A DNA stretch of 64,000 bases, taken from contig OZ245365.1 in the NCBI GenBank assembly GCA_965226495.1, positions 2,112,001 to 2,176,000 on the forward strand. The letters run 5' to 3'. The stretch comes from Candidatus Marinacidobacterales bacterium. Its GTDB lineage: Bacteria; Acidobacteriota; Vicinamibacteria; Marinacidobacterales; DATDRI01. Positions within the stretch are counted from its first letter, which is position 1; each line of letters starts with the position of its first letter. Below the pieces are notes generated by a model. The model was given only the letters and a program-made list of their open reading frames with translations. It was not told the origin of the DNA and searched no databases. This document shows, one piece after another, positions 1 through 64,000 of the stretch. The translations under genes were made by a program, and so were the position numbers.

Positions 1-1
1 G

Positions 2-550
2 ATCAACACCACCAAGGGAGGATACGGTGGCATCGGCGGCAAGTACACCAAGGCCGAGGCGACCATCAATATGCGCTTCATCGACACCACCACCGCCGAG
101 CGGCTGGTTGCGGTATCCGCCGACGGTAACGTGAAGAAAGGCGGCGGTGTCTTCAAGGGCGCGAGCCTCAGCCGCGAAGCCGAATGGGGCATCGCCAGCG
201 AAGCTCTGGAGAAAGCGGCTTTCGCCGTGGTCAAGGAGTTCAACAAGAAGAAATACGCTTCGCGTTTGAGTCCGGGTAGTGGCGCCGCCGGAGGGGGCCA
301 AGGGGCGGTTATTAAAGTCGAAGGCGACCGTGCGTGGATCAACATGGGCTCGATGTCCGGCTTGAAGGTCGGCGACACCTTCAAAATCATCAGCGTCGGT
401 GAATCGCTAGTAGATCCAGAGACCGGCCAGGTGTTGGGCGTCGATGAGACCGAGACGGGCCAAGGCGAGGTGGTCGACGTCAAGGAGCGGTTCTCAATCA
501 TGAGCTTCAGTGGCGCGGCAAAAGCTAAGGACGTCGTTCGCAAACCCTAG
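2..550 (+). CDS. CsgG/HfaB-like protein with FlgT-C-like beta domain (5' partial)
   Basis: Frame open from the window edge (INTTKGGYGGIGGKYTKAEATINMRFIDTTTAE, typical of the CsgG-like core); C-terminal INMGSMSGLKVGD...DPETGQVLG motif. Confidence 0.6.
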   Translation: MNTTKGGYGGIGGKYTKAEATINMRFIDTTTAERLVAVSADGNVKKGGGVFKGASLSREAEWGIASEALEKAAFAVVKEFNKKKYASRLSPGSGAAGGGQGAVIKVEGDRAWINMGSMSGLKVGDTFKIISVGESLVDPETGQVLGVDETETGQGEVVDVKERFSIMSFSGAAKAKDVVRKP

Positions 551-688
551 CTGGGTAAAGGCACTGGGCGCGTCTTGTTTCGATGCTCGCTCGGCTCCTT
601 ACGCAATGCCTCGCCGCTCCTCGCGGCTCGGCCGGCCGCTCGGGGATTGCACCCTTCGCGGCGGCGGAAGGCTCTGCCTCGCTCGCGG

Positions 689-783
689 CCCTCGCCCTTC
701 CGTTAGTGGCGTGGGGCCGCACCCCCAAGGCCTCATGCTTCGTCGCTTGACGCGACTACGCATGGGCTCAAGGCTGTGCTCGG
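689..783. repeat. Dispersed structured REP-like repeat (copy also at 45791-45885)
   Basis: Shares ccctcg..ttccg..gggccNcacccccaa..atgct.cgtcgc..cgcgact.cgcatgggctcaaggctg.gctcgg with 45791-45885. Confidence 0.8.
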
Positions 784-915
784 GCTTGTGTCCGGCCGAA
801 TCGTCCGCATTTTGGCTGCTTCGAAGGAATGAGATGTCCCGGTATCACTTCGAAGCTATTCCCTCCCGGGATAATTCACTTGTGCCGTATCTCACTAACC
901 ATTCCTCCTGGCCGG

Positions 916-1968
916 ATGACTGACATTCAATTGCGTTTTCTCGCTGGCAAGCGTCGGGGGGAGACGCTCGGTTACTCGGAGGCGAAGGTGCGAATCGGCC
1001 GCAGCCGTGACAACGAGCTCGTGCTTGCGGAGTCCGAATCACCGACGACCAGCGGGCATCATGCGGAGCTGGTTCGTAGGGACCGGCGCTGGTGGCTCAC
1101 CGACCTCGAGTCGACGAATGGCACCTTCGTCAACAGCGTTCGGTTGGTGCCAGGGAAGCAGGAAAGACTAAGCAACGGCGATCGACTCGGCTTCGGAGGT
1201 GCACCGATCCTATCGGTTGTACTTTCGCAGCGGTCGCTTGCACTACCGCTCGCCGCGCTGGTTGTGGTCGTCATCGCGCTTGGATTCTTCGGTTACCGCG
1301 GGTTGCGGCAGGCGAACGAGGGGTTCCGGCCGACGGTCCCGTCGGTGTCGCGATCGGTTTATCTAATTGCGCTGGAACAAGAAGACGAGCGGAAGGTGGT
1401 GGCCTCCGGCTTCGCCATTGGCTCCAACGGGTTGCTCGCCACGACCGCTCATGTCGTGGAAGAGCTCGAAAAAAAGGGGGCATTCTCGACGGATGGTCAG
1501 GCCCGTGCGATTGCGATTCTGACTGATGCGGCTGCGAAACCGATTCCTATCTTGGAGGCGTACTCCCACCCTGGGTACGAGCCCGGAAACTTCGATAATG
1601 ACGTAGCGCTCCTTCAGGTAGTGCCCGGCCCTCCTTTGATTCCGCTCCCGTTGGCCGAGCAGTCCGATTTGGACAAATTGGGCCGCGGTGTACGCATCGC
1701 GGTGTTTGGTTTTCCGGCCCTCTCAACTGATGCAGCAAGGCCGCGGGCCCGGCTCATGGAGGATGTACTGGGCGACGTGCGGGCCAGCAGATATCTGGAA
1801 ATCGGCCGCGGCATCGCTGCCGGCATGAGCGGCAGTCCCATCTTCACTCAGGATGGCATCGTCATAGGAGTCGTTGTGGGAGGCGACTTCGATGCTCCCG
1901 GCGGAACCGGAAGTGGCAACTGGGGTTTGTCAGTCGCTGCCCTGCGGGAGATGCTCGACAATCGGTGA
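916..1968 (+). CDS. FHA domain + TM helix + trypsin-like serine protease
   Basis: FHA motifs IGRSRDN, SGHHA, STNGTFVN; hydrophobic segment; catalytic triad TAHVV / NDVALL / GMSGSP; ATG at 916 chosen as start. Confidence 0.85.
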   Translation: MTDIQLRFLAGKRRGETLGYSEAKVRIGRSRDNELVLAESESPTTSGHHAELVRRDRRWWLTDLESTNGTFVNSVRLVPGKQERLSNGDRLGFGGAPILSVVLSQRSLALPLAALVVVVIALGFFGYRGLRQANEGFRPTVPSVSRSVYLIALEQEDERKVVASGFAIGSNGLLATTAHVVEELEKKGAFSTDGQARAIAILTDAAAKPIPILEAYSHPGYEPGNFDNDVALLQVVPGPPLIPLPLAEQSDLDKLGRGVRIAVFGFPALSTDAARPRARLMEDVLGDVRASRYLEIGRGIAAGMSGSPIFTQDGIVIGVVVGGDFDAPGGTGSGNWGLSVAALREMLDNR

Positions 1969-1975
1969 GCGGGTC

Positions 1976-3871
1976 TCAGTTAGCTCGCTTCGACCAGTAA
2001 GAGAGTATCGTTTCGGTGAGGGTGTCACTCACGACTCGGGAGCGTTCATTGAGCCGCTCGCGACCAAAACGGGTATCGAAGCTGAAGACCTCCGGCGGCG
2101 GCATGTTTAGCGGCTCACCGAATCGCGGCGCCTCGGCGGAAGCCTCTATGGAGTAGGTCCGAACCACGAAGGTGGAGCCGAACTGTTGCTCCGTTCTCGA
2201 TTCGATCTCTTCGGTGTATATCAAGAGAACGATCTCCGCTTCGGCGAGAGGAGCAACGGGTAGCCCGGCCCGTTCGAACGACTGCTGAAGCGCGCTCTTG
2301 AGCGAGGAGCACGCGTCGGAGAGACCCTCACAGCGATGGTGGACGGGCGGACTCGATGGAACAGGAGGTGGTGTCGGTTGCACCGGAGCAGGAGAGCCCG
2401 CGGGAGGGGAAGTGGACGGTGCCGGCTCAGCACGGGCCGAGGTGCTGCTCGTAGTCGTCGAAGCCGGTGTGACGAGCGTTTGCAGCGGCGCGTCCGCGGG
2501 GGCGGCGCCTGCATCGATGGTTTCGGCAGGTGAAGCCGGCGGTGCCATCGCCGGGGTGCCTTGAGGTGCTTCCTCTTCTATGTCAGGTAGGGCAGGCGAA
2601 GCGGCGGCTTCTTCGTTCTCGGTCCGGTCTTTGAAGAACGTTCCGATGCCCCAAAGAGCTAGCCCGCCGATTGCGAAGAGCAAAAGGGCCACGAGCCCGA
2701 TGAAGATCGCGAGGCCTTTTCTTGCAGGCTTCGGTGCCCGGGCGACCTCGGCGCTCGCTCGCGGCGCCGCTCGTACTGTCGGCTGGGTCGAGGGATTCGA
2801 GGCCAACCCACTCTCGGTTGTTGTCTTGGCGCCGGTCGCGTCATTCGCAACAGGCGTAGCAGGCGTAGCAGGGGTGGGGGAGGTTTGGACAGTCTGCTCC
2901 GGTGATGGAGGGATCGGTGGGAGGCGGGACTCCACACTAGGATCCCCGGGCGCGGACTCCGCGGCGGCCAGTGCCTGCCCAAGTTCCTCCGCACTCTGAT
3001 AACGTTTGTCCGCCTGCTTTTCCAGGCAGCGAAGAACGATCGCTTCGAGTGCCGCATCGAGGTCCGGCCGGAGCTCCCTAAGAGGTCGCGGTGTTTCGTT
3101 GAGATGCTTCACCAATATCGCCGGGATCGATGTGTCGTTGAATGGAACCTGCCCACCCAACATCTCGTAAAGAATGATTCCCAACGCGTAAAGATCGCTA
3201 CGGCCGTCTACCGCGGTGCCTTGAGCCTGTTCGGGCGACATGTAGTGAGGCGTGCCCAACACAAGTCCGGTCGACGTCAAGGCCGGTCCCTCGCTCTCGA
3301 ACATCTTGGCGATGCCGAAGTCCAAGAGCTTGGGTTGTTCTCGTCCATCACCGTCTTGCCAAACCACGATGTTTTGCGGTTTTAGATCGCGGTGAATGAT
3401 TTGGTTGCGGTGTGCGAGAGACAAAGCGCTATTAATCGCCGTTGCGAGGTGCACGGCTCGGTCCCGTCGAAGCGGTCCTTCTTTCTTGACCAGCTCCTTC
3501 AGACTAATCCCCGGCACGAGCTCCATCGCGATGTACAGCGTGCCGTCCTCGGTTTGTCCGAGGTCGTGGATGGTGACGATGTTGGGGTGGTTCAACTGAC
3601 TGGCGGCTCGAGCCTCTCGAAGGAAACGCGCGACGGTGTCTTGGGCCGTGACCAACTCCGGCTTGATTAGTTTCACCGCGATCGGTTTCTGGAGCATCAT
3701 GTGGGTGGCACGGTAAACGGCTCCCATTCCGCCCGTTTTGAGTAACCCGTCTATGCGGTACTTTCCGGCTAGCACTTCTCCGATCGGGGCATTCGTCAAG
3801 GGCGTGGCGTCCTTGGGGCATACGCTAACGCCGGGATCGAATCGGTCGCCACATTTAGAGCAGATGAGCAT
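1976..3871 (-). CDS. Membrane Ser/Thr protein kinase (PknB-like) with N-terminal Zn-ribbon-like segment
   Basis: GGMGAVY, AVK, HRDLKPQN, DFG, GTPHYMSPE; N-terminal CSKC..CPKD; TM helix; Pro/Ala/Thr-rich linkers. Confidence 0.92.
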   Translation of the reverse strand: MLICSKCGDRFDPGVSVCPKDATPLTNAPIGEVLAGKYRIDGLLKTGGMGAVYRATHMMLQKPIAVKLIKPELVTAQDTVARFLREARAASQLNHPNIVTIHDLGQTEDGTLYIAMELVPGISLKELVKKEGPLRRDRAVHLATAINSALSLAHRNQIIHRDLKPQNIVVWQDGDGREQPKLLDFGIAKMFESEGPALTSTGLVLGTPHYMSPEQAQGTAVDGRSDLYALGIILYEMLGGQVPFNDTSIPAILVKHLNETPRPLRELRPDLDAALEAIVLRCLEKQADKRYQSAEELGQALAAAESAPGDPSVESRLPPIPPSPEQTVQTSPTPATPATPVANDATGAKTTTESGLASNPSTQPTVRAAPRASAEVARAPKPARKGLAIFIGLVALLLFAIGGLALWGIGTFFKDRTENEEAAASPALPDIEEEAPQGTPAMAPPASPAETIDAGAAPADAPLQTLVTPASTTTSSTSARAEPAPSTSPPAGSPAPVQPTPPPVPSSPPVHHRCEGLSDACSSLKSALQQSFERAGLPVAPLAEAEIVLLIYTEEIESRTEQQFGSTFVVRTYSIEASAEAPRFGEPLNMPPPEVFSFDTRFGRERLNERSRVVSDTLTETILSYWSKRAN

Positions 3872-3876
3872 GCAGC

Positions 3877-3905
3877 ATGTTAGGACGCAGCCGCCGCGGG
3901 GTCAA
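3877..3905 (-). promoter_or_regulatory. Putative sigma70 promoter giving a leaderless kinase mRNA
   Basis: TTGACC-N17-TAACAT on the minus strand, with the ATG 5 nt after the -10 box and no SD sequence. Confidence 0.45.
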
Positions 3906-3929
3906 GTGAATGAGGGCGTTGGGTGTAAG

Positions 3930-4589
3930 CTAACGAGAAACACGGATTCCGAACTGGATGTAGCTCGAATTAATGCCAGGATTGACCGTCGACAACGAGT
4001 TGTTGGAGAGGTGCTGGACTCGATACTCGAGTGAATAGGCAAGACGGGGTTTGTGGAACCACATGACGCCGAGCCCGAGCTGAGTCGTGAAGTTGAGATG
4101 GCTCGACTCGGCTGGAATTGGATCTACCGAGACCAGGGTGCCCAATGCGAAGGAGAGAAAAGGCTTCACTTTTGATGCGGGGGCCATGTAGTGGCGAAAC
4201 AAAAGCGTGAAGGTAAAGCCGTAGGTGGTTGGGTCTTGAAACATGAGGAACACCGGGTAAATTTCCCCTCCGACCTCCATATGCCCCTTCATGAAACGCG
4301 GCCCGATCGCGTTGGTGAAGATTCGGCCGTGTTGCCCTCCGAGCACGAGAAACTGTCGGTCCGCTACGCCGCCAAAAACCTCGTGAGCGATGCCGACTCC
4401 GGCCACTAACCCCCATTGTCGGTCGCCTTTTCGAAGTTCGCCCAGCCGTCGATCGTCACCTTTCGTATCTACGTTTGCCGATGCGGAGTCGGGCTCGGTC
4501 GTTTCTTGGGCGGTGCGAGCGTCGACCGTCGCTTGCGAAAAGGCAAGCGCGAGAGACAAACTGGCGATGATCGTTCCAACCCGCGACAT
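3930..4589 (-). CDS. PagL-family lipid A 3-O-deacylase / acyloxyacyl hydrolase beta-barrel
   Basis: Signal peptide; NFTTQLGLG, QHLSNN and NPGIN motifs near the C-terminus. Confidence 0.8.
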   Translation of the reverse strand: MSRVGTIIASLSLALAFSQATVDARTAQETTEPDSASANVDTKGDDRRLGELRKGDRQWGLVAGVGIAHEVFGGVADRQFLVLGGQHGRIFTNAIGPRFMKGHMEVGGEIYPVFLMFQDPTTYGFTFTLLFRHYMAPASKVKPFLSFALGTLVSVDPIPAESSHLNFTTQLGLGVMWFHKPRLAYSLEYRVQHLSNNSLSTVNPGINSSYIQFGIRVSR

Positions 4590-4696
4590 AAGTCGCCGAG
4601 TTTAGCATGGTCACGGAGACCGGGTTCGCAGGGGAAATAGATTTGGCGGCGGGTGCCTGAGTCTTCTATCATGCCGCTCGGAAGGAGTGAGTCCGT

Positions 4697-5737
4697 TTGA
4701 TACGCGGTTTCTTTCACGCCTGGGAAAGGCGTTTGGCGGAGAAGGACGACCCCGAGCGAAGGGTCCTGCCTTTCGCCTGGGGGACTGAGTTTTTGGGAAA
4801 TGGCAAGATCTCGGGAGCCGAAGCGAGAGACTTTCTTCATCGGCATGTCGAGGAGGCGCTTGTCGAGACCGACGCCTATTTTCCGTCGGTGTCCGTTTCG
4901 GACTTCCGTTTGCAGGACTCCGAGCTCACGTTCTCCAGCCCTGTCGAGACGCGATATCAAAAGAACAACGTGGCACGGGGCACTTTCTTCCCGGCATCGC
5001 ATAAGGGGCCGGCGGTGATCGTGCTTCCTCAGTGGAACGCCAAGGGGGGAGCACAGACTGGATTGTGCCGACTCCTGAACCTTTTCGGGTTGACGGCGCT
5101 TCGGTTGACCCTGCCATACCACGGCGCAAGGATGCCCGACGAGCTCACTCGGGCCGACTACATGTTGAGTCCAAACCTGGGGCGCACACTACAGGCGTGC
5201 CGCCAAGCGGTACTAGAAGCGCGCGCAGCGATCACGTGGCTCGAGGAAAAGGGCTATGGCCCCATCGGCATAATCGGAACCAGCCTGGGTTCTGCGATCG
5301 CGTTCATCACAGTCGCACACGACCAACGGCTTCGAACAGGAGTGATGAACCATGTCTCACCGTATTTTGCCGACGTCGTTTGGCGAGGCATCTCCACGCG
5401 GCATGTGCGACAGGGTTTGGAGAGGGGAATCGATCTCGAGGAGCTTCGGCAACTTTGGCTTCCTATCAGTCCCCGAAGCTACTATCAGCGACTTAATGGG
5501 AGCGGACGGAAGGTGATGCTGGTCTACGCCCGTTACGATCTGTCGTTTCCGCCGGACGAGTCAAGACGACTCGTGTCGGACTTCGAGCGTTTGGGCATCC
5601 GCCACCAGAAGCTCGTCTTGCCTTGCGGTCACTACTCGACCGCGAAGTTCCCGTTCAACGTCGTGGACGGCGTTGCCATGGCTCGGTATTTATCTAGGGC
5701 TCTAGAAGACAAAAACCCAGACAGGATGACAGGATAA
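4697..5737 (+). CDS. Alpha/beta hydrolase (ABHD18-like)
   Basis: Nucleophile elbow GTSLG, LPYHGAR, C-terminal PCGHY. Confidence 0.75.
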   Translation: MIRGFFHAWERRLAEKDDPERRVLPFAWGTEFLGNGKISGAEARDFLHRHVEEALVETDAYFPSVSVSDFRLQDSELTFSSPVETRYQKNNVARGTFFPASHKGPAVIVLPQWNAKGGAQTGLCRLLNLFGLTALRLTLPYHGARMPDELTRADYMLSPNLGRTLQACRQAVLEARAAITWLEEKGYGPIGIIGTSLGSAIAFITVAHDQRLRTGVMNHVSPYFADVVWRGISTRHVRQGLERGIDLEELRQLWLPISPRSYYQRLNGSGRKVMLVYARYDLSFPPDESRRLVSDFERLGIRHQKLVLPCGHYSTAKFPFNVVDGVAMARYLSRALEDKNPDRMTG

Positions 5738-5804
5738 CCAGGATAAAGAACAAGACCCAGCCGCTAGTACTTTGTCTTATCCCGTAAATCCTGCTATCCC
5801 GTCT
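5719..5804. repeat. Imperfect palindrome of three (c)aggat units (REP-like / bidirectional terminator)
   Basis: agacaggatgacaggataaccaggataaaga pairs with tcttatcccgtaaatcctgctatcccgtct between convergent genes and is followed by a T-rich run. Confidence 0.6.
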
Positions 5805-5827
5805 AATGTTTTTCTTTTTTGGGGCGG

Positions 5828-6451
5828 TTAGAAGTAATAGCCGAGGCCACCAAAGATCCTGCGGGTACGCCCATGCCACTCACCGCCCGGTACCCACCAG
5901 CGCATATCGGCTCGCACGGACACGTTGTAGAGAAAGTAATAGTCGAAGCCGGCACCGAAACTGAACGTCGGCTCGGTGTCGATCGTCCGTTCGTCCTGCT
6001 CGATGGTGCCCGTTTCGGCGTCGAAATTGGTTCTGACGAGGTCACGTCGCACCATGCCGCCGCCTCCTAAGATATAGGGGTGAAAGGGTTTACGGCGACC
6101 AAAGTGATAGTAGAGCGTTCCGTCCAGATGGTATCGGTTCTGTTCCAGCTGGACCTGAGCCACTACGGCGGGGTTTGTCTCGAAGATGAGCTCGCCACCG
6201 GGGCCGAGGGTGAACGCTCGGGACACGTTCGTGAAGTCGAAGCTGAGTTCCGCGGTCACTTTGTCGTTGAAGCGGACGCCGAAAAACCCTCCCAAGTTCG
6301 TGCCGCGGCCCAGATCAAAGTTGGGATTGAAGAGCGTTGCGAAGCCTCCTCCTCCGCCGACGATGAACCTCTGGCGTTGCTGCGCTGCCGACTCACCAAG
6401 CAAGCCAACGAGCAGTAACGCCGCTACCAGCGGCCAATGAAGTCTTGGCAT
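5828..6451 (-). CDS. Outer membrane beta-barrel protein (OmpA-TM/porin-like)
   Basis: Signal peptide MPRLHWPLVAALLLVGLLGESAAQ after an AGGAGG RBS; amphipathic strands; terminal YYF. Confidence 0.8.
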   Translation of the reverse strand: MPRLHWPLVAALLLVGLLGESAAQQRQRFIVGGGGGFATLFNPNFDLGRGTNLGGFFGVRFNDKVTAELSFDFTNVSRAFTLGPGGELIFETNPAVVAQVQLEQNRYHLDGTLYYHFGRRKPFHPYILGGGGMVRRDLVRTNFDAETGTIEQDERTIDTEPTFSFGAGFDYYFLYNVSVRADMRWWVPGGEWHGRTRRIFGGLGYYF

Positions 6452-6613
6452 CAACACCTCCTTACGGGATTCTAGCAATTCTTTAGGCCAAACGGGGGAT
6501 AGCGTGTCCACTGCGGGTGCCTTTCCTCGAGCGCGTAGTTTGACCAGGTGGGGCCGGCTGGCTAAGATGGGGCGCCTGCGGAACGGAGAAATACCGAAGT
6601 ACGAGGAGTGTGT

Positions 6614-7543
6614 ATGGGGTCCCACTGGATTCTTCTGGCGTTCTTATTCGGAGTCGCCAGCGCGGATCAGACAAAGGAAGATGCGCGCGAGACCGAACGC
6701 CGCATCATCACCTACGTCAAGGAAAACTTGAAGCCGGGCGAGCCTCTGGTCTTGTCCGAACTCTACAACGAAGTCTTCACTTCTCCCGAGGAGCGAGAAG
6801 TTCTGAGCCGACTAAACGGTGTGTTTTTTCGAGTCCCGTTATACGTCATCGAGTATCAAGTCGGCCATGGCGGCCTTCCGACGCTCCAGGATATTTCGGA
6901 CCGGTTCGACTTCTACGGTCCCGAACAGTCCGATGTGGTGTTGTCGGTAATGGAGTCCGATCCACGGGTGCCGAACTTCATACGCCGGGATCCAGAAACC
7001 GGTGAGATCGTCGAAGTGGATATTGACAAGATTAAAGGCGATCCGCGCTTCAACAAGGTTCTGGAGCGAACGCTGTCGTGGGAGGGAAAACTGGCTCCCC
7101 CCGTTTCGGGAGTCAGTTTCTCCGACTTCGGGGGTCGAGAGTTGAGCCTCGCTGCAATGAAGGGCAAGGCGGTTCTACTTTACGTCTGGTTCACCAATTG
7201 CCCACCCTGTGTCCGCATGAGCCCGGAGCTCGTCGGCATCCAGGAGGAGTTCGCGTCACGTGGATTCACCGTCCTAGGCGCTAATGCGGATCGTGTACTC
7301 GGTTTATCCTATGACGATCAGGCCAGGGCGGAGTATCTCGAGAGCCACGGCATCAGTTTCCCGAACTTCCATCTGTCGGAAGAAGGAAGGGCGGCGTTGG
7401 GCAATGTCAACATCTTCCCCACGATGTTTCTCGTGGATCCGGGCGGGACGATCATCAAGTACTACGTGAACTATCAGCCGCGCGATGTGCTGGACAAAGA
7501 CATCAACGCAGTGCTCGTTTCGACGGCGGCCAGCGGCCAATAG
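6614..7543 (+). CDS. TlpA-family thioredoxin/redoxin with unknown N-terminal domain
   Basis: Signal peptide; GKAVLLYVWFTNCPPC; FPTMFLVDPGG. Confidence 0.85.
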   Translation: MGSHWILLAFLFGVASADQTKEDARETERRIITYVKENLKPGEPLVLSELYNEVFTSPEEREVLSRLNGVFFRVPLYVIEYQVGHGGLPTLQDISDRFDFYGPEQSDVVLSVMESDPRVPNFIRRDPETGEIVEVDIDKIKGDPRFNKVLERTLSWEGKLAPPVSGVSFSDFGGRELSLAAMKGKAVLLYVWFTNCPPCVRMSPELVGIQEEFASRGFTVLGANADRVLGLSYDDQARAEYLESHGISFPNFHLSEEGRAALGNVNIFPTMFLVDPGGTIIKYYVNYQPRDVLDKDINAVLVSTAASGQ

Positions 7544-7582
7544 GTGCAAACAGCAGTCAGCGTAAATGGAGGAGGTCGAAAA

Positions 7583-8095
7583 ATGGGAGTAATAAAGGGA
7601 GTTCTCTTTCTTGGTGCCATGAGTGCCCTAATTCTTGCGCCGACCTACGTTCTTGGGCACGGGAACGAGCGAGGGGAGGCGAACGCGAATATCGAGGGTG
7701 GAGTCTTAAAAGTCGAATACGGCCGGCCCATGCTGAAGGGGCGTGACCTGATGTCCCAGATTCAGCCGGGCGCTTACTGGAGAATGGGGGCCGATAAGGC
7801 CACGACCTTCACCACCGAGGTCGACCTGATGATGGGAGGGGACCACAACATTTCCCACGGAGAGTACAAACTGTTCGCCAAGTTCGGAGGTGACAACAAG
7901 TGGTCTCTGGTTCTAGCCGAGGGCTCGGCGAAAGGAAAACCCGAGGGTGTGATCGCAGAGATACCGATGACGGTCATGAAGCTGGATGCTCCCGTCGAGA
8001 TGCTGACCATCAAACTGTCCGCTCAGGACATGCAGGGGAAGATGACCATAGAGTGGGACACCACGCAGATGGTCGCCGATTTCCGCACGTCCTAA
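7583..8095 (+). CDS. DUF2911-family exported protein
   Basis: VEYGRPMLKGR, YWRMGADKATTF, GEYKLF, EMLTI, IEWD; GGAGG RBS. Confidence 0.8.
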   Translation: MGVIKGVLFLGAMSALILAPTYVLGHGNERGEANANIEGGVLKVEYGRPMLKGRDLMSQIQPGAYWRMGADKATTFTTEVDLMMGGDHNISHGEYKLFAKFGGDNKWSLVLAEGSAKGKPEGVIAEIPMTVMKLDAPVEMLTIKLSAQDMQGKMTIEWDTTQMVADFRTS

Positions 8096-8113
8096 ACGGG
8101 AATCGACACGGAT

Positions 8114-8989
8114 TTGCCTCGATGCCCGTCTGAGTCTCCTTCAGTCTTTTTCGAGGGCCCGGGTCGCTGCCGCACCCGGGTCCTCTTTCTTTTCTCCGCC
8201 CTTCTTGCTGGGTTTGCGTTCGCCCGCCCGGCGGCGTCACATGACCTTTGGGTGCTGCCGGGGAAGTTTGTCATTGCGCCCGGGGAAAAAATCCGCGTTT
8301 TCATCAACTCCGGCGACGATTTCCCTGCGAGTGATTCGCTACTCGGCCGACATCGCATCGAGAGTCTTCGCCTTCATGCGGCCTCGGGGGAGACTTCACT
8401 TTCCGACTTCGTGGTTTCCGGAGAGTCCCTGACCGCCGAGCTCCTCGGCCCCGAGCCCGGAACGGCGATCCTGGCTCTTGCGACTCGCGCCCGCACGGTC
8501 CGATTGCACGCCGAGGAGTTCAACCAGTACCTCGAGGAGGATGGACTTCCGAGAATACTGGAGCTCCGAAAGAAGTTGGGAGAGATGAACCGACCGGCGG
8601 TAGAGCGCTATACCAAATGGGCCAAAGCGATCCTTCAAGTGGGTGACCGACAAGACCGCACGTGGTCCAAAGCCCTCGGGTTCAAGCTGGAGATCGTTCC
8701 GCAAACGAACCCATCTACCCTGCGGCGAGGGCAGTCCCTAGCGGTTGTGGTGCTTTTCGACGGGCACGCCCTCGCAGGTGTCGAGCTGACAGGCGGCTAC
8801 GCGGGCGTCGCTTCTCGGCGGGTGAAGACGGTGACCGATTCGGATGGCAGGGCGACCCTGGTGATGGAAGAGTCGGGCCGTTGGTATCTCCGCACGATTC
8901 ACATGCTTAGACTTGCTGACAACGGTGACGACCCAGAGGCGATTTGGGAAAGCTTCTGGAGCACTCTCACCTTCGAGGTCTCACCCTGA
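8114..8989 (+). CDS. DUF4198-family periplasmic protein
   Basis: Signal-like region ending ASHDLWV; YTKWAKA, LEIVPQTNP, TDSDGRA, STLTFEV; start uncertain. Confidence 0.8.
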   Translation: MPRCPSESPSVFFEGPGRCRTRVLFLFSALLAGFAFARPAASHDLWVLPGKFVIAPGEKIRVFINSGDDFPASDSLLGRHRIESLRLHAASGETSLSDFVVSGESLTAELLGPEPGTAILALATRARTVRLHAEEFNQYLEEDGLPRILELRKKLGEMNRPAVERYTKWAKAILQVGDRQDRTWSKALGFKLEIVPQTNPSTLRRGQSLAVVVLFDGHALAGVELTGGYAGVASRRVKTVTDSDGRATLVMEESGRWYLRTIHMLRLADNGDDPEAIWESFWSTLTFEVSP

Positions 8990-10044
8990 AACGAATACCC
9001 ATCGTTCTTCTCGGCTTCGGCAAGGTTGGACAGACCTTTGCGTCGCTCCTCGCCGAGCGGAAGGGTTTCAAGGAAGAAGGTGTCCTGCTCGAGTTGGTGG
9101 GGATCTTTGACCGAAGCGGAGGGCTAATGGGCGAGGGATTACCCATTCCGGAAATCGTGGCTGCGAAGCGCGCGGGGGCCAGCGTTTCGGCATTACCCGG
9201 GATTTTTGGGGGACATCGGGAGAGTACCGTCTTGGGCGGGCTGTCCAGTCTCCCCGAGTGGCCCGGAGCCATTCTGGTTGACGCCAGCCCGACCGACCCG
9301 AAGACGGGCGAGCCCGGGCTTTCCGCAGTGCGTCATGCTCTGGAACGTGGGCATTCGGTAGTTCTCGCGAGCAAGGGGCCTCTGGTGCACGCTTTCGGCG
9401 ACTTGGTGGCGCTGGCTCGCCGACAGACGTGTCAGATTGGAATTTCGGCCGCCGTTGGGACGCCACTACCAAGTCTAGAGACGATGCACCTCAGTTTGCG
9501 AGGGGCGGGGCTGCGGGGCTTTCGCGGAATCTTTAACGAAACGTCCAACCGTATTCTCATCAAGATGGAAGCGGGAATGTCGTATGAGGCAGCGGTGGAA
9601 AACGCTCGGAGTGCGGGCATTCTCGAGCCCGATCCGAGCTTGGACCTCGAGGGTTGGGACACCGCTTTCAAAGTGCTCATCCTGGCCCGTTCGTTTTGGG
9701 GCGCGGAGATTCCGCTCGACGCCGTCCGCGTCGAAGGCATCACCGAAGTGACCGCTGAGCAATTATCCCGAATTCAAGAGGCGGGGCGGAAGCTTCGCCT
9801 CATCGGTTCGGCTCGGTCGCGGAATCCGGGCGGCGACGTGGAGATTGGAGTCGCACCCGAGGAGATTGGTCCCGACGATCCGTTCTACCCGCTTGCTGCC
9901 GGTGAAAAAGGAGCCGAATTCGACTCAGACCTCATGGGTCGCTTCGTTATTCGGAGTGGTAAGGGGGGGCCTTTGACCACCGCCGCCGCATTGGTGAAAG
10001 ACATTCTGAATATCGCCCACCATCCAACACCGTTTGCCCTCTAG
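8944..10044 (+). CDS. hom: Homoserine dehydrogenase (short form, no ACT domain)
   Basis: Rossmann GFGKVG, ASKGPL, EPDPSLDLEGWDTAFK; true start probably near 8986, overlapping the upstream stop. Confidence 0.8.
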   Translation: MGKLLEHSHLRGLTLKRIPIVLLGFGKVGQTFASLLAERKGFKEEGVLLELVGIFDRSGGLMGEGLPIPEIVAAKRAGASVSALPGIFGGHRESTVLGGLSSLPEWPGAILVDASPTDPKTGEPGLSAVRHALERGHSVVLASKGPLVHAFGDLVALARRQTCQIGISAAVGTPLPSLETMHLSLRGAGLRGFRGIFNETSNRILIKMEAGMSYEAAVENARSAGILEPDPSLDLEGWDTAFKVLILARSFWGAEIPLDAVRVEGITEVTAEQLSRIQEAGRKLRLIGSARSRNPGGDVEIGVAPEEIGPDDPFYPLAAGEKGAEFDSDLMGRFVIRSGKGGPLTTAAALVKDILNIAHHPTPFAL

Positions 10045-10263
10045 TGTCCTGTATCAGTGGAGCGTTGCCTAAAGCTCGAGGCCATTTTGTGGGCTGGCGA
10101 GGCGTGACGACGAAGTCATATCTGGATATTTCTACCGCCTTCCGCAGCGAGTCTGCCGAGCGGAGGGCTAGGCCGAAGGCCGAACTGCAACGAATGCCAC
10201 AACGAAGTCAGCGTGCAAAAGGGGCCGAGATTTAGGTGACGAATTACTGATACAGGGCACTAG
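10041..10263. mobile_element. MITE-like element with CTAG ends
   Basis: Terminal IRs ctagtgtcctgtatcagt / actgatacagggcactag (17/18), with imperfect pairing extending to about 48 bp; no transposase. Confidence 0.8.
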
Positions 10264-10266
10264 CTT

Positions 10267-11202
10267 TTAGTCGAACAGCCGGCCTTGGCCGTCCAGGGCA
10301 TCCTGGTCATTCTGCGCGTCTCGTTTCGAGGCGGGGGCAGTCGCTTCGGCGACCTCTTTCAGCACCGGATAAGCGGCGACCAAGGAGGCGGGGGCCCCTA
10401 CCTTGCCCGAAGCGAGCTTGGCCTTGATCTGGAGTGCATTGACCGCAGCCTTGCCTCGGAAGTGGTTGTTGGTGATCACGTAGGTCTCGGCGGATTCTTC
10501 CGCAACCTGGGAGATTTTGTCCATCCAAGGATCTAGCTCGCTTTCGGCGTACAAATAGTCGTAACGTGCGTCTCGCCCCGCGTCTTCTCGAAACCAGTCT
10601 TGGTAGTTTCGGCCGTGCAGGCGGACATACCCAACCGGTCCGGTAGCCTTTTGGGATGGACCGATGGAGCGACCGATGCGTGGCTGATCGATGTTGCAAA
10701 AGCCGATGTGTTTGTCGGTCAGGTACTCATAGAACTCCGGTTGGTCCCAAGATGAGTGGCGCACCTCGGTGACCAACGGATAGTCCGCGAAGCGATCGGT
10801 CAAGTGCTCGAGGTAGTCTCGGGAGTCGGAGTCGTTCTTGAAGGACCAAGGAAACTGCAGCAGCATCGCGCCGAGCTTCCCTGCCTCGACGAGAGGAAGC
10901 AGTCCGTCCTTGACCGCCTTCTCATCCGATGAAGAAGCCGAGCGGTCGTGCGTGAACGCTTTGTAGAGTTTCACTGTGAAACGAAAATGCGGATTCGCTT
11001 CACTCCGCCGGGCCCATGAGCTGGTCATTCCACGATGAGCGGGGCGGTAGAACGTACTGTTGACCTCGATCGTATCGTAGAAGTCGACCAAATAGCTCAG
11101 CGGGTCGAAACGCGGCGCTCGGTGGGCGGGGTATACGATGCCGTTCCAGTCCGCGTAGGACCAACCGGCGACCCCGACGCGAATAGGACGCGGTTGGCTC
11201 AT
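10267..11202 (-). CDS. DUF72 (YecE) family protein
   Basis: GVAGWSYADW, EVNSTFY, LLQFP, EVRHSSW, YVRLHGRN, YDYLY, NNH. Confidence 0.92.
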   Translation of the reverse strand: MSQPRPIRVGVAGWSYADWNGIVYPAHRAPRFDPLSYLVDFYDTIEVNSTFYRPAHRGMTSSWARRSEANPHFRFTVKLYKAFTHDRSASSSDEKAVKDGLLPLVEAGKLGAMLLQFPWSFKNDSDSRDYLEHLTDRFADYPLVTEVRHSSWDQPEFYEYLTDKHIGFCNIDQPRIGRSIGPSQKATGPVGYVRLHGRNYQDWFREDAGRDARYDYLYAESELDPWMDKISQVAEESAETYVITNNHFRGKAAVNALQIKAKLASGKVGAPASLVAAYPVLKEVAEATAPASKRDAQNDQDALDGQGRLFD

Positions 11203-11238
11203 GAAACGGTGACTCCGACGCAGTTGTGGGTCGAGCGA

Positions 11239-11700
11239 TCAGCTGGCGATGAGCCCCAAAGACTTGAGCCAGAGATCGGCGCGCTCACGCGACCGGCCGC
11301 GATAATAAGCTCGCCATTTTTCTCGAGTCTCACGGTGCCGGACGACAAGATCTTGGAACTGGGAGCCGTCGTGGTCAGACTCGATCACCTTGGCCACTTT
11401 CGCTTTGAGCTCTCCGTCATCGAGCGATTCGACGAAGGCGTCTTGCTCCTTTAGCTCCTCCTCCAACGTGAGCTTGGGAACCGGAAGGTAGCGCTTTTCA
11501 CCATCGGCTTCGATCTGCCAAGCGATTTCCTCGGTCTCGGCGTCGACGTGGTCTTCCAGGAAACTAAACACCTTTCCGGTGTCCCGGTCCAGGTAGTAGC
11601 TGCGGGCCGGCGATTCGTCATCAAAGGCGACCACCAGTCCCTCCAGATCGATGCTAACGGATGCCATTTCCTCCTCTCTTTTCTTGTTTTGGGATTCCAT
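11239..11700 (-). CDS. UPF0158 family protein
   Basis: YYLDRDTGKV, RYLPVP, acidic composition, C-terminal WLKSLG. Confidence 0.75.
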   Translation of the reverse strand: MESQNKKREEEMASVSIDLEGLVVAFDDESPARSYYLDRDTGKVFSFLEDHVDAETEEIAWQIEADGEKRYLPVPKLTLEEELKEQDAFVESLDDGELKAKVAKVIESDHDGSQFQDLVVRHRETREKWRAYYRGRSRERADLWLKSLGLIAS

Positions 11701-11864
11701 TGGGCGCGGACTACCTCAGCTTATAGGCAGTTCTCTTCAATGATGGAGGTTTGGAGTTCGTCGCGGGGAGACATAACGGAAGTAGTTGCGGTGAGTAAAA
11801 ATATTCTAATCCCCGGCGGGAGGCAAAGCAAATGCGATATCGGAATCGGTCTCGCCGGCCTCGC

Positions 11865-12848
11865 TCAGAAGCGAATCCTGACCTGGTCTCCTTCCTGGAC
11901 GTGAATGGTGTCCACGAAACGAACGTAGCGTGGGCTGGTGCTCATTACGAGCGATTCTGTACGGGCTCCGTCGCCAAAGAATCGTAGTCCCTTCAACAGA
12001 TCTCCCGCCGTGACTCCGGTCGCGGCGAAAATGATGTTCTTGCCGGGGGCAAGATCCTTGGTACGGTACAGGCGGTTCGGATCAGAGATGCCCATTTTTG
12101 CCATCCGGTCTTCGTCGGACGCCTGGAGAACCTTGAGTCGCCCCACGATCTCTCCGTTCAAGCATCGCATGGCGGCGGCGGTCAACACACCTTCCGGAGC
12201 GCCTCCCGCTCCCATCACCGCATGGATTCCGCTTCCGATGACGGCGGCGGTGATCCCGGCGGAAAGGTCGCCGTCGGTAATGAGCTTGATCCGCGCCCCG
12301 GCCTGGCGAATGTCCTGGATCAATTTCTCATGGCGGGGACGATCCAGTACGACAATGACTAGATCTTGGACCTTTCGATTCAGGCGACGCGCGATGGCTT
12401 GCAAGTTGTCAGCGACCGGCGCATCCAGCTCGACCTCGCCCTTGCAGGAAGGTCCAACGACTATCTTGTCCATGTAAATGTCGGGTGCATGGAGCAGTCC
12501 ACCTCGCTCGGAGGCGGCCATCACCGCGATGGCGTTAGCAGTCCCCGTAGCGCACAAATTCGTACCTTCGAGCGGGTCCACCGCGATGTCGATTTCGGGG
12601 GCCCCGGCTGAGCGATCTCCTACCTTTTCGCCGATGTAGAGCATCGGCGCCTTGTCCCGCTCACCTTCGCCAATGACGATGGTGCCGTCCATGGCCACCG
12701 ACTCCATGACCCGCCGCATTTCCTCGACGGCCACATGGTCTGAGCCCTTGCGATCGCCTTGTCCCATCGTACGCGCGGCGGCGATGGCCGCCGCTTCGGT
12801 GACGCGGAGGAACTCGAGGGATAGATCTTTGGCGATATCGGCTCTCAC
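11865..12848 (-). CDS. glpX: Class II fructose-1,6-bisphosphatase
   Basis: [38 protein letters not shown]. Confidence 0.97.
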
Positions 12849-12893
12849 GGACGTCTATTTATCAAGGAATGGCTCGAATCGCAACAGGGGGGA

Positions 12894-12926
12894 CCCTCAC
12901 CCAGGCCCTCTCCCAAAGGGAGAGGG
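12894..12926. repeat. REP-like palindrome (CCCTCTCCC/GGGAGAGGG family)
   Basis: ccctcacccaggccctctcccaaagggagaggg; degenerate copy near 13003-13022; related element at 60261-60311. Confidence 0.65.
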
Positions 12927-13044
12927 AGGAAGCCAGCATCGATTGCTTCACCCGGCGTCTGACCACGTGTATTGTGGCATGACGTTCAATTGACGCCCGG
13001 AGTCCTCCCAGAGGGAGAGGGGTTAGAGGACGAAGAGACTAATA

Positions 13045-13857
13045 TTAGCGATGTTTCCAGACCGGCTTTCGCTTCTCGAGAAAAGCCCGAATGCCTTCTT
13101 TGGCGTCCTCGGTGGACATGAGCTGGTTGAGGTAGATCTCTTCGACGTGCTTGAGGGCATCTTCAAAGGGAAGGTTGACGACGTCCGAGACTGCTCTACG
13201 CGTGTAGCGCAAGACAGGAGCGCTGAAGCCCTTCAAGAAGTCGATCCAACGCTGAACCTCCGCATCGAGTTGGTCAGGGGCGACGGACCTACTGATGAGC
13301 CCGACACTCTCCGCCTCACGCGCAGTGAGCACTCTCCCGGTCAAGATGATCTCGAAGGCTTTGTGTAGCCCGATAAGCCGAGAGTAAAGAACGCAGGCCA
13401 CCGAGGGGAAGATTCCGACTTTGATCTCGGGCTGCCCGAGTTTTGCATCGTCGGCGGAGAAGCAGAAGTCGCAGCACGCCGCTAGCTCGCAGCCGCCGCC
13501 TAAGGCCATTCCCTTCACTACCGAAATGCTTACCGCCTCCAGCTCGATAAGACTTCGAAAGATGCGATGGAATGCCTCTAGCATTTGGTACGTTTTTTCC
13601 TCAGTGTGATCGGCAATATCCAGGCCGCCGGAGAACGACTTATCGCTTCCCTCGAAGAGGATGATCTTGGTGTCCTGCATCATGCCCACGGCGTCGATTG
13701 CGTGGCCGATCTCTTCGAGCATGGGGATGTTCATTACGTTGTAGGGGGGGCGGTTCAACGTCACACGAACGACATCGCCCTCTTTTTGTAGCTGGATGAA
13801 CTTGTAGTCTGTGGGGCCTTGGGAACTGGTGGCCGTAGCTTCGAGCCGTTCTTCCAT
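13045..13857 (-). CDS. Enoyl-CoA hydratase/isomerase family protein
   Basis: LNRPPYN, FSGGLD, GMALGGGCEL, GQPEIKVG, EGIRAFLEKRKP. Confidence 0.92.
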   Translation of the reverse strand: MEERLEATATSSQGPTDYKFIQLQKEGDVVRVTLNRPPYNVMNIPMLEEIGHAIDAVGMMQDTKIILFEGSDKSFSGGLDIADHTEEKTYQMLEAFHRIFRSLIELEAVSISVVKGMALGGGCELAACCDFCFSADDAKLGQPEIKVGIFPSVACVLYSRLIGLHKAFEIILTGRVLTAREAESVGLISRSVAPDQLDAEVQRWIDFLKGFSAPVLRYTRRAVSDVVNLPFEDALKHVEEIYLNQLMSTEDAKEGIRAFLEKRKPVWKHR

Positions 13858-14164
13858 GACAGTTCTCTCCTCAGGCACGAAACCCAAAGGGGTTCACTAA
13901 CGAAGTTCTACGTGCGAAATACTTGTATTTCGTATCCTAGCATAGCGGCTTGTCGGCTTTCAAACTGGCTTGGCCCTGCGGAGAGGCCTGACCCTACCAG
14001 CTCGCGGCGTTTTTTTGGGGTAAGATGGGTGGCGGCTTCGTTTTGACGGGCTATCCGGTTATGGTAGAAAATAGAAGGAGATAGCTCCCCTGCCAGGATG
14101 AAGATGAGAGAGATGCGAAAGACGAGGGAACCTAACACGTCATCCAACCAAAACAGGCCGAAAA

Positions 14165-15337
14165 GTGTCAATCTATCTGGACTATAACGCCACCACCCCG
14201 GTCGCTCCGGAGGTACTCGAGGCGATGCTGCCTTACCTCCGGGAAGAATTCGGCAATCCTTCCAGCATCCACTCCCACGGGCAGAGAGCGAAGGCGGCCC
14301 TATACGATGCCCGCGAACAAGTAGCCAGCCTTATCGGTGCGAGCCCCAATGAGATCTTGTTTACCAGCGGCGGAACAGAAGCCGATAACCTGGCGATCCT
14401 GGGAGTGCTCGACGGGGCGGAGGGAGGACGCAATCACCTGATTACTTCTATGGTAGAGCACCACGCGGTTTTGAACACCATGAAGGCCCTCGCCAAGAAG
14501 GGCGTGCGGGTTACCTTTCTCAAAGTGGATCGCGCCGGGAAAGTCTCGCCTGATGAATTGGACAAGGCTTTGAGTTCGGAGACACTGTTGGTGTCGATTA
14601 TGCACGCGAACAATGAGACCGGCGTCGCGCAACCCATCGCCGAGCTTAGCCGACAGGCTCATGAAGCGGGGGCCTACTTTCACACCGACGCCGTTCAATC
14701 CGTCGGAAAACTCGCAGTCAGCGTCGATGCACTAGGGATCGATCTGCTTTCTCTTTCGGGTCACAAGATATACGGGCCCAAGGGAATTGGAGCTCTGTAC
14801 GTAAGAAGGGGTGTGAAGATCCGCCCGGTGTTCCGTGGCGGTGGGCAAGAGAGGGCGCGCCGTCCCGGGACCGAGAACCTCGCCGGAATAGTCGGTCTCG
14901 GTCGTGCCGCGGAATTGGCGGAAGCCGAGTTGCACGACGGTGCCATTCGACTCGCCGCCCTTAGGGACGAGCTGACGAGGAACGTTCTCGTCCGAATTCC
15001 CGGTACTCGTGTCAATGGCACCAACGGAGAGGGCGTGGAGCGCACGCCCAATACGGTGAACTTCAGTTTCGATGGTGTGGAAGGCGAGATGTTGATCATA
15101 GCCCTGGATCTCAAGGGCTGCTCGGTTTCTACTGGGGCAGCCTGCTCGTCGGGCACCGTGGAGCCTTCCCATGTCTTGATGGCGATGGGGCTCGGGTCGG
15201 AACGGGTGCAGGGCTCGATCCGGGTGAGTCTGGGAAAGTACACAACTACCGAAGAAACCGAACTCTTTGTGGATCTGCTCGAGTCGACGGTAGAATCCGT
15301 TCGCGGTCATGCTCGCAGTGGAGCACTTCGCGCCTAG
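14165..15337 (+). CDS. iscS: Cysteine desulfurase (IscS/NifS group)
   Basis: YLDYNATT, TSGGTE, HTDAVQ, SGHK (PLP Lys), STGAACSS (catalytic Cys). Confidence 0.95.
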   Translation: MSIYLDYNATTPVAPEVLEAMLPYLREEFGNPSSIHSHGQRAKAALYDAREQVASLIGASPNEILFTSGGTEADNLAILGVLDGAEGGRNHLITSMVEHHAVLNTMKALAKKGVRVTFLKVDRAGKVSPDELDKALSSETLLVSIMHANNETGVAQPIAELSRQAHEAGAYFHTDAVQSVGKLAVSVDALGIDLLSLSGHKIYGPKGIGALYVRRGVKIRPVFRGGGQERARRPGTENLAGIVGLGRAAELAEAELHDGAIRLAALRDELTRNVLVRIPGTRVNGTNGEGVERTPNTVNFSFDGVEGEMLIIALDLKGCSVSTGAACSSGTVEPSHVLMAMGLGSERVQGSIRVSLGKYTTTEETELFVDLLESTVESVRGHARSGALRA

Positions 15338-15447
15338 TGCACTAACGCGCACGAAACAGTAAAGACCGTTCCAACTCTCAGCTCGTTGGGTGACAGTTTT
15401 CCGTAATTTTACTTAAATCAGAACCGGGAAGCGAGCGGGAGGAACAG

Positions 15448-17019
15448 GTGATGGTCAAGTGTGCTAAGTGTGGCTATGAGGGCGAGGGCGATTCCTGCGC
15501 ACGGTGCGGAGTTATCTTCTCCAGACTCCGACCCGGTACACCTCAAGGGAGTGCGAGGTCGGCCGGCCCACGGAGAACCGCTCACCGTCAACCCAAACCG
15601 CCATCAGCGCCCGCTTTTTCCTTCTTGAATGTGATCGTGCTGGCGAGCGTCCTAGTACTTGTCGGTGCCGCCGCTTGGCATTTCGTCGAACGCGCGTCTC
15701 AGCGGTCGACTGAGCAATCCCCGGTTGCAACGACCCCGAAGTTGGAGGGCGGGTCACTGACGAGCTCCGCCGACGTCCCGATTGGCGGGGAGATAACGGA
15801 ACTGTCGGGTGGGGGCGCGGTGCTTTCCATGCCCGGATTCGCGGGGGGGGAAACAACAGGCGACGAAATCATGATGCCCCCGGCGGGGGCCAAGGTATCA
15901 CTTCCGACTCTGAGTGTGCGAACCGTAACTGCGGCGGACATTCAAAAGGTCATCGACATTGCGGAGCAGCACCCTGGGGACGAGCGGTTTGCCGATTTCG
16001 TTGCCAAGGCTCATCTCTTGCTGGCGCTTCGTTACTTCTCCGAGGGTCGCTATCGAGAGACCCTCGCTTCTGCGTCGGAGGCCGAAGCGTGGGGTGCCGA
16101 GCCGAGAGACGTCGCGAGATTGAGTGCCCGAACGTACCTGGAGCTACAAGACTTGAGTGATGCTCTCAAGTGGGCTCAGGCGGCGCTTGCCTTTGGACCG
16201 GATCCAGATATGTACTCGATCCTGGGGAATGTCTACTACCTGCGTGAAGAGCTGGACAGGGCGATCGAAGCATGGCAGCACTCCCTGGCCCTTCGGAACG
16301 ACCCAACGGTTAGGGCTTCGCTGGAAAAGGCGATCCGAGAGGAGGCAATCGCCGAGAACTTCGACAAGCAGAGATTGTCACACTTCATCGTGAAGTACGA
16401 AGGCGAGACCATGGAAGACACCGGCCGGCTGGTGCTCGGGTCGCTCGAGCGGAGCTACGGATTCCTTAAGTCTCGCCTCGATTTCGAGCCTAAAGAGCCG
16501 GTGGTGGTAATTCTTTATGCCCGACGCGATTATAACGAGCTCGGAGGGCCCAAATGGTCGGCCGGCCTGTTCGATGGAAAGGTGCGCGTGCCAGTCCGGG
16601 GTCTGCAGAACCTGGACCGGCACGTGGAGTCGACGCTGCGACACGAGTTGACGCACGCGTTCTTGTACGCGCAGGCGGGAAAGAACTGTCCCCGGTGGTT
16701 GCAAGAGGGGATGGCCGAGTACTCCGAGGGCACGGATGCCAGCCAATACGGCAAGATGCTAGCCCAAAGGATCGACCAGGATGGCGACTTCGCGTACTGT
16801 TTAGTCGGAGTGAGGTGCGATGTGCGCCTGTACTACCCCGCCGCAACTTCGGTGGTCGACTACATCATCAAAAATCGCGGCATGGGTGGTGTCAAGGACA
16901 TCCTGAGCTTGCTCGGCGAGGGTTATAACATCGATCAGGCCCTCAACGAGGTGGTAGGACGGGACGAGATGGGTCTGATGAAAGAGTGGCAGCATTTCGT
17001 CAAAAGAAGATATTTGTAG
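15448..17019 (+). CDS. Zn-ribbon + TM + TPR + peptidase MA (gluzincin) protein
   Basis: CAKC..CARC; TM helix; TPR helices; HELTH...PRWLQEGMAEY. Confidence 0.8.
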   Translation: MMVKCAKCGYEGEGDSCARCGVIFSRLRPGTPQGSARSAGPRRTAHRQPKPPSAPAFSFLNVIVLASVLVLVGAAAWHFVERASQRSTEQSPVATTPKLEGGSLTSSADVPIGGEITELSGGGAVLSMPGFAGGETTGDEIMMPPAGAKVSLPTLSVRTVTAADIQKVIDIAEQHPGDERFADFVAKAHLLLALRYFSEGRYRETLASASEAEAWGAEPRDVARLSARTYLELQDLSDALKWAQAALAFGPDPDMYSILGNVYYLREELDRAIEAWQHSLALRNDPTVRASLEKAIREEAIAENFDKQRLSHFIVKYEGETMEDTGRLVLGSLERSYGFLKSRLDFEPKEPVVVILYARRDYNELGGPKWSAGLFDGKVRVPVRGLQNLDRHVESTLRHELTHAFLYAQAGKNCPRWLQEGMAEYSEGTDASQYGKMLAQRIDQDGDFAYCLVGVRCDVRLYYPAATSVVDYIIKNRGMGGVKDILSLLGEGYNIDQALNEVVGRDEMGLMKEWQHFVKRRYL

Positions 17020-17060
17020 GAGACTGGACAAAAGCCTCGTTTCAGGAAATGATCTAGACC

Positions 17061-17639
17061 ATGATTCGCGTCGTCTGTCCCGGCTGCAAGGCCAAGTACC
17101 GTTTCGACGAAGCTCGCCTGGGAGGTAAGTCCTCGGTGCGGGCCAAATGTCAGAAGTGCGGGGAGCCCATCGAGGTCTCCGCCGAAGCGCCGGTGCCCGA
17201 GGCCTCCGCCGGCGCTGCCCCTGCCCAGCGTGAGCCGACCGCCCGCAAGACCGCTCGGGTTCAGCGGATGCGCTCGGACATCGACGATCGGACGATGAAT
17301 CCGGCGCAGGCGCCGTCGGAATTGCTCGAGCTTCCGTCCGATCACAAGTACTCGCTAGCCGTTCTCCAGGGGAAGGCGAGCGGCGAAATCTTTCCCATCA
17401 ACAAGCCCCGCATGACCATGGGACGAGCCGACTGCGATATCGTGCTGGATGACCCGGAATGCTCGCGCGAGCATGCGGTCGTCGAGGTGTTGGGCTCTCG
17501 CGTTGTTATCCGCGACCTAGGGAGCACTAACGGCACATTCGTTGGCGGTAAGCGCATCGACGAAGACGAGCTCGAAAATCACAGCGAGTTCAGGGTCGGT
17601 GAGCACGTTCTCATGCTGATCATTACGAGTCTGGAGTAA
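17061..17639 (+). CDS. MJ0042-type Zn-ribbon + FHA domain protein
   Basis: CPGCKAKY...CQKC; [18 protein letters not shown]. Confidence 0.88.
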
Positions 17640-17653
17640 ATGCCATCGAGACA

Positions 17654-18745
17654 TTGAACGAGTCCCTGACAGGCCTGACGGGGCCTGTCGTTGTTGCCCT
17701 CAGTGGCGGTGTGGACAGCTCGGTGGCGGCACTTCTGCTGAAACGGGCTGGAGCCTCGCCAATAGGTCTCTCGATGCAGCTCTACGATCAGCGGGAAGCC
17801 GTCTCCGGTCGTAGCTGCTGCGCATTGGATGATCTTTATGACGCGAGGCGAGTAGCGTCAATCCTAGGCATCCCGTACTACGTGATGAGAATGGAGAAGG
17901 CATTTGTCGAGCGGGTTATTGATCCCTTCGTCTCGGATTACCTCGCGGGGCGGACTCCCTCACCGTGCGTTCTCTGTAATAGTTACCTGAAGTTTGACGA
18001 GCTCGTTACGCGCGCCCGGCAGCTCGGTGGGGGGCCAGTGGCCACCGGGCACTATGCGCGCCGCGATTTGGACGAAGCGACGGGGCGCCACCGCCTCCTC
18101 AAGGGGGTCGACGGCACCAAGGATCAATCTTATTTTTTGTTCGGGTTGAGCCAGGAACAGTTGGCCAACGCGGTGTTTCCCCTCGGGGAGTTGACCAAGC
18201 CCGCGGTCAGGGCGCTTGCCGCCGAGGCGGGGTTACCGGTTGCTTCCAAAAACGAGAGCATGGACATTTGTTTCGTCCCAGATGGGAACTACCAGGGCTT
18301 CGTGGAGCGTCGAGCCGAGCCGGTGGCAGTGGGGGGGGCCATCGTCGACCAAGCGGGGCAGGAGCTGGGGCGCCACGATGGTGTTCATCGATACACGGTT
18401 GGGCAGCGGCGTGGACTCGGGCTGAGCGCCAGCGAGCCACTCTACGTGATCGACCTGCAGCCTGAAGCGAAGCAGGTGGTTGTCGGGCCGCGCGCCGCTT
18501 TGGACAAAAACCGTCTCGTAGCCGAGCGAGTGAACTGGATGTCACGCGCGGAGCCAACGGGCCGGATTCGTTGTCGAGTGAAGATCCGGTCTCGTCACCA
18601 AGAAGCCCCGGCGTCACTGGAGCCTCGGGAGGATGGCTCGGTTCAAGTCGATTTCGATGCCCCGCAGCGAGCGATTACGTCAGGACAGGCGGCAGTTTTC
18701 TATGAAGACGATGTCGTACTTGGTGGGGGATGGATCGACGCCTGA
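17654..18745 (+). CDS. mnmA: tRNA 2-thiouridylase
   Basis: [43 protein letters not shown]. Confidence 0.97.
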
Positions 18746-18916
18746 CTACCTTCTTCATAGGTAGCACCTCGGTATATTGGCGTCCCGCAGGAGCGGCCAA
18801 TGCGCCTCGCGAGGTTGATAGTAGCAACCACCTGTTTTGGCGCTCATATAGCGATCCGACGAGCGCCTGACTAGCTCCACAGCAGCGACCCCGTGAAGCG
18901 ACGGCCGCAGGTCCTC

Positions 18917-19684
18917 CTACGTCGCCTCCTGTCGTAGTTTTTCCAACGCGATCCGAGCTGCTTTGAGTTCGGCCTTCTTTTTCGTCGAGCCGGACGTCGT
19001 CGCAAGTTTTCGATCTCCCACGAGCAAGTCGACATGGAAGGTCTTGCGGTGCTCGGGTCCTTTCACTTTGATGATCACGTATTGGGCCGGCGGTAGGTTT
19101 TGGGCCTGGAGATGCTCCTGAAGCGTGGTTTTGGGATCCTCGACCGTGACACCTTTACCTTGCACCTCGGTGAAAAGGGGAGCGTAGAGTGGTTCCACGA
19201 ATGCACGTGCCGCGTCGATGCCGGCATCAAGATAAATAGCCGCCACCACCGCCTCCAATGCATTCGCCCGCAACGCTTGCTTTTGCCTCCCTCCCGTTTT
19301 TTCTTCACCCTTGCCGAGCCGGAGGTATTTGGCGAGGTCGAGGTTCAAGGCCAGCTTGGAAAGGGCCACCGCGCTCACCAGATAGGCCTTGATCTTGGAC
19401 TTGTGACCTTCGTCGAGTCCGGGAAAACGATCGTAAATGATGTCGGTGATGAGGAAACCGAGAATGGAGTCTCCCAAGAACTCTAGGGACTCGTTGTCTG
19501 CGGAGCCTTCTCCGGCTTCGTGAGCGAAGGACTTGTGGGTCAATGCTTTTTCCAGCAGAGTTGGATCTTCAAAAGCATGCCCCAACGTTTCTTGGAGCTC
19601 CGCCAGGTCGGAGCTCGAGTTGGAGTTGCTCCAACTCGTCGGCTCTACAGACATTGGCCCTCGATTCGAACGTTGGGCAGGCAT
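18917..19684 (-). CDS. rnc: Ribonuclease III
   Basis: ALTHKS, NESLEFLGD, EAVVAAIYLD, dsRBD PKTTLQE; start may be slightly downstream. Confidence 0.95.
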   Translation of the reverse strand: MPAQRSNRGPMSVEPTSWSNSNSSSDLAELQETLGHAFEDPTLLEKALTHKSFAHEAGEGSADNESLEFLGDSILGFLITDIIYDRFPGLDEGHKSKIKAYLVSAVALSKLALNLDLAKYLRLGKGEEKTGGRQKQALRANALEAVVAAIYLDAGIDAARAFVEPLYAPLFTEVQGKGVTVEDPKTTLQEHLQAQNLPPAQYVIIKVKGPEHRKTFHVDLLVGDRKLATTSGSTKKKAELKAARIALEKLRQEAT

Positions 19685-19750
19685 CTCGATCCGCGACTCC
19701 GGGCACCAACAATGGGGAAGGTACCGGCAGTCAATGGATGGGCGATCATC

Positions 19751-21793
19751 CTAGGAGACCCGCACCAGCACCATGGTCATGTCGTCATGTTGGTCTTCGC
19801 CTTCTGCGAAGGCGAAGACCTCGTCGATGATCTTTTCCCGGAGCTCCTCGGGGGCTAGGCCGGAGTGGCGCTCTATGATTTCGCGCAGCCGCGACTCGCC
19901 GAACAAGTCGGCTTGAGGATTCATGGCCTCCGAGACACCGTCGGTGAAGAACAAAAAGAGGTCTCCCGAACACAGGGCGACCGATTCTTCGGTAAGAATC
20001 TCCTCGAATCGAGTCCCGCGATCGAGCGCGAGCCCGAGGCCCTCGGGCGCCAAAACGCGAGTCTCGTTCCCGATGAACGTGAGTTGCAATATTGGATTGT
20101 GGCCGGCGCGCGCATAGGTCATCTTCTTTGCATCCATGTCGATGACCGCATAGACCATCGTGATGAAGCTGCGGCTGTCAAGGTTGGCGGCCAATATCTT
20201 GTTGGCTTCCACGAGCAACTTTCGCGGTGAGTCGTAGATCTGGCTCAACGACAGTACCAAACCCTTGAGCTCGGCCATATACAGAGCGGCGGAAGTCCCT
20301 TTGCCCGAGACGTCGGCAATGAGCAGCGCCATCCGGTTCCCATCTAAGGAAATGAAGTCGTAGTAATCACCACCGACCTCGGTGGCGGGGAGACAAAGGG
20401 CGGCGATGGTCAGTCCCGGTATCTTGACCGCGTCCTTGGGTAGCAGACTCATCTGGATTTGGCGCGCGATGCGTAGTTCCTCTTCCATGCGCTCTTTCTC
20501 GGCCGATTGCCTCAGAAGATCCTGAATGCTGGTTGTCATCAGGTTGAAAGATTCCGCCAACTCTCCGAGTTGGTCACGAGAGCGTACCTGAACCTTGTAG
20601 CTGAAATCGCCCTGGCGCGCGTGTTCGGTTCCTTTGCTGAGAGCGTGGATAGAGCCCGTGATCGAACGCGCCAGTAGGAGGCCGACGAATATCGCCAAGA
20701 CTTCGATGGCGAGGAACAAGCCGGCTAGGATCCCCAGCAGTACGAGGATAGCGCGGCCTAGCTCGAGTGCATTGGTCGCTATCACACGATAGATATTCAT
20801 GAGCGAGAACCGAATCAGGATGATTCCCAGCGGCTCGGGGTCGGCTTGTACCGCGTCTTGCGGTGCCCACTGCCGAGCTTCGACCAGGGCGGCCCATCTC
20901 AGAGAGTAGGGCGAGTCGCCGGAGGACGAGGTGAGGACATTCAGGTTGGACCGAGCGGATCCGGTTCCCACTTGGACCCCTCCGTTATCGTCGGTGACGG
21001 CGCTTAGAACCTGTTGAGCTTCGAGGCCGGTTTCTTGTTCGATGTGTCGGAGCGCGGAAGCGAGGGGGATGGTGACCACGACTCGAAAGGCCGCCCCGTC
21101 TTTTGGAGGCTTGGAGAAACCGGCCACGAGGTATTGTTTCTCGACCTGCAATAGCCCCTCGTAACCCTGGCTGGCCCAATCAGGTAAATCTTGGCCCGGA
21201 GGCAGGAGATCGGGCATTTGGTCGATGACGACCCTGCGCTTGGAACCGGGGCCGCCAACATATGCGGCCGACGCGCCGGGGTAATTGGAGCTCAGATTAG
21301 ACAGACACTCCCTGAGGATGCGCTCGATCTCGACTGTGGGAAGCCCACCTTGTTTCGTGTTCAGCAAATCGGCGACCGCGAGGTCGGCGGCTTGAGCGGC
21401 TTCCGCCTCGGTCTTTTGCAGCGAGGCGGTAAGGATGTAGGAGCTGACCTGGCCGAAGACGAGGTAGGCGCTCAGCAGGAAAAAGAAAAGAATGAGCACC
21501 GTGGGGACCATCCCGATGAGCAGATAAGAAATGATGAGCTTCCGACGGATGCGCCACAGAAGCTTGGAGCGAAGAGCCAAGACGCCTCGTACGAGGAATC
21601 CGATGATGAAGATGGCTAGACCCACGTCGACGACGCCATCGATGAAGGGTGGCAAAAGGCCAAGTGGCCTCAGAAGTCGGAGGGCGACCAGCGCTAGGAA
21701 GACCTTGCCCAGCCGGGTGCGAAAGAGGAATCGGAACGGCTGGCGAGACATTAGGGGGCTGGCGGAGCCAGAAGTCAGTTGTTTGGAGGCCAT
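19751..21793 (-). CDS. Membrane SpoIIE/PP2C (RsbU-like) phosphatase with HAMP domain
   Basis: TM helices; HAMP DQLGELAESFN; VGGDYYD, IADVSGKG, FTDGVSEA, DDMT. Confidence 0.92.
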   Translation of the reverse strand: MASKQLTSGSASPLMSRQPFRFLFRTRLGKVFLALVALRLLRPLGLLPPFIDGVVDVGLAIFIIGFLVRGVLALRSKLLWRIRRKLIISYLLIGMVPTVLILFFFLLSAYLVFGQVSSYILTASLQKTEAEAAQAADLAVADLLNTKQGGLPTVEIERILRECLSNLSSNYPGASAAYVGGPGSKRRVVIDQMPDLLPPGQDLPDWASQGYEGLLQVEKQYLVAGFSKPPKDGAAFRVVVTIPLASALRHIEQETGLEAQQVLSAVTDDNGGVQVGTGSARSNLNVLTSSSGDSPYSLRWAALVEARQWAPQDAVQADPEPLGIILIRFSLMNIYRVIATNALELGRAILVLLGILAGLFLAIEVLAIFVGLLLARSITGSIHALSKGTEHARQGDFSYKVQVRSRDQLGELAESFNLMTTSIQDLLRQSAEKERMEEELRIARQIQMSLLPKDAVKIPGLTIAALCLPATEVGGDYYDFISLDGNRMALLIADVSGKGTSAALYMAELKGLVLSLSQIYDSPRKLLVEANKILAANLDSRSFITMVYAVIDMDAKKMTYARAGHNPILQLTFIGNETRVLAPEGLGLALDRGTRFEEILTEESVALCSGDLFLFFTDGVSEAMNPQADLFGESRLREIIERHSGLAPEELREKIIDEVFAFAEGEDQHDDMTMVLVRVS

Positions 21794-22059
21794 AGATGAA
21801 CTAGGTCGTGCGAGTTAGGGGGTCCCCTCGTCCCGAAATATAGCACAGGGCCCGCTGACTCGGTCGCATGATGGCATCCACCTGGCTTGCGTACCCTCTT
21901 GAATCGAGCCGAAAGCCCGCTGGCTCCGTCGGGCTGAGCAACCCACCGGCTTGCGTGGCCCGAAGCGTTTAGAACCGCCGCTGGCTCACTGGCGTGATCG
22001 CACCCGCCAACTTGACGTTCATGGGCACGCTTGGTTATCCTCGAGCAGAGCATCTTCAT

Positions 22060-22812
22060 ATGAGCCGCTTGTTGATAATCGCCGTTTCGTGCCTTTTTGC
22101 GTTCGTCATCCAAGCGGGCATTTTCTCGGAGCCCTCGACCGCGGCAGGTCAGGAAGGGGAGGAGGCCTCGAGCGCGGAACCCGAGCTCATTCTGGAAGGC
22201 ATCATCGTCGCGTCCGAACCCTCGAATGCCGTGGCCCTGGTTCGTCGTCCGGAGTCGACCTTCGCGCGCGCCGTGAAAGTAGGTGAGAAAGTATACGGCT
22301 TCGAGCTCATCGAGGTTTCCGATGGAGCGGTCCGATTCAAACAAGGGGACGCCGTCATCCGGCTGACGCTCGCCGGACAATGGCAGCGGTCCAATACATC
22401 CGTCATCGTCGATGCGAATCCCGCCGAAGAAATCGAAACGCCCGACGCGCCTGACGCAGGAAGCGGGCAAGCCCCGGAATTATCGGCAGAGATGAAGAGG
22501 CAGCTGCGGCGGTCTCTACTGGAAGAGAGGCTTTCCCGTGAAATACCCGCCATCCTGACCAAGACCGGCCTCACGCCACGGGTCGAGGAAGGTGTGGTCA
22601 CCGGCTTTCGTATCACGCGACTTCCCAAGGGGACCGTCCTGGACGAGGCAGGGATTCGTACCGGCGATGTTCTCTTGAGTATCAACGAGATTTCCCTCAA
22701 TAGTCCTTATGCTCTGATGGAGCTCTACCCTCGTCTCCAGGAGGCAGATGAAATCCGCGTCCTTTTGGAACGTGACGAGGAAATAATGACCCTCATCTAT
22801 AGTTTTGATTGA
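22060..22812 (+). CDS. GspC-like protein with PDZ domain (orphan type II secretion C-like)
   Basis: N-terminal hydrophobic helix; LEGIIV..AVALV..VKVGE; PDZ GIRTGDVLLSINE. Confidence 0.65.
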   Translation: MSRLLIIAVSCLFAFVIQAGIFSEPSTAAGQEGEEASSAEPELILEGIIVASEPSNAVALVRRPESTFARAVKVGEKVYGFELIEVSDGAVRFKQGDAVIRLTLAGQWQRSNTSVIVDANPAEEIETPDAPDAGSGQAPELSAEMKRQLRRSLLEERLSREIPAILTKTGLTPRVEEGVVTGFRITRLPKGTVLDEAGIRTGDVLLSINEISLNSPYALMELYPRLQEADEIRVLLERDEEIMTLIYSFD

Positions 22813-22833
22813 CGAAACCACGGGCATGACTTT

Positions 22834-23997
22834 TCAGGGCGATTCGCCCTGGGGAATCTGCGGGGCGAGCTGTCGAAAAATCGTGGGTGCCAGTGTCGCC
22901 GTCACGGCTGCGAGCAGAATGACGATGGCCCGATCTTGGCCAGTCAGAAGACCGAGCTCCACACCCAAGGTAGCCACGGCAATGATGAGGCTAAGTCGTG
23001 CCGACAGAAGAGTCCCCGCCGCCAGCGCCTCTCGCAAGGAAAAGCCGCGAAACATCAGGAAGAGTGACGGGATCATCTTCACGAGGATGGCTCCGAATAG
23101 CACAGAGAGAGCTTGGAGGAACACTTTTGGATCGAGGAGGATGTCGACTTCGAATCGGATTCCGATGTTGATGAAAAAGATGGGAATTAGGAATCCATAG
23201 GAGAACCCGTTCAGCTGATGCTCCAGTGAGCCACGGTTTCGAAACACCATGGCGAACACGGTGCCGGCCAGGAAGGCACCTAAGATCGGCTCCACATCCA
23301 ACGCCATCGAGAGTCCGACGAAGGCGAGCATGAGAGCCAGACAGGCCCGGATTCCCAGCTCTTCGGGATCGTCTGAGCTGAAGAGTCTTCGGAAACGCTC
23401 CGGATACCACCAGACAGCTAGCCGCAGGCTGCGTAGGACGATCACGATCGCGAGGAAGAGGGCGGGAATCTTGAGCAGGTTCAGGCTGGCGCCGTGCTCA
23501 TGGACTACTGCGAGGAACGCAACGCCCAGCAGCGTCAGAAAATCCGCCAAAATCGCCGCGAGTAGAATCGTTTGGCCGAGCGCGGTCGAGGCGCGGCGCG
23601 TATTCCGAAGGGTGGGGACCACTAGACCAACGGAGGTCGTCGCCAAGACCATGGTCATGAACAACCCATAGCCAAGCCTTTGCGTGACCATATGGGAAAC
23701 GAGCAACGTCAGCGCGAACATGGCTAAGCCCGTCCCGATTTGAGAAATACCTCGCTCGTTCAGCTTGCGGAAGTCGATCTCGAACCCCGCAAGAAACATC
23801 AGCAGGAAGAGTCCTAGCTGGGCGAACAAATCGAGGATCTCCGAGCCCTGGATCAGATCGATGACCGCGGGCCCGGCCACGATCCCGAATAGGATCTCCA
23901 ATACGACCGCGGGAACACGCAAGTGTCCGGCGACTAGCGGCAGGATGAAGACGGCAGCCGCAATTAGGATGAGCGACGTGGCTTGCGCTTGTTCCAT
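22834..23997 (-). CDS. Cation:proton antiporter (CPA2 family)
   Basis: Many TM helices; FLAGFEID, TTSVG, LADF, GAFLAG, PIFFINIG. Confidence 0.9.
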   Translation of the reverse strand: MEQAQATSLILIAAAVFILPLVAGHLRVPAVVLEILFGIVAGPAVIDLIQGSEILDLFAQLGLFLLMFLAGFEIDFRKLNERGISQIGTGLAMFALTLLVSHMVTQRLGYGLFMTMVLATTSVGLVVPTLRNTRRASTALGQTILLAAILADFLTLLGVAFLAVVHEHGASLNLLKIPALFLAIVIVLRSLRLAVWWYPERFRRLFSSDDPEELGIRACLALMLAFVGLSMALDVEPILGAFLAGTVFAMVFRNRGSLEHQLNGFSYGFLIPIFFINIGIRFEVDILLDPKVFLQALSVLFGAILVKMIPSLFLMFRGFSLREALAAGTLLSARLSLIIAVATLGVELGLLTGQDRAIVILLAAVTATLAPTIFRQLAPQIPQGESP

Positions 23998-24065
23998 TTT
24001 CGGGATCTGACCTCGAGCCTCTAGGATTCTATCGTAGTAGGCGGTCGGCGGGGAGTTGCGCTCCC

Positions 24066-24163
24066 AAAAAAAGGCGCCGGAGTTGAACCGCGCTTGGAGT
24101 CGGGTTTGAGGAGGGCCAGCCTTATTGGCTCTCACCCCGGACCGTGGTGAATCCCCGGCGCAC
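24066..24163 (-). ncRNA. Candidate small structured RNA (~95 nt)
   Basis: TATGCT -10 box at 24168-24173, then an ~88-nt self-complementary rod (GCGCCGGGG...CUCCGGCGC) ending in U7; family not recognised. Confidence 0.45.
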
Positions 24164-24371
24164 TTTTAGCATAGGCGTCGGGAAGTTCCCCTCACCTCTG
24201 TTGGGGTTCGCCTACGCGCCTCAACGAGCATCGGAGCGACAAAGCCCGTAAAGCCAGTTTTGCCAACGGTTTTTGTGACGGAATGAAAAGCCTATATCGA
24301 GGCACACATCTTGCTATCTATAAGCGGAGGCTAGCCACCCACCCCGGCGCGCCTTCGGTGGAAAAAAAGCT

Positions 24372-26339
24372 ATGACTGCGTCCAAATCGGCGGATCCCGC
24401 TACCACTCAGGCTTCCCTGGCAAAGGCCCTGGGGAAGCGCTACGACATCCTAGAGAAGCTAGGTGCCGGCGCGATTGCCGAAGTCTACAAGGCGCACGAC
24501 ACCGCGCTCGACCGCACGGTTGCGGTCAAGGTCTTCACCCTCGAGACTCTAGCCTACCCCGAGAATATGGACAATCTGAAGGAGCGCTTCATTCGGGAGG
24601 CCCAGGTTGCGGCTCAGCTGCATCATCCCAACATCGTTACGACATACGACATCGTTTCCACGGAAGAAGTGAACGTTCTGGTCATGGAGTTCGTGAAGGG
24701 AGTAACGCTCCAGTCGGTTATGGCTTCGAAGAAACTGAGTCTCTCCGAGACGGCGCAGATGCTGACTCAAGTGGCCTCAGCGCTCGACTACGCCCACGGC
24801 CAGAAAGTTGTCCACCGGGACGTGAAACCGGCCAATATCTTGGTTGCCTCCTCCGGGCAGGTAAAGGTGGCGGATTTTGGGATCGCCAAGGCCGAAAACT
24901 CTACCAACCTGACTGCAGACGGAGGTGTGCTGGGAACACCCGACTACATGTCTCCGGAGCAGGCTCAGGGGTGGGAGCTGGACGGCCGATCCGATCTTTT
25001 TTCCCTCGCCTGCATCGTCTACGAGTGTCTGGCCGGTGAGAAGCCGTTCCAGGCTAGCACCTTGACCGCGCTCTTGTTGAAAATCGTTAACGAGCCGCCG
25101 CCTCCAATCGATTTGGAGGCCTGGCGTTTGCCACCGGAGGTTCAGGCTGTCATAGACCGGGCTCTGGATAAAGAACCCAAGAAGCGGTTCTCTACCGGCA
25201 GCGAACTCCTGGACGCTCTCACGTCACTCGTGACGCTCGAAGAACAAAAGGTCGATGGGCTCGAGGAAACCGTAGTAGGCGAGAGGGAGCTCCGTGAGGC
25301 CATGCGAAGTGTCGAGGATTCTGTGGCCGACACTCTGATGAAGGAGGCTCGACGCACGACCAAGATCGAGCCCCATCTGAAAGCGCTCTATAGGGATGAT
25401 CGTAAGCTGCGAGTCGTATCTTCTCCGATGCTGAGTTTCCAGAACGTAGCGCTAACGCCAGAAGAAGCCTTCATCCTTTCTCGCGTCGACGGTACCGTCA
25501 CCCCTGCCGACATCTTCAAGCTGAGCTCGCTGTCCGAGGAAGAGACCGCCCGAAGTCTGCTTGGACTCTTACGCTCCGGCATCGTGGAGCTCGAGAGCGG
25601 CGAGAAGGGTCGCGAGGCCGCCAAGATGGCTCAGCCTGCGCGCTCTCAGACGAAGTCTCTTGGGGCGCCCTCCGTTGATGAGCAACGTCAAGAGATCGAG
25701 CAATTGTTCGACCAATTTCAGCACGACGATGATTGGCGGATTCTCGGCATTACTCCTGGTGACGATTACCAAACGATGAAGCGTGCCTTCCAAAAAAAGA
25801 CGTTTCGCTACCACCCGGACCGCTTCCACCGCATCAAGGATCCGACCCTGCAAAAGAAGATCTCCTTCGTTTTCGCGCGGGTGGGTGAAGCCTTCGCGAA
25901 GCTCTCCAACGTCGTGGAAAAACGACCCCCAAAGACAACCCCCAATCAGAGCACCGCACCGGCCTCGGAAGGTGCGGATACACAACCGCGTGAGGACGCT
26001 GGCAAGCGCGCGCGGCAACTCTTTCAGCTCGCGAAACGAGCGTATGACAAGACGGACTTCTGGGAAACCATTCAGTTCTGTCGGGAGGCTATCGAGCTCG
26101 TCAACGATAACGCCGAGTGTTTTTATCTCTTGGGACGGGCATTGGCCCGCAATCGGAGTTGGCGGAAAGAGGCCGAGGAGAATCTACGGATCGCGAGCAG
26201 TCTCGACCCGACGAACGTCGACTACTTCTTGACGCTCGGGGAGTTCTACCGGCGCGAGGGGCTCGCATCGAGAGCTAAGAAAATGTTCGAACAGGCAAAG
26301 GCCATCAACCCTGACTGCGAAATTCCAGAAGAAGGCTAG
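24372..26339 (+). CDS. Ser/Thr kinase fused to DnaJ J-domain and TPR repeats
   Basis: HRDVKPAN, DFG, GTPDYMSPE; J-domain WRILGI..MKRAF..RYHPDRF; C-terminal TPRs; no TM helix. Confidence 0.88.
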   Translation: MTASKSADPATTQASLAKALGKRYDILEKLGAGAIAEVYKAHDTALDRTVAVKVFTLETLAYPENMDNLKERFIREAQVAAQLHHPNIVTTYDIVSTEEVNVLVMEFVKGVTLQSVMASKKLSLSETAQMLTQVASALDYAHGQKVVHRDVKPANILVASSGQVKVADFGIAKAENSTNLTADGGVLGTPDYMSPEQAQGWELDGRSDLFSLACIVYECLAGEKPFQASTLTALLLKIVNEPPPPIDLEAWRLPPEVQAVIDRALDKEPKKRFSTGSELLDALTSLVTLEEQKVDGLEETVVGERELREAMRSVEDSVADTLMKEARRTTKIEPHLKALYRDDRKLRVVSSPMLSFQNVALTPEEAFILSRVDGTVTPADIFKLSSLSEEETARSLLGLLRSGIVELESGEKGREAAKMAQPARSQTKSLGAPSVDEQRQEIEQLFDQFQHDDDWRILGITPGDDYQTMKRAFQKKTFRYHPDRFHRIKDPTLQKKISFVFARVGEAFAKLSNVVEKRPPKTTPNQSTAPASEGADTQPREDAGKRARQLFQLAKRAYDKTDFWETIQFCREAIELVNDNAECFYLLGRALARNRSWRKEAEENLRIASSLDPTNVDYFLTLGEFYRREGLASRAKKMFEQAKAINPDCEIPEEG

Positions 26340-26347
26340 GGCTTTTC

Positions 26348-26905
26348 ATGAAAACAGTACTCAGTCTAATCGGTGAGTTCGGCGCGTTGAACGACGCCAA
26401 GATGCGCACCGGTGGCAGCTTGCCGCCGGAGGACGAAAAACGTTGGGCGGAGCTCCAAGCGTTTTACGAGGTTTTGATGGCTCAGACCGGGCTCGACCTG
26501 GACCGAGAGGCTGCTCCGATTACGGCGGACGACATTCGAGAGCAGCTTGCGGATCGCGAGCGAATCAGGGTGCCGGTCGAGGTGCCGGTCGTTTTCCAAG
26601 AAGGCAAACAGCACCACAGTGGCAAGGTCGTGAATCTGAGCCGGGGCGGCATATTCATCGCGTCGGAGCATCTATCAGAGGTAGGCTCCCACCTCACGGT
26701 CTACATACCCCAGATTGGGAGCACCTCGGAGGAAGTATTGGAGATCGAGAGCGAGGTCATATGGGTGACCAAGCGGGGGGTCCCCGAAATCGAGCTTCCC
26801 CGTGGGATGGGGGTTCAGTTCACCGAATACCCGACCAATGCGCAGGAGAAGCTGGATTCGTTCGTCATCGAGACGATCGCGAGAAAACTATCCAGTCTTT
26901 GGTAG
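26348..26905 (+). CDS. PilZ domain protein
   Basis: RERIR (RxxxR), NLSRGG, GMGVQF. Confidence 0.85.
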   Translation: MKTVLSLIGEFGALNDAKMRTGGSLPPEDEKRWAELQAFYEVLMAQTGLDLDREAAPITADDIREQLADRERIRVPVEVPVVFQEGKQHHSGKVVNLSRGGIFIASEHLSEVGSHLTVYIPQIGSTSEEVLEIESEVIWVTKRGVPEIELPRGMGVQFTEYPTNAQEKLDSFVIETIARKLSSLW

Positions 26906-26920
26906 TCGACTTCGGCGTTC

Positions 26921-27817
26921 TCACGCCTTGCTCTCCGCTTCTTGCACCCACCGCCGATCTAGGTCCCCTTCCTTCCAGAACTCGACAAACCGCCGATAGT
27001 TGATCCGGGCACGGTCGCCGTCACTCAGCTTTTCTCGAATCTGGCCGAGCCTGTAGAAACTCCTAACGTAGAGAATCGGCCAATCGACGTGAAGGGAGAA
27101 GCTCGTGACGATGCCCTCGAACCCGTCCGCTGCCGCCCCGAAGTCCCCAGCCTCGAGGTCGCAGGATGCTCTTGAGTACCAGACCGGCACATGGAGGCTC
27201 TGGCTCGGAATCTCCGTGGTTTGCGTGGGAAGGGCCGCCTCGGCCCGTTGAAAGTCCTCCCTCGCTTCTGAGCGGTGGCCGTCCGTCAAGGCAAGCTCCC
27301 CCTTCAGAAGGTGGAAACGCGCCATTTCCGAGTTGAGTCCGGTGGCGCCCGAGCGGAGTCGAAGTTCCTCCGCTGTCTGCTCAGCGTCGCTCGATTCGCC
27401 CAGCTTCGCTTTGGCCAGTCCCAGATAGAAGAGCGCTTCCTGGTGGGGGAGAGTTGCCTCCGTCATCGCAGCAAGGCGCGCTTGCTCGAGTGCTTCCTTC
27501 GGCCGGCCGGTTTCGAGGAGCACATGCGCGGCGGTCGCCCGTGCCGACGAGCAGAGCGCATCCGAGTCGGGGTAAGCCTGGGCGGCCTGCTCGAGTAGGG
27601 ACAGCGACGCGGCGCCTTCGCCGCGGTAGAGCCGCGTCACGGACTGATTGACCAACCCTAGCCAATTCCAGAAACGCTCGGAGGATTCCGCCATTTTCCC
27701 AGAAGCCACCGCCGCTCCGTGCCAGTCCTCGCTGAGAATCGATTTGACCCATTTCTTGAGGGTGAGCTCGTGGAGGAGAGACGTGAAATCCAGTGAGGAA
27801 GGCTGCTTGCTATCCAT
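26921..27817 (-). CDS. TPR-repeat protein
   Basis: Ala/Leu-rich helical repeats (ALFYLGLAKAKLG, FYRLGQIREKLSD). Confidence 0.7.
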   Translation of the reverse strand: MDSKQPSSLDFTSLLHELTLKKWVKSILSEDWHGAAVASGKMAESSERFWNWLGLVNQSVTRLYRGEGAASLSLLEQAAQAYPDSDALCSSARATAAHVLLETGRPKEALEQARLAAMTEATLPHQEALFYLGLAKAKLGESSDAEQTAEELRLRSGATGLNSEMARFHLLKGELALTDGHRSEAREDFQRAEAALPTQTTEIPSQSLHVPVWYSRASCDLEAGDFGAAADGFEGIVTSFSLHVDWPILYVRSFYRLGQIREKLSDGDRARINYRRFVEFWKEGDLDRRWVQEAESKA

Positions 27818-27864
27818 TGGGTAAAGTACCGCGAGACCTCATGCTCTCGGGTCTTGCGAAGCTG

Positions 27865-29569
27865 CTAGTATCCTACCGCTTTGCCGTCCATTCTTGGATC
27901 GGCGGCCCCGAATCTGATGTCGGTCTCGGGATCCACATAGATGCTGTGCGCGTCACCGATGCTCGTTCCTGCTGCGAGTGTATGCCCCTTTGCCCGAAGC
28001 GTTTCCTCCACGTCGCGAACCAAGCCGTGCTCTTCGTATCGAAGCACGTCGGGAAGCCACTGGTGGTGGAAGCGAGGCGAGTCGACCGCCTGCTGCACGT
28101 TCAAACCGTGATCGACGACGTTGATGACGACTTGGAACACGGTATTGATGATCGTGGGGCCGCCCGGGCTTCCCGGTCACCAACAGCACCCTGCCGTCCT
28201 TGAGGACGATCGTCGGGGTCATGGCCGACAGGGGACGCTTTCTTGGGCCAATCGAGTTAGCCTCTCCCTGGATGAGCCCGTATTGGTTCGCTACGCCGGG
28301 CTTCGAAGAGAAATCGTCCATCTCGTTGTTCAAGAGGAAACCCGCGCCGGGAACGGTGATCCCGGAGCCGTATCCGCCATTCAACGTGTACGTATTGGCG
28401 ACCGCATTACCCTCTCGATCGACGACAGAAAAGTGTGTCGTGTCCTCACTTTCGAATGGCAACGGATCGCCCGGGCCCAAATCGTTCGCCAGCGTTGTTC
28501 GGTCTGGATTGATGTCGGCCCGCCGTTTGTGAGCATACTCCTTCGAGATGAGCCCGTGGAAGGGAACGGAAGAGAAATCTGCGTCGCCTAAGTAGTGAGC
28601 CCGATCGGCAAAGGCTCGTTTCATGACTTCTGCTAGTAGATGGACGTATCTCGATGAGTTGCGCCCCAGATAGCTCAGATCCTCGGGCTCCACCATGTTG
28701 AGCATCTCCGAGAGGATGACACCTCCCGAGCTCGGTGGCCCCATCGATACGATGGTATGGCCGCGGTAGTTTGCCACGATCGGCTCGCGCTCCACGGCGC
28801 GATAGTTCTTCATGTCATCTTCGGTAATGAACCCTCCACCGTTCCTCATTTCCTGGGCGACGAGCGCCGCGACCGTCCCCTCGTAGAACCCCGCAGCGCC
28901 GAGCTTCGAGATCAGCCGCAGCGTGGCGCCGAGCTCTTTTTGAACCAGGATCTCGCCTTCCTCGAAGTAGTTTCCGTTCCTGAGGAAAATGCGGCGGCTC
29001 TCCGGAAAGCGAGAGAGAAGCGGCGCCGCCGCCTCGAAGGACTGGGAGAGGGCGTAACTAACCGGGAAGCCCTCTTCGGCGAGACGGATCGCCGGTGCCA
29101 ACACCGTCTGGGGTACGAGGCGGCCGCGCTTTTCGAGTGCCAGCAATAGGCCTGCCACCGTCCCCGGAACACCCGCCGACAAGTGCCCGACCGTACTTAG
29201 CTCAGGAACGATCTCACCGGTCTCGTCGACATACATGTTTCGGTCGGCACGGGCGGGCGCCATTTCGCGATAATCGTATGAGAAGCTCTCTCCGCTCGGG
29301 GCGTCGTGAAATACCAAGAAACCACCGCCGCCTAGGTTTCCCGCCGAGGGATGGGTGACGGCTAGCGCAAACCCGACTGCTACCGCGGCGTCGACGGCGT
29401 TGCCGCCTTTCTTCATGATCTCGATCCCGACCTCGGAGGCGATGGGGCTGGTCGAGACCACCATGCCGTGGGCGCCGCGGACCGGGGCCGGCGACGCCGT
29501 ACGCACGCGTGCGTTGACCGAGACGAGGGAAATCAGGAGTATGATGGCCAGCGATAGAGTTCGTTGCAC
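27865..29569 (-). pseudogene. ggt: Gamma-glutamyltransferase with one +1 frameshift
   Basis: GGNAVDAA, DYREMAP, TTHFSVVD, LNNEMDDF, PLSAMTP; extra G at 28172-28174 breaks the TGSPGG motif and the C-terminus continues in another frame; could be a sequencing error. Confidence 0.85.
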
Positions 29570-29710
29570 GTTCGTCTCCTTGTCGTCGCTGCTCGTGCCG
29601 TTCCAACGAGGTTGCAACAAGCGGTCGCGCTGGAACGGTACTAGCTTAATCTCGACTTGGTTGCTCTTCAAGCTTGCGGCCTGGGAGCAGACTTGATTGA
29701 ATGTCGGTCC

Positions 29711-30658
29711 ATGTTCGGAGGCGCCCTGATCGAGAAAAGCAAGAATCTGGCCCCCCGCGTAGGTGTGGTGCTCTTCAAGGCAACCCGGAACTTCCATCGC
29801 GACGGTTGCTTCGATCAAGCCGCGTACATCTCTTATTTTGCTCTGCTCTCGTTGTTGCCGCTGACGATTCTTCTCGTAGCGTTCGGAGCCGCGGCCATCG
29901 GCTCGGTGGATGCCGCCGAGAAAGGCGTCGAGGTTCTTCTTAAAGATCTCGTGGTGCTGCTCGGCGAGGACGTGTTTAGTCAAGCGCAGAAAGTCGGTAG
30001 TCAGGCGGCGCGGTTCGGGTGGCCCTTTTTCCTGTTCTCACTGTGGACCGCAAGCAAAGTGTTCTCCAAGGTCGAACAGGCTCTGGACCACGTGTTCCAA
30101 GTAGAAAAACGGAGGTCGTTCCCAGTCCGCAAGATCTTCGCTTTTGGTCTTGTCGCTCTCCTTGCGGTCGTCCTCGTCGCTTCGATTGTCTTCGCGGGAG
30201 CGGTGAGCGCGCTCGATCGGTTCTTGGATTCTACGGACTTGGCTGGCGCCCGCTCCAACCCTCTCTATCTGACCGTAAACAACGCTACCACCCGATATCT
30301 GATTCCGTGGCTGGTAACGGTGTTTACCTTCAGTTTCGTGTACAGGGTGATGCCGGCCACATTAGTGCCGTTGCGGTCTGCTGTCGTTGCCGGGTTAGTG
30401 ACGGGGACGCTGTGGGAAGGGCTGAAAAACGCCTTCACGCTCTACGTGGGACGATTTGCCAACTATGGGATGACTTATGGGACGCTCGAATCGGTGGTCG
30501 TGTTCGCCATCTGGATCAACTTATCGGCGGCGCTACTCCTCTGGGGAGGCGAATTGGCAGCGCTCCTGGCGGGAGCGAGAGGCGGAGAACAAACAAAGGA
30601 AGCTTTAGAGATCACCCCTGACCCGGCTTCTGGCCGCATTGATAGCGGCACGAGCTAG
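29711..30658 (+). CDS. YihY/BrkB family membrane protein
   Basis: AAYISYFALLSLLP, YGTLESVVVFAIWINLSAALLLWGGEL. Confidence 0.92.
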   Translation: MFGGALIEKSKNLAPRVGVVLFKATRNFHRDGCFDQAAYISYFALLSLLPLTILLVAFGAAAIGSVDAAEKGVEVLLKDLVVLLGEDVFSQAQKVGSQAARFGWPFFLFSLWTASKVFSKVEQALDHVFQVEKRRSFPVRKIFAFGLVALLAVVLVASIVFAGAVSALDRFLDSTDLAGARSNPLYLTVNNATTRYLIPWLVTVFTFSFVYRVMPATLVPLRSAVVAGLVTGTLWEGLKNAFTLYVGRFANYGMTYGTLESVVVFAIWINLSAALLLWGGELAALLAGARGGEQTKEALEITPDPASGRIDSGTS

Positions 30659-30718
30659 GTTGACGCTCGCCTTTCCCAGCCCGCCTCTGTCCGAAGGTCT
30701 CCAATGGCTTCGGTGGGT

Positions 30719-30744
30719 CCGCCGAAGCTCTTAGCGAAGGCGGA
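30719..30744. repeat. REP-like palindrome (GCTAAAGCTACGGCG family)
   Basis: Reverse complement tccgccttcgctaagagcttcggcgg matches tccgcctacgctaaagctacggcg at 47452. Confidence 0.6.
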
Positions 30745-30786
30745 AGGGAGAGGGAATAACGGCGGGAAGCCATCGTCTCGGGAGGG

Positions 30787-31191
30787 TCACTCCCGGCGAT
30801 CGACTTCGGTGTTGGGACCGTCTTCGATTTCTCTTATCAGAAGAACTACCTCGCCCGGTTTGACGAGGCCGAGGTTCTCCCGGGCCAGCCGCTCCACCAC
30901 AAGCGGGGAGGTCTTCAAGGACCGGACCTCCTCCAAAATCCTTCGGTTTTCGGCGCGTAGCATTGCAATTTCTTGGTCGAGAGACTCGATCTCGTCTCGC
31001 ACCTTGAGAAGCTCCAGTAGTCCACGGTCGCCGAAGAGAGCGTTCAACGCGGAGGCTGCCAAGGTGAGAAATAATGCTAGGCTCAGGGCCTTGCGCTTCA
31101 AGGAAGTTTCGGTCTTAGAGACTTGACGGGATTTCGGCGAGTTTCCGTCGCTAGGGGATCGTGGCTTGGACTGCGACCGCACGGGCGACAT
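30787..31191 (-). CDS. ftsB: Septum formation initiator (FtsB/DivIC)
   Basis: TM helix, GDRGL, coiled coil, ERLARENLGLVKPGE. Confidence 0.88.
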   Translation of the reverse strand: MSPVRSQSKPRSPSDGNSPKSRQVSKTETSLKRKALSLALFLTLAASALNALFGDRGLLELLKVRDEIESLDQEIAMLRAENRRILEEVRSLKTSPLVVERLARENLGLVKPGEVVLLIREIEDGPNTEVDRRE

Positions 31192-31310
31192 AGGACTCTG
31201 GAATTCAGTTAAGGATGTCTATTTTATACCGTATTCGGGCGCGGTGGGACAATCGCTAACCCTTGACAGATTATCAGATTATGTTACGGTCCCCCCCCGG
31301 AGCCAAGCTC

Positions 31311-31628
31311 ATGTCGCAGCACCTGTTAGTTCTTACGACGATTGGAAGTGAGGAGGACGCCGCCCGCTTGGGCCGAAGCCTAGTCGAGAAGCGGCTGGTA
31401 GCGTGCGTGAACGTGATCGGTCCGGCGCGTAGCATCTTCCTGTGGAAGGGAAAGGTTGAGGACGAGTCCGAGCGCCTGCTGCTGATGAAGACGCGCGCCG
31501 ACCGTTACGTCGACCTGGAGACCGCCATTAAGGAACTCCATCCCTACGAGGTACCGGAGGTCATTGCCATCCCCATCGAGCGGGGTTCGCAGGATTACCT
31601 GTCCTGGGTCGATGAGAACGTCGGCTGA
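31311..31628 (+). CDS. cutA: Divalent-cation tolerance protein
   Basis: LVACVN, WKGKVE, LHPYEVPE, YLSWV. Confidence 0.95.
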   Translation: MSQHLLVLTTIGSEEDAARLGRSLVEKRLVACVNVIGPARSIFLWKGKVEDESERLLLMKTRADRYVDLETAIKELHPYEVPEVIAIPIERGSQDYLSWVDENVG

Positions 31629-31661
31629 CGGGTCTCGGACCTTCGCGTGTCAGGTCGCGGC

Positions 31662-32801
31662 TCAGACTCTTGCTAGCGCCTGATCCAAATCCGCCTGTAA
31701 ATCTTCCACATCCTCGACTCCGACTGAAAGTCGAACCAGCCCGTCGGTGACCCCGAAACGCAGGCGATCTTCGACGGGAATGGACGCGTGGGTCATGGTC
31801 GCAGGATGAGAGATCAAGCTTTCGACGCCGCCCAAGCTCTCGGCCAGAGAAAAGACTCTTGCGCTCTCTAAGACCGTCTGCGCTGCCTTGAGAGAGCCCA
31901 TTTCGAAGGATAGCATCCCGCCGAAACCGGTCATTTGTTTCTTTGCCAGCTCATGGCCGGGATGCTCTGGAAGCCCGGGGTAGTAGAGCTTCTGCACCTT
32001 GGGGTGTTTGGAAAGAAACGCCGCCAAGGCGATCGCGTTCGTGTTGTGCCGCTCCATTCGAAGGGCGAGCGTTTTAGTGCCGCGTAGCAGTAGCCATGAG
32101 TCGAACGGGGACAGGATCGCACCTACCGCGTTTTGCACGAACGCCAGGTGTTCCACGTCGTCTTTTCGTGCCGCGACCACGACCCCACCGAGGCTGTCGC
32201 TGTGCCCGTTCATATACTTCGTGGTGCTGTGAAGAACCAGATCCGCTCCCAGTTCCAGCGGGCGTTGGAAAAACGGGCTCATGAACGTATTATCCACCAC
32301 CACCCGGGCATTGAAGCGGTGGGCGAGATCGCTGACGGCCTTCACATCGGTAAGCCGGAGGACGGGATTCGTAGGCGTCTCGAGAAACACCAGTGTGACG
32401 TCCTCTCCCATCGCTTTTTCCACCTCGTCGAATCGAGACGAATCGACGTAGGAGAAGCGTATGCCAAAATGCGTTAACACTCGCTCGAACAGCCGGTAGG
32501 TACCCCCGTAGAGATCTTCGGTGACGAGGACTCGCTCACCCTGCTTCACGAACATGAGAACCGCGGAAATGGCGGCCATGCCGGATGAAAAGGCGAGGGC
32601 CCCGACTCCCTTTTCGAGGGTTGCGATGTTGGCCTCTACGGCGGAACGGGTTGGATTCTGAGTCCGCGCGTACTCGAACCCTCGGTGGCGTCCCAGCCCC
32701 TCCTGGACGTAGGTCGACGTCTGGTAAATTGGCGTGATGATAGCCCCAGTGGTCGGATCGGGTTCCTGACCCGCGTGGATGGCGTCCGTGGCAAAGCCCA
32801 T
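31662..32801 (-). CDS. Cystathionine gamma-synthase/lyase (trans-sulfuration PLP enzyme)
   Basis: YARTQNPT, ETPTNP, DNTF, HSTTKYMNGHSD, AESLGGVES. Confidence 0.93.
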   Translation of the reverse strand: MGFATDAIHAGQEPDPTTGAIITPIYQTSTYVQEGLGRHRGFEYARTQNPTRSAVEANIATLEKGVGALAFSSGMAAISAVLMFVKQGERVLVTEDLYGGTYRLFERVLTHFGIRFSYVDSSRFDEVEKAMGEDVTLVFLETPTNPVLRLTDVKAVSDLAHRFNARVVVDNTFMSPFFQRPLELGADLVLHSTTKYMNGHSDSLGGVVVAARKDDVEHLAFVQNAVGAILSPFDSWLLLRGTKTLALRMERHNTNAIALAAFLSKHPKVQKLYYPGLPEHPGHELAKKQMTGFGGMLSFEMGSLKAAQTVLESARVFSLAESLGGVESLISHPATMTHASIPVEDRLRFGVTDGLVRLSVGVEDVEDLQADLDQALARV

Positions 32802-32957
32802 GACCGTGTTTCCTCCTGTTGTAACGGAAAGGGATGTTAGCCCGCAGGGGGAATAGAGTCAAAGAGTGGTCATCTGCGGTTTGCCTCCGGGCTTCAGAAT
32901 CGCGACTCGCCCGATGAACCTTTATTCCGGCCGGTTGTTCTGTTAGCTTGAAGGTTC

Positions 32958-34823
32958 ATGGTAGCTCTTTGGTGCAACGAGCTCGTCAAGACATTCCGAC
33001 CTCGGCTCCGTCTTGTCGACCTACTTCGCGGTCGCCTGCGGCCGACCGACTCCCCCACGCTTGCTCTGAACGGGGTCAGCTTGGCTATCGAGGAAGGAGA
33101 GGTAGTCGCGCTCCTCGGGCCCAACGGAGCGGGGAAGACGACCCTTCTCAAGACGCTAGCCACGCTGGTGATGCCGGACGCCGGAGAGGCCCTGATCGCG
33201 GGCCATCCGCTGGGTGAGGAGATCGATGTTCGCCGGTCCATCGGGTTGGTGAGTAGCGAGGAGCGGAGCTTTTATTGGCGACTCACTGGCCGCGAGAACC
33301 TCGCGTTCTTTGCGGCGATGCATGGTATCGAGTCCGGCGAAGTCGCCAAACGACTGGTGCAATTGTCCTCGGTGTTTCGGCTCGACTCCTTCATCGACCG
33401 GCGGTTCGACGCTTGCTCGTCCGGGATGAAGCAAAGGCTCGGGTTGGCTCGGGCCTTGCTCCACCGACCGCGTCTTCTACTGCTGGATGAGCCGACCCGT
33501 AGTATCGACCCGGTGGAAAGCCAGGCCATCCATACGGCAATCGAACGGCTGGTAACGGAAGAGAAGACCGCCGTGCTGCTGGTGACTCATGATCTTGCCG
33601 AAGCTGAGAAACTTTGCAGGCGTTTTCTAGTCATGCGCTCGGGCCAGGTCGCCTTTGATGGGAGCCCGTCGGAGCTGCGAAGTCGCGCAGGAGAAGCCGA
33701 TCGCACTGCCCGCTATACGGTTCGCCTCGAGCGCTCGGTCGAAAGTTGGGAGCAAGCACCCGGCTTGGCGCGAGGTCGAGTCGTCGGGAGCGGTGAGGCC
33801 AATGAGATCAACGTGGAGTTGGAGCCGGGGGCCGCAATTGGCGACCTCGTAGCCGGTCTTCACAAGATGGGGGGGCGGGTCCAAGGTATCGAACCACACA
33901 ACACCTCGGAGGCCACGGAACGAGCTCTCCAAAGAGTGGAATCGAACGACGAAGACAAGGCTCCGTTTCAAACGTCCCGTCCCCCGAGCACTCCGAGCAA
34001 GCATGTCCCGGAACGGAAGCTCGTTCAGTTTGCGGCCTTCTTGCGTCGCGACATACGCCTCCACCTTTCCTATCGATTCGCGTTCGCATTGGGCTTCTTC
34101 GGAATCCTTTTCAACGTTGCGGTCTTTTTCTACCTGGCACAGTTGGTCACGGAGGCTCGTGTCCCCATTCTTCAGGAATACGGGACCGATTTCTTCCCCT
34201 TCATCTTGATCGGCATCGCTTTCCGCGGGTATTTGGGGGTGGCCCTCAATCACTTCGCGGGGTCACTGCGAGCGGAGCAGATGATGGGCACCCTGGAGAT
34301 GCTCTTGGCTAGTCCTCTGAGGTTGTCCACTCTGCTTGGGGCCACGACCAGCTTTACATTCATTTACCACACGGTCACGGTGGCAGGCTATCTTCTGCTA
34401 GGAGTCTTGATGGGGGGGTTATCTCTGAGCCGAATGAACATACCGGTGGCGCTGCTAATCATGGTTCCGACCATGGCTTCGTTCGCGGCTTTGGGGATGG
34501 TCTCCGCGGCCTTCATGATGACCGTCAAACGAGGCGATCCGGTGAATTTTCTCATCAACGCCGCCGCAACGCTTTTCGGCGGTGTCTATTTCCCCATTGA
34601 GGTACTGCCTGAGTCGTTGCAGATGATCTCTCGGGCTCTCCCTATTACCTATAGCCTTGACGCAATGCGCAAGGCCCTCCTACTGGGAAGCGGGGTCGAA
34701 GGAGTCGCTCGAGAGCTCGGCATATTGATGGTCTTCGCAGTGGTGCTGCTTCCAGTGGGGCTGGTCACCTTTCGCCACGCCCTGCGGCAGGCGAGAAGAG
34801 AGGGCACGCTCGGACAGTTCTAA
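32958..34823 (+). CDS. Fused ABC-2 type exporter (NBD + permease)
   Basis: GPNGAGKTT, SSGMKQR, LLDEPT, VTHD; C-terminal ABC-2 TMD (GTLEMLLASP, GVYFPIEVLP, LPITY). Confidence 0.88.
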   Translation: MVALWCNELVKTFRPRLRLVDLLRGRLRPTDSPTLALNGVSLAIEEGEVVALLGPNGAGKTTLLKTLATLVMPDAGEALIAGHPLGEEIDVRRSIGLVSSEERSFYWRLTGRENLAFFAAMHGIESGEVAKRLVQLSSVFRLDSFIDRRFDACSSGMKQRLGLARALLHRPRLLLLDEPTRSIDPVESQAIHTAIERLVTEEKTAVLLVTHDLAEAEKLCRRFLVMRSGQVAFDGSPSELRSRAGEADRTARYTVRLERSVESWEQAPGLARGRVVGSGEANEINVELEPGAAIGDLVAGLHKMGGRVQGIEPHNTSEATERALQRVESNDEDKAPFQTSRPPSTPSKHVPERKLVQFAAFLRRDIRLHLSYRFAFALGFFGILFNVAVFFYLAQLVTEARVPILQEYGTDFFPFILIGIAFRGYLGVALNHFAGSLRAEQMMGTLEMLLASPLRLSTLLGATTSFTFIYHTVTVAGYLLLGVLMGGLSLSRMNIPVALLIMVPTMASFAALGMVSAAFMMTVKRGDPVNFLINAAATLFGGVYFPIEVLPESLQMISRALPITYSLDAMRKALLLGSGVEGVARELGILMVFAVVLLPVGLVTFRHALRQARREGTLGQF

Positions 34824-34855
34824 CAGACGGACAACTCTAGCTAGCGACCGCGGCG

Positions 34856-35431
34856 TCAGAAGCGGAAAGTGACGCCACCAACGAAGCGGTTCAAATCTGG
34901 GCTGGCTTCGATTTTTATTCCGGTGAATGGTATTCCCAGGTCCGGGTCTTCATCGCCTGTTTGGATCGCAAACCTGCGGTAGTCGAGCCTTAGTCCTACG
35001 CTCCGGCTGAAGAAAACCTTCGCCCCGAAACCGAAGTTGAAGGCGCCGTTGGTTCCCAAAAAATCGCGGGGAACGTCCGAGCCGGCGTTTGCAATGACGA
35101 CGCCGTAGCCAATCGTTCCGTAGGGGTAGAACTGACCGATGGGTATCTGAACGACCAGGTTACCCATGAGGTTCGTGAGTGAGGCGCCGAGATCTAGAAA
35201 GGGTACCTGGAAATTGGACTTCGGCGAGTACTCCAGCCCGAACTCGAACCCGACGACCCCGCCGTAGGCGCCGACGGTACCGCCGAAGGTCGTCATGTTT
35301 TCCAAGAACAAGGCACTAGTAAACGTGCGGCCAAGGTAGACCGACGCTTGACCTTCCGCGTTTGCGGTCTCAGGGAGCGACATCACAGACACGAGAAGTA
35401 CAAGAGCTACTACCCACTTTCGGTCGTTCAT
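34856..35431 (-). CDS. Outer membrane beta-barrel protein
   Basis: Signal peptide; PYGTIGYG, FNFGFGAK, LRLDYR; terminal FRF. Confidence 0.8.
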   Translation of the reverse strand: MNDRKWVVALVLLVSVMSLPETANAEGQASVYLGRTFTSALFLENMTTFGGTVGAYGGVVGFEFGLEYSPKSNFQVPFLDLGASLTNLMGNLVVQIPIGQFYPYGTIGYGVVIANAGSDVPRDFLGTNGAFNFGFGAKVFFSRSVGLRLDYRRFAIQTGDEDPDLGIPFTGIKIEASPDLNRFVGGVTFRF

Positions 35432-35525
35432 TTGCACCCCCAGTGGCGCATGCACCCACCACTGTACCATTGTTTCGACGCGTGGTAGTTGAAGTTTTGC
35501 AAGCGTTCGATCATGATCGGTTGTC

Positions 35526-36650
35526 ATGACCTCCTGGACATTGAGGTGTGTTGCTTGTGAGCGCGACACGGATCGCGATTTCAGAGGTTTTCGGTGTTCC
35601 TGCGGCGGGCCGCTGGACGTGCAGCTAGAGTTGTCCGGGGCACGCGATATTTTTTCTTCGGATGACGGTTCGCTGTGGCGTTATCGGGACGTCATTCCGA
35701 TCGAGGACCAAGAGGCGGTCGTGAGTCTAGGGGAGGGGATGACGCCCCTTCTGGATGCTGATTTCGACGGGACGCGCGTTCTGTTGAAAGCCGAGTACCT
35801 GGCCCCGACTGGATCCTTCAAAGACCGCGGCGCGTCCGTGCTACTGAGCCGCTTGAAGGAAATGGGCGTCGAGGAGATTCTCGAGGATAGCTCGGGCAAT
35901 GCCGGGTGCTCTCTCGCTGCCTATGCCGCTGCGGCCGGGATCAAATGTCGGGTTCTAGTTCCAGAGAATGTGCCCCTGGAAAAAGCGCTCCAGATCGAGA
36001 GCTACGGTGCCGTGTTGGAACGCATAGCGGGAAGTAGAGACGATGTAGCCGCCGAAGCTCTTCGACGCTCGGGCGAGACTTTTTACGCAAGCCACAACTG
36101 GCAACCCTTTTTCCTTCAAGGAACAAAAACATTTGCTTACGAGCTGTTCGAACAGGCCGAGCCCTTGCCGGACGTGATCTTCTATCCTATCGGGAACGGG
36201 TCGTTGATTCTGGGGAGCTTCAAGGGATTCAGCGAGATGAAGGCGCTCGGTTGGCTCGACACCGTGCCCCGGCTGGTTGGGATCCAAGTCGCGTCCTATG
36301 CTCCTGTCTATAGTCGGGTCACAGGAAATCGCGCAGAGCCGAACGAGGATGGCACGATCGCGAAAGGCATTGCGGTGCGCGAGCCAGTGCGGCTCGCGCA
36401 AGTGGCGGATGCCATTCTTGCCACATCGGGAACGGTCGTTGCCGTCGACGACGGGCAGATTCGTGTAGCTCAAAAGGACCTGGCCAGGGCAGGTTTCTTG
36501 GTCGAACCGACGTCCGCCGCAGTTCTAGCTGGCTACCGGGCCTGGAAGGAAAATGGAGGGGAAGCGAAACGGCCCTTGTTGCCTCTTACCGGCTGGGGCC
36601 TCAAGGACATGGAGGCTCTAGTCACCCTTGCCGATGAGCCCCCAGCTTGA
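35526..36650 (+). CDS. thrC: Threonine synthase-like PLP enzyme
   Basis: SLGEGMTPL, PTGSFKDRG, SSGNAG, PIGNG, VEPTSA. Confidence 0.8.
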   Translation: MTSWTLRCVACERDTDRDFRGFRCSCGGPLDVQLELSGARDIFSSDDGSLWRYRDVIPIEDQEAVVSLGEGMTPLLDADFDGTRVLLKAEYLAPTGSFKDRGASVLLSRLKEMGVEEILEDSSGNAGCSLAAYAAAAGIKCRVLVPENVPLEKALQIESYGAVLERIAGSRDDVAAEALRRSGETFYASHNWQPFFLQGTKTFAYELFEQAEPLPDVIFYPIGNGSLILGSFKGFSEMKALGWLDTVPRLVGIQVASYAPVYSRVTGNRAEPNEDGTIAKGIAVREPVRLAQVADAILATSGTVVAVDDGQIRVAQKDLARAGFLVEPTSAAVLAGYRAWKENGGEAKRPLLPLTGWGLKDMEALVTLADEPPA

Positions 36651-36669
36651 GCGATGCGAGGACGGCAGC

Positions 36670-37728
36670 CTATTCTTGCCTCACCTGTTCTTGCGATGCC
36701 GAGTCCGTCAATACCCGCTCGACGAAAAAACGGATGAAACGGTCGGAGTCCACTTCCACGCACACTCTCGTGTTCGGTTTTAGCTCCGTCCGTCCGACGA
36801 CGGTCCTAACATCGTGACCTTCCTTGAACTCCAACATGTAGCCTTTACGCGCGGCAACGGTTTCCCCTCGAGTCTTCTCCCCTTGAGTCTCCACGCCTAC
36901 GTGTAGGTTTTCGGTATTCACGAAGCTGGGATCGATAGCCACGCCGACCGCCAACGGGTCGTGCATCGTGAGGCCGGCGGCACCGCGCTTGGTGTGGTGA
37001 TAATCGGTAAGATCCCATACCAGTTTGTTAGCGTGGCTGGCAGTCCTTGAAATTCCTTCCATGTCTTCCGGCTTCAGGACCGTCTTCTCGGTTACATCGA
37101 GTCCCACCATCACGATAGGAACGCCGGAGTGGAAGACCATGTCGGCGGCTTCCGGATCATTGTAGATGTTGAACTCGGCGGCAGGCGTGATGTTTCCACC
37201 CGCGATGGAGCCTCCCATCAGCACGATCTCCTTGATGTCGGCTCTGAGGTCGGGTCGTAGCTTCAAGACCAATGCGATGTTGGTGAGGGGACCCACCGGA
37301 ATCAGGGTTAGCTGACCCGGATGCTCTTCGATCTTCTTGACAATGAGATCGACGGCGCTGCCCGCATACGGTTTCGTATGCGGAGACGGAAGCTCTACGT
37401 TCCCGAGACCGGTTTCGCCATGCACGTGTGTCGAAGTGACCAGTTGACCAACCATCGGCGCTTCGGCCCCTCGTGCCACCGGGATGTCGGACCGGCCCAT
37501 AAGCTCCAGGAGCTGCAGCGCGTTGCGTAGCCCGGTGTCGACGTCGACGTTACCCGCTACGACGGTGATGGCCTCGACCTTCAGCTCGGGGGAGGAAAGC
37601 GCGAGAAGTATCGCCAGCGCATCATCGGTGCCGGGGTCGACGTCGAGCAAGACCGGTTTCGGTTGTGCTCCAGCGACACCACTTGTAAGAGTCATTAGAA
37701 AAACGATCACCCGCGATATATTTTTCAT
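36670..37728 (-). CDS. Nucleoside hydrolase (IU-NH family) with signal peptide
   Basis: DVDPGTDD, VAGNV, GPLTN, AEFNIYNDPEAA, MHDP. Confidence 0.92.
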   Translation of the reverse strand: MKNISRVIVFLMTLTSGVAGAQPKPVLLDVDPGTDDALAILLALSSPELKVEAITVVAGNVDVDTGLRNALQLLELMGRSDIPVARGAEAPMVGQLVTSTHVHGETGLGNVELPSPHTKPYAGSAVDLIVKKIEEHPGQLTLIPVGPLTNIALVLKLRPDLRADIKEIVLMGGSIAGGNITPAAEFNIYNDPEAADMVFHSGVPIVMVGLDVTEKTVLKPEDMEGISRTASHANKLVWDLTDYHHTKRGAAGLTMHDPLAVGVAIDPSFVNTENLHVGVETQGEKTRGETVAARKGYMLEFKEGHDVRTVVGRTELKPNTRVCVEVDSDRFIRFFVERVLTDSASQEQVRQE

Positions 37729-37955
37729 ACAGTCGAGTCGCCGCAAGCGTGTGACACCGCCGTCTTACTCCCTGGCTAGTAGCAACGACACCGTTTGACG
37801 GCCTTGGGACTCCCCGGCTAGTAGCAGAGCCACAGTTTGACGGCATTGCGGGGAGCTGCATCGCGCAGGCCCACCACTATGGGCGGAAGCATATCGCTAC
37901 TTGGGGTGTCCGTAAAGCGCTGCTAGCGCTTCAGTAGCGAGCCACCGGGAGGGGC

Positions 37956-37984
37956 TTGCCCTCGGGCGGCATCTCGTTCATAAT
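37956..37984 (+). promoter_or_regulatory. Putative sigma70 promoter
   Basis: TTGCCC-N17-CATAAT upstream of the gene at 38120. Confidence 0.35.
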
Positions 37985-38119
37985 AAAGGATAAATCCACG
38001 GAGAATCTGTTGATTAAGAAGGCGTTTTAGCCTGGCGGGGGTCTCCCTCGTCAACAGGAATCCTGTCACTCAGTGGCCCACGCCGCTGAGGGCAATTCAC
38101 GCGTCGGATAGGGGACGTC

Positions 38120-39796
38120 ATGGGATTGCAAGGCCAACTTCACGAGATGCCCTTTGTGGACATCCTCCAGCTAGTGGCCTTTTCACAGAAAAACGGTTAC
38201 CTGTACATCGACGGTCCGTTCGGCCTAGGCACCGTCGTTTTCAGAGACGGGAAAGTAGTCTGCGCCTACGCCTGGTCGACGCTCGATTACGTTCGCCGAA
38301 TCGCGGCGGGACAGTACGAGGAAGGTCAGAAAGACGCGGTCATCCAGGAGGTGGTCGAGACCTCCTTGCGCGAAATGGCCCGCTTGCAGGAGGGCAACTT
38401 CCATTTTCAAGTGGCCCACAAGATAGCGCCGGAGCTACATAGCGTAGACATTTCCGCGTTTCTCAGCTCCCCCGGCATCAATGCGCAAGGGCTGTTGCTC
38501 GAATTGAGCCGAGAGCTCGACGAGGATCGTCGCGATACGACCGCCATGTTGGAGTCTGGCTTCCAGCTAGAGACCGAACCACCGATTCCCGTCGAAGCCA
38601 CACCCCCGGCAGCTGGGGTCGACTCGTCCAAGGTTCCCGGCATGGTGGACCCCATGCCGCCCGGTGCACTGGACGAACCGGGTCTAGACCCAACCCGCAC
38701 CCAAGTAATGGCTCCGGTCGGTTCGCTCGACGACCCGCTTTCTACCCCGCTCCGTCACGAGGGATCCACAGTGGTCGTGGTGGACGACGAGCCCGTTGTT
38801 GCCGAGGTCGTAGGAGAAGAGCTCGAGGCGAATGGTTACCAGGTGTTCACCGCAACCACACCCCTACAAGGTGCAAACCTCGCCAAGGAAAGGGTAGCAG
38901 AAGGCGAGCACGTCTTGGTCGTCAGCGATCTAAAGATGCCGACCACGACCGGCAAGAGTTTCTTCGGAGGTTTCGAAGTGGCTCGTCGCGTCCGAAAGCT
39001 AGAGAAGCCGGTACCGGTTTTACTGATGGTGGAGGAACTCTCCGACAAAGCGCGCCGACGAGCGATCGAGCTCGGAATTCGCAAGGTGGCTTTCAAACCG
39101 GCGTTATCGAAACTGGATATCGGGCAGTACAAATCCGATCTCCGCCTTTTCGGCCATGCCATCTTACGCGAGCTGGCCGAGCTGGCGCCGCATCAATCAC
39201 CACCGGAAAGGCAGGAGCAAGGGGCGGGGGACGGAGGGTCCGTCGACGGAAACCAGATCCTGGAGTTCCTCGCTTCGATGACGGAGCAGCTGATCGATCC
39301 CCGTCGCTCGGTGGATATTTCCCGAATGGTGCTGCAAGCGGCGGAAAGATTCTTCGAGCGCGGCATCTTGTTTCTCTTGAAGAACGAACGTGCGTCTGGT
39401 TTGAGTGGTTTCGGGTTGGCCAAGAGCGAACGGGACAATGTCGCTCTCGCACAGAAGCTGTCGATTGGTATCGAGTCCACCGCGCCTGTGCAAGACGTCG
39501 TCACGCGTCGGAAAACCCGGACTCTGGATGCGGAGCTGGATTTGCTGGAGCCAGGCCTTTTTACTCACGTCGGCCGAGGACGAGCCGCTGAAGCAGCGTT
39601 GGTCCCGATGCTCAATAATGCCGAAGTGCTTCTTATTCTCTACGGTGACAACGGACTCACCGGAAAACCACTCACCTCCCTGACCGCCCTCGAGGTCTTT
39701 ATGGGCCAAGCCGGAATGGCGTTGGAGAACGTGTTCCTACAGGGCAAGCTTCGTTCCCTGGATGCGAAGCTTTCAGTGGGCGAAGTCAAGGAATGA
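38120..39796 (+). CDS. DUF4388 + receiver + GAF-like domain protein
   Basis: N-terminal LQGQLHEMPFVDILQ..G.L..FRDGKVV; REC VVDDEP/SDLKMP/FKP; C-terminal LYGDN GAF-like region. Confidence 0.8.
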   Translation: MGLQGQLHEMPFVDILQLVAFSQKNGYLYIDGPFGLGTVVFRDGKVVCAYAWSTLDYVRRIAAGQYEEGQKDAVIQEVVETSLREMARLQEGNFHFQVAHKIAPELHSVDISAFLSSPGINAQGLLLELSRELDEDRRDTTAMLESGFQLETEPPIPVEATPPAAGVDSSKVPGMVDPMPPGALDEPGLDPTRTQVMAPVGSLDDPLSTPLRHEGSTVVVVDDEPVVAEVVGEELEANGYQVFTATTPLQGANLAKERVAEGEHVLVVSDLKMPTTTGKSFFGGFEVARRVRKLEKPVPVLLMVEELSDKARRRAIELGIRKVAFKPALSKLDIGQYKSDLRLFGHAILRELAELAPHQSPPERQEQGAGDGGSVDGNQILEFLASMTEQLIDPRRSVDISRMVLQAAERFFERGILFLLKNERASGLSGFGLAKSERDNVALAQKLSIGIESTAPVQDVVTRRKTRTLDAELDLLEPGLFTHVGRGRAAEAALVPMLNNAEVLLILYGDNGLTGKPLTSLTALEVFMGQAGMALENVFLQGKLRSLDAKLSVGEVKE

Positions 39797-39806
39797 GGAC
39801 TGGTTG

Positions 39807-40175
39807 ATGGAGAAAAGAAAAAGTGACCGCCTGCAGCCGCTGGTAATACGCACCATGTGGACGTACCAAGAGAATGAAAATTCAGGCTATCTTACGAACT
39901 TGAGCGAGAAAGGCACCTTCCTGGCCACCGACGACCCGATCCCGATTGGGGACACGGTTAACCTCGACATCACGCTCCCTTGGCAGATTGGCGAGATCAC
40001 GTTAGATAGCGTGGTCGAATGGACGAGCGTCGATTCCCCGCAGCGTACGGCAGACCATCCTCTAGGAGTGGGTCTTTCTTTCGGGGACCTGCCTGAGGAG
40101 GCGGGCGAAAAAATCGAAGCCTTCATTCACCGGTTCCACGAACTGGTCGCACAGCTCGAGGATATGCCCACCTAG
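39807..40175 (+). CDS. PilZ domain protein
   Basis: RKSDR, NLSEKG, GVGLSF. Confidence 0.85.
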   Translation: MEKRKSDRLQPLVIRTMWTYQENENSGYLTNLSEKGTFLATDDPIPIGDTVNLDITLPWQIGEITLDSVVEWTSVDSPQRTADHPLGVGLSFGDLPEEAGEKIEAFIHRFHELVAQLEDMPT

Positions 40176-41053
40176 AACGAACCCTCCAAGGTGAGCACGA
40201 GCGCGAATTTGACCACCGTATCCAGCTTCTTCCTGGGGACCACCGCCGTCCCGATACCGACGCCGCCTTGGCCTGGGTCGAGATTGAACAAGTCGATCGC
40301 TTCCAAAGTCGGAAAGTTCTGATACAGGAACTGAAGCGAAGTCATATTCGTGGTCACCGCGTTGATGGTGTTGAAGTGGTAGTCGTTGGCGTCGCTCACG
40401 TTGACGAAGAAGATGAAATTGCTGTCGAAGCGCGTCTCCTTCGCGAACTGGTGCATGTAGTCCCAGGAGAGGCGGACTTCGGAGAAGTTCTCGTCGCGCT
40501 CCGGGTTTACGATTTCGTCGATCTGCCGGGTGAAAGTGAGCGCATAGTCGGTCTTGAAACGGAGGTGATCATCGTTCCTCCAGGTGTTGCCGACACCGGC
40601 GAAAACGACGTTTCGGTTCTCGATGCCGGCGTCGGTGTCGCGGTCCCAGCCTGCGCCAACCACCCAAAAGAATCGCTCCGTGATGTCCCGATCGTAGCGT
40701 CCCTCCACGAAGTAGCGCTCGGTGTCGAGCTCCCGTGAATCATCCTCTATGATCCGAAAATCATCCGGTGTCCCCACAGCGAAAGAGTCGTCGACAGTGT
40801 TCGTTCGTAGCGCACCGCCGCGGAACGAAAGCTCCGCATTCTTCCAAGCGCGCGTCAGCTTGTCGTCGAACGTCAGAGTCGATGTCGAGGAGTTTCCCGA
40901 CGTGAGGACGAACCCGAAGTCCGCAACGTTGGACCAGCCTAGCTTTCTTTCCTCGTCGCGGTTGGGCTCGTCGGTCGAAACCTGGGCGCGGGCCTGGAGA
41001 GCCCAGGCCAAAGCGAATACCGTGAAGAGAACGCGTCGCATGAAGTTCCTCAT
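40172..41053 (-). CDS. DUF481-family outer membrane protein
   Basis: Signal peptide; TSGNSST, RDTDAGIENR, amphipathic strands. Confidence 0.75.
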   Translation of the reverse strand: MRNFMRRVLFTVFALAWALQARAQVSTDEPNRDEERKLGWSNVADFGFVLTSGNSSTSTLTFDDKLTRAWKNAELSFRGGALRTNTVDDSFAVGTPDDFRIIEDDSRELDTERYFVEGRYDRDITERFFWVVGAGWDRDTDAGIENRNVVFAGVGNTWRNDDHLRFKTDYALTFTRQIDEIVNPERDENFSEVRLSWDYMHQFAKETRFDSNFIFFVNVSDANDYHFNTINAVTTNMTSLQFLYQNFPTLEAIDLFNLDPGQGGVGIGTAVVPRKKLDTVVKFALVLTLEGSF

Positions 41054-41078
41054 TGGGTTTGACGTTGAAACCATCGGT

Positions 41079-41906
41079 TTAGGCTGGGCCGTCGTCGCCG
41101 GCCGGATACACGTGGATGTCCCGCTGGGGGAAGGGAATGCCGATGCCCGCCTCGTCCAGGGCAATCTTTACGGCGCGGATTGTAGCCTCCTTGACCGCCA
41201 GGAAGTCTGCTCTCGGCGACCAGACCCGCACTTGCCAGTCTACCGAGGAGGCTCCGAGCCCGGTCAAAACGACTTGTATGTCTTTCCCCGGCAGGCGGCC
41301 GGGGACGTTGGAGGCAGCCCCCTCCAACACCTCGCGCGTGCGGTCTATGCTCGCGGCGTAGTCGGCGCCCACGTCGACGTCAGCGCGTCGAACGTCATGG
41401 TACGAAATGTTCTCGATAGTGGTACCGAATACTGAGCTGTTGGGCAGAACGATACGCCGGTTGTCCGGCGTGTCGAGGGTAGTGGTGAACAGACCGATGG
41501 CGTCGACGGTACCCGTTTGTCCCGCCACGTTGACGAACTGTCCGATCTGGAAGGGCCGGAAGACCAGGAGCATGACGCCGGCTGCGAAGTTGGAAAGGGC
41601 GCCTTGAAACGCGAGGCCGATTGCGATGCCGCCCGCGCCGAGCACCGCCGCGAAGCTCGTCGTCTCGACCCCAAAGACGCCGAGGCAGGCGAGCCCGGCG
41701 AGCACCAGGACGGTCCAGCGGGCGGCGCTTCCGAAGAATTTGGTGAGCGTGGGATCGAAACGCGCCCGCTCGAGGCTTCGCACTACGCCGCGCCGTACCC
41801 AGGCCGAGGCCATCCAGGCGATGCCCAGGAGGACGAAGACACCAACGACGCGCACCGCGTAGGTCGTGATCAACGTCTGAAAACTGCTTAGGTCCAACTC
41901 ACCCAT
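41079..41906 (-). CDS. mscS: Small-conductance mechanosensitive channel
   Basis: AIGLAFQGALSNFAAG, RPFQIG, PNS, IPFPQRD. Confidence 0.93.
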   Translation of the reverse strand: MGELDLSSFQTLITTYAVRVVGVFVLLGIAWMASAWVRRGVVRSLERARFDPTLTKFFGSAARWTVLVLAGLACLGVFGVETTSFAAVLGAGGIAIGLAFQGALSNFAAGVMLLVFRPFQIGQFVNVAGQTGTVDAIGLFTTTLDTPDNRRIVLPNSSVFGTTIENISYHDVRRADVDVGADYAASIDRTREVLEGAASNVPGRLPGKDIQVVLTGLGASSVDWQVRVWSPRADFLAVKEATIRAVKIALDEAGIGIPFPQRDIHVYPAGDDGPA

Positions 41907-42185
41907 AAAAACACCTCTCCTGCCGCAAGCCGCTCCTTGTCGTTCAGAGCAGGTCCATATCGTTCGGCTACGGTCTCTGGTTCGCCATCGACCGCCAGTC
42001 GCTCGAACCGGCCGAGGAGAGACTACCACAATGAAACACGGCGAGAAGTAGTGGGGGAGTTTTATTCCGCCGCGGTTTCATTCGGACAGATCTACGGCGT
42101 CTAGGATGGAATCTAGCGATCGTGTTAGCATGAGGCGAATCGCCGTAATCGCCATAGTTGCCTGCCTTCGATTGGACGAAGTGCT

Positions 42186-43136
42186 ATGCGGATCATCGAA
42201 GAAGAGAAGCTGAGAGATTAGATCAAGGCACCCGAGGCATTGGAATCGGCGGAGCGAGCCTTTCGCGCGTTGGCCGAGGGACGCGTGGAGCAACCGCCTC
42301 CGATGGCGCTGGATGTAGCCCCGGTCCGGGGAGAAGTACATGTGAAGGGGGCCTACTTAACGGGATCGAAGTTCTTCGCCATCAAGGTCGCTTCTGGTTT
42401 TTATGGCAACACCGACAAGAATCTACCCACCGGGTCGGGCCTGGTGTTGGTCTTCGACGCGGAGACCGGGTTTCCGCTAGCGCTATTGCGGGACAACGCG
42501 TACCTGACCGATCTGCGAACCGCCGCGGCGGGGGCCCTGGCGGCTCGGCTTCTTGCCCCCACGTCGGTGGCGCGGGTCGCGATGTTGGGAAGCGGGGTTC
42601 AGGCTAGATACCAGCTTCGGGCCATCGCTCGAGTGTGTGAGTTCGAAGGTGTCGCCGTCTGGAGTCCCCATCGCGACCGCGTGGCGTCCTACTGCCAGGA
42701 GATGCGAGGTGTGAGCTCGGGAAAACAGTCGCGCCGGCCGACACTCCGGAGCAGGCCCTGCGGGGGGCGCAATTGGTCGTGACCTGCACCCCGTCCCGGG
42801 AGCCGCTGGTGCAAAGCGCATGGTTGGAGTCCGACGCGACGATCATTGCCGTGGGCTCCGACGGACCCGACAAGCAGGAGCTAACTGCCGAGGTGATTGC
42901 CGGGGCCGACAAGGTTGTTGCCGACCGGTTTTCGCAAATGCGTTCGCTTGGGAGAGATCCACCATGCGGTGGAGGCGGATCTTTTCAAAGAAGAGGACCT
43001 TCACGCCGAGCTCGGTGAGGTCCTGATCGGACGCCAGGCGGGCCGTGTGGGGAAAGAACTGATCGTCTGTGACCTGACCGGCGTAGGGGCGCAGGACGCC
43101 GCCATAGCGGAAGTCGCTTGGGAACGGTCAGGGTGA
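42186..43136 (+). pseudogene. Ornithine cyclodeaminase/mu-crystallin family gene, disrupted
   Basis: LTDLRTAA, GSGVQA, AVGSD, DLTGVGAQDAA; in-frame TAG at 42219-42221, extra GT near 42709-42712, extra A near 42936-42938. Confidence 0.85.
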
Positions 43137-44522
43137 AGCCAGCCCCGCGGCCACTGTGCGCTGCGAGTATCCGTTCTTCTTCGCCTCTTCGAGCGTGTCT
43201 TGGTAGCTGCGATAGATTCGCCGGAGCTCCAATCTGAGCAAGGGCGACGAAACGCCTTTGTCGCGCGCCCGTACCCGTAGCTCACGCTCAGCATGTTCGA
43301 CTCCCGGCCACAATTGGCCCTTCATAGATTCGACCATGTGTTCGTCGTATCCGAAGCCGAATCCCACGATGCTAGGCAACGGTACCTCGTACTTGTCGCT
43401 GAGGCCGAGCGCAGCGAACGGGAAACCATGGGCCCAATCGAGATGGTGTCCAATGAGCATCTTCTTCGGATTCACCGAAATGAGCCCGTGCGGTACGGAG
43501 TTGGCGTCAGGGATATCATAGTGGGCCCGCAACATATCGGTGAGATTCATGGCGGCCTGAATCTGGGCCGGCGTCAGTAGCTCCGCTTCGTTCGCCCCTG
43601 CCTTCCACGCACTTTCGAAACATACGCCTAAGAAGCTGTCGTTCAGATCGAGATAGTAGTTATCGTCGTCGGCCCAGATGGATCGGCCGGCGTGGTACGC
43701 CACGTCGGACTCCTCGACGAGCCGGTAGATGCGACCGAACCGATCGATCAGGTAGTGATAGTTGCCGTGCTTACGTAGCCAGCGAAGGAGGCCGCGGGTG
43801 TTCCGAAGAATGGAGCTGGTCTGCCCAGGCTCGAAGGGAGCGATGTCGCTCTCGCTGGTGTGGTAGACGATGCCGGCTGGCTTGTCCTCGACGAAAGCCG
43901 GGTCGCCGCCGTCGCGGGGGAAGACGAGGTAGCGGCGCTTCTCGGTGCTCACCTTATAGGAGGTGAGTATTCTCAGCCCGTTGCTCCATAGTTCACCTTG
44001 CGGTGCCGCTTCCACCTGCCAAACCTTCTCGGGGGCCATACCCACCCGTGACGTCGGATAGCCGGCCGCAGGCGCGTCGCGGCGCCGTCCGCGTCCGCGG
44101 GGCGAGGGCTGGGTGGAGGTGAAGGGCGGCCACATCTGCGCGACGAGACTTACGCCTTTGCGCGCCGCCCGGTAGCCGCGGGGGCCGAGCGAGTATCCAA
44201 GAGAGGCCACTCCCGCAAGGAGAAGGACCAGGACGACCTTGCGAGCACGGTAGAGGGCCCAACTCGGCTGCGGTAGCGCAGGCACCGGGCCCAGTCGTCG
44301 TTCGTTGCTCAGTTCTTCCAAGGCTTCGAAACAGGCGAGGCGTACCGCGACCGGCTTCAGCAAGCTCGATCTACGGAGAAGCCCAGGCTGCTTTTCGTAC
44401 ACTTCCAGCGTTCGCTGGATGAAGCGGAGCTTGCTTCCCGGGTCCTGGATCGAGGGTGCGACGCTTTCGATGGCCCTTTGGAGCTGTCGTTCCGGGAGAG
44501 GGACCGGCTTGGGTTTTTTCAT
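43128..44522 (-). CDS. Membrane-anchored N-acetylmuramoyl-L-alanine amidase (Amidase_2/PGRP family)
   Basis: Basic N-terminus, TM helix, IVYHTS, HYLIDRFGRIYRLV, AYHAGRSIW, LNDSFLGVCFE, VPHG. Confidence 0.85.
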   Translation of the reverse strand: MKKPKPVPLPERQLQRAIESVAPSIQDPGSKLRFIQRTLEVYEKQPGLLRRSSLLKPVAVRLACFEALEELSNERRLGPVPALPQPSWALYRARKVVLVLLLAGVASLGYSLGPRGYRAARKGVSLVAQMWPPFTSTQPSPRGRGRRRDAPAAGYPTSRVGMAPEKVWQVEAAPQGELWSNGLRILTSYKVSTEKRRYLVFPRDGGDPAFVEDKPAGIVYHTSESDIAPFEPGQTSSILRNTRGLLRWLRKHGNYHYLIDRFGRIYRLVEESDVAYHAGRSIWADDDNYYLDLNDSFLGVCFESAWKAGANEAELLTPAQIQAAMNLTDMLRAHYDIPDANSVPHGLISVNPKKMLIGHHLDWAHGFPFAALGLSDKYEVPLPSIVGFGFGYDEHMVESMKGQLWPGVEHAERELRVRARDKGVSSPLLRLELRRIYRSYQDTLEEAKKNGYSQRTVAAGLASP

Positions 44523-44597
44523 CGCACCCACCCCGCGGCCCCGCCCGGTGTGCGCGACGGGAAGGTGCTCGGTTTCACGAATTACGGATACAGGGCA

Positions 44598-45620
44598 CTA
44601 TGAGTCGTTGACGGCGGCGACGAGGGCTCCAGCGGCGGTAGCCTGCATGGGTCGTGGCGACAATCTCACCTCAGAAACCTCGATCGGACACTTCGATTCT
44701 TTCAGGACGGTCTCGAACTTCTCCCGGAAACCCTTGGGCCGAGCCGTTCCGCCGGCGAGCACAACGGGGACCGCTCGATCCAGCTTGGGAACGTTGGACG
44801 CCTTTCCGAAGGCCTCATTCAAGTTCGTAACCAGGGTTTGAATGACGTCGTCATAGTAGATGTGCAAGGCCTCTTCCACCTTGTCGCTCGGTTTACGGGA
44901 GAGATCGAGGGAAGCCTCCTTGATCATTTTTACCCTGGTAGCGGATTCACCGGTCACTGAGCCCACGCTACGATCGATATAATCGCCCGCCTTGGTTGTG
45001 CTAAAGGAAAGGACGGGAACCGACAAGAACGCCAGGCACACGTTGCACATGCCTCCCCCCGCGGAGACTCCGATTCCGGTGAAGCTCTCCTTTTCGAGCT
45101 CAGAATACACAATGGCTTGCCCTTCGTTGATGCTCTTGACTCGATAGCCCAGCTCTGTGAGAAACTTCTTCAGGAACTCCTCGTGGTAGATCAAGTCGCT
45201 CGGTGCTTCGACCGGTGCGCTGGGCACCGAGAAGCAGATGAGCTCTTCTCTGCTTTTCGGTTTTTTCACTAGCCCCTTGATGATGACCTTGATGAGGGTG
45301 AGCGCCGAAGGCTCGTTCGGGTTGATGAGCCCACGACTCATCGGCCGACGTGTCTCCGCGTTGAAGAGGCTCGCGAATTTTTCCGCGCTATTCCCGTAGA
45401 CGAAGAAGTGGCCGTTCTCCTGGTAGTAGTGCACCTTGTTCTGCAGGAGGATGTTCTCGGTAATACGGGAATAGGGAAGGGGAATGAAAGCGTTGACTTC
45501 GACGGATGCCTGGAGCTCACGTCCGGTGCGGCGGGCGACCAAGATCTTGCTGGTCCCGACATCCAGCCCGATTCGGCCTTCCGCGCTCGGAACGACGCTC
45601 TGGGTTTTTGGGTTCTCCAT
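44598..45620 (-). CDS. Actin-like ATPase, volactin-like (paralog 2)
   Basis: GLDVGTS, ETRRPMSRG, INEG, GVSAGGGMCN, AGDYID, VVLAGGTA, TAAGAL; GAGGA RBS. Confidence 0.85.
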   Translation of the reverse strand: MENPKTQSVVPSAEGRIGLDVGTSKILVARRTGRELQASVEVNAFIPLPYSRITENILLQNKVHYYQENGHFFVYGNSAEKFASLFNAETRRPMSRGLINPNEPSALTLIKVIIKGLVKKPKSREELICFSVPSAPVEAPSDLIYHEEFLKKFLTELGYRVKSINEGQAIVYSELEKESFTGIGVSAGGGMCNVCLAFLSVPVLSFSTTKAGDYIDRSVGSVTGESATRVKMIKEASLDLSRKPSDKVEEALHIYYDDVIQTLVTNLNEAFGKASNVPKLDRAVPVVLAGGTARPKGFREKFETVLKESKCPIEVSEVRLSPRPMQATAAGALVAAVNDS

Positions 45621-45640
45621 GGCTTTGTCCTCTAATTAAT

Positions 45641-46118
45641 GCGAGTGGGCTCCTCGCCCACTCGCTGGCCCTCGCTCTTCGCTCGGGCCTAAAACCACGG
45701 CCGCATTCCCTTGCGCGCCGTATGTTGCCATCGCAATTCCTCGCGGCCGACGGGCCCGTTGCTGCTCGCGGGGCTATCGCCCACGCATTTCCCTCGGGCT
45801 TCCGCAACGGCGTTGGGGCCCCACCCCCAACGCTTGATGCTCCGTCGCCTTCGCGACTGCGCATGGGCTCAAGGCTGCGCTCGGCCTTCCTTCGGCGGGC
45901 GGGTTCCCTTGAGCACTTCTATTCATTGACTCAATTCCTCCTGGCCGATGGCCCTGACGGGCCCGTTCGTGCGCGCGGGCTCCTCATCCACGCGTTTACC
46001 TAATTTGCTCATCATTCATCAATTGCCTGGGGCCCCACCCCCAGGCTTGTCGCTTCGGCGGCTGCGCGCCTGCGCGACGGCTGAAGGCTCCCCGGCCGAT
46101 GGCCCTGACGGGCCCGTT
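45641..46118. repeat. Mosaic of REP-like hairpins (BIME-like) between the actin paralogs
   Basis: Perfect hairpin gcgagtgggc/gcccactcgc; ggccgatggccctgacgggcccgtt twice plus a shorter variant; gggccccacccccaN hairpin unit twice. Confidence 0.8.
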
Positions 46119-47187
46119 AGTTGTCATACATGGCTGCGAGCAGGGCACCCCGAGCCGTGGCTGTCAAGGGATCCTTACCCAAGCGTACACCGGCCAACTG
46201 AATCGGAAGCTTCTGCGCCGTTAGGGCCCGGTCGAAGTTCAGCTTGAACCCTTTCGGGAGGGCGCTGCCTCCCGCCAGTACCACCGGCAGAGGATGGTCC
46301 AGTTTCGGCATGTTCTGGGTTCGGGCAAGCGCCTCCTCGATACCCTCGACCACGGTTGTAATCAAATCCTCGTAATAGATGTGGAGGGCGCCCTCGATCT
46401 TGGTCTTGGGCTTGCGATTGAGATCGAGCCCCTCTTCCTTGATGGCCCGAACCCTCGTCGCGGTCTCGCCACTCACTTTGCCGACCGCCTCGTCGATATC
46501 GTCTCCGCCTTTTCCGATCGCGAAAGAAAACACCGGCACGGAGAGATAGGCGAGCGAGACGTTGGTCAAGCCGCCGCCAAAGCTGATGCCGATGCCGGAG
46601 AAGTTCTCCTTCTCCAGTTCGGAGAAGACCACTGCCAACCCTTCGTTGATGCTCTTGGCCTCGTAGCCCATGCTTTCCAACATTTGTTTTATCAAGGCTT
46701 CATGGTAAACGAGACTCGTACGCCCCTTGAGCGGCTTGCCGGGAACGCTGTAGCAAATCACGCTCCCTTTCGGTTTCTTGGGGCCGAGCAATTTCTTGAC
46801 GATGACCTGAAGAAGTTTTTGGGCGTACGGCTCTGTCGCGTTGACCAGACCGTGGCGCATCGGCCGTCTGGTCTCGGCGTTGAACATGTTTGCGAATTTC
46901 GCTGCGCCGTTGCCGTAAACGACGATCCGACGGCCCGCACGGACGAAATCGATATCGTTCTGGTCCAGAATCTGTTCGGTAAATTTCGAAGGGGGGAGAT
47001 CGATGAACGCGTTCAACTCGCGCGCGGAACGGAATCCCTTTCCGTTCTTGCGTGCGGTCACCACGGTGCTGGTGCCGAGGTCGAGCCCCGCAGCATGGCC
47101 GTTCGAAACTCTGCCATTCGAACTCGAACGGGTCGGAGTTTTTCGACCCTTGGAGGCACTCTTCCTAATGGTTTTTCTCGAAACCAT
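46117..47187 (-). CDS. Actin-like ATPase, volactin-like (paralog 1) with basic N-terminal tail
   Basis: GLDLGTS, FANMFNAETRRPMRHG, INEG, GISFGGGLTN, GGDDID, VVLAGGSA, TARGAL. Confidence 0.85.
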   Translation of the reverse strand: MVSRKTIRKSASKGRKTPTRSSSNGRVSNGHAAGLDLGTSTVVTARKNGKGFRSARELNAFIDLPPSKFTEQILDQNDIDFVRAGRRIVVYGNGAAKFANMFNAETRRPMRHGLVNATEPYAQKLLQVIVKKLLGPKKPKGSVICYSVPGKPLKGRTSLVYHEALIKQMLESMGYEAKSINEGLAVVFSELEKENFSGIGISFGGGLTNVSLAYLSVPVFSFAIGKGGDDIDEAVGKVSGETATRVRAIKEEGLDLNRKPKTKIEGALHIYYEDLITTVVEGIEEALARTQNMPKLDHPLPVVLAGGSALPKGFKLNFDRALTAQKLPIQLAGVRLGKDPLTATARGALLAAMYDN

Positions 47188-47306
47188 GGTCCACCTTCTT
47201 TTCGTGAGCTCCGCAGAGGTCGTTTTAGAGGAACTTCGCCGCCTTGGGCAGTACCCGCCCAGGAATCAGTATGTATAGAAGGTACTATCGGATCAGAAGC
47301 TAGAAA

Positions 47307-47335
47307 ATCGTAGCATCATGCCAACTTCCTGTCAA
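47307..47335 (-). promoter_or_regulatory. Near-consensus sigma70 promoter of the actin-amidase cluster
   Basis: TTGACA-N17-TACGAT with extended TG on the minus strand, about 120 bp upstream of ATG 47187. Confidence 0.6.
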
Positions 47336-47451
47336 CCGGCTCAGAAACTACTTTATTTGTTGGAGTTACAGGCCGATTGCCGTCCTTGTCGCCGGGGTGG
47401 GAAAAAAACTACACGTCAATAAAATGGCTTCGTTTCTATAAGCCTCGCCCT

Positions 47452-47526
47452 TCCGCCTACGCTAAAGCTACGGCGAGACCACGCCTTCGCCGTTGTCGCA
47501 CCGAGCACGTTCCAACGGCGAAGGCG
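47452..47526. repeat. REP-like palindrome plus hairpin
   Basis: tccgcctacgctaaagctacggcg followed by the stem cgccttcgccgttg...caacggcgaaggcg. Confidence 0.6.
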
Positions 47527-47581
47527 GGCACTCCTCATGCTATACTGCCGCGGTTTTTCTAGTTCACGTCGCGCAACTCAG

Positions 47582-48880
47582 ATGGCACCAGAAGCAAAAG
47601 GAACCCCTCTCCACACGAAGATCCTGATCGGCTTCGTGGTCGGCGGTGCGGCGGGCGTGACGGTGAACCAGCTCACCGCGACCGGGACCATTCGCTACTC
47701 GACCCTGGAATGGTTCGTGGCAAACGTGACCGCCCCGATCGGTCAGATCTTTCTGAATCTACTCTTCATGGTCGTCATTCCGATCGTGTTCTGTTCTTTG
47801 TCGCTGGGCGTTGCACGGTTGGGCAATGTGGGGAAGCTCGGCCGCCTTGGCGCGAAGACCTTCGGCTATTTTCTAGTGACCAGCACGATCTCGGTAGCCA
47901 TCGGGGTGACAATGGTGAATATGTTGCGGCCGGGTGAGGGCTTCGACCCGGAGACGCAACGAGCGCTCATGGAAAAATTCGGAGGACAAGCCGAGCAACG
48001 AGCAACCATTGCCGGAGACGGCAAGTTTTGGCCCGACATGTTAGTGGGCATGGTGAGTCGCAACCCGATACGTGACGCCGCCGAGACCCAAATGCTACCG
48101 ATCATTGTTTTCGCAATCCTCTTCGGCTTGGCACTCACGATGATTCCTCGCGAGCGCGCCGAGCCAACGATCAAAGTGCTCGATGGGATCGGAGATGCGA
48201 TGGTTGTCATCGTCGGGTTCGCCATGCGGATCGCCCCTTTTGCCGTGCCGGCGCTAATCTTCGATGTTACGGCCCTTTTCGGCTGGGAGATTCTCAGGCA
48301 ACTCTCTTTTTACGTCATCATTGTTTTGGTTGGCTATCTCCTGCATCTATTCGGCACGTTCTCGGTGCTGCTGCGAGTCTTCGCCCGTTATTCGCCCGGG
48401 CGGTTTTTCAAGAAGATGATTCCGGTCATGGTTACTGCGTTTTCCACGAGTTCCTCGAACGCCACGCTGCCGACGACGATCAAGACCAGCGAGGAAGAGT
48501 TAGGTGTGCCTTCGGAGATCGCAGGCTTTGTTCTCCCTCTCGGTGCAACGATCAACATGAATGGGAGCTCCTTGTTCGCGAGCGTGGTCGTACTCTTTGT
48601 CGCTCAGGTGTTCGGGGTCGAGTTGTCTCTGGGGACGCAGTTCTTGGTGGTCTTGCTCTCCGTGTTCACGGCGGTGGGGGCGGCGGGGGTGCCCGGTGGA
48701 GCGATTCCCTTGTTGGTCGTGGTCTTGGAAATGGTTGGCGTTCCGGGCGAGGGCATAGCCATCATCATCGGGGTGGATCGTATTCTAGACATGGGGCGCA
48801 CGGTGGTGAACGTTACGGGTGACGCCGCCGCGGCGTGCTTCATTGCGAGCAGCGAAGGTTATCCCTTGAAGATCGGCTAG
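47582..48880 (+). CDS. Dicarboxylate/amino acid:cation symporter (DAACS, GltP-like)
   Basis: AFSTSSSNATLP, PLGATINMNG, GVDRILDMGRTVVNVTGD. Confidence 0.95.
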   Translation: MAPEAKGTPLHTKILIGFVVGGAAGVTVNQLTATGTIRYSTLEWFVANVTAPIGQIFLNLLFMVVIPIVFCSLSLGVARLGNVGKLGRLGAKTFGYFLVTSTISVAIGVTMVNMLRPGEGFDPETQRALMEKFGGQAEQRATIAGDGKFWPDMLVGMVSRNPIRDAAETQMLPIIVFAILFGLALTMIPRERAEPTIKVLDGIGDAMVVIVGFAMRIAPFAVPALIFDVTALFGWEILRQLSFYVIIVLVGYLLHLFGTFSVLLRVFARYSPGRFFKKMIPVMVTAFSTSSSNATLPTTIKTSEEELGVPSEIAGFVLPLGATINMNGSSLFASVVVLFVAQVFGVELSLGTQFLVVLLSVFTAVGAAGVPGGAIPLLVVVLEMVGVPGEGIAIIIGVDRILDMGRTVVNVTGDAAAACFIASSEGYPLKIG

Positions 48881-48965
48881 TCCTGTTCCAACTTGATTCG
48901 CCCAGAACGTGATTAGGCAAGATCACTCTTGGTGTCCTTGGCGAGACTAGTTGGAACGGAACTAG
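48877..48965. mobile_element. 89-bp CTAG-flanked MITE-like element
   Basis: ctagtcctgttccaact / agttggaacggaactag (15/17), with imperfect pairing to about 30 bp; each CTAG holds the stop codon of a flanking gene. Confidence 0.65.
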
Positions 48966-49633
48966 TTCTCGGTCTCCGCCTCGATTTCCTGGGCTCTCCG
49001 GTAATCCTCAGGCGTATTGAGGTTGAAGAATGAAAGCCCTCGAGGGTCTAGAGACTGCAACTCCACTTCCTTCACCCAGCGCACCGAGACATCGGCGAGG
49101 AAGTCGGCGGCCTTTAGGCTGCCCCGCTTCAGGCGGGCTTCTACCGCTCCCAGGCAGCGAACCGAGTAGAAAGCACAGACCGGAACCGGATGGTCCTCCC
49201 ACACCGGGACCACTGCGTCATGCCCGGGGAGCAGGCCGGCTAGGCGGCTCAGGAGAGCTCGATCGAGAAAAGGGAAGTCGCAGCCGGTCACCAGGACGAG
49301 CTCGTGGGCGGCCGTCGCCAGAGCAGCGTGGATGCCACCGAGAGGGCCGGAATCGGACAGTAGATCCGGCTGGATGGGGAGGCCTAGCTGCTCGATCTGT
49401 GGCCTCGGCGGGCCGATGATTCGGATCGGGTCATAATTCGCCGCCCGCAGCGTCTCAATTAATTTCTCGATAACCGTCTTGCTTCCAAGGCGAAGAAACG
49501 CCTTGTCGGAGCCCATGCGGCGGGAGCGCCCGCCGGCCAGGATTGCCGCCTCGATGGGCGGAAGTGACGGCAAGTGCTGTCGCGGGAGAAGAGGTTCGCG
49601 AAATGGTATAATTAGGCTTACTCCGTTAGTCAT
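48962..49633 (-). CDS. mobA: Molybdenum cofactor guanylyltransferase
   Basis: ILAGGRSRRMGSDKA, GPLGGI, GCDFP, NLNTPED; start uncertain. Confidence 0.9.
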   Translation of the reverse strand: MTNGVSLIIPFREPLLPRQHLPSLPPIEAAILAGGRSRRMGSDKAFLRLGSKTVIEKLIETLRAANYDPIRIIGPPRPQIEQLGLPIQPDLLSDSGPLGGIHAALATAAHELVLVTGCDFPFLDRALLSRLAGLLPGHDAVVPVWEDHPVPVCAFYSVRCLGAVEARLKRGSLKAADFLADVSVRWVKEVELQSLDPRGLSFFNLNTPEDYRRAQEIEAETEN

Positions 49634-49753
49634 GATAATCGGGCGCCGACTCGGGGGGCAACTAGCCCAAGACCCAGACGCTCCGGGTTCCGTCTACGGC
49701 AAGCAATACTGATTGGCCCGGGAGGGGTCCTGAAAAAAGACTCGGTCGAGCGC

Positions 49754-50290
49754 TTGTTCTTCGCCAGCTTGCGGCGGGCCCTGGAGGACATTGCCCCTGA
49801 GAAGCTGGATGTCTTCCAAAAGTGGTTCGATCCGTCCGATCGCCGTCCGCAATTCCACATCGCTCCGGTGATGGGCGCAGTGAGCTATCTCGGTCGCGAA
49901 CCCGCCTTGTACGAAAGAGTCATGGATCGAGCGGGCCGTTATGCCTCTGATTGGAGTTACGAGCATTTGTCACCGTTTGAGCGCAAGTTATGGAGCTCTC
50001 TACCGCTGTCTGGGCGTGAGCGGGCAGTGAAGAGGCTTCTCCGGGCCGGTCTGAAGAACATCCATCGCGATGGTCAGCTGGAAACCCGGCGGGAAGGGTC
50101 CAAGCTCGTTGTGGTCGTCTCGAATTCAATATTTTGCCGAACCGTTACAGGTAATGGGCCGGCTTGCGTCTACTATGCCTCGTTGTTCAAAGGACTGATG
50201 GAGCACGCGGCGCTTGGTTGGTCTCTGGTGGTCGAGTCTAACTGTGGGGGCCAAGGACGGCCGGAATGCGAATTTGAGGCCACAGCCTGA
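49754..50290 (+). CDS. V4R (4-vinyl reductase) domain protein
   Basis: NSIFC, PACVYYASLFKGL, ESNCGGQGRPECEF. Confidence 0.7.
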   Translation: MFFASLRRALEDIAPEKLDVFQKWFDPSDRRPQFHIAPVMGAVSYLGREPALYERVMDRAGRYASDWSYEHLSPFERKLWSSLPLSGRERAVKRLLRAGLKNIHRDGQLETRREGSKLVVVVSNSIFCRTVTGNGPACVYYASLFKGLMEHAALGWSLVVESNCGGQGRPECEFEATA

Positions 50291-50312
50291 CCATCCTGAC
50301 AAGCCTGACAGG

Positions 50313-50657
50313 ATGGTAAGGGGCGTCAAACCTCCCTGGGTATGGCCCGTCGCTTGGACGGGTCTCTTATGGATATCCGGGCCTCTTCTCCTCGCGCTCA
50401 GGAATTACCTCAACGAGAACGCGGTGGGGGGGGTCCATCGTTACGTCGTAGTCGGCCTGCTCACCGCTGCAGCGGTGATCGTTGCCTCCACCTGTTTGCT
50501 TGTCTCCGGCCGTCGCTTGCGAGCCGTTGGCATCTTGATTCTGCTTTGTGTTGGCCTCGGCCTGGTCTATCTCCTGCTGGCCGCGCCGGATCCCAGGTCC
50601 CGTGTGGTGGAGGCCGCCCACTTCGTCCAATACGGGATGCTCGCGTTTCTCGGCTGA
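50313..50657 (+). CDS. Small membrane protein, possibly a truncated VanZ-like protein
   Basis: 3-4 TM helices; ends right after EAAHFVQYGMLAFLG, which resembles the first conserved VanZ helix. Confidence 0.45.
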   Translation: MVRGVKPPWVWPVAWTGLLWISGPLLLALRNYLNENAVGGVHRYVVVGLLTAAAVIVASTCLLVSGRRLRAVGILILLCVGLGLVYLLLAAPDPRSRVVEAAHFVQYGMLAFLG

Positions 50658-50699
50658 ACTGGCTCTGGTCGGCCCAGTCCTACGTTGGGGAAACAGTCT

Positions 50700-52058
50700 A
50701 TGAAGAGTCTTAGCGCACTCAAGTTGATCGCTCTCTCGCTCGCAGCACAGGTCGTGGTCCTGGTTATGGCGTTGGGCTACGGGCCGGCGGCGCAAGCGCA
50801 GGGTGAAGCAAGCGAGGAGGAGCTGGCTCGAGCCTTCGAGCTGCTCGGAAACATGCTTGGCTTTCCCGAAGTGGACGCGGACGAGCTCAAAAAGAGGGTG
50901 GAGGAGGTCGGCGAGCTTCGTTTCACGGAAAGCGTTCCCATCGATTTCATGAGCCGCGATGAGCTTGCCGAATACATCGGTCAGCTCTTCCAGGAAGAAT
51001 ACCCGCCGAGCGTTGCTGAGAAGGAGGAGCGGATGCTTAGAGCATTCGGATTCCTCAACGCGGAGGAAGACCTGCGCGCGATTCGCGAGGAGGTTCTGAA
51101 CGAGAACATAGCCGGCTTCTACGACGAGCGTCCGGGTGCAAAGAAGCTCTTCGCAATTTCGACCGTTTCTTCGGGCCAATCGTTGAACTTGATGAACCAG
51201 CTCATCCTGTCTCATGAGCTTCGACACGCGTTGCAGGATCAGCATCTCGATTTGAGATCGATCCTGGGAGAGGGAACCGACTACGACGATCGCAGGCTTG
51301 CGGCTCTCAGTTTGCTGGAGGGAGACGCCACACTGCTGATGGAAATGTACTTAGGAAGGGGAGCATCGCCCGAAGACGGATCGGGTGGGCAGGGAATGGG
51401 CCAAGAGGTTATCGAGGGGCTCTTTGCTTTGGGAAGAACGGGGACCGACGGGCGGGCGATGGCGGAGATGTTTGCCGGCCCGGAGCTCAGGAGTGCGCCA
51501 CTCGTCGTGCGTGAGCAGCTGATTGTGCCGTATCTCGAGGGCAAGCAGCTAGCTGCGGAAGTCTACCGCCGGGGAGGCTTTCGGCTTCTCAATCGGAGTC
51601 TTCAGGATCCACCGAGCTCGATGGAGCAGGTTCTTCATCCGGAGAAATATTTGGACAAACGAGACGAGCCAATCGAGGTGAACCTGATCGAAGCCGTCGG
51701 GGAGTCGGTCGAATCGGAGGGGCAGCTCGGAGAATTCTTTATACGAGTTCTCTTTGAAGGAAAGATTGGGAGGCGAGATGCCGATCGTGCCGCGCAGGGT
51801 TGGGGTGGCGATCGCTACGCGTTGTGGCGAGACCAGCGAGGAAACTATCGTCTGGTTTGGCGCACCGTCTGGGATTCCGAGGAAGACGGGGAAGAGTTTT
51901 TCGAGATCTTGACACGGTACGGGTCTCTTCAATACGGGCAAGGTGTCACGCCGAGTGCCGACACGCGTGAGATCACTTTTGAGGGTGCGGATGGAAGTCA
52001 AACTACGATTCGTCGGAGCGGGCCGGAGATTGTTCTGGACCGCAAGGGCTTCGAGTGA
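50700..52058 (+). CDS. Exported HExxH zinc-metalloprotease-like protein
   Basis: Signal peptide; AGFYD, SHELRHALQDQH, LLEGDAT, PPSSMEQVLHPEKY, AAQGWGGDRY. Confidence 0.7.
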   Translation: MKSLSALKLIALSLAAQVVVLVMALGYGPAAQAQGEASEEELARAFELLGNMLGFPEVDADELKKRVEEVGELRFTESVPIDFMSRDELAEYIGQLFQEEYPPSVAEKEERMLRAFGFLNAEEDLRAIREEVLNENIAGFYDERPGAKKLFAISTVSSGQSLNLMNQLILSHELRHALQDQHLDLRSILGEGTDYDDRRLAALSLLEGDATLLMEMYLGRGASPEDGSGGQGMGQEVIEGLFALGRTGTDGRAMAEMFAGPELRSAPLVVREQLIVPYLEGKQLAAEVYRRGGFRLLNRSLQDPPSSMEQVLHPEKYLDKRDEPIEVNLIEAVGESVESEGQLGEFFIRVLFEGKIGRRDADRAAQGWGGDRYALWRDQRGNYRLVWRTVWDSEEDGEEFFEILTRYGSLQYGQGVTPSADTREITFEGADGSQTTIRRSGPEIVLDRKGFE

Positions 52059-52098
52059 TGATTTAAACGCCAACAACTGAGCCAGGCGTCGGTCGAAA

Positions 52099-53805
52099 TT
52101 ACTGCGTTGTTTTCTCCATCATCACTTTTCCCGAGCCTTCCAGCCTGACATTGAGCGATGTCCCGGCATGGGGCGACATGAGCTCGGCGAGTGCTTCGTC
52201 CTCTACGATCGTGGGTGTGAGTTCTCCCGTCCACGAGATCACGTTGGCGCTCGAGACATTCACCGGGTAGCCGGGAGTTACCGCCAGTACCAATGGCTTG
52301 GTGGTAACGGAAAGAGCTACCAAGCCGGTGCCTTGGACAGAGAGGACATGCAATCGGGGTTCGGACTCTCCCTCCCGCTCTATGACCGCGTATCGCGGCG
52401 TCAGGGTTTCTTGACACGCGAGTAGGTGCGAGGGCTCCACGAAGATCTCCTCACCGGCGACTTGCAGCACCGTGATCTCTCTTTCGCGGTCGGTGAGCAA
52501 CAATCGCCCAGTCCCGCTGACGATGACCAGCGATGGCGCTCCTTCTTCCCGCTGAGGCTTGACCCAAAACGTCAGGTTTCCACTGTAGCTATAGATGGTT
52601 CCTTGTTTGATGAAGACCTTTCCGGAAAAGGTTACTTCCATCAGGTTGTTCTCGAGGTATCGAAAGCTGTCGTCTCGACGCCTCAACTGTGAATACAGAT
52701 GCGGTGTGCGCTCCTCGTCATCCTCCCGAAGCGAGGTTGGCTGCCGGGAGGAATCATCGGGCGTGTTCCCGGCGTCTTCGCCGGCGATGATGGGCGGAAC
52801 CTGCAATCTCAGTGTGTGATCCCCGGTTCTGCGGGAACCTCTTCGACGCTCCAGTCGCGTCGCCGTGAAAAGGTCCTGGGCCGCAGTCGAGAGAGATTTC
52901 GAGGAAGCAACTTCGTTGAGCGGTACGTCGGGGACGACCGGGTCGGTGAGTCGCACGACGGTCCGGAGCAGTGGACCGGTCTCGTCATTGCGATCTTCTT
53001 GTTCTTCTTGACCTTGTTTGGCGGGCTGAGTTGGCTCCGCCGATTCCCCAACGAGGGCTCGTTCGGCCAAGTCCGGAGGCGGCGTGGGCGGCGGCATCGT
53101 CGGGTCATCATCATTTGATTCATCGGCAGTGCTCGTGACTTCATCCGGCGCAAGGGAGTCTACGGCAGGGGTACGCGGGCCCATGGGGCTGGTATCGTTC
53201 AGCGCAGTCAGAATCTGCTCTGGATCGATATCATCTAGTGTAAGCATCGGGGGCGATTCGCTTTCTGCGAATTGGGCGTCCTCTGGACCGGAGGGTGTGG
53301 ATGGGTCGTCCCGCCCATTGCCTACACTCTTCTCGGAAGAGATTTTGGCCTGCACGCGCTTGACCATGATGTTGGCGCCGGCTTTGCGGTACTGGAAGAT
53401 GGCGTTGTAGTGCTGCCCCTTTTTTTCGTAAATGTTACCCAGGTAGAAGTTGATCTTCTGATTGTCCGGCTTGAGGTCGAGAGCCTTGAGGAACGCCGCC
53501 TCGGCCTGATCCAGAGAGCCAAGTTTGAAGCAGATCAGGCCGTGGTTGAAATGCAGGATATAGGAATCGGGGTTTCCGTCAATGAGACGCCGATAGATCG
53601 CGGCCGATTCGGTGTATTTCTCGCGTTTGAAGTAGACGAGCCCGAGGAGGTTGAGAACGCGCTGATCGGCGGGCCTCATGCGACGGGCCGCTTCGAGCTC
53701 CCGCTCCGCGATCGCGAAGCTCCGCCGCTCGAAGTTTTCCATCCCACGGTTGAGATGGACGAGGAATAACCCCTGGTCGAAAGGAGTCGGTGCACTGTCT
53801 GCCAT
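52099..53805 (-). CDS. TPR + disordered linker + AIM24-like domain protein
   Basis: N-terminal TPRs; acidic/Pro-rich linker; C-terminal SGTGRLLL, GTGLVAL, VISWTG, LEGSGKV. Confidence 0.75.
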   Translation of the reverse strand: MADSAPTPFDQGLFLVHLNRGMENFERRSFAIAERELEAARRMRPADQRVLNLLGLVYFKREKYTESAAIYRRLIDGNPDSYILHFNHGLICFKLGSLDQAEAAFLKALDLKPDNQKINFYLGNIYEKKGQHYNAIFQYRKAGANIMVKRVQAKISSEKSVGNGRDDPSTPSGPEDAQFAESESPPMLTLDDIDPEQILTALNDTSPMGPRTPAVDSLAPDEVTSTADESNDDDPTMPPPTPPPDLAERALVGESAEPTQPAKQGQEEQEDRNDETGPLLRTVVRLTDPVVPDVPLNEVASSKSLSTAAQDLFTATRLERRRGSRRTGDHTLRLQVPPIIAGEDAGNTPDDSSRQPTSLREDDEERTPHLYSQLRRRDDSFRYLENNLMEVTFSGKVFIKQGTIYSYSGNLTFWVKPQREEGAPSLVIVSGTGRLLLTDREREITVLQVAGEEIFVEPSHLLACQETLTPRYAVIEREGESEPRLHVLSVQGTGLVALSVTTKPLVLAVTPGYPVNVSSANVISWTGELTPTIVEDEALAELMSPHAGTSLNVRLEGSGKVMMEKTTQ

Positions 53806-53840
53806 GGGTCTCCCGCCTGGGTCCGGCCAACGTATCTTCG

Positions 53841-54713
53841 TCAAGGCTCCAGAACCTCGTATGTTACACCGGACGGTCGCGTCCTGGTTATATAGATGAC
53901 GCCATTTTCGTCCCGGTAACGGTAGTAGCGAAGCTCCCCGTTGGCAACCTCTTTTTCACCGGTCGTGACGGCTTGGACCGCAGCGGTCGTCTGGGGCAGG
54001 GCCGACGGGTTCTTGACGGGTTGGGTGGCCTTGCCAGGGGCCGGTGCGGCTTTGGCGGTCTTGGTAAGTCCTCCGGTGACACGGGTTTGGCCGCCCGGAC
54101 GGTCGATACTGTAGGTGCGACCGCCTTTGGTAATTCGGAGCCGGGAGCCGGCGCGGTAGACGGCTAGCACCTTTTTCACGTAGTTCTGCGTCTCTTTGTA
54201 GGGCGGCACTCTTTTCAGCCGTCGGACGGGCGTGGGTCCCGCGTTATAGGCTGCCAGCGAGAGCCGAAGATCTTTAAACTCGTCCAGCAGGTCACGAAGA
54301 TGCCTGGTGCCGGCGCTCACGTTTTGCCAGGGGTCATAAGGGTTGACGAGGCCATATCTTCGGCCCGTCTCTGGCATGAGCTGCATGAGTCCTTGCGCTC
54401 CCTTCGGGGAACGCGCGAAGCGGTTGAATGCCGACTCTACTGCGATGACGGCTTTCACTAAGGCGTGATCCACACCGGAGTCTCGCGCCGCCCTCATGAT
54501 CACTGGATCGTACTGCCCGTTGTAGCGCCAGACCTTGCCGGCCTCTTCGGGGCTCCCCCGGGCAATGAGATTCATTCGAGAATCGGTGGGAACGTTGGAC
54601 AGAATGAGCACACCTTTGTCGTTGGTGAATCCGTAGATTTGAGCGTTTGCGTGCACCGCGAGGAGCGACAATGCTACTCCCCAACAGCAACCGGCGAACT
54701 TTTTTTCTCTCAT
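53841..54713 (-). CDS. Lytic transglycosylase (SLT) with DUF4124-like ends
   Basis: AVESAF, SPKGAQGLMQLMP, AAYNAG, ETQNYV. Confidence 0.93.
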   Translation of the reverse strand: MREKKFAGCCWGVALSLLAVHANAQIYGFTNDKGVLILSNVPTDSRMNLIARGSPEEAGKVWRYNGQYDPVIMRAARDSGVDHALVKAVIAVESAFNRFARSPKGAQGLMQLMPETGRRYGLVNPYDPWQNVSAGTRHLRDLLDEFKDLRLSLAAYNAGPTPVRRLKRVPPYKETQNYVKKVLAVYRAGSRLRITKGGRTYSIDRPGGQTRVTGGLTKTAKAAPAPGKATQPVKNPSALPQTTAAVQAVTTGEKEVANGELRYYRYRDENGVIYITRTRPSGVTYEVLEP

Positions 54714-57386
54714 TCAATCCCCGAGTTTTTCACGCACCGTTTTGCGCCCCTCTTCATAGAAATTCTCGAGTCGTTCTGGATTGCGACCGCCGGCCTCGGC
54801 GCGATCGGGTTTCCCTCCGCCCCGGCCGTCGATGATGGGCAGCAAGTGTTTCATCAGCTGGTCGGCTGGCAACTTCTTGGTGACGTCCGATGATACCTCG
54901 ACGATCACTGAGACTTTTCCGTCGTTGATGGCTCCTGAGATGGCGATCCAAGAGCGATTCTGATTCCTGTTCTTGAATGCATCCATGAACTGACGATGTT
55001 CCTTCTTATCGTAGTTCTGGAGCGGTTCCGGTGTCCACACCAGAACCCCCCCGATCTCGGTGCTTCGATCTTCGGCGGCTTGAGGGGCGCCGCTGGCCAG
55101 TTTTAGCTTTAACTGCTCGATTTCCTTCTCGCGTTTCTTGAGCTCGTCGCGCAAACGTTCCGCGGAGGCGATAAGCTCTTCCGGCTGCGCTCGAAGCGCT
55201 GCGCTGACGCCCTCCACCAGCCGTCTTTGAGAGCGAATGTAATCCACCGCGGCCCGACCGGTCAGAGCCTCTACCCGACGCACCCCGGCAGAAATGGAGG
55301 ACTCCGACGTCAGCACGAACAAACCGGCCTGACCGGTGTGGTGCAGGTGTGTTCCTCCACAAAGCTCGATACTGAAATCGGGCACCTCGACCACGCGCAC
55401 GCGATCCCCGTACTTTTCTCCGAAGAAGGCAATGGCCCCCCGGCCGAGAGCCTTGTCGATGGGCATCTCCTCGGTCTTGACCTCGAGGTCCTCTTGGATC
55501 TTGTCATTAACACGGCCTTCGATCGTTTCGAGCTCCCTCGACTGCACCGGTGCGAAATGCGAAAAATCGAAACGGAGGCGATCCGGGGCGACCAGCGAAC
55601 CGGACTGCTTCACGTGAGGCCCCAAGGTTTCTCGAAGCGCGGCGTGGAGCATATGCGTGGTGGTGTGATGAGAAGCGGTGGCGCTCCGAGTACGCTCATC
55701 GACACGAGCCACGACCTTCTGGTCACGTGCGAGAGTGCCCTTCCTCATGCGAACTCGATGGGCATAGAGCCGGGCGACGGGTACTTTCGTGTCCAACACG
55801 TCGGCCACACCTTCTGGGCCGGACAAAATGCCGCGGTCGCCGACCTGCCCACCGCCTTCGGCGTAGAAGGGGGTGTTGTCGAGAAAAACCTCGCCTTCCT
55901 GACCTTCGACGAGGGCCGGAACTTCCTTATCCTCGTGGGTGAGAGCGAGTATCTGTGCCTCATCGACCACGGTTCGCTCATAGCCGACAAACTGAGTCTC
56001 TACTCGCTGGCGGAGGTTCCCGTATATGCTCTTGTCGACCCTCTTGTCGGCGGCGACCCTCTTCCACGATTCGCGGGCGCGGCGGCGTTGTTCCGCCATC
56101 TCCTTTTCGAAGCCCTCCGAATCGACGTGTATCCCCCGTTCGGATGAGATTTCGTCGAGCATGTCGAGGGGTAAACCGAAGGTATCGTAGAGCTTGAAGG
56201 CGTCGGCTCCGTCGAGCTGCTCACCCGGCTGGACCCCATCGAGCATCTTCTCCAGGGAGGCGATTCCAGTGGCCAAAGTGGTCCTGAATCTGTCTTCTTC
56301 CGAGTGCACGACGCGGTTCACGAGGTCTTGGCCCAGTAACAATTCTGGATAGGGCTCCTGCATCTGCTCCACAACCTTTCCCGTCAATTCGTGGAGAAAG
56401 GGCTCCTTGAGTCCTAGACGCTTTCCGTGACGCATGGCGCGACGCATGATCTTCCGCAAGACGTAGCCGCGGCCGTCGTTCTGGGGCATCACCCCATCGG
56501 TGATAAGAAAAGTCGTCGCCCGAACGTGATCGGCAATGACTCGGAAGGAAATATCGTCCTCGGCCGAGGCACGGTATGTCTTGCCGGTCAGCGATTCGAT
56601 CTCGGCGATATAGGGCTTGAAGAGGTCGGTGTCGTAGTTGCTCTCGACTCCCTGCGATACGGCGGAAATTCGCTCCAAGCCCATCCCGGTGTCGACGCTT
56701 GGTGCGGGGAGTGTTTCCGTTTTTCCGTCTGAGTCGCGGTTGAATTGCATGAAGACTAGATTCCAAATCTCGAGCCAGCGATCGCACTCGCAGGCCACAC
56801 CCAGGCACTCCTTGAGCTCGGGGCAGGGAAGGTGATCGCCCTGGTGGAAATGGACCTCCGAGCACGGTCCGCAGGGACCGGTGTCTCCCATCGACCAGAA
56901 GTTATCTTTGCGGCCCAAGCGGTGAATTCGCTCGGTCGGGACATAGCGGAGCCAGTGCTCGGCGGCCTCGTCGTCGGCAGCAACCTCGGAATCGCCTTCG
57001 AAGACCGAGACTGCCAGTCTGTCGGCAGGTAGCTCGAGTTCCTTGGTGAGAAAGTCCCATCCGAAATTGATAGCGTCTTTTTTGAAATAGTCGCCGAAGG
57101 AGAAATTCCCGAGCATTTCGAAGAACGTATGATGCCTTGCCGTCACGCCGACGTTTTCCAGGTCGTTGTGCTTGCCACCAGCCCGCACACACTTTTGCAC
57201 GCTGGCGGCGCGTCGGTACTCGCGTTTCTCCAGTCCCAGAAAAACGTCCTTGAATTGGTTCATCCCGGCGTTGATGAAGAGGAGCGACGGATCATTGTGA
57301 GGTACGAGAGAGGAGCTGGGAACCACGCGATGCCCTCGCTTATCGAAAAAGCCGAGGAAGCGCCTTCTTAGCTCCGCGGATGTCAT
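54714..57386 (-). CDS. alaS: Alanine--tRNA ligase
   Basis: NAGMNQFK, RHHTFFEMLGNFSFGDYFK, DTGMGLER, HTTTH, ELCGGTH. Confidence 0.99.
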   Translation of the reverse strand: MTSAELRRRFLGFFDKRGHRVVPSSSLVPHNDPSLLFINAGMNQFKDVFLGLEKREYRRAASVQKCVRAGGKHNDLENVGVTARHHTFFEMLGNFSFGDYFKKDAINFGWDFLTKELELPADRLAVSVFEGDSEVAADDEAAEHWLRYVPTERIHRLGRKDNFWSMGDTGPCGPCSEVHFHQGDHLPCPELKECLGVACECDRWLEIWNLVFMQFNRDSDGKTETLPAPSVDTGMGLERISAVSQGVESNYDTDLFKPYIAEIESLTGKTYRASAEDDISFRVIADHVRATTFLITDGVMPQNDGRGYVLRKIMRRAMRHGKRLGLKEPFLHELTGKVVEQMQEPYPELLLGQDLVNRVVHSEEDRFRTTLATGIASLEKMLDGVQPGEQLDGADAFKLYDTFGLPLDMLDEISSERGIHVDSEGFEKEMAEQRRRARESWKRVAADKRVDKSIYGNLRQRVETQFVGYERTVVDEAQILALTHEDKEVPALVEGQEGEVFLDNTPFYAEGGGQVGDRGILSGPEGVADVLDTKVPVARLYAHRVRMRKGTLARDQKVVARVDERTRSATASHHTTTHMLHAALRETLGPHVKQSGSLVAPDRLRFDFSHFAPVQSRELETIEGRVNDKIQEDLEVKTEEMPIDKALGRGAIAFFGEKYGDRVRVVEVPDFSIELCGGTHLHHTGQAGLFVLTSESSISAGVRRVEALTGRAAVDYIRSQRRLVEGVSAALRAQPEELIASAERLRDELKKREKEIEQLKLKLASGAPQAAEDRSTEIGGVLVWTPEPLQNYDKKEHRQFMDAFKNRNQNRSWIAISGAINDGKVSVIVEVSSDVTKKLPADQLMKHLLPIIDGRGGGKPDRAEAGGRNPERLENFYEEGRKTVREKLGD

Positions 57387-57408
57387 CTCGTGTTTCGTCT
57401 CCTCTCAC

Positions 57409-57921
57409 TCATGCGGTGTTTTTGCTTCGCAATGCCTGTTGGATCGCCTCCGGGCTGAACCCCCGCCCGTGCAAATGCCGGTAGGCTCGAGCCAGTTTTT
57501 GACGCGGTGTGCCGCGTCGCCGATCGGTGCGTAGAAATCGCTCGAGCACTTCGGCCACCGTTTCGGATTCTCCCTCCGGAAACGCTTCCGCCACCGCCTG
57601 CGCGATGTGAGAGCCGTCGAGCCCGCGTTTGCGGAGTCCTTGGACGATCCGGGCTGGTCCCCAGCGTTTCCGGCTCCGTGCAGCGTGAGCGAAAGCTTGC
57701 GCAAAGGCGAGATCGTCGACGTAACGTCGGGTACGCAGCTCAGTGAGGGTCGCGGAAATCTCGGACGCCGCATAGCCTGCCCGTTCCATTTTGGAGCTGA
57801 GCTCCCCTTCGCTATGCGTGCGTCGGGCCAGCCGGATTAGGGCGAATTCCAGAGGCGAACGGTCGGAGCCTGTGCGCTTGCCCTTTCTAGCTGAACTCGA
57901 ACTCGGAATCACCCCGGTCAT
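57409..57921 (-). CDS. recX: Regulatory protein RecX
   Basis: LARRTHSEGEL, YVDDLAFA, WGPARI..LRKRG, HGRGFS; true start probably downstream of 57921. Confidence 0.85.
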   Translation of the reverse strand: MTGVIPSSSSARKGKRTGSDRSPLEFALIRLARRTHSEGELSSKMERAGYAASEISATLTELRTRRYVDDLAFAQAFAHAARSRKRWGPARIVQGLRKRGLDGSHIAQAVAEAFPEGESETVAEVLERFLRTDRRRGTPRQKLARAYRHLHGRGFSPEAIQQALRSKNTA

Positions 57922-59044
57922 CTATAAAGTCGGACATGCTCTTTTCCATCTCCTCTTGAGCCAAGTCGCTGGTGGACTGAATACCCTGAATCTTGAGCTT
58001 GAACTCGTCAGGGTTGCTAGCCCGGCGTAGGGCCTCGTCGTAGGTGATGAGGTCCTTCTTGTAGAGATTGAAGATGGATTGGTCAAAGGTCTGCATTCCG
58101 TATTGCGAAACGCCGGCGGCGATCGCTTCGTGGATTAGCTTGGTCTTGTCCTTGTTAATGATGCAGTCGCGGATAAACGGGGTGGCGATCATCACTTCGA
58201 CGGCGGGGACTCGGCCATTGCCATCCACGCGAGGGATCAATCGCATGGAGACGACCGCCTTCAAAACGCCCGCCAACTGGAGCCGAATCTGTTTTTGCTG
58301 GTGGGGCGGGAAGACGGAAATGATCCGGTTGATGGTCTCCGTCGCGTCGAGGGTGTGCAATGTCGAGAGGACGAGATGGCCTGTTTCTGCGGCGGTGATG
58401 GCGGTCTCGATGGTTTCGTAGTCACGCATTTCGCCGACTAGGATGACGTCGGGGTCCTGACGCAGAGCGCTACGTAAGGCGCCGGCGAAACTCTTGGTGT
58501 CGACCTCGACCTCGCGCTGGTTGACGATGGATTTCTTGTCTCGGTGCAAGAACTCGATCGGATCTTCGATGGTCATGATGTGCTCGCAGCGATGAGCGTT
58601 GATGTAGTCGACCATCGCTGCGAGGGTCGTCGACTTACCGGAACCGGTCGTTCCGGTGCACAGGATGAGTCCTCGCGTTTCCTGGGCGATTTTCTCGAGC
58701 ACCAGCGGTAGGCCGAGCTCCCGGATCGTGAGAATCTTCACCGGAATGACACGGAGGACCAAACCGACCGTTCCGCGCTGCTGGAACACGTTGCAACGGA
58801 AACGTCCCAAGCCGGGAACGCTGTAGGCAATGTCGATCTCGAGATTGTCCTTGAACTTTTGCTTTTGACGGTTGCTCATGATGGAGAACGCCATGGCGAT
58901 GGTGTCTTCCTGCATGAGTCTCTTCATCTCGACCAGAGGCAGAAGCTCGCCGTTGATGCGGAGCACGGGATGGCTGCCGACTTTGAGGTGCAAGTCGGAG
59001 GCTTTGCGCTCCGAAGCGATCTTCAAGAGATCGTTGATATGCAT
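57887..59044 (-). CDS. pilT: Type IV pilus retraction ATPase
   Basis: ASDLHL, GTTGSGKST, TIEDPIE, ALRQDPDVILVGEMRD, ETGHLVLSTLHT, GMQTFDQ. Confidence 0.95.
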   Translation of the reverse strand: MHINDLLKIASERKASDLHLKVGSHPVLRINGELLPLVEMKRLMQEDTIAMAFSIMSNRQKQKFKDNLEIDIAYSVPGLGRFRCNVFQQRGTVGLVLRVIPVKILTIRELGLPLVLEKIAQETRGLILCTGTTGSGKSTTLAAMVDYINAHRCEHIMTIEDPIEFLHRDKKSIVNQREVEVDTKSFAGALRSALRQDPDVILVGEMRDYETIETAITAAETGHLVLSTLHTLDATETINRIISVFPPHQQKQIRLQLAGVLKAVVSMRLIPRVDGNGRVPAVEVMIATPFIRDCIINKDKTKLIHEAIAAGVSQYGMQTFDQSIFNLYKKDLITYDEALRRASNPDEFKLKIQGIQSTSDLAQEEMEKSMSDFIDDRGDSEFEFS

Positions 59045-59110
59045 CGTTTCGCCCCTTTCAAATCTCGCTTATGCCCGACCGAGTCGTCGTCGACGTTTTC
59101 GGTGTTTTCA

Positions 59111-60079
59111 TCAGGCTGTAGAACCGGCTTCCTTCTTAGAGAACCCCTCACGAGAAGCCTCGGCGATGTAGGTGAACCAGCCATGACGGTCCTCCCGTTC
59201 GCCGCTTAGAATTCCGAAAAACTCGTCTTGAAGGCGCTTGGTAATTGGGCCTCGTTTTCCGGAGCCCACCGGGATCTTATCGACGGAACGGACTGGCGTG
59301 ATCTCAGCCGCGGTCCCTACCATGAAGACCTCGTCTGCGATGTAGAGTGCTTCGCGAGGAATGACCTGTTCTTTGGTCGGGATGGCTGCGTCGTTGGCCA
59401 GGGTCAGCACCGAATCTCGAGTAATGCCCGGCAAGATCATGGAGTGACAGGGCGGGGTCATCAAAATTCCATTCGACACCACGAATAAGTTCTCGCCGCT
59501 TCCTTCGCTGACGAAGCCGAAGGAATCGAGGGCAATTCCCTCGGCGTAGCCCTCGACGACGGCCTCCATCTTGATGAGCTGTGCGTTCATGTAGTTGGCA
59601 CCGGCTTTGGCTGTTGTCGGAAGCGTGTTGGGTGCCACGCGATTCCAGGACGAGACGCGTACATCGATGCCTTCCGTGATGGCCTCTTCGCCGAGGTACC
59701 TGCCCCATTTCCACACCATGATGTAGCACTCCACCGGACAGGGAAAGGGGTTGACACCCAGCGAATGGTAACCACGAAAGACAATGGGGCGTATGTAACA
59801 TTCGTCCATGGCGTTGACGCGGATGGTCTCGATGATAGCTTCGCGGAACTCCTCGAGGCTAAAGGGAATCTCCGTCCTATAGATCTTGCAGGAGTTGAAC
59901 AGACGCTCCACATGCGGGTCCAGCCGGAAGACCCCCGACCCATTGGCCGTGTTGTAGCAGCGAATCCCCTCGAACAGGGCAGACCCGTAGTGAACGACGT
60001 GGGAGCCAACGTGAATGGTCGCCTCATCCCAGGGGACGAATTTGCCATTTATCCAGATTTTGTCAGATTTCGGCAGCAC
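59111..60079 (-). CDS. ilvE: Branched-chain amino acid aminotransferase
   Basis: HYGSALFEG, YIRP, AKAGANY, EGSGENLF, LPGITR, GTAAEITP; GTG start chosen. Confidence 0.95.
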   Translation of the reverse strand: MLPKSDKIWINGKFVPWDEATIHVGSHVVHYGSALFEGIRCYNTANGSGVFRLDPHVERLFNSCKIYRTEIPFSLEEFREAIIETIRVNAMDECYIRPIVFRGYHSLGVNPFPCPVECYIMVWKWGRYLGEEAITEGIDVRVSSWNRVAPNTLPTTAKAGANYMNAQLIKMEAVVEGYAEGIALDSFGFVSEGSGENLFVVSNGILMTPPCHSMILPGITRDSVLTLANDAAIPTKEQVIPREALYIADEVFMVGTAAEITPVRSVDKIPVGSGKRGPITKRLQDEFFGILSGEREDRHGWFTYIAEASREGFSKKEAGSTA

Positions 60080-60157
60080 GTACGATGCATCCTTGCCAAG
60101 ATTAGACCGTGAAGTTGTTTCCCGATGGAATAATTCAGATATTACACTAATCATACC

Positions 60158-60187
60158 ATCCTAGGGCAAAAACCCCAATTCTGTCAA
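60158..60187 (-). promoter_or_regulatory. Putative sigma70 promoter for ilvE-pilT-recX-alaS
   Basis: TTGACA-N18-TAGGAT on the minus strand. Confidence 0.45.
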
Positions 60188-60260
60188 CACGTTCGGCCCC
60201 CACCGGCGTCTGACTGCCTTGTTTATTGCAACCTCCGTATTTTGACGCCCAGGGAGCTTC

Positions 60261-60311
60261 GACCTCTCCCCCTTGGAGAGGAGGTCGGCCGCCAGAGGCG
60301 GCCGGGTGAGG
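60261..60311. repeat. REP-like palindrome
   Basis: gacctctcccccttggagaggaggtc and ggccgccagaggcggcc followed by gggtgagg; inverse of the 12894 element type. Confidence 0.6.
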
Positions 60312-60402
60312 AGTGGCACCTGGGTTACCCCAACATTTTTAACTGGGTTAACTGGCTGTTTGGCCTCCGGGGGGGCGCCTGGGCTGGGCGGCTAGACCGG
60401 CC

Positions 60403-61341
60403 TTACTGTCTCTCGTTACAGAAGGCGCAGTTCTCTGCGCGGTGGTGGAGGGGCTTCCGGCAGTTCCAACAGAACCGGCTTGTGGGCCGTTCGCGAGCCT
60501 TGAGTCGTTTCCGGATGTCAGTCAAGCGCGACCCTCGATAGTCGATCTCGGAGACCGTGGCCAGGTCATCGAGGAGCTCCTCAGCGCCTTGATATCGGTC
60601 GGTGACCTCGGGAGCGAGTGCCTTTTCCACGATTTCATTGACCTCTCGAGAGACGGCGCGGTTGCGCTCTCTGGGCGGCACTAACCGTCCCGAAGCCGCC
60701 ATCTTCTCCAGCTGTCTAGGGTTAGTGCTGAAGTAGGGAAGTGAGCCGGTCATCATCTCGTACATGATGACTCCGATGGAGTAGACGTCGGAAGCGAAGA
60801 CCGCCCGCCCCTGGAACTGTTCCGGTGCCATGTAGGGCGGGCTCCCGATTATGGTGGAGGCGTGATCGGCTATCTCTAGAAACCGGGAGGTCCCGAAATC
60901 AGCGATCTTGATGTTGCCCGACTCGGTGATAAGAACATTCCCTGGGCGAAGATCCCGGTGCAGAACACCCTGGCGGTGAGCGTGCTGTACTCCTTCGCAG
61001 ATCTGTCGGGAGAACGTAAGCGCCCGCGGGAGGTCGATGACTTTGTCCCGAGTCAGAATCGCTTCCAGAGTTTCTCCTTCGACGAACTCCATGACGATGA
61101 AGAAATAGTCGTCTGCTTTCTCGGCGGTGACGATTCGTACGATATTGTCGTGATCGAGGGCGGCAAGCAGTCTGGGCTCCCGGAGAAGCTCAGTGAAATC
61201 GACGCTCTGGCGGTGCGGAACTTTGATCGCGAACTTCTTGTCGATCCAAGTATCTTTGACTAGGTAGACGGTTCCGAAGCCGCCGCTGCCTAGAGTCTGG
61301 AGGATTTGATACTTGCCGATCTCTTGCCCGAGAAGGAACAT
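60403..61341 (-). CDS. Soluble protein kinase with C-terminal Zn ribbon
   Basis: GSGGFGTV, AIK, HRDLRPGN, DFG, GSPPYMAPE; CWNC..CAFC. Confidence 0.9.
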   Translation of the reverse strand: MFLLGQEIGKYQILQTLGSGGFGTVYLVKDTWIDKKFAIKVPHRQSVDFTELLREPRLLAALDHDNIVRIVTAEKADDYFFIVMEFVEGETLEAILTRDKVIDLPRALTFSRQICEGVQHAHRQGVLHRDLRPGNVLITESGNIKIADFGTSRFLEIADHASTIIGSPPYMAPEQFQGRAVFASDVYSIGVIMYEMMTGSLPYFSTNPRQLEKMAASGRLVPPRERNRAVSREVNEIVEKALAPEVTDRYQGAEELLDDLATVSEIDYRGSRLTDIRKRLKARERPTSRFCWNCRKPLHHRAENCAFCNERQ

Positions 61342-61398
61342 CCGCGCGGGAGTATAGCACCATCAGGAAATTTTTCTAACGGTCCTGTTCGGATGGCG

Positions 61399-62112
61399 TT
61401 AGGGCTGCGATAGCCACTCCAAGATGGCGGTCGCCGCCAGGGCTGCGGTCTCTGTCCGGAGAGTTCTGGGCCCAAGACCGACCGGCTCGAACCCTTTGGC
61501 TAGGGCGGAGGCGAGCTCCTCTTCCTCCCAACCGCCTTCCGGACCGATGACCACGAGACAAGCTGACGGGTGGGGCCCGCCACGCAGAGGCGGCCCGCCC
61601 ACCGTGAATAGAAGGCGACGCGAGTAGTCATCCCTTTCGATGAGGGCCTCGAATGTTAGGGGGGCTTCTACTTGCGGAACGATTCCGCGCCCCGATTGTT
61701 TACTCGCCTCCTCGGCGATCCGGCGCCAGCGGGCTATCTGTCCCGCCGCCCGACGGGCGGAAGCGGCGGTGCGGCCAGTGAGGAGCGGAACAACACGGTG
61801 AACGCCCAGCTCGGTGAGTTTTTGGACGATCCTAGCCATGCTGTCCATCTTCGGTACGGCGACCGCCACGGTGAGCTCGAGAGGAGATTCTCGGGTCGCG
61901 ATGGGCTCGAGTAGCTTGGCCGCCGCAGTGGTTTTTTCGCAACGCGTCAAGACGGCTCGAAATTCTTTGCCGTGCCCATCGAAGACGACAACCTCGTCGT
62001 TTGGGCGCAGGCGAAGTACGTTCAGCAAATGGTGCGCCTCGGTACCGGCAATCACCACTTCGCCCCTGGTCGGGATATCTGGAATGAGGAAGCGCCGTTC
62101 CCGCATCAACAT
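61399..62112 (-). CDS. rsmE: 16S rRNA m3U1498 methyltransferase
   Basis: HLLNVLRL, QKLTELGV, EASKQSGR, IGPEGG, LGPRTLRTETA. Confidence 0.95.
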   Translation of the reverse strand: MLMRERRFLIPDIPTRGEVVIAGTEAHHLLNVLRLRPNDEVVVFDGHGKEFRAVLTRCEKTTAAAKLLEPIATRESPLELTVAVAVPKMDSMARIVQKLTELGVHRVVPLLTGRTAASARRAAGQIARWRRIAEEASKQSGRGIVPQVEAPLTFEALIERDDYSRRLLFTVGGPPLRGGPHPSACLVVIGPEGGWEEEELASALAKGFEPVGLGPRTLRTETAALAATAILEWLSQP

Positions 62113-62957
62113 CAACGCGTCGAGCGAGCGAGCAGAGTGGCCCATTCGCCGGCCGTGTAATAGCGAACCGGCTTCATGTGGGAAGGCAAACTCTCTACTA
62201 GGTCTTCGACTTCGGAAACGAGAAGGCCCGAGAGGATGAGTGTGCCACCCGGCACAACCCACTCGGTCAGTCTGTTTAGGTGTCGGACCAGTATTGAAAA
62301 ACGGAGGTTGGCGATGACGAGATCGGCGACGTCCGGACGCGCATCAGAAAGGTCACAGGTCAGGACTTCAACTCGTCCATCCAGCCCGTTACGGCTCACG
62401 TTCTCTCGCGCACAGGACGCCGCGGCTGGATCGATGTCGATGGCGAGGACCGGCTCGCAGCCTAGCGCCGCCGCCGCCATCGCCAGAATTCCGGTTCCGG
62501 TTCCCACGTCAATGACTCTCACTCCCGGCGCGGCCGATTCTTCGACCAACTCGAGGCAGACCCGAGTCGTGTCGTGACTCCCCGTGCCGAACGCCTGCTC
62601 GGGGTCGATACGAAGGACGACCCGTTTGGTCTTTGGAGGCGTTTGCCAAGACGGCGAGACGTAGAACCGATCACCCAGTGCAAACCCAGACAGGCCTTTC
62701 TTCCACTGCTCGAGCCAGTCTTGTTCGGCAACCGCGGCGATCGGATCTATGCGAAGGCTGGGGAGGTCCTGTGCAAGTTTTTCGCTCAGCGGCCTAAGAT
62801 CTGTGCCGGGGAGGAAAAACGCCCATACAGATGCGGAGTCTGCGACCGTCTCCGTACCTATGCAGCCTTCCTCGAAGATGGTGCAGATGGCTGCGTCGAC
62901 ATCGTCACGCGGTCCCCTGAAGAGAAGACTCGGGTAGCTTCGGTGGGATCCTGGCAT
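62112..62957 (-). CDS. prmA: Ribosomal protein L11 methyltransferase
   Basis: DWLEQWK, IDPEQAFGTGSHDTT, DVGTGTGILA, LILSG. Confidence 0.95.
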   Translation of the reverse strand: MPGSHRSYPSLLFRGPRDDVDAAICTIFEEGCIGTETVADSASVWAFFLPGTDLRPLSEKLAQDLPSLRIDPIAAVAEQDWLEQWKKGLSGFALGDRFYVSPSWQTPPKTKRVVLRIDPEQAFGTGSHDTTRVCLELVEESAAPGVRVIDVGTGTGILAMAAAALGCEPVLAIDIDPAAASCARENVSRNGLDGRVEVLTCDLSDARPDVADLVIANLRFSILVRHLNRLTEWVVPGGTLILSGLLVSEVEDLVESLPSHMKPVRYYTAGEWATLLARSTR

Positions 62958-63008
62958 TGCTCGGGCTGACCGCCTGTCATTTCCTAGCAGTCGCTTGCGT
63001 CGACGAGT

Positions 63009-64000
63009 CTACGATCCGAACAGCTTACCGAGGAAGCCCTTTTCCTTCGAGTTTCCGTCGCGTGCTGCGGACAAAGGAGGCGTCAGCTCTCCGAGTTGGG
63101 CGAGTAATTTGCGTTGTTCTCCGCTCAGCTCGGTGGGGGTGACCACGTTGACCACAACCAGTTGGTGTCCCCGGCCGGACCCACGAAGTCGCGGAACGCC
63201 TTTTCCTTTGAGCTTGAAGATTGTCCCGGTTTGCGTGCCCTCGGGAACGGAAATCTTCTCCTTGCCATCGATGGTCGGAACTTCGATCTCATCACCCAAG
63301 GCGGCTTGGACAAAGCTGACGGGAACCTCGCAGAAAATGTCGTCCTCGCGACGCCCAAAAAACGGATGGTCCTCTACTTGAAGAAAAACGTAGAGATCTC
63401 CCGGTGGTCCGCCCCCCGCGCCGGCCTCGCCCTCGCCCGTCAAACGAAGCCGCGACCCGGTGTCTACTCCGGCCGGTATTTTGACGGACAGTTCCCGCTC
63501 CCGTGAAACCTGGCCGCCCCCAGAGCACTCTGGACAAGGCGTGGGGATGACTTGTCCGGTGCCATGACACCTCCCGCAGGCACGCGAGACGACCAGGAAG
63601 CCTTGTTGGTAGCGAAGATGTCCGTGACCGTCGCAAGTGGAACAAGAAGACTTCTTGGTTCCGGGCGCTGCGCCGGAACCACTGCAGTTGGAACAGGTTT
63701 GGGCACTCGGGATCCGAATCCGCGTCTCCGTTCCTTTAACCGCTTCTTCGAAGGTGATTTCCAGATCGTAGCGGAAATCTGCCCCGCGTCGGGCGGAGCT
63801 TCTCGTCCGCGCGCCGCCGAAGATATCGCCGAAGCCGAACAGATCTTCGAAAATGCTTCCGCCGAAAATGTCCGAAAACTCGCGAAAGATGTCCTGGTTG
63901 ACCGTGGGGCCGCCTTTGAGACCGGCGCGGCCGTACTGGTCGTAGACGGCTCGCTTCTCGGGGTCTCCGAGGATGCCGTACGCTTCTGCGGCTTCCTTGA
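63009..64000 (-). CDS. dnaJ: Chaperone DnaJ (5' partial)
   Basis: Four CxxCxGxG repeats (CSNCSGSG, CSTCDGHG, CGRCHGTG, CPECSGGG); GGPPGDLYV, AALGDEIEVPT; lies upstream of prmA-rsmE. Confidence 0.97.
   Translation of the reverse strand, partial: KEAAEAYGILGDPEKRAVYDQYGRAGLKGGPTVNQDIFREFSDIFGGSIFEDLFGFGDIFGGARTRSSARRGADFRYDLEITFEEAVKGTETRIRIPSAQTCSNCSGSGAAPGTKKSSCSTCDGHGHLRYQQGFLVVSRACGRCHGTGQVIPTPCPECSGGGQVSRERELSVKIPAGVDTGSRLRLTGEGEAGAGGGPPGDLYVFLQVEDHPFFGRREDDIFCEVPVSFVQAALGDEIEVPTIDGKEKISVPEGTQTGTIFKLKGKGVPRLRGSGRGHQLVVVNVVTPTELSGEQRKLLAQLGELTPPLSAARDGNSKEKGFLGKLFGS

What the first reader, a model, noticed from the sequence alone, without database searches (positions are those of the whole stretch)
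43128..47335. Candidate bacterial cytoskeleton/cell-wall module: two tandem volactin-like actins followed by a membrane-anchored peptidoglycan amidase
Seen in sequence: a TTGACA-N17-TACGAT promoter, then co-oriented actin paralog 1, actin paralog 2 and an Amidase_2 protein with a TM anchor, starting about 75 bp after paralog 2. Both actins carry all actin-fold motifs (DxGT, INEG, phosphate-2 loop, VVLAGG, connect-2). Established knowledge, recalled rather than searched: these signatures (FAxxFNxETRRPM, YH..L..xGY..INEG.A..xSEL..xFxGxGxSxGxG.xNV.LA..xVPV, ALxIYY, and Ser instead of Asp in phosphate-2) match Haloferax volcanii volactin (VolA), a disk-shape determinant in an organism without peptidoglycan. 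They do not match MreB, FtsA, ParM or MamK, and there is no mreCD, ftsZ, parR or mam context. Inference: in this bacterium the filament may position an amidase for local wall remodelling or cell shape, a pairing I do not know to be described.
Basis: partly seen in the sequence, partly recalled or inferred. Interest (0 to 1): 0.9.

Follow-up and report, generated by a model that had tools for sequence, protein, structure and literature searches.

The report
Bacterial volactin actins paired with amidase
An acidobacterium carries two actin-like genes of the archaeal "volactin" family next to a membrane-anchored cell-wall amidase, a pairing kept across many related genomes, which suggests a bacterial cytoskeleton, not described in the papers searched, that places or controls a wall-cutting enzyme.

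Summary
On the minus strand lie volA1 (46117-47187), a 496-nt repeat-filled spacer, volA2 (44598-45620) and an Amidase_2 protein with one membrane helix (43128-44522). Both actins match Pfam Volactin over its full length (285 and 271 bits, cut-off 35). They score 27 bits or less for MreB and far under the cut-offs for MamK and salactin. The genome has a canonical MreB elsewhere.

The amidase linkage is strongly conserved. An amidase homologue lies beside volactin, on the same strand, in 75 of 80 related loci, in at least four gene orders. In an even sample of 300 other Acidobacteriota genomes, 9 have volactin and 8 have this amidase subfamily. All 8 are among the 9 and adjacent; 0 of 291 genomes without volactin have it.

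The amidase has a conserved cytoplasmic helical N-domain (motif DPxxKLRF), a membrane helix, and an AmiD/AmpD-like domain with invariant catalytic residues, probably periplasmic. In 30 of 68 single-copy loci a SPOR-domain gene lies directly upstream; SPOR domains bind the product of amidases.

Best reading: a filament-tethered wall amidase, analogous to the bactofilin-LmdC module. Binding, filament formation and the cellular role are untested. I found no description in the papers searched.

The parts
47307..47335 (-). sigma-70-like promoter candidate TTGACA-N17-TACGAT (TG-extended -10), about 120 nt upstream of volA1
   Evidence: the only site in 42900-47600, with 1.1 expected by chance; read directly in the sequence. 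Function is not shown.
46117..47187 (-). volA1, a volactin-family actin-like ATPase (356 aa) with a basic K/R/S/T/P-rich N-terminal tail of about 30 residues
   Evidence: PF25216 284.8 bits; the tail is basic in all 12 rows of 13 that include it (L059 starts at a contig end); orthologue clade with 100 support.
45621..46116 (.). 496-nt spacer made of about 2.5 copies of a dispersed GC-rich repeat that would form a strongly structured RNA
   Evidence: direct repeats with spacing of about 200 nt; 146 blastn HSPs genome-wide; fold z-score -5.1; no Rfam match; the spacer is 22-56 nt in 7 intact relatives.
44598..45620 (-). volA2, a volactin-family actin-like ATPase (340 aa) without the basic tail, closer to the single-copy volactins of other Acidobacteriota
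   Evidence: PF25216 271.2 bits; the single-copy forms score higher against volA2 than against volA1; orthologue clade with 100 support.
44523..44597 (-). 75-nt spacer between volA2 and the amidase
   Evidence: The same spacer is 5-126 nt in 10 relatives (coordinates). No terminator-like site on the minus strand.
44295..44522 (-). amidase residues 1-76: conserved cytoplasmic helical N-domain with the motif DPxxKLRF(I/L), where P28 and L32 are invariant
   Evidence: alignments of 44 and 28 sequences; helices 12-24, 28-44, 47-51 and 56-73, pLDDT about 90; no PDB fold match at E <= 0.001.
44181..44237 (-). amidase residues 96-114: single membrane helix (signal anchor)
   Evidence: a hydrophobic 19-mer in 44 of 44 homologues; K+R averages 3.36 on the N-side and 1.80 on the C-side; helix 94-130.
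43323..44018 (-). amidase residues 169-400: zinc amidase domain of the AmiD/AmpD/AmpDh2 type (Amidase_2), followed by conserved C-terminal helices that run to the stop at 43128
   Evidence: PF01510 59.3 bits. AmiD 2bh7 at E 5e-6. AmpD, AmiD, AmpDh2/3, T7 lysozyme and PGRPs. H221, H277, E303, H345, H360 and D362 invariant in 44 sequences.

Best explanation
This is a three-gene accessory cytoskeleton and cell-wall module. VolA1 and VolA2 are sister paralogues of the volactin family of actin-like ATPases and probably assemble together into a cytoplasmic filament (inferred). The third protein spans the inner membrane once. Its conserved helical N-domain (DPxxKLRF) faces the cytoplasm, and its AmiD/AmpD-like zinc amidase domain faces the periplasm (inferred from charge bias and the lack of a signal peptide). 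I propose that the filament binds the N-domain and so fixes where, or when, the amidase strips stem peptides from peptidoglycan. That would create local patches of denuded glycan. In sister lineages a SPOR-domain protein, a reader of denuded glycan, is encoded directly upstream of the amidase gene. The module comes on top of MreB and the AmiC-type amidases, which this genome also has, so it probably serves a specialised local remodelling task such as separation, pole or shape. What is shown: family membership, the protein architecture, conserved catalytic residues, gene linkage and phyletic co-occurrence. What is inferred: polymerisation, binding, topology, enzyme activity and the cellular role.
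For: Family membership: PF25216 scores 285 and 271 bits over its full length, and the other actin families fall far below their cut-offs. Linkage: an amidase homologue lies beside volactin on the same strand in 75 of 80 genome-contig loci. Of the 5 without it, L107 and L121 are cut at the expected side, L128 has only 1193 nt there, L132 had no co-oriented hit recorded before I re-read it as vol-ami-vol with a hit at 4112-4948, and L088 is a true miss with full flanks. The five named as lacking a hit are L088, L107, L121, L128 only, so the count of loci with a hit is 76 of 80 by that listing; I report 75 of 80 as the conservative figure used throughout my notes. Four gene orders occur: volA1-volA2-ami (12 loci), ami-vol (most loci), vol-ami (5 with the amidase in view: L108, L110, L112, L116, L124) and vol-ami-vol (L132). 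Within the order, the module is present in f1 6 of 7 and f2 12-13 of 17 genomes, and in f3 0 of 16. Co-occurrence in an even sample of 300 other Acidobacteriota: volactin in 9, this amidase subfamily (E <= 1e-15) in 8, all 8 among the 9 and adjacent, and none in the 291 genomes without volactin. Architecture: 44 of 44 homologues have a hydrophobic 19-mer between the N-motif and the amidase domain; K+R is higher on the N-side in 31 and lower in 6. Catalytic competence: H221, H277, E303, H345, H360 and D362 are invariant in 44 sequences, and the fold matches AmpD, AmiD and AmpDh2/3. N-domain: P28 and L32 are invariant and the motif recurs in lineages that share only 31-39% identity overall. SPOR: a Zn-ribbon-TM-SPOR gene lies directly upstream of the amidase in 30 of 68 single-copy loci; SPOR domains bind amidase-processed glycan (abstract of PMC6895207, listing). 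Paralogues: the volA1 and volA2 clades each have 100 support and are sisters (96 in FastTree; SH-aLRT 93 in the IQ-TREE quick run), so both copies have been kept since the ancestor of the order. Fused double volactins of about 700-750 aa exist in other lineages. Precedent: bactofilin BacA binds the cytoplasmic N-tail of the bitopic M23 peptidase LmdC, and the two genes are neighbours in many species (passages of PMC10945521). H. volcanii volactin filaments touch the membrane by their tips (passage of bioRxiv 10.1101/2023.03.05.531186).
Against: No direct evidence for binding, polymerisation or enzyme activity. The topology rests on a charge bias that is ambiguous in the window's own protein (3 K/R before the helix, 4 after). 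The module is dispensable: it was not found in G001 (same genus), is reduced to remnants in G002 and G026, and is split by a transposase in G003. One volactin genome in the phylum sample (G238) and one locus with full flanks (L088) have no such amidase. The 496-nt structured spacer may uncouple expression of volA1 from that of volA2 and the amidase in this genome. More distant volactin-family proteins carry HU, ParB-HTH, receiver or Wzz/BY-kinase-like parts, so the family is not tied to amidases as a whole. The SPOR gene is absent from the window, and the nearest of the genome's 5 SPOR genes is about 80 kb away.
Confidence: 0.55

Rival explanations
1. Outside-in anchor. The amidase-like protein mainly serves as a transmembrane anchor that ties filament ends to peptidoglycan. 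The filament does a cytoplasmic job such as positioning the nucleoid or another cargo, and wall hydrolysis is secondary.
For: HU (PF00216)-volactin fusions sit next to the amidase (L053, L054; 6 of 68 single-copy loci). VolA1 orthologues carry a basic K/R/S/T/P tail that could bind DNA. Other family members are fused to ParB-HTH. H. volcanii filaments are tip-anchored and behave like ParM (passage).
Against: HU fusions are a minority (6 of 68). Many single-copy forms have acidic N-tails. Full invariance of the catalytic residues in 44 sequences and the SPOR neighbour (30 of 68) point to real amidase chemistry rather than a mere anchor.
Confidence: 0.2
2. Autolysin control. The filament, or monomeric actin, sequesters or gates a dangerous amidase, so the module controls when the wall is cut (stress, development, lysis) rather than where.
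For: The same linkage and co-occurrence data apply. In some lineages a histidine kinase (15 of 68), a sigma-54 response regulator (16 of 68) or a TPR-AAA ATPase (19 of 68) lies next to the pair. Receiver-volactin fusions exist (P0132).
Against: None of these regulators is in the window. Nothing separates temporal from spatial control with sequence data alone.
Confidence: 0.12
3. Mobile-element cassette. A ParM-like partition actin sits beside a phage-type endolysin, so the pairing reflects a prophage or plasmid remnant.
For: Amidase_2 is common in endolysins (T7 lysozyme and phage lysins appear among the fold matches). One Atlas volactin cluster has Uroviricota as its commonest phylum label.
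Against: The flanks are chromosomal housekeeping genes with the upstream side syntenic across the order: MobA-like, SDF symporter, MscS, DUF481. The paralogue trees follow the genome families. The amidase has a cytoplasmic domain plus a membrane anchor, not the layout of an endolysin. No phage or plasmid genes or parR-like gene lie nearby. GC content is flat across the region.
Confidence: 0.04
4. Inverted topology. The amidase domain is cytoplasmic, an AmpD-like enzyme tethered to the membrane for muropeptide recycling, and the actin genes are neighbours for another reason.
For: AmpD is the top fold match. The charge bias is ambiguous in the window's own protein.
Against: The family-wide charge bias favours N-in (31 against 6 of 44). 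The best sequence matches are the periplasmic AmiD and AmpDh2/3. The SPOR neighbour points to sacculus chemistry. A folded 76-residue N-domain without a signal peptide is unlikely to be exported.
Confidence: 0.05

Closest known systems
Volactin (VolA, HVO_2015) of Haloferax volcanii, Pfam PF25216
   Same: Same Pfam family, matched over its full length at 285 and 271 bits. Same family hallmarks, including Ser at the phosphate-2 position where MreB has Asp. VolA forms dynamic filaments anchored to the membrane by their tips (passages).
   Different: This host is a bacterium with peptidoglycan and its own MreB. There are two tandem paralogues rather than one gene. The genes are linked to a wall amidase that an archaeon without murein cannot use. 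Identity to the nearest representative whose cluster holds a member named Euryarchaeota (P0186) is only 33%. No direct comparison with VolA itself was made.
Bactofilin BacA with M23 endopeptidase LmdC (Hyphomonas neptunium, Rhodospirillum rubrum)
   Same: A cytoskeletal polymer gene lies next to a gene for a bitopic peptidoglycan hydrolase that has a conserved cytoplasmic N-terminal element, a membrane helix and a periplasmic catalytic domain, and the neighbourhood is kept in many species (passages of PMC10945521).
   Different: The polymer here is an actin-fold ATPase, not a nucleotide-independent beta-helical bactofilin. The hydrolase is an Amidase_2 that removes whole stem peptides, not an M23 endopeptidase. 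The cytoplasmic element is a helical domain of about 76 residues, not a beta-hairpin. Binding is shown for BacA-LmdC and not here.
MreB with RodZ, and MreBH with LytE
   Same: An actin-like filament is linked to wall enzymes through membrane-spanning partners. The MreBH-LytE link is recalled; I saw only the search listing.
   Different: The proteins fail the MreB models (TIGR00904 37 bits against 365.75). The genome's true MreB is elsewhere at C1:1630969. The N-domain shows no significant fold match to any PDB entry.
AmiD / AmpDh2 / AmpDh3 / AmpD zinc amidases (Amidase_2)
   Same: Same fold and a sequence match, and conserved His/His/Asp and Glu positions. Which residues are the metal ligands is recalled from family knowledge and was not measured.
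   Different: AmiD and AmpDh2 are lipoproteins and AmpD is soluble. This subfamily has a cytoplasmic N-domain, a signal anchor, and conserved extensions before (W168-R184) and after (F367-R430) the catalytic core. It was found only in genomes that also have volactin.

Membership tests
Pfam Volactin (PF25216) | Score over the gathering cut-off across the whole model | tested here: met
   284.8 bits (positions 2-321 of 321) and 271.2 bits (3-321 of 321), cut-off 35; among 14 control genomes, the model passes its cut-off only in H. volcanii.
Pfam Volactin (PF25216) | Actin-fold nucleotide-binding motifs: phosphate-1 DxGT, phosphate-2 GxGxSxGGG, adenosine AGG | tested here: met
   G38, T39, G204, G206 and G306 are invariant, and D36, S202 and G307 nearly invariant, in 47 family members; both window proteins keep them; aligned with the genome's own MreB.
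Pfam Volactin (PF25216) | Direct similarity to, or orthology with, H. volcanii VolA | not tested
   No tool supplied the VolA sequence. The link rests on the HMM alone. The top 150 representatives include only one cluster with an archaeal name (P0186).
Pfam Volactin (PF25216) | Forms dynamic filaments | not testable with these tools
   Needs polymerisation assays or imaging.
MreB/Mbl | Score over the family cut-offs | tested here: not met
   PF06723 26.8 bits (cut-off 27) for volA1 and no hit for volA2. TIGR00904 37.2 bits against 365.75; best PDB MreB match E 4.5e-4 over residues 102-235 only. MreB sits on a branch of length 4.45.
MamK / salactin / ParM-type plasmid actins | Score over the family cut-offs and the matching gene context (mam genes, parR/parC) | tested here: not met
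   MamK 22-30 bits against 400; salactin 22 against 400; no ParM-type family at E <= 0.1; the flanks are an SDF symporter, a MobA-like gene, MscS and DUF481.
Amidase_2 zinc N-acetylmuramoyl-L-alanine amidase | HMM score over the cut-off and an AmpD/AmiD fold | tested here: met
   59.3 bits against 26. AmpD 2y2b E 1.8e-7 and AmiD 2bh7 E 9.7e-7.
Amidase_2 zinc N-acetylmuramoyl-L-alanine amidase | Metal-binding and catalytic residues kept | tested here: met
   H221, E303, H345 and D362 (and H277, H360) are invariant in 44 homologues. H345 and E303 align with His and Glu of AmiD. Assigning them as ligands is recalled.
Amidase_2 zinc N-acetylmuramoyl-L-alanine amidase | Hydrolyses the MurNAc-L-Ala bond in sacculi | not testable with these tools
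   Needs an enzyme assay.
Cytoskeleton-guided peptidoglycan hydrolase module (BacA-LmdC type) | Conserved neighbourhood of the polymer gene and the hydrolase gene | tested here: met
   75 of 80 loci; 8 of 9; co-occurrence 8 of 9 against 0 of 291.
Cytoskeleton-guided peptidoglycan hydrolase module (BacA-LmdC type) | Bitopic hydrolase with a conserved cytoplasmic N-terminal element | tested here: met
   The topology is inferred from charge bias.
Cytoskeleton-guided peptidoglycan hydrolase module (BacA-LmdC type) | Direct binding of the polymer to the hydrolase's cytoplasmic part | not testable with these tools
   The one complex job gave no verdict (see Tried and rejected). It needs pull-down, BLI or co-localisation.

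The most novel reading that the evidence does not exclude
Volactin-family actins are a widespread bacterial cytoskeleton that has not been studied. In Acidobacteriota, an ATP-driven filament (here probably a heteropolymer of two paralogues) grips the cytoplasmic N-domain of a transmembrane amidase and so patterns where denuded glycan is made in the periplasm. A SPOR protein encoded in the same cluster in sister lineages then reads that pattern. This would be a self-contained organiser-writer-reader system for local wall remodelling, independent of MreB and FtsZ. It would also suggest that the archaeal volactin's tip anchoring has a bacterial counterpart with an identifiable anchor protein.
Probability: 0.4. 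Interest if true: 0.85.

Novelty: new variant of a known kind. Interest (0 to 1): 0.78.

Why it matters
In the papers I read, volactin is treated only in Haloferax volcanii, which has no murein. Here the same family appears in peptidoglycan-walled bacteria: 351 cluster representatives at E <= 1e-30, with member names from Acidobacteriota, Planctomycetota and Minisyncoccales. In Acidobacteriota it has a clear, testable partner. That gives a handle on what volactin filaments attach to. It adds an actin-based example to the short list of cytoskeleton and hydrolase modules. It also offers a first cell-biology lead for Acidobacteriota, which are abundant but poorly studied. The predicted binding element is about 76 residues long with two invariant positions, so direct tests are simple. 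I found no description of bacterial volactins or of an actin-amidase gene pair in the library searched. Supplementary Note 5 of the volactin paper could not be read and may mention bacterial homologues.

Tried and rejected
Complex prediction. I folded volA1, volA2 and amidase residues 1-95 together, with the amidase part as the partner. The verdict was 'no answer'. The runs scored 0.38, 0.34 and 0.33, and the two controls with the partner replaced scored 0.00 and 0.00. The control with volA1 replaced by an unrelated protein scored 0.52, so the score is not specific to the full set. I do not use this job as evidence either way.

RNA evidence. Two metatranscriptome runs from one study hold short contigs identical or near-identical to parts of volA2 (44739-45146, 45272-45459) and volA1 (46090-46278, 46641-46801, 47054-47223, 47100-47269). 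The tool warns that contigs in an RNA library do not prove transcription. No contig lay on the amidase or across either spacer; that is no evidence of silence or of separate transcripts.

N-domain fold. The model has pLDDT 74.8, and none of 69 listed PDB matches reaches E <= 0.001, so no RodZ-like or ParR-like resemblance could be claimed. A word-based search with residues 1-130 found only 7 close relatives, all with PF01510, and so gave no alternative architectures.

Other leads that gave nothing. Rfam on 42000-48000 returned no match. I tried to name archaeal members through cluster look-ups: of 20 representatives, only 5 clusters carried organism names (Planctomycetota twice, Euryarchaeota, Minisyncoccales, Acidobacteriota) and none was a haloarchaeon. 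A composition screen for haloarchaeal-like acidic proteins identified nothing usable.

Phylum of the loci titled Desulfobacterales. dsrA passes its cut-off in 2 of 3 of their genomes, which fits the titles but does not prove them. Record titles are unreliable here: L130 is titled Clostridia, yet it is the same contig as G261:C8, which the genome collection places in Acidobacteriota.

Split genes in relatives. The fragmented genes in G004, G005, G010 and G022 could be decay or long-read indel errors, so I do not count them as pseudogenes. Only G002 and G026 (large deletions) and G003 (transposase insertion) are clear.

Rejected readings: MreB paralogue, ParM-type partition system, prophage lysis cassette, cytoplasmic AmpD (see the rivals).

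The tallies include G007, which is unpublished.

Full report
WHAT IS THERE. The finding lies on the minus strand. From 5' to 3' it holds these parts:
- A promoter-like site TTGACA-N17-TACGAT at 47335-47307.
- volA1 at 46117-47187 (356 aa).
- A 496-nt spacer at 45621-46116.
- volA2 at 44598-45620 (340 aa).
- A 75-nt spacer.
- A 464-aa protein at 43128-44522 with an Amidase_2 domain.

The promoter-like site is the only one the scan finds in 42900-47600, but 1.1 are expected by chance, so only its position speaks for it. No terminator-like site lies on the minus strand inside the module. DNA contigs from two other public runs match 42000-48000 without a single difference, so the gene sequences do not depend on this one assembly. 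Record names of close homologues place the organism in Acidobacteriota, class Vicinamibacteria, in an order that some record titles call Candidatus Marinacidobacterales.

THE ACTINS. Both proteins match Pfam Volactin (PF25216) from end to end, at 284.8 and 271.2 bits against a cut-off of 35.

Scores against other actin-like families:

| Family or model | Score (bits) | Cut-off (bits) |
|---|---|---|
| MreB_Mbl (PF06723) | 26.8 (volA1 only) | 27 |
| TIGR00904 (mreB) | 37 | 365.75 |
| MamK | 22-30 | 400 |
| Salactin | 17-22 | 27.1 (Pfam) / 400 (NCBIfam) |

- The nearest solved structure by sequence is MreB, at only E 4.5e-4 over a third of the protein.
- Among 14 control genomes, the Volactin model passes its cut-off only in Haloferax volcanii.
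- Aligned with this genome's own MreB, the proteins share phosphate-1 (GLDLGTS against AIDLGTA) and the adenosine motif.
- The genome has a canonical MreB elsewhere (487.5 bits), two Amidase_3 genes and five SPOR genes. The module is therefore an addition to the standard machinery, not a replacement for it.
- I could not compare the proteins directly with H. volcanii VolA, because no tool supplied that sequence. Family membership rests on the HMM.

THE FAMILY IS LARGE IN BACTERIA.
- An exhaustive search of 1.84 billion cluster representatives gave 1150 hits at E <= 1e-3 and 351 at E <= 1e-30.
- Named members come from Acidobacteriota, Planctomycetota, Minisyncoccales and Euryarchaeota.
- Of 10 long representatives scanned, three carry DNA-binding parts (HU in one, ParB-HTH in two), one a receiver domain, one a Wzz/GNVR/ParA-like part, and one is a double volactin.
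- In the main text of the volactin paper and in passages of its preprint I saw no mention of bacterial homologues.

TWO PARALOGUES.
- In 41 genomes of the order (G000 included), PF25216 matches 20. Usually there are two tandem copies: f1 6 of 7, f2 13 of 17, f3 0 of 16 (the counts include the unpublished G007).
- In an even sample of 300 other Acidobacteriota genomes, only 9 have the family, and always as a single copy.
- I built a tree of 185 rows: 13 volA1, 12 volA2, 37 single-copy forms, 122 representative domains that cover at least 280 profile positions, and the genome's MreB. Shorter representative domains and 36 of the 67 single-copy loci were left out. VolA1 and volA2 each form a clade with 100 support and are sisters at 96 (FastTree).
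- An IQ-TREE quick run on 53 rows gives 100, 100 and SH-aLRT 93.
- So one duplication at the base of the order has been kept on both sides, which fits a filament built from both proteins (inference).
- VolA1 orthologues carry a basic K/R/S/T/P N-tail; volA2 does not.

THE SPACER. In 7 intact relatives the volA1-volA2 spacer is 22-56 nt (coordinates). Here it is 496 nt and consists of about 2.5 copies of a GC-rich repeat. The repeat gives 146 blastn HSPs across the genome, would fold strongly as RNA (z -5.1) and matches no Rfam family. This is a secondary insertion. It may affect the relative expression of the genes.

THE AMIDASE.
- Pfam Amidase_2 scores 59.3 bits on residues 219-362.
- The best solved relatives by sequence are AmiD, then AmpDh3 and AmpDh2.
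- An AlphaFold model built on 44 homologues has pLDDT 87.7. It shows a four-helix N-domain (12-24, 28-44, 47-51, 56-73), a long helix at 94-130, a disordered linker at 131-151, the amidase domain from 169, and C-terminal helices at 406-449.
- Foldseek ranks AmpD, AmiD, AmpDh2/3, phage amidases and PGRPs first.
- In the alignment of 44 sequences (the window, 41 of 68 usable loci, and 2 phylum loci; one row was dropped for a stop codon), H221, H277, E303, H345, H360 and D362 are invariant. This argues for a working enzyme.
- P28 and L32 of the N-terminal motif DPxxKLRF(I/L) are also invariant, although the N-region otherwise diverges quickly.
- All 44 sequences have a hydrophobic 19-mer between the motif and the amidase domain. 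K+R averages 3.36 before it and 1.80 after it, and is higher before it in 31 and lower in 6. This favours a cytoplasmic N-domain and a periplasmic amidase. The window's own protein is ambiguous on this measure (3 against 4).

THE LINKAGE.
- Within the order, the amidase gene follows volA2 directly in every genome that has the actins intact.
- Among the best 80 loci from one genome per species, an amidase homologue lies beside the volactin on the same strand in 75.
- Loci without a hit: L088 has full flanks and is a true miss; L107 and L121 are cut at the expected side; L128 has only 1193 nt there.
- Four gene orders occur: volA1-volA2-ami (12 loci), ami-vol (the majority), vol-ami (L108, L110, L112, L116, L124) and vol-ami-vol (L132).
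- In the phylum sample, 8 of the 9 genomes with volactin have the amidase next door.
- The same 300 genomes searched with the amidase give 8 hits at E <= 1e-15. These are exactly those 8 genomes, and none of the 291 genomes without volactin has a hit.
- Linkage that survives gene rearrangement, together with strict co-occurrence, is the strongest evidence that the proteins work together.
- The module also decays as a unit: remnants of all three genes in G002, an amidase remnant alone in G026, and a Mutator-family transposase between volA2 and amidase fragments in G003.

A THIRD PLAYER IN SISTER LINEAGES. I clustered the ORFs of the 68 single-copy loci.
- In 30 of 68, a gene directly upstream of the amidase encodes a protein with an N-terminal zinc ribbon, a membrane helix and a C-terminal SPOR domain.
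- SPOR domains bind glycan strands from which amidases have removed the peptides (abstract of PMC6895207 in the listing).
- This ties the amidase to chemistry on the sacculus.
- Other lineage-specific neighbours are a TPR-AAA ATPase (19 of 68), a histidine kinase (15) and a sigma-54 response regulator (16).
- HU-volactin fusions occur in 6 of 68.
- None of these genes is in the window.

HOW IT PROBABLY WORKS. The closest worked example is the bactofilin BacA with the M23 peptidase LmdC. The two genes are neighbours. LmdC is a bitopic hydrolase whose cytoplasmic N-tail binds the polymer, which recruits it to defined sites (passages of PMC10945521). By analogy I propose the following. The volactin filament, which in H. 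volcanii contacts the membrane by its tips (passage), binds the amidase N-domain. That binding sets where the periplasmic domain strips peptides. I give this 0.55. The main rival, at 0.2, reverses the logic: the wall-bound protein anchors a filament that acts on DNA or another cargo. HU fusions and the basic tail of volA1 hint at that. Temporal control of an autolysin, a mobile-element origin and an inverted topology are less likely (see the rivals).

NOVELTY. Searches for volactin, PF25216, actin-like with Acidobacteria and amidase, Alps with Acidobacteria, and actin homolog with peptidoglycan amidase found no description of bacterial volactins or of this pairing. The library lacks many subscription papers and the supplements were closed, so this is 'not found', not 'not in print'.

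Noticed in passing
window 42240-43136 (+): An ornithine cyclodeaminase/mu-crystallin gene (PF02423) is split over three reading frames: 42240-42782, 42773-43018 and 42897-43136. Its 3' end overlaps the amidase stop region. The same sequence, with no indels, stands in DNA contigs of two other runs, so the frameshifts are real and not an assembly slip.
   Followed up: partly
window 45621-46116, and another copy at window 689-787: A dispersed GC-rich repeat family with units of about 90-200 nt that contain GGGGCCCC-type palindromes. It gives 146 blastn HSPs across the 6.3-Mb genome and up to 71 hits per 20-nt bin. No Rfam family matches.
   Followed up: partly
L040 8591-9904 (genome G003): A Mutator-family transposase (PF00872, 260.7 bits) sits between volA2 and the fragmented amidase in a genome of the same family. 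It is an example of the module being broken up.
   Followed up: yes
P0122, P0132, P0153, P0164, P0170, P0121; L053, L054: Volactin-family proteins fused to HU, a receiver domain, ParB-HTH, or Wzz/GNVR/ParA-like parts (a Planctomycetota protein), and double volactins of about 700-750 aa. The family looks like a modular scaffold used in several contexts.
   Followed up: partly
L072-L135 (30 loci), e.g. L098 2050-3402: A conserved protein with a zinc ribbon (CPxCQxENQA...VCARCAT), a long low-complexity linker, a membrane helix and a SPOR domain is encoded directly upstream of the amidase-volactin pair in Blastocatellia-type loci.
   Followed up: partly
L066-L101 (19 loci), e.g. L090 6178-8595: A protein of about 805 aa with TPR repeats and an AAA/STAND-like ATPase region belongs to a cluster found in 19 single-copy loci. 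In 16 of them it lies co-oriented, mostly directly downstream of the volactin (Vicinamibacteria type). Its function is unknown.
   Followed up: no
L108, L110, L112, L116, L124, L128: Six loci whose record titles name Desulfobacterales or Deltaproteobacteria. The five with the amidase in view carry the pair in the order vol-ami. In the tree, the three included (L108, L116, L124) form their own clade. Two of three of their genomes checked hold dsrA above its cut-off. The module may therefore also exist outside Acidobacteriota, but the titles are not reliable.
   Followed up: partly
Atlas cluster: One cluster of Volactin-domain proteins (69 members) has Uroviricota as its commonest phylum label, which hints at phage-encoded members of the family.
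   Followed up: no
window 43128-47340: Near-identical DNA (at least 80% of sampled words) is present in 18 public runs from 7 studies, so this organism or close strains recur across samples.
   Followed up: no
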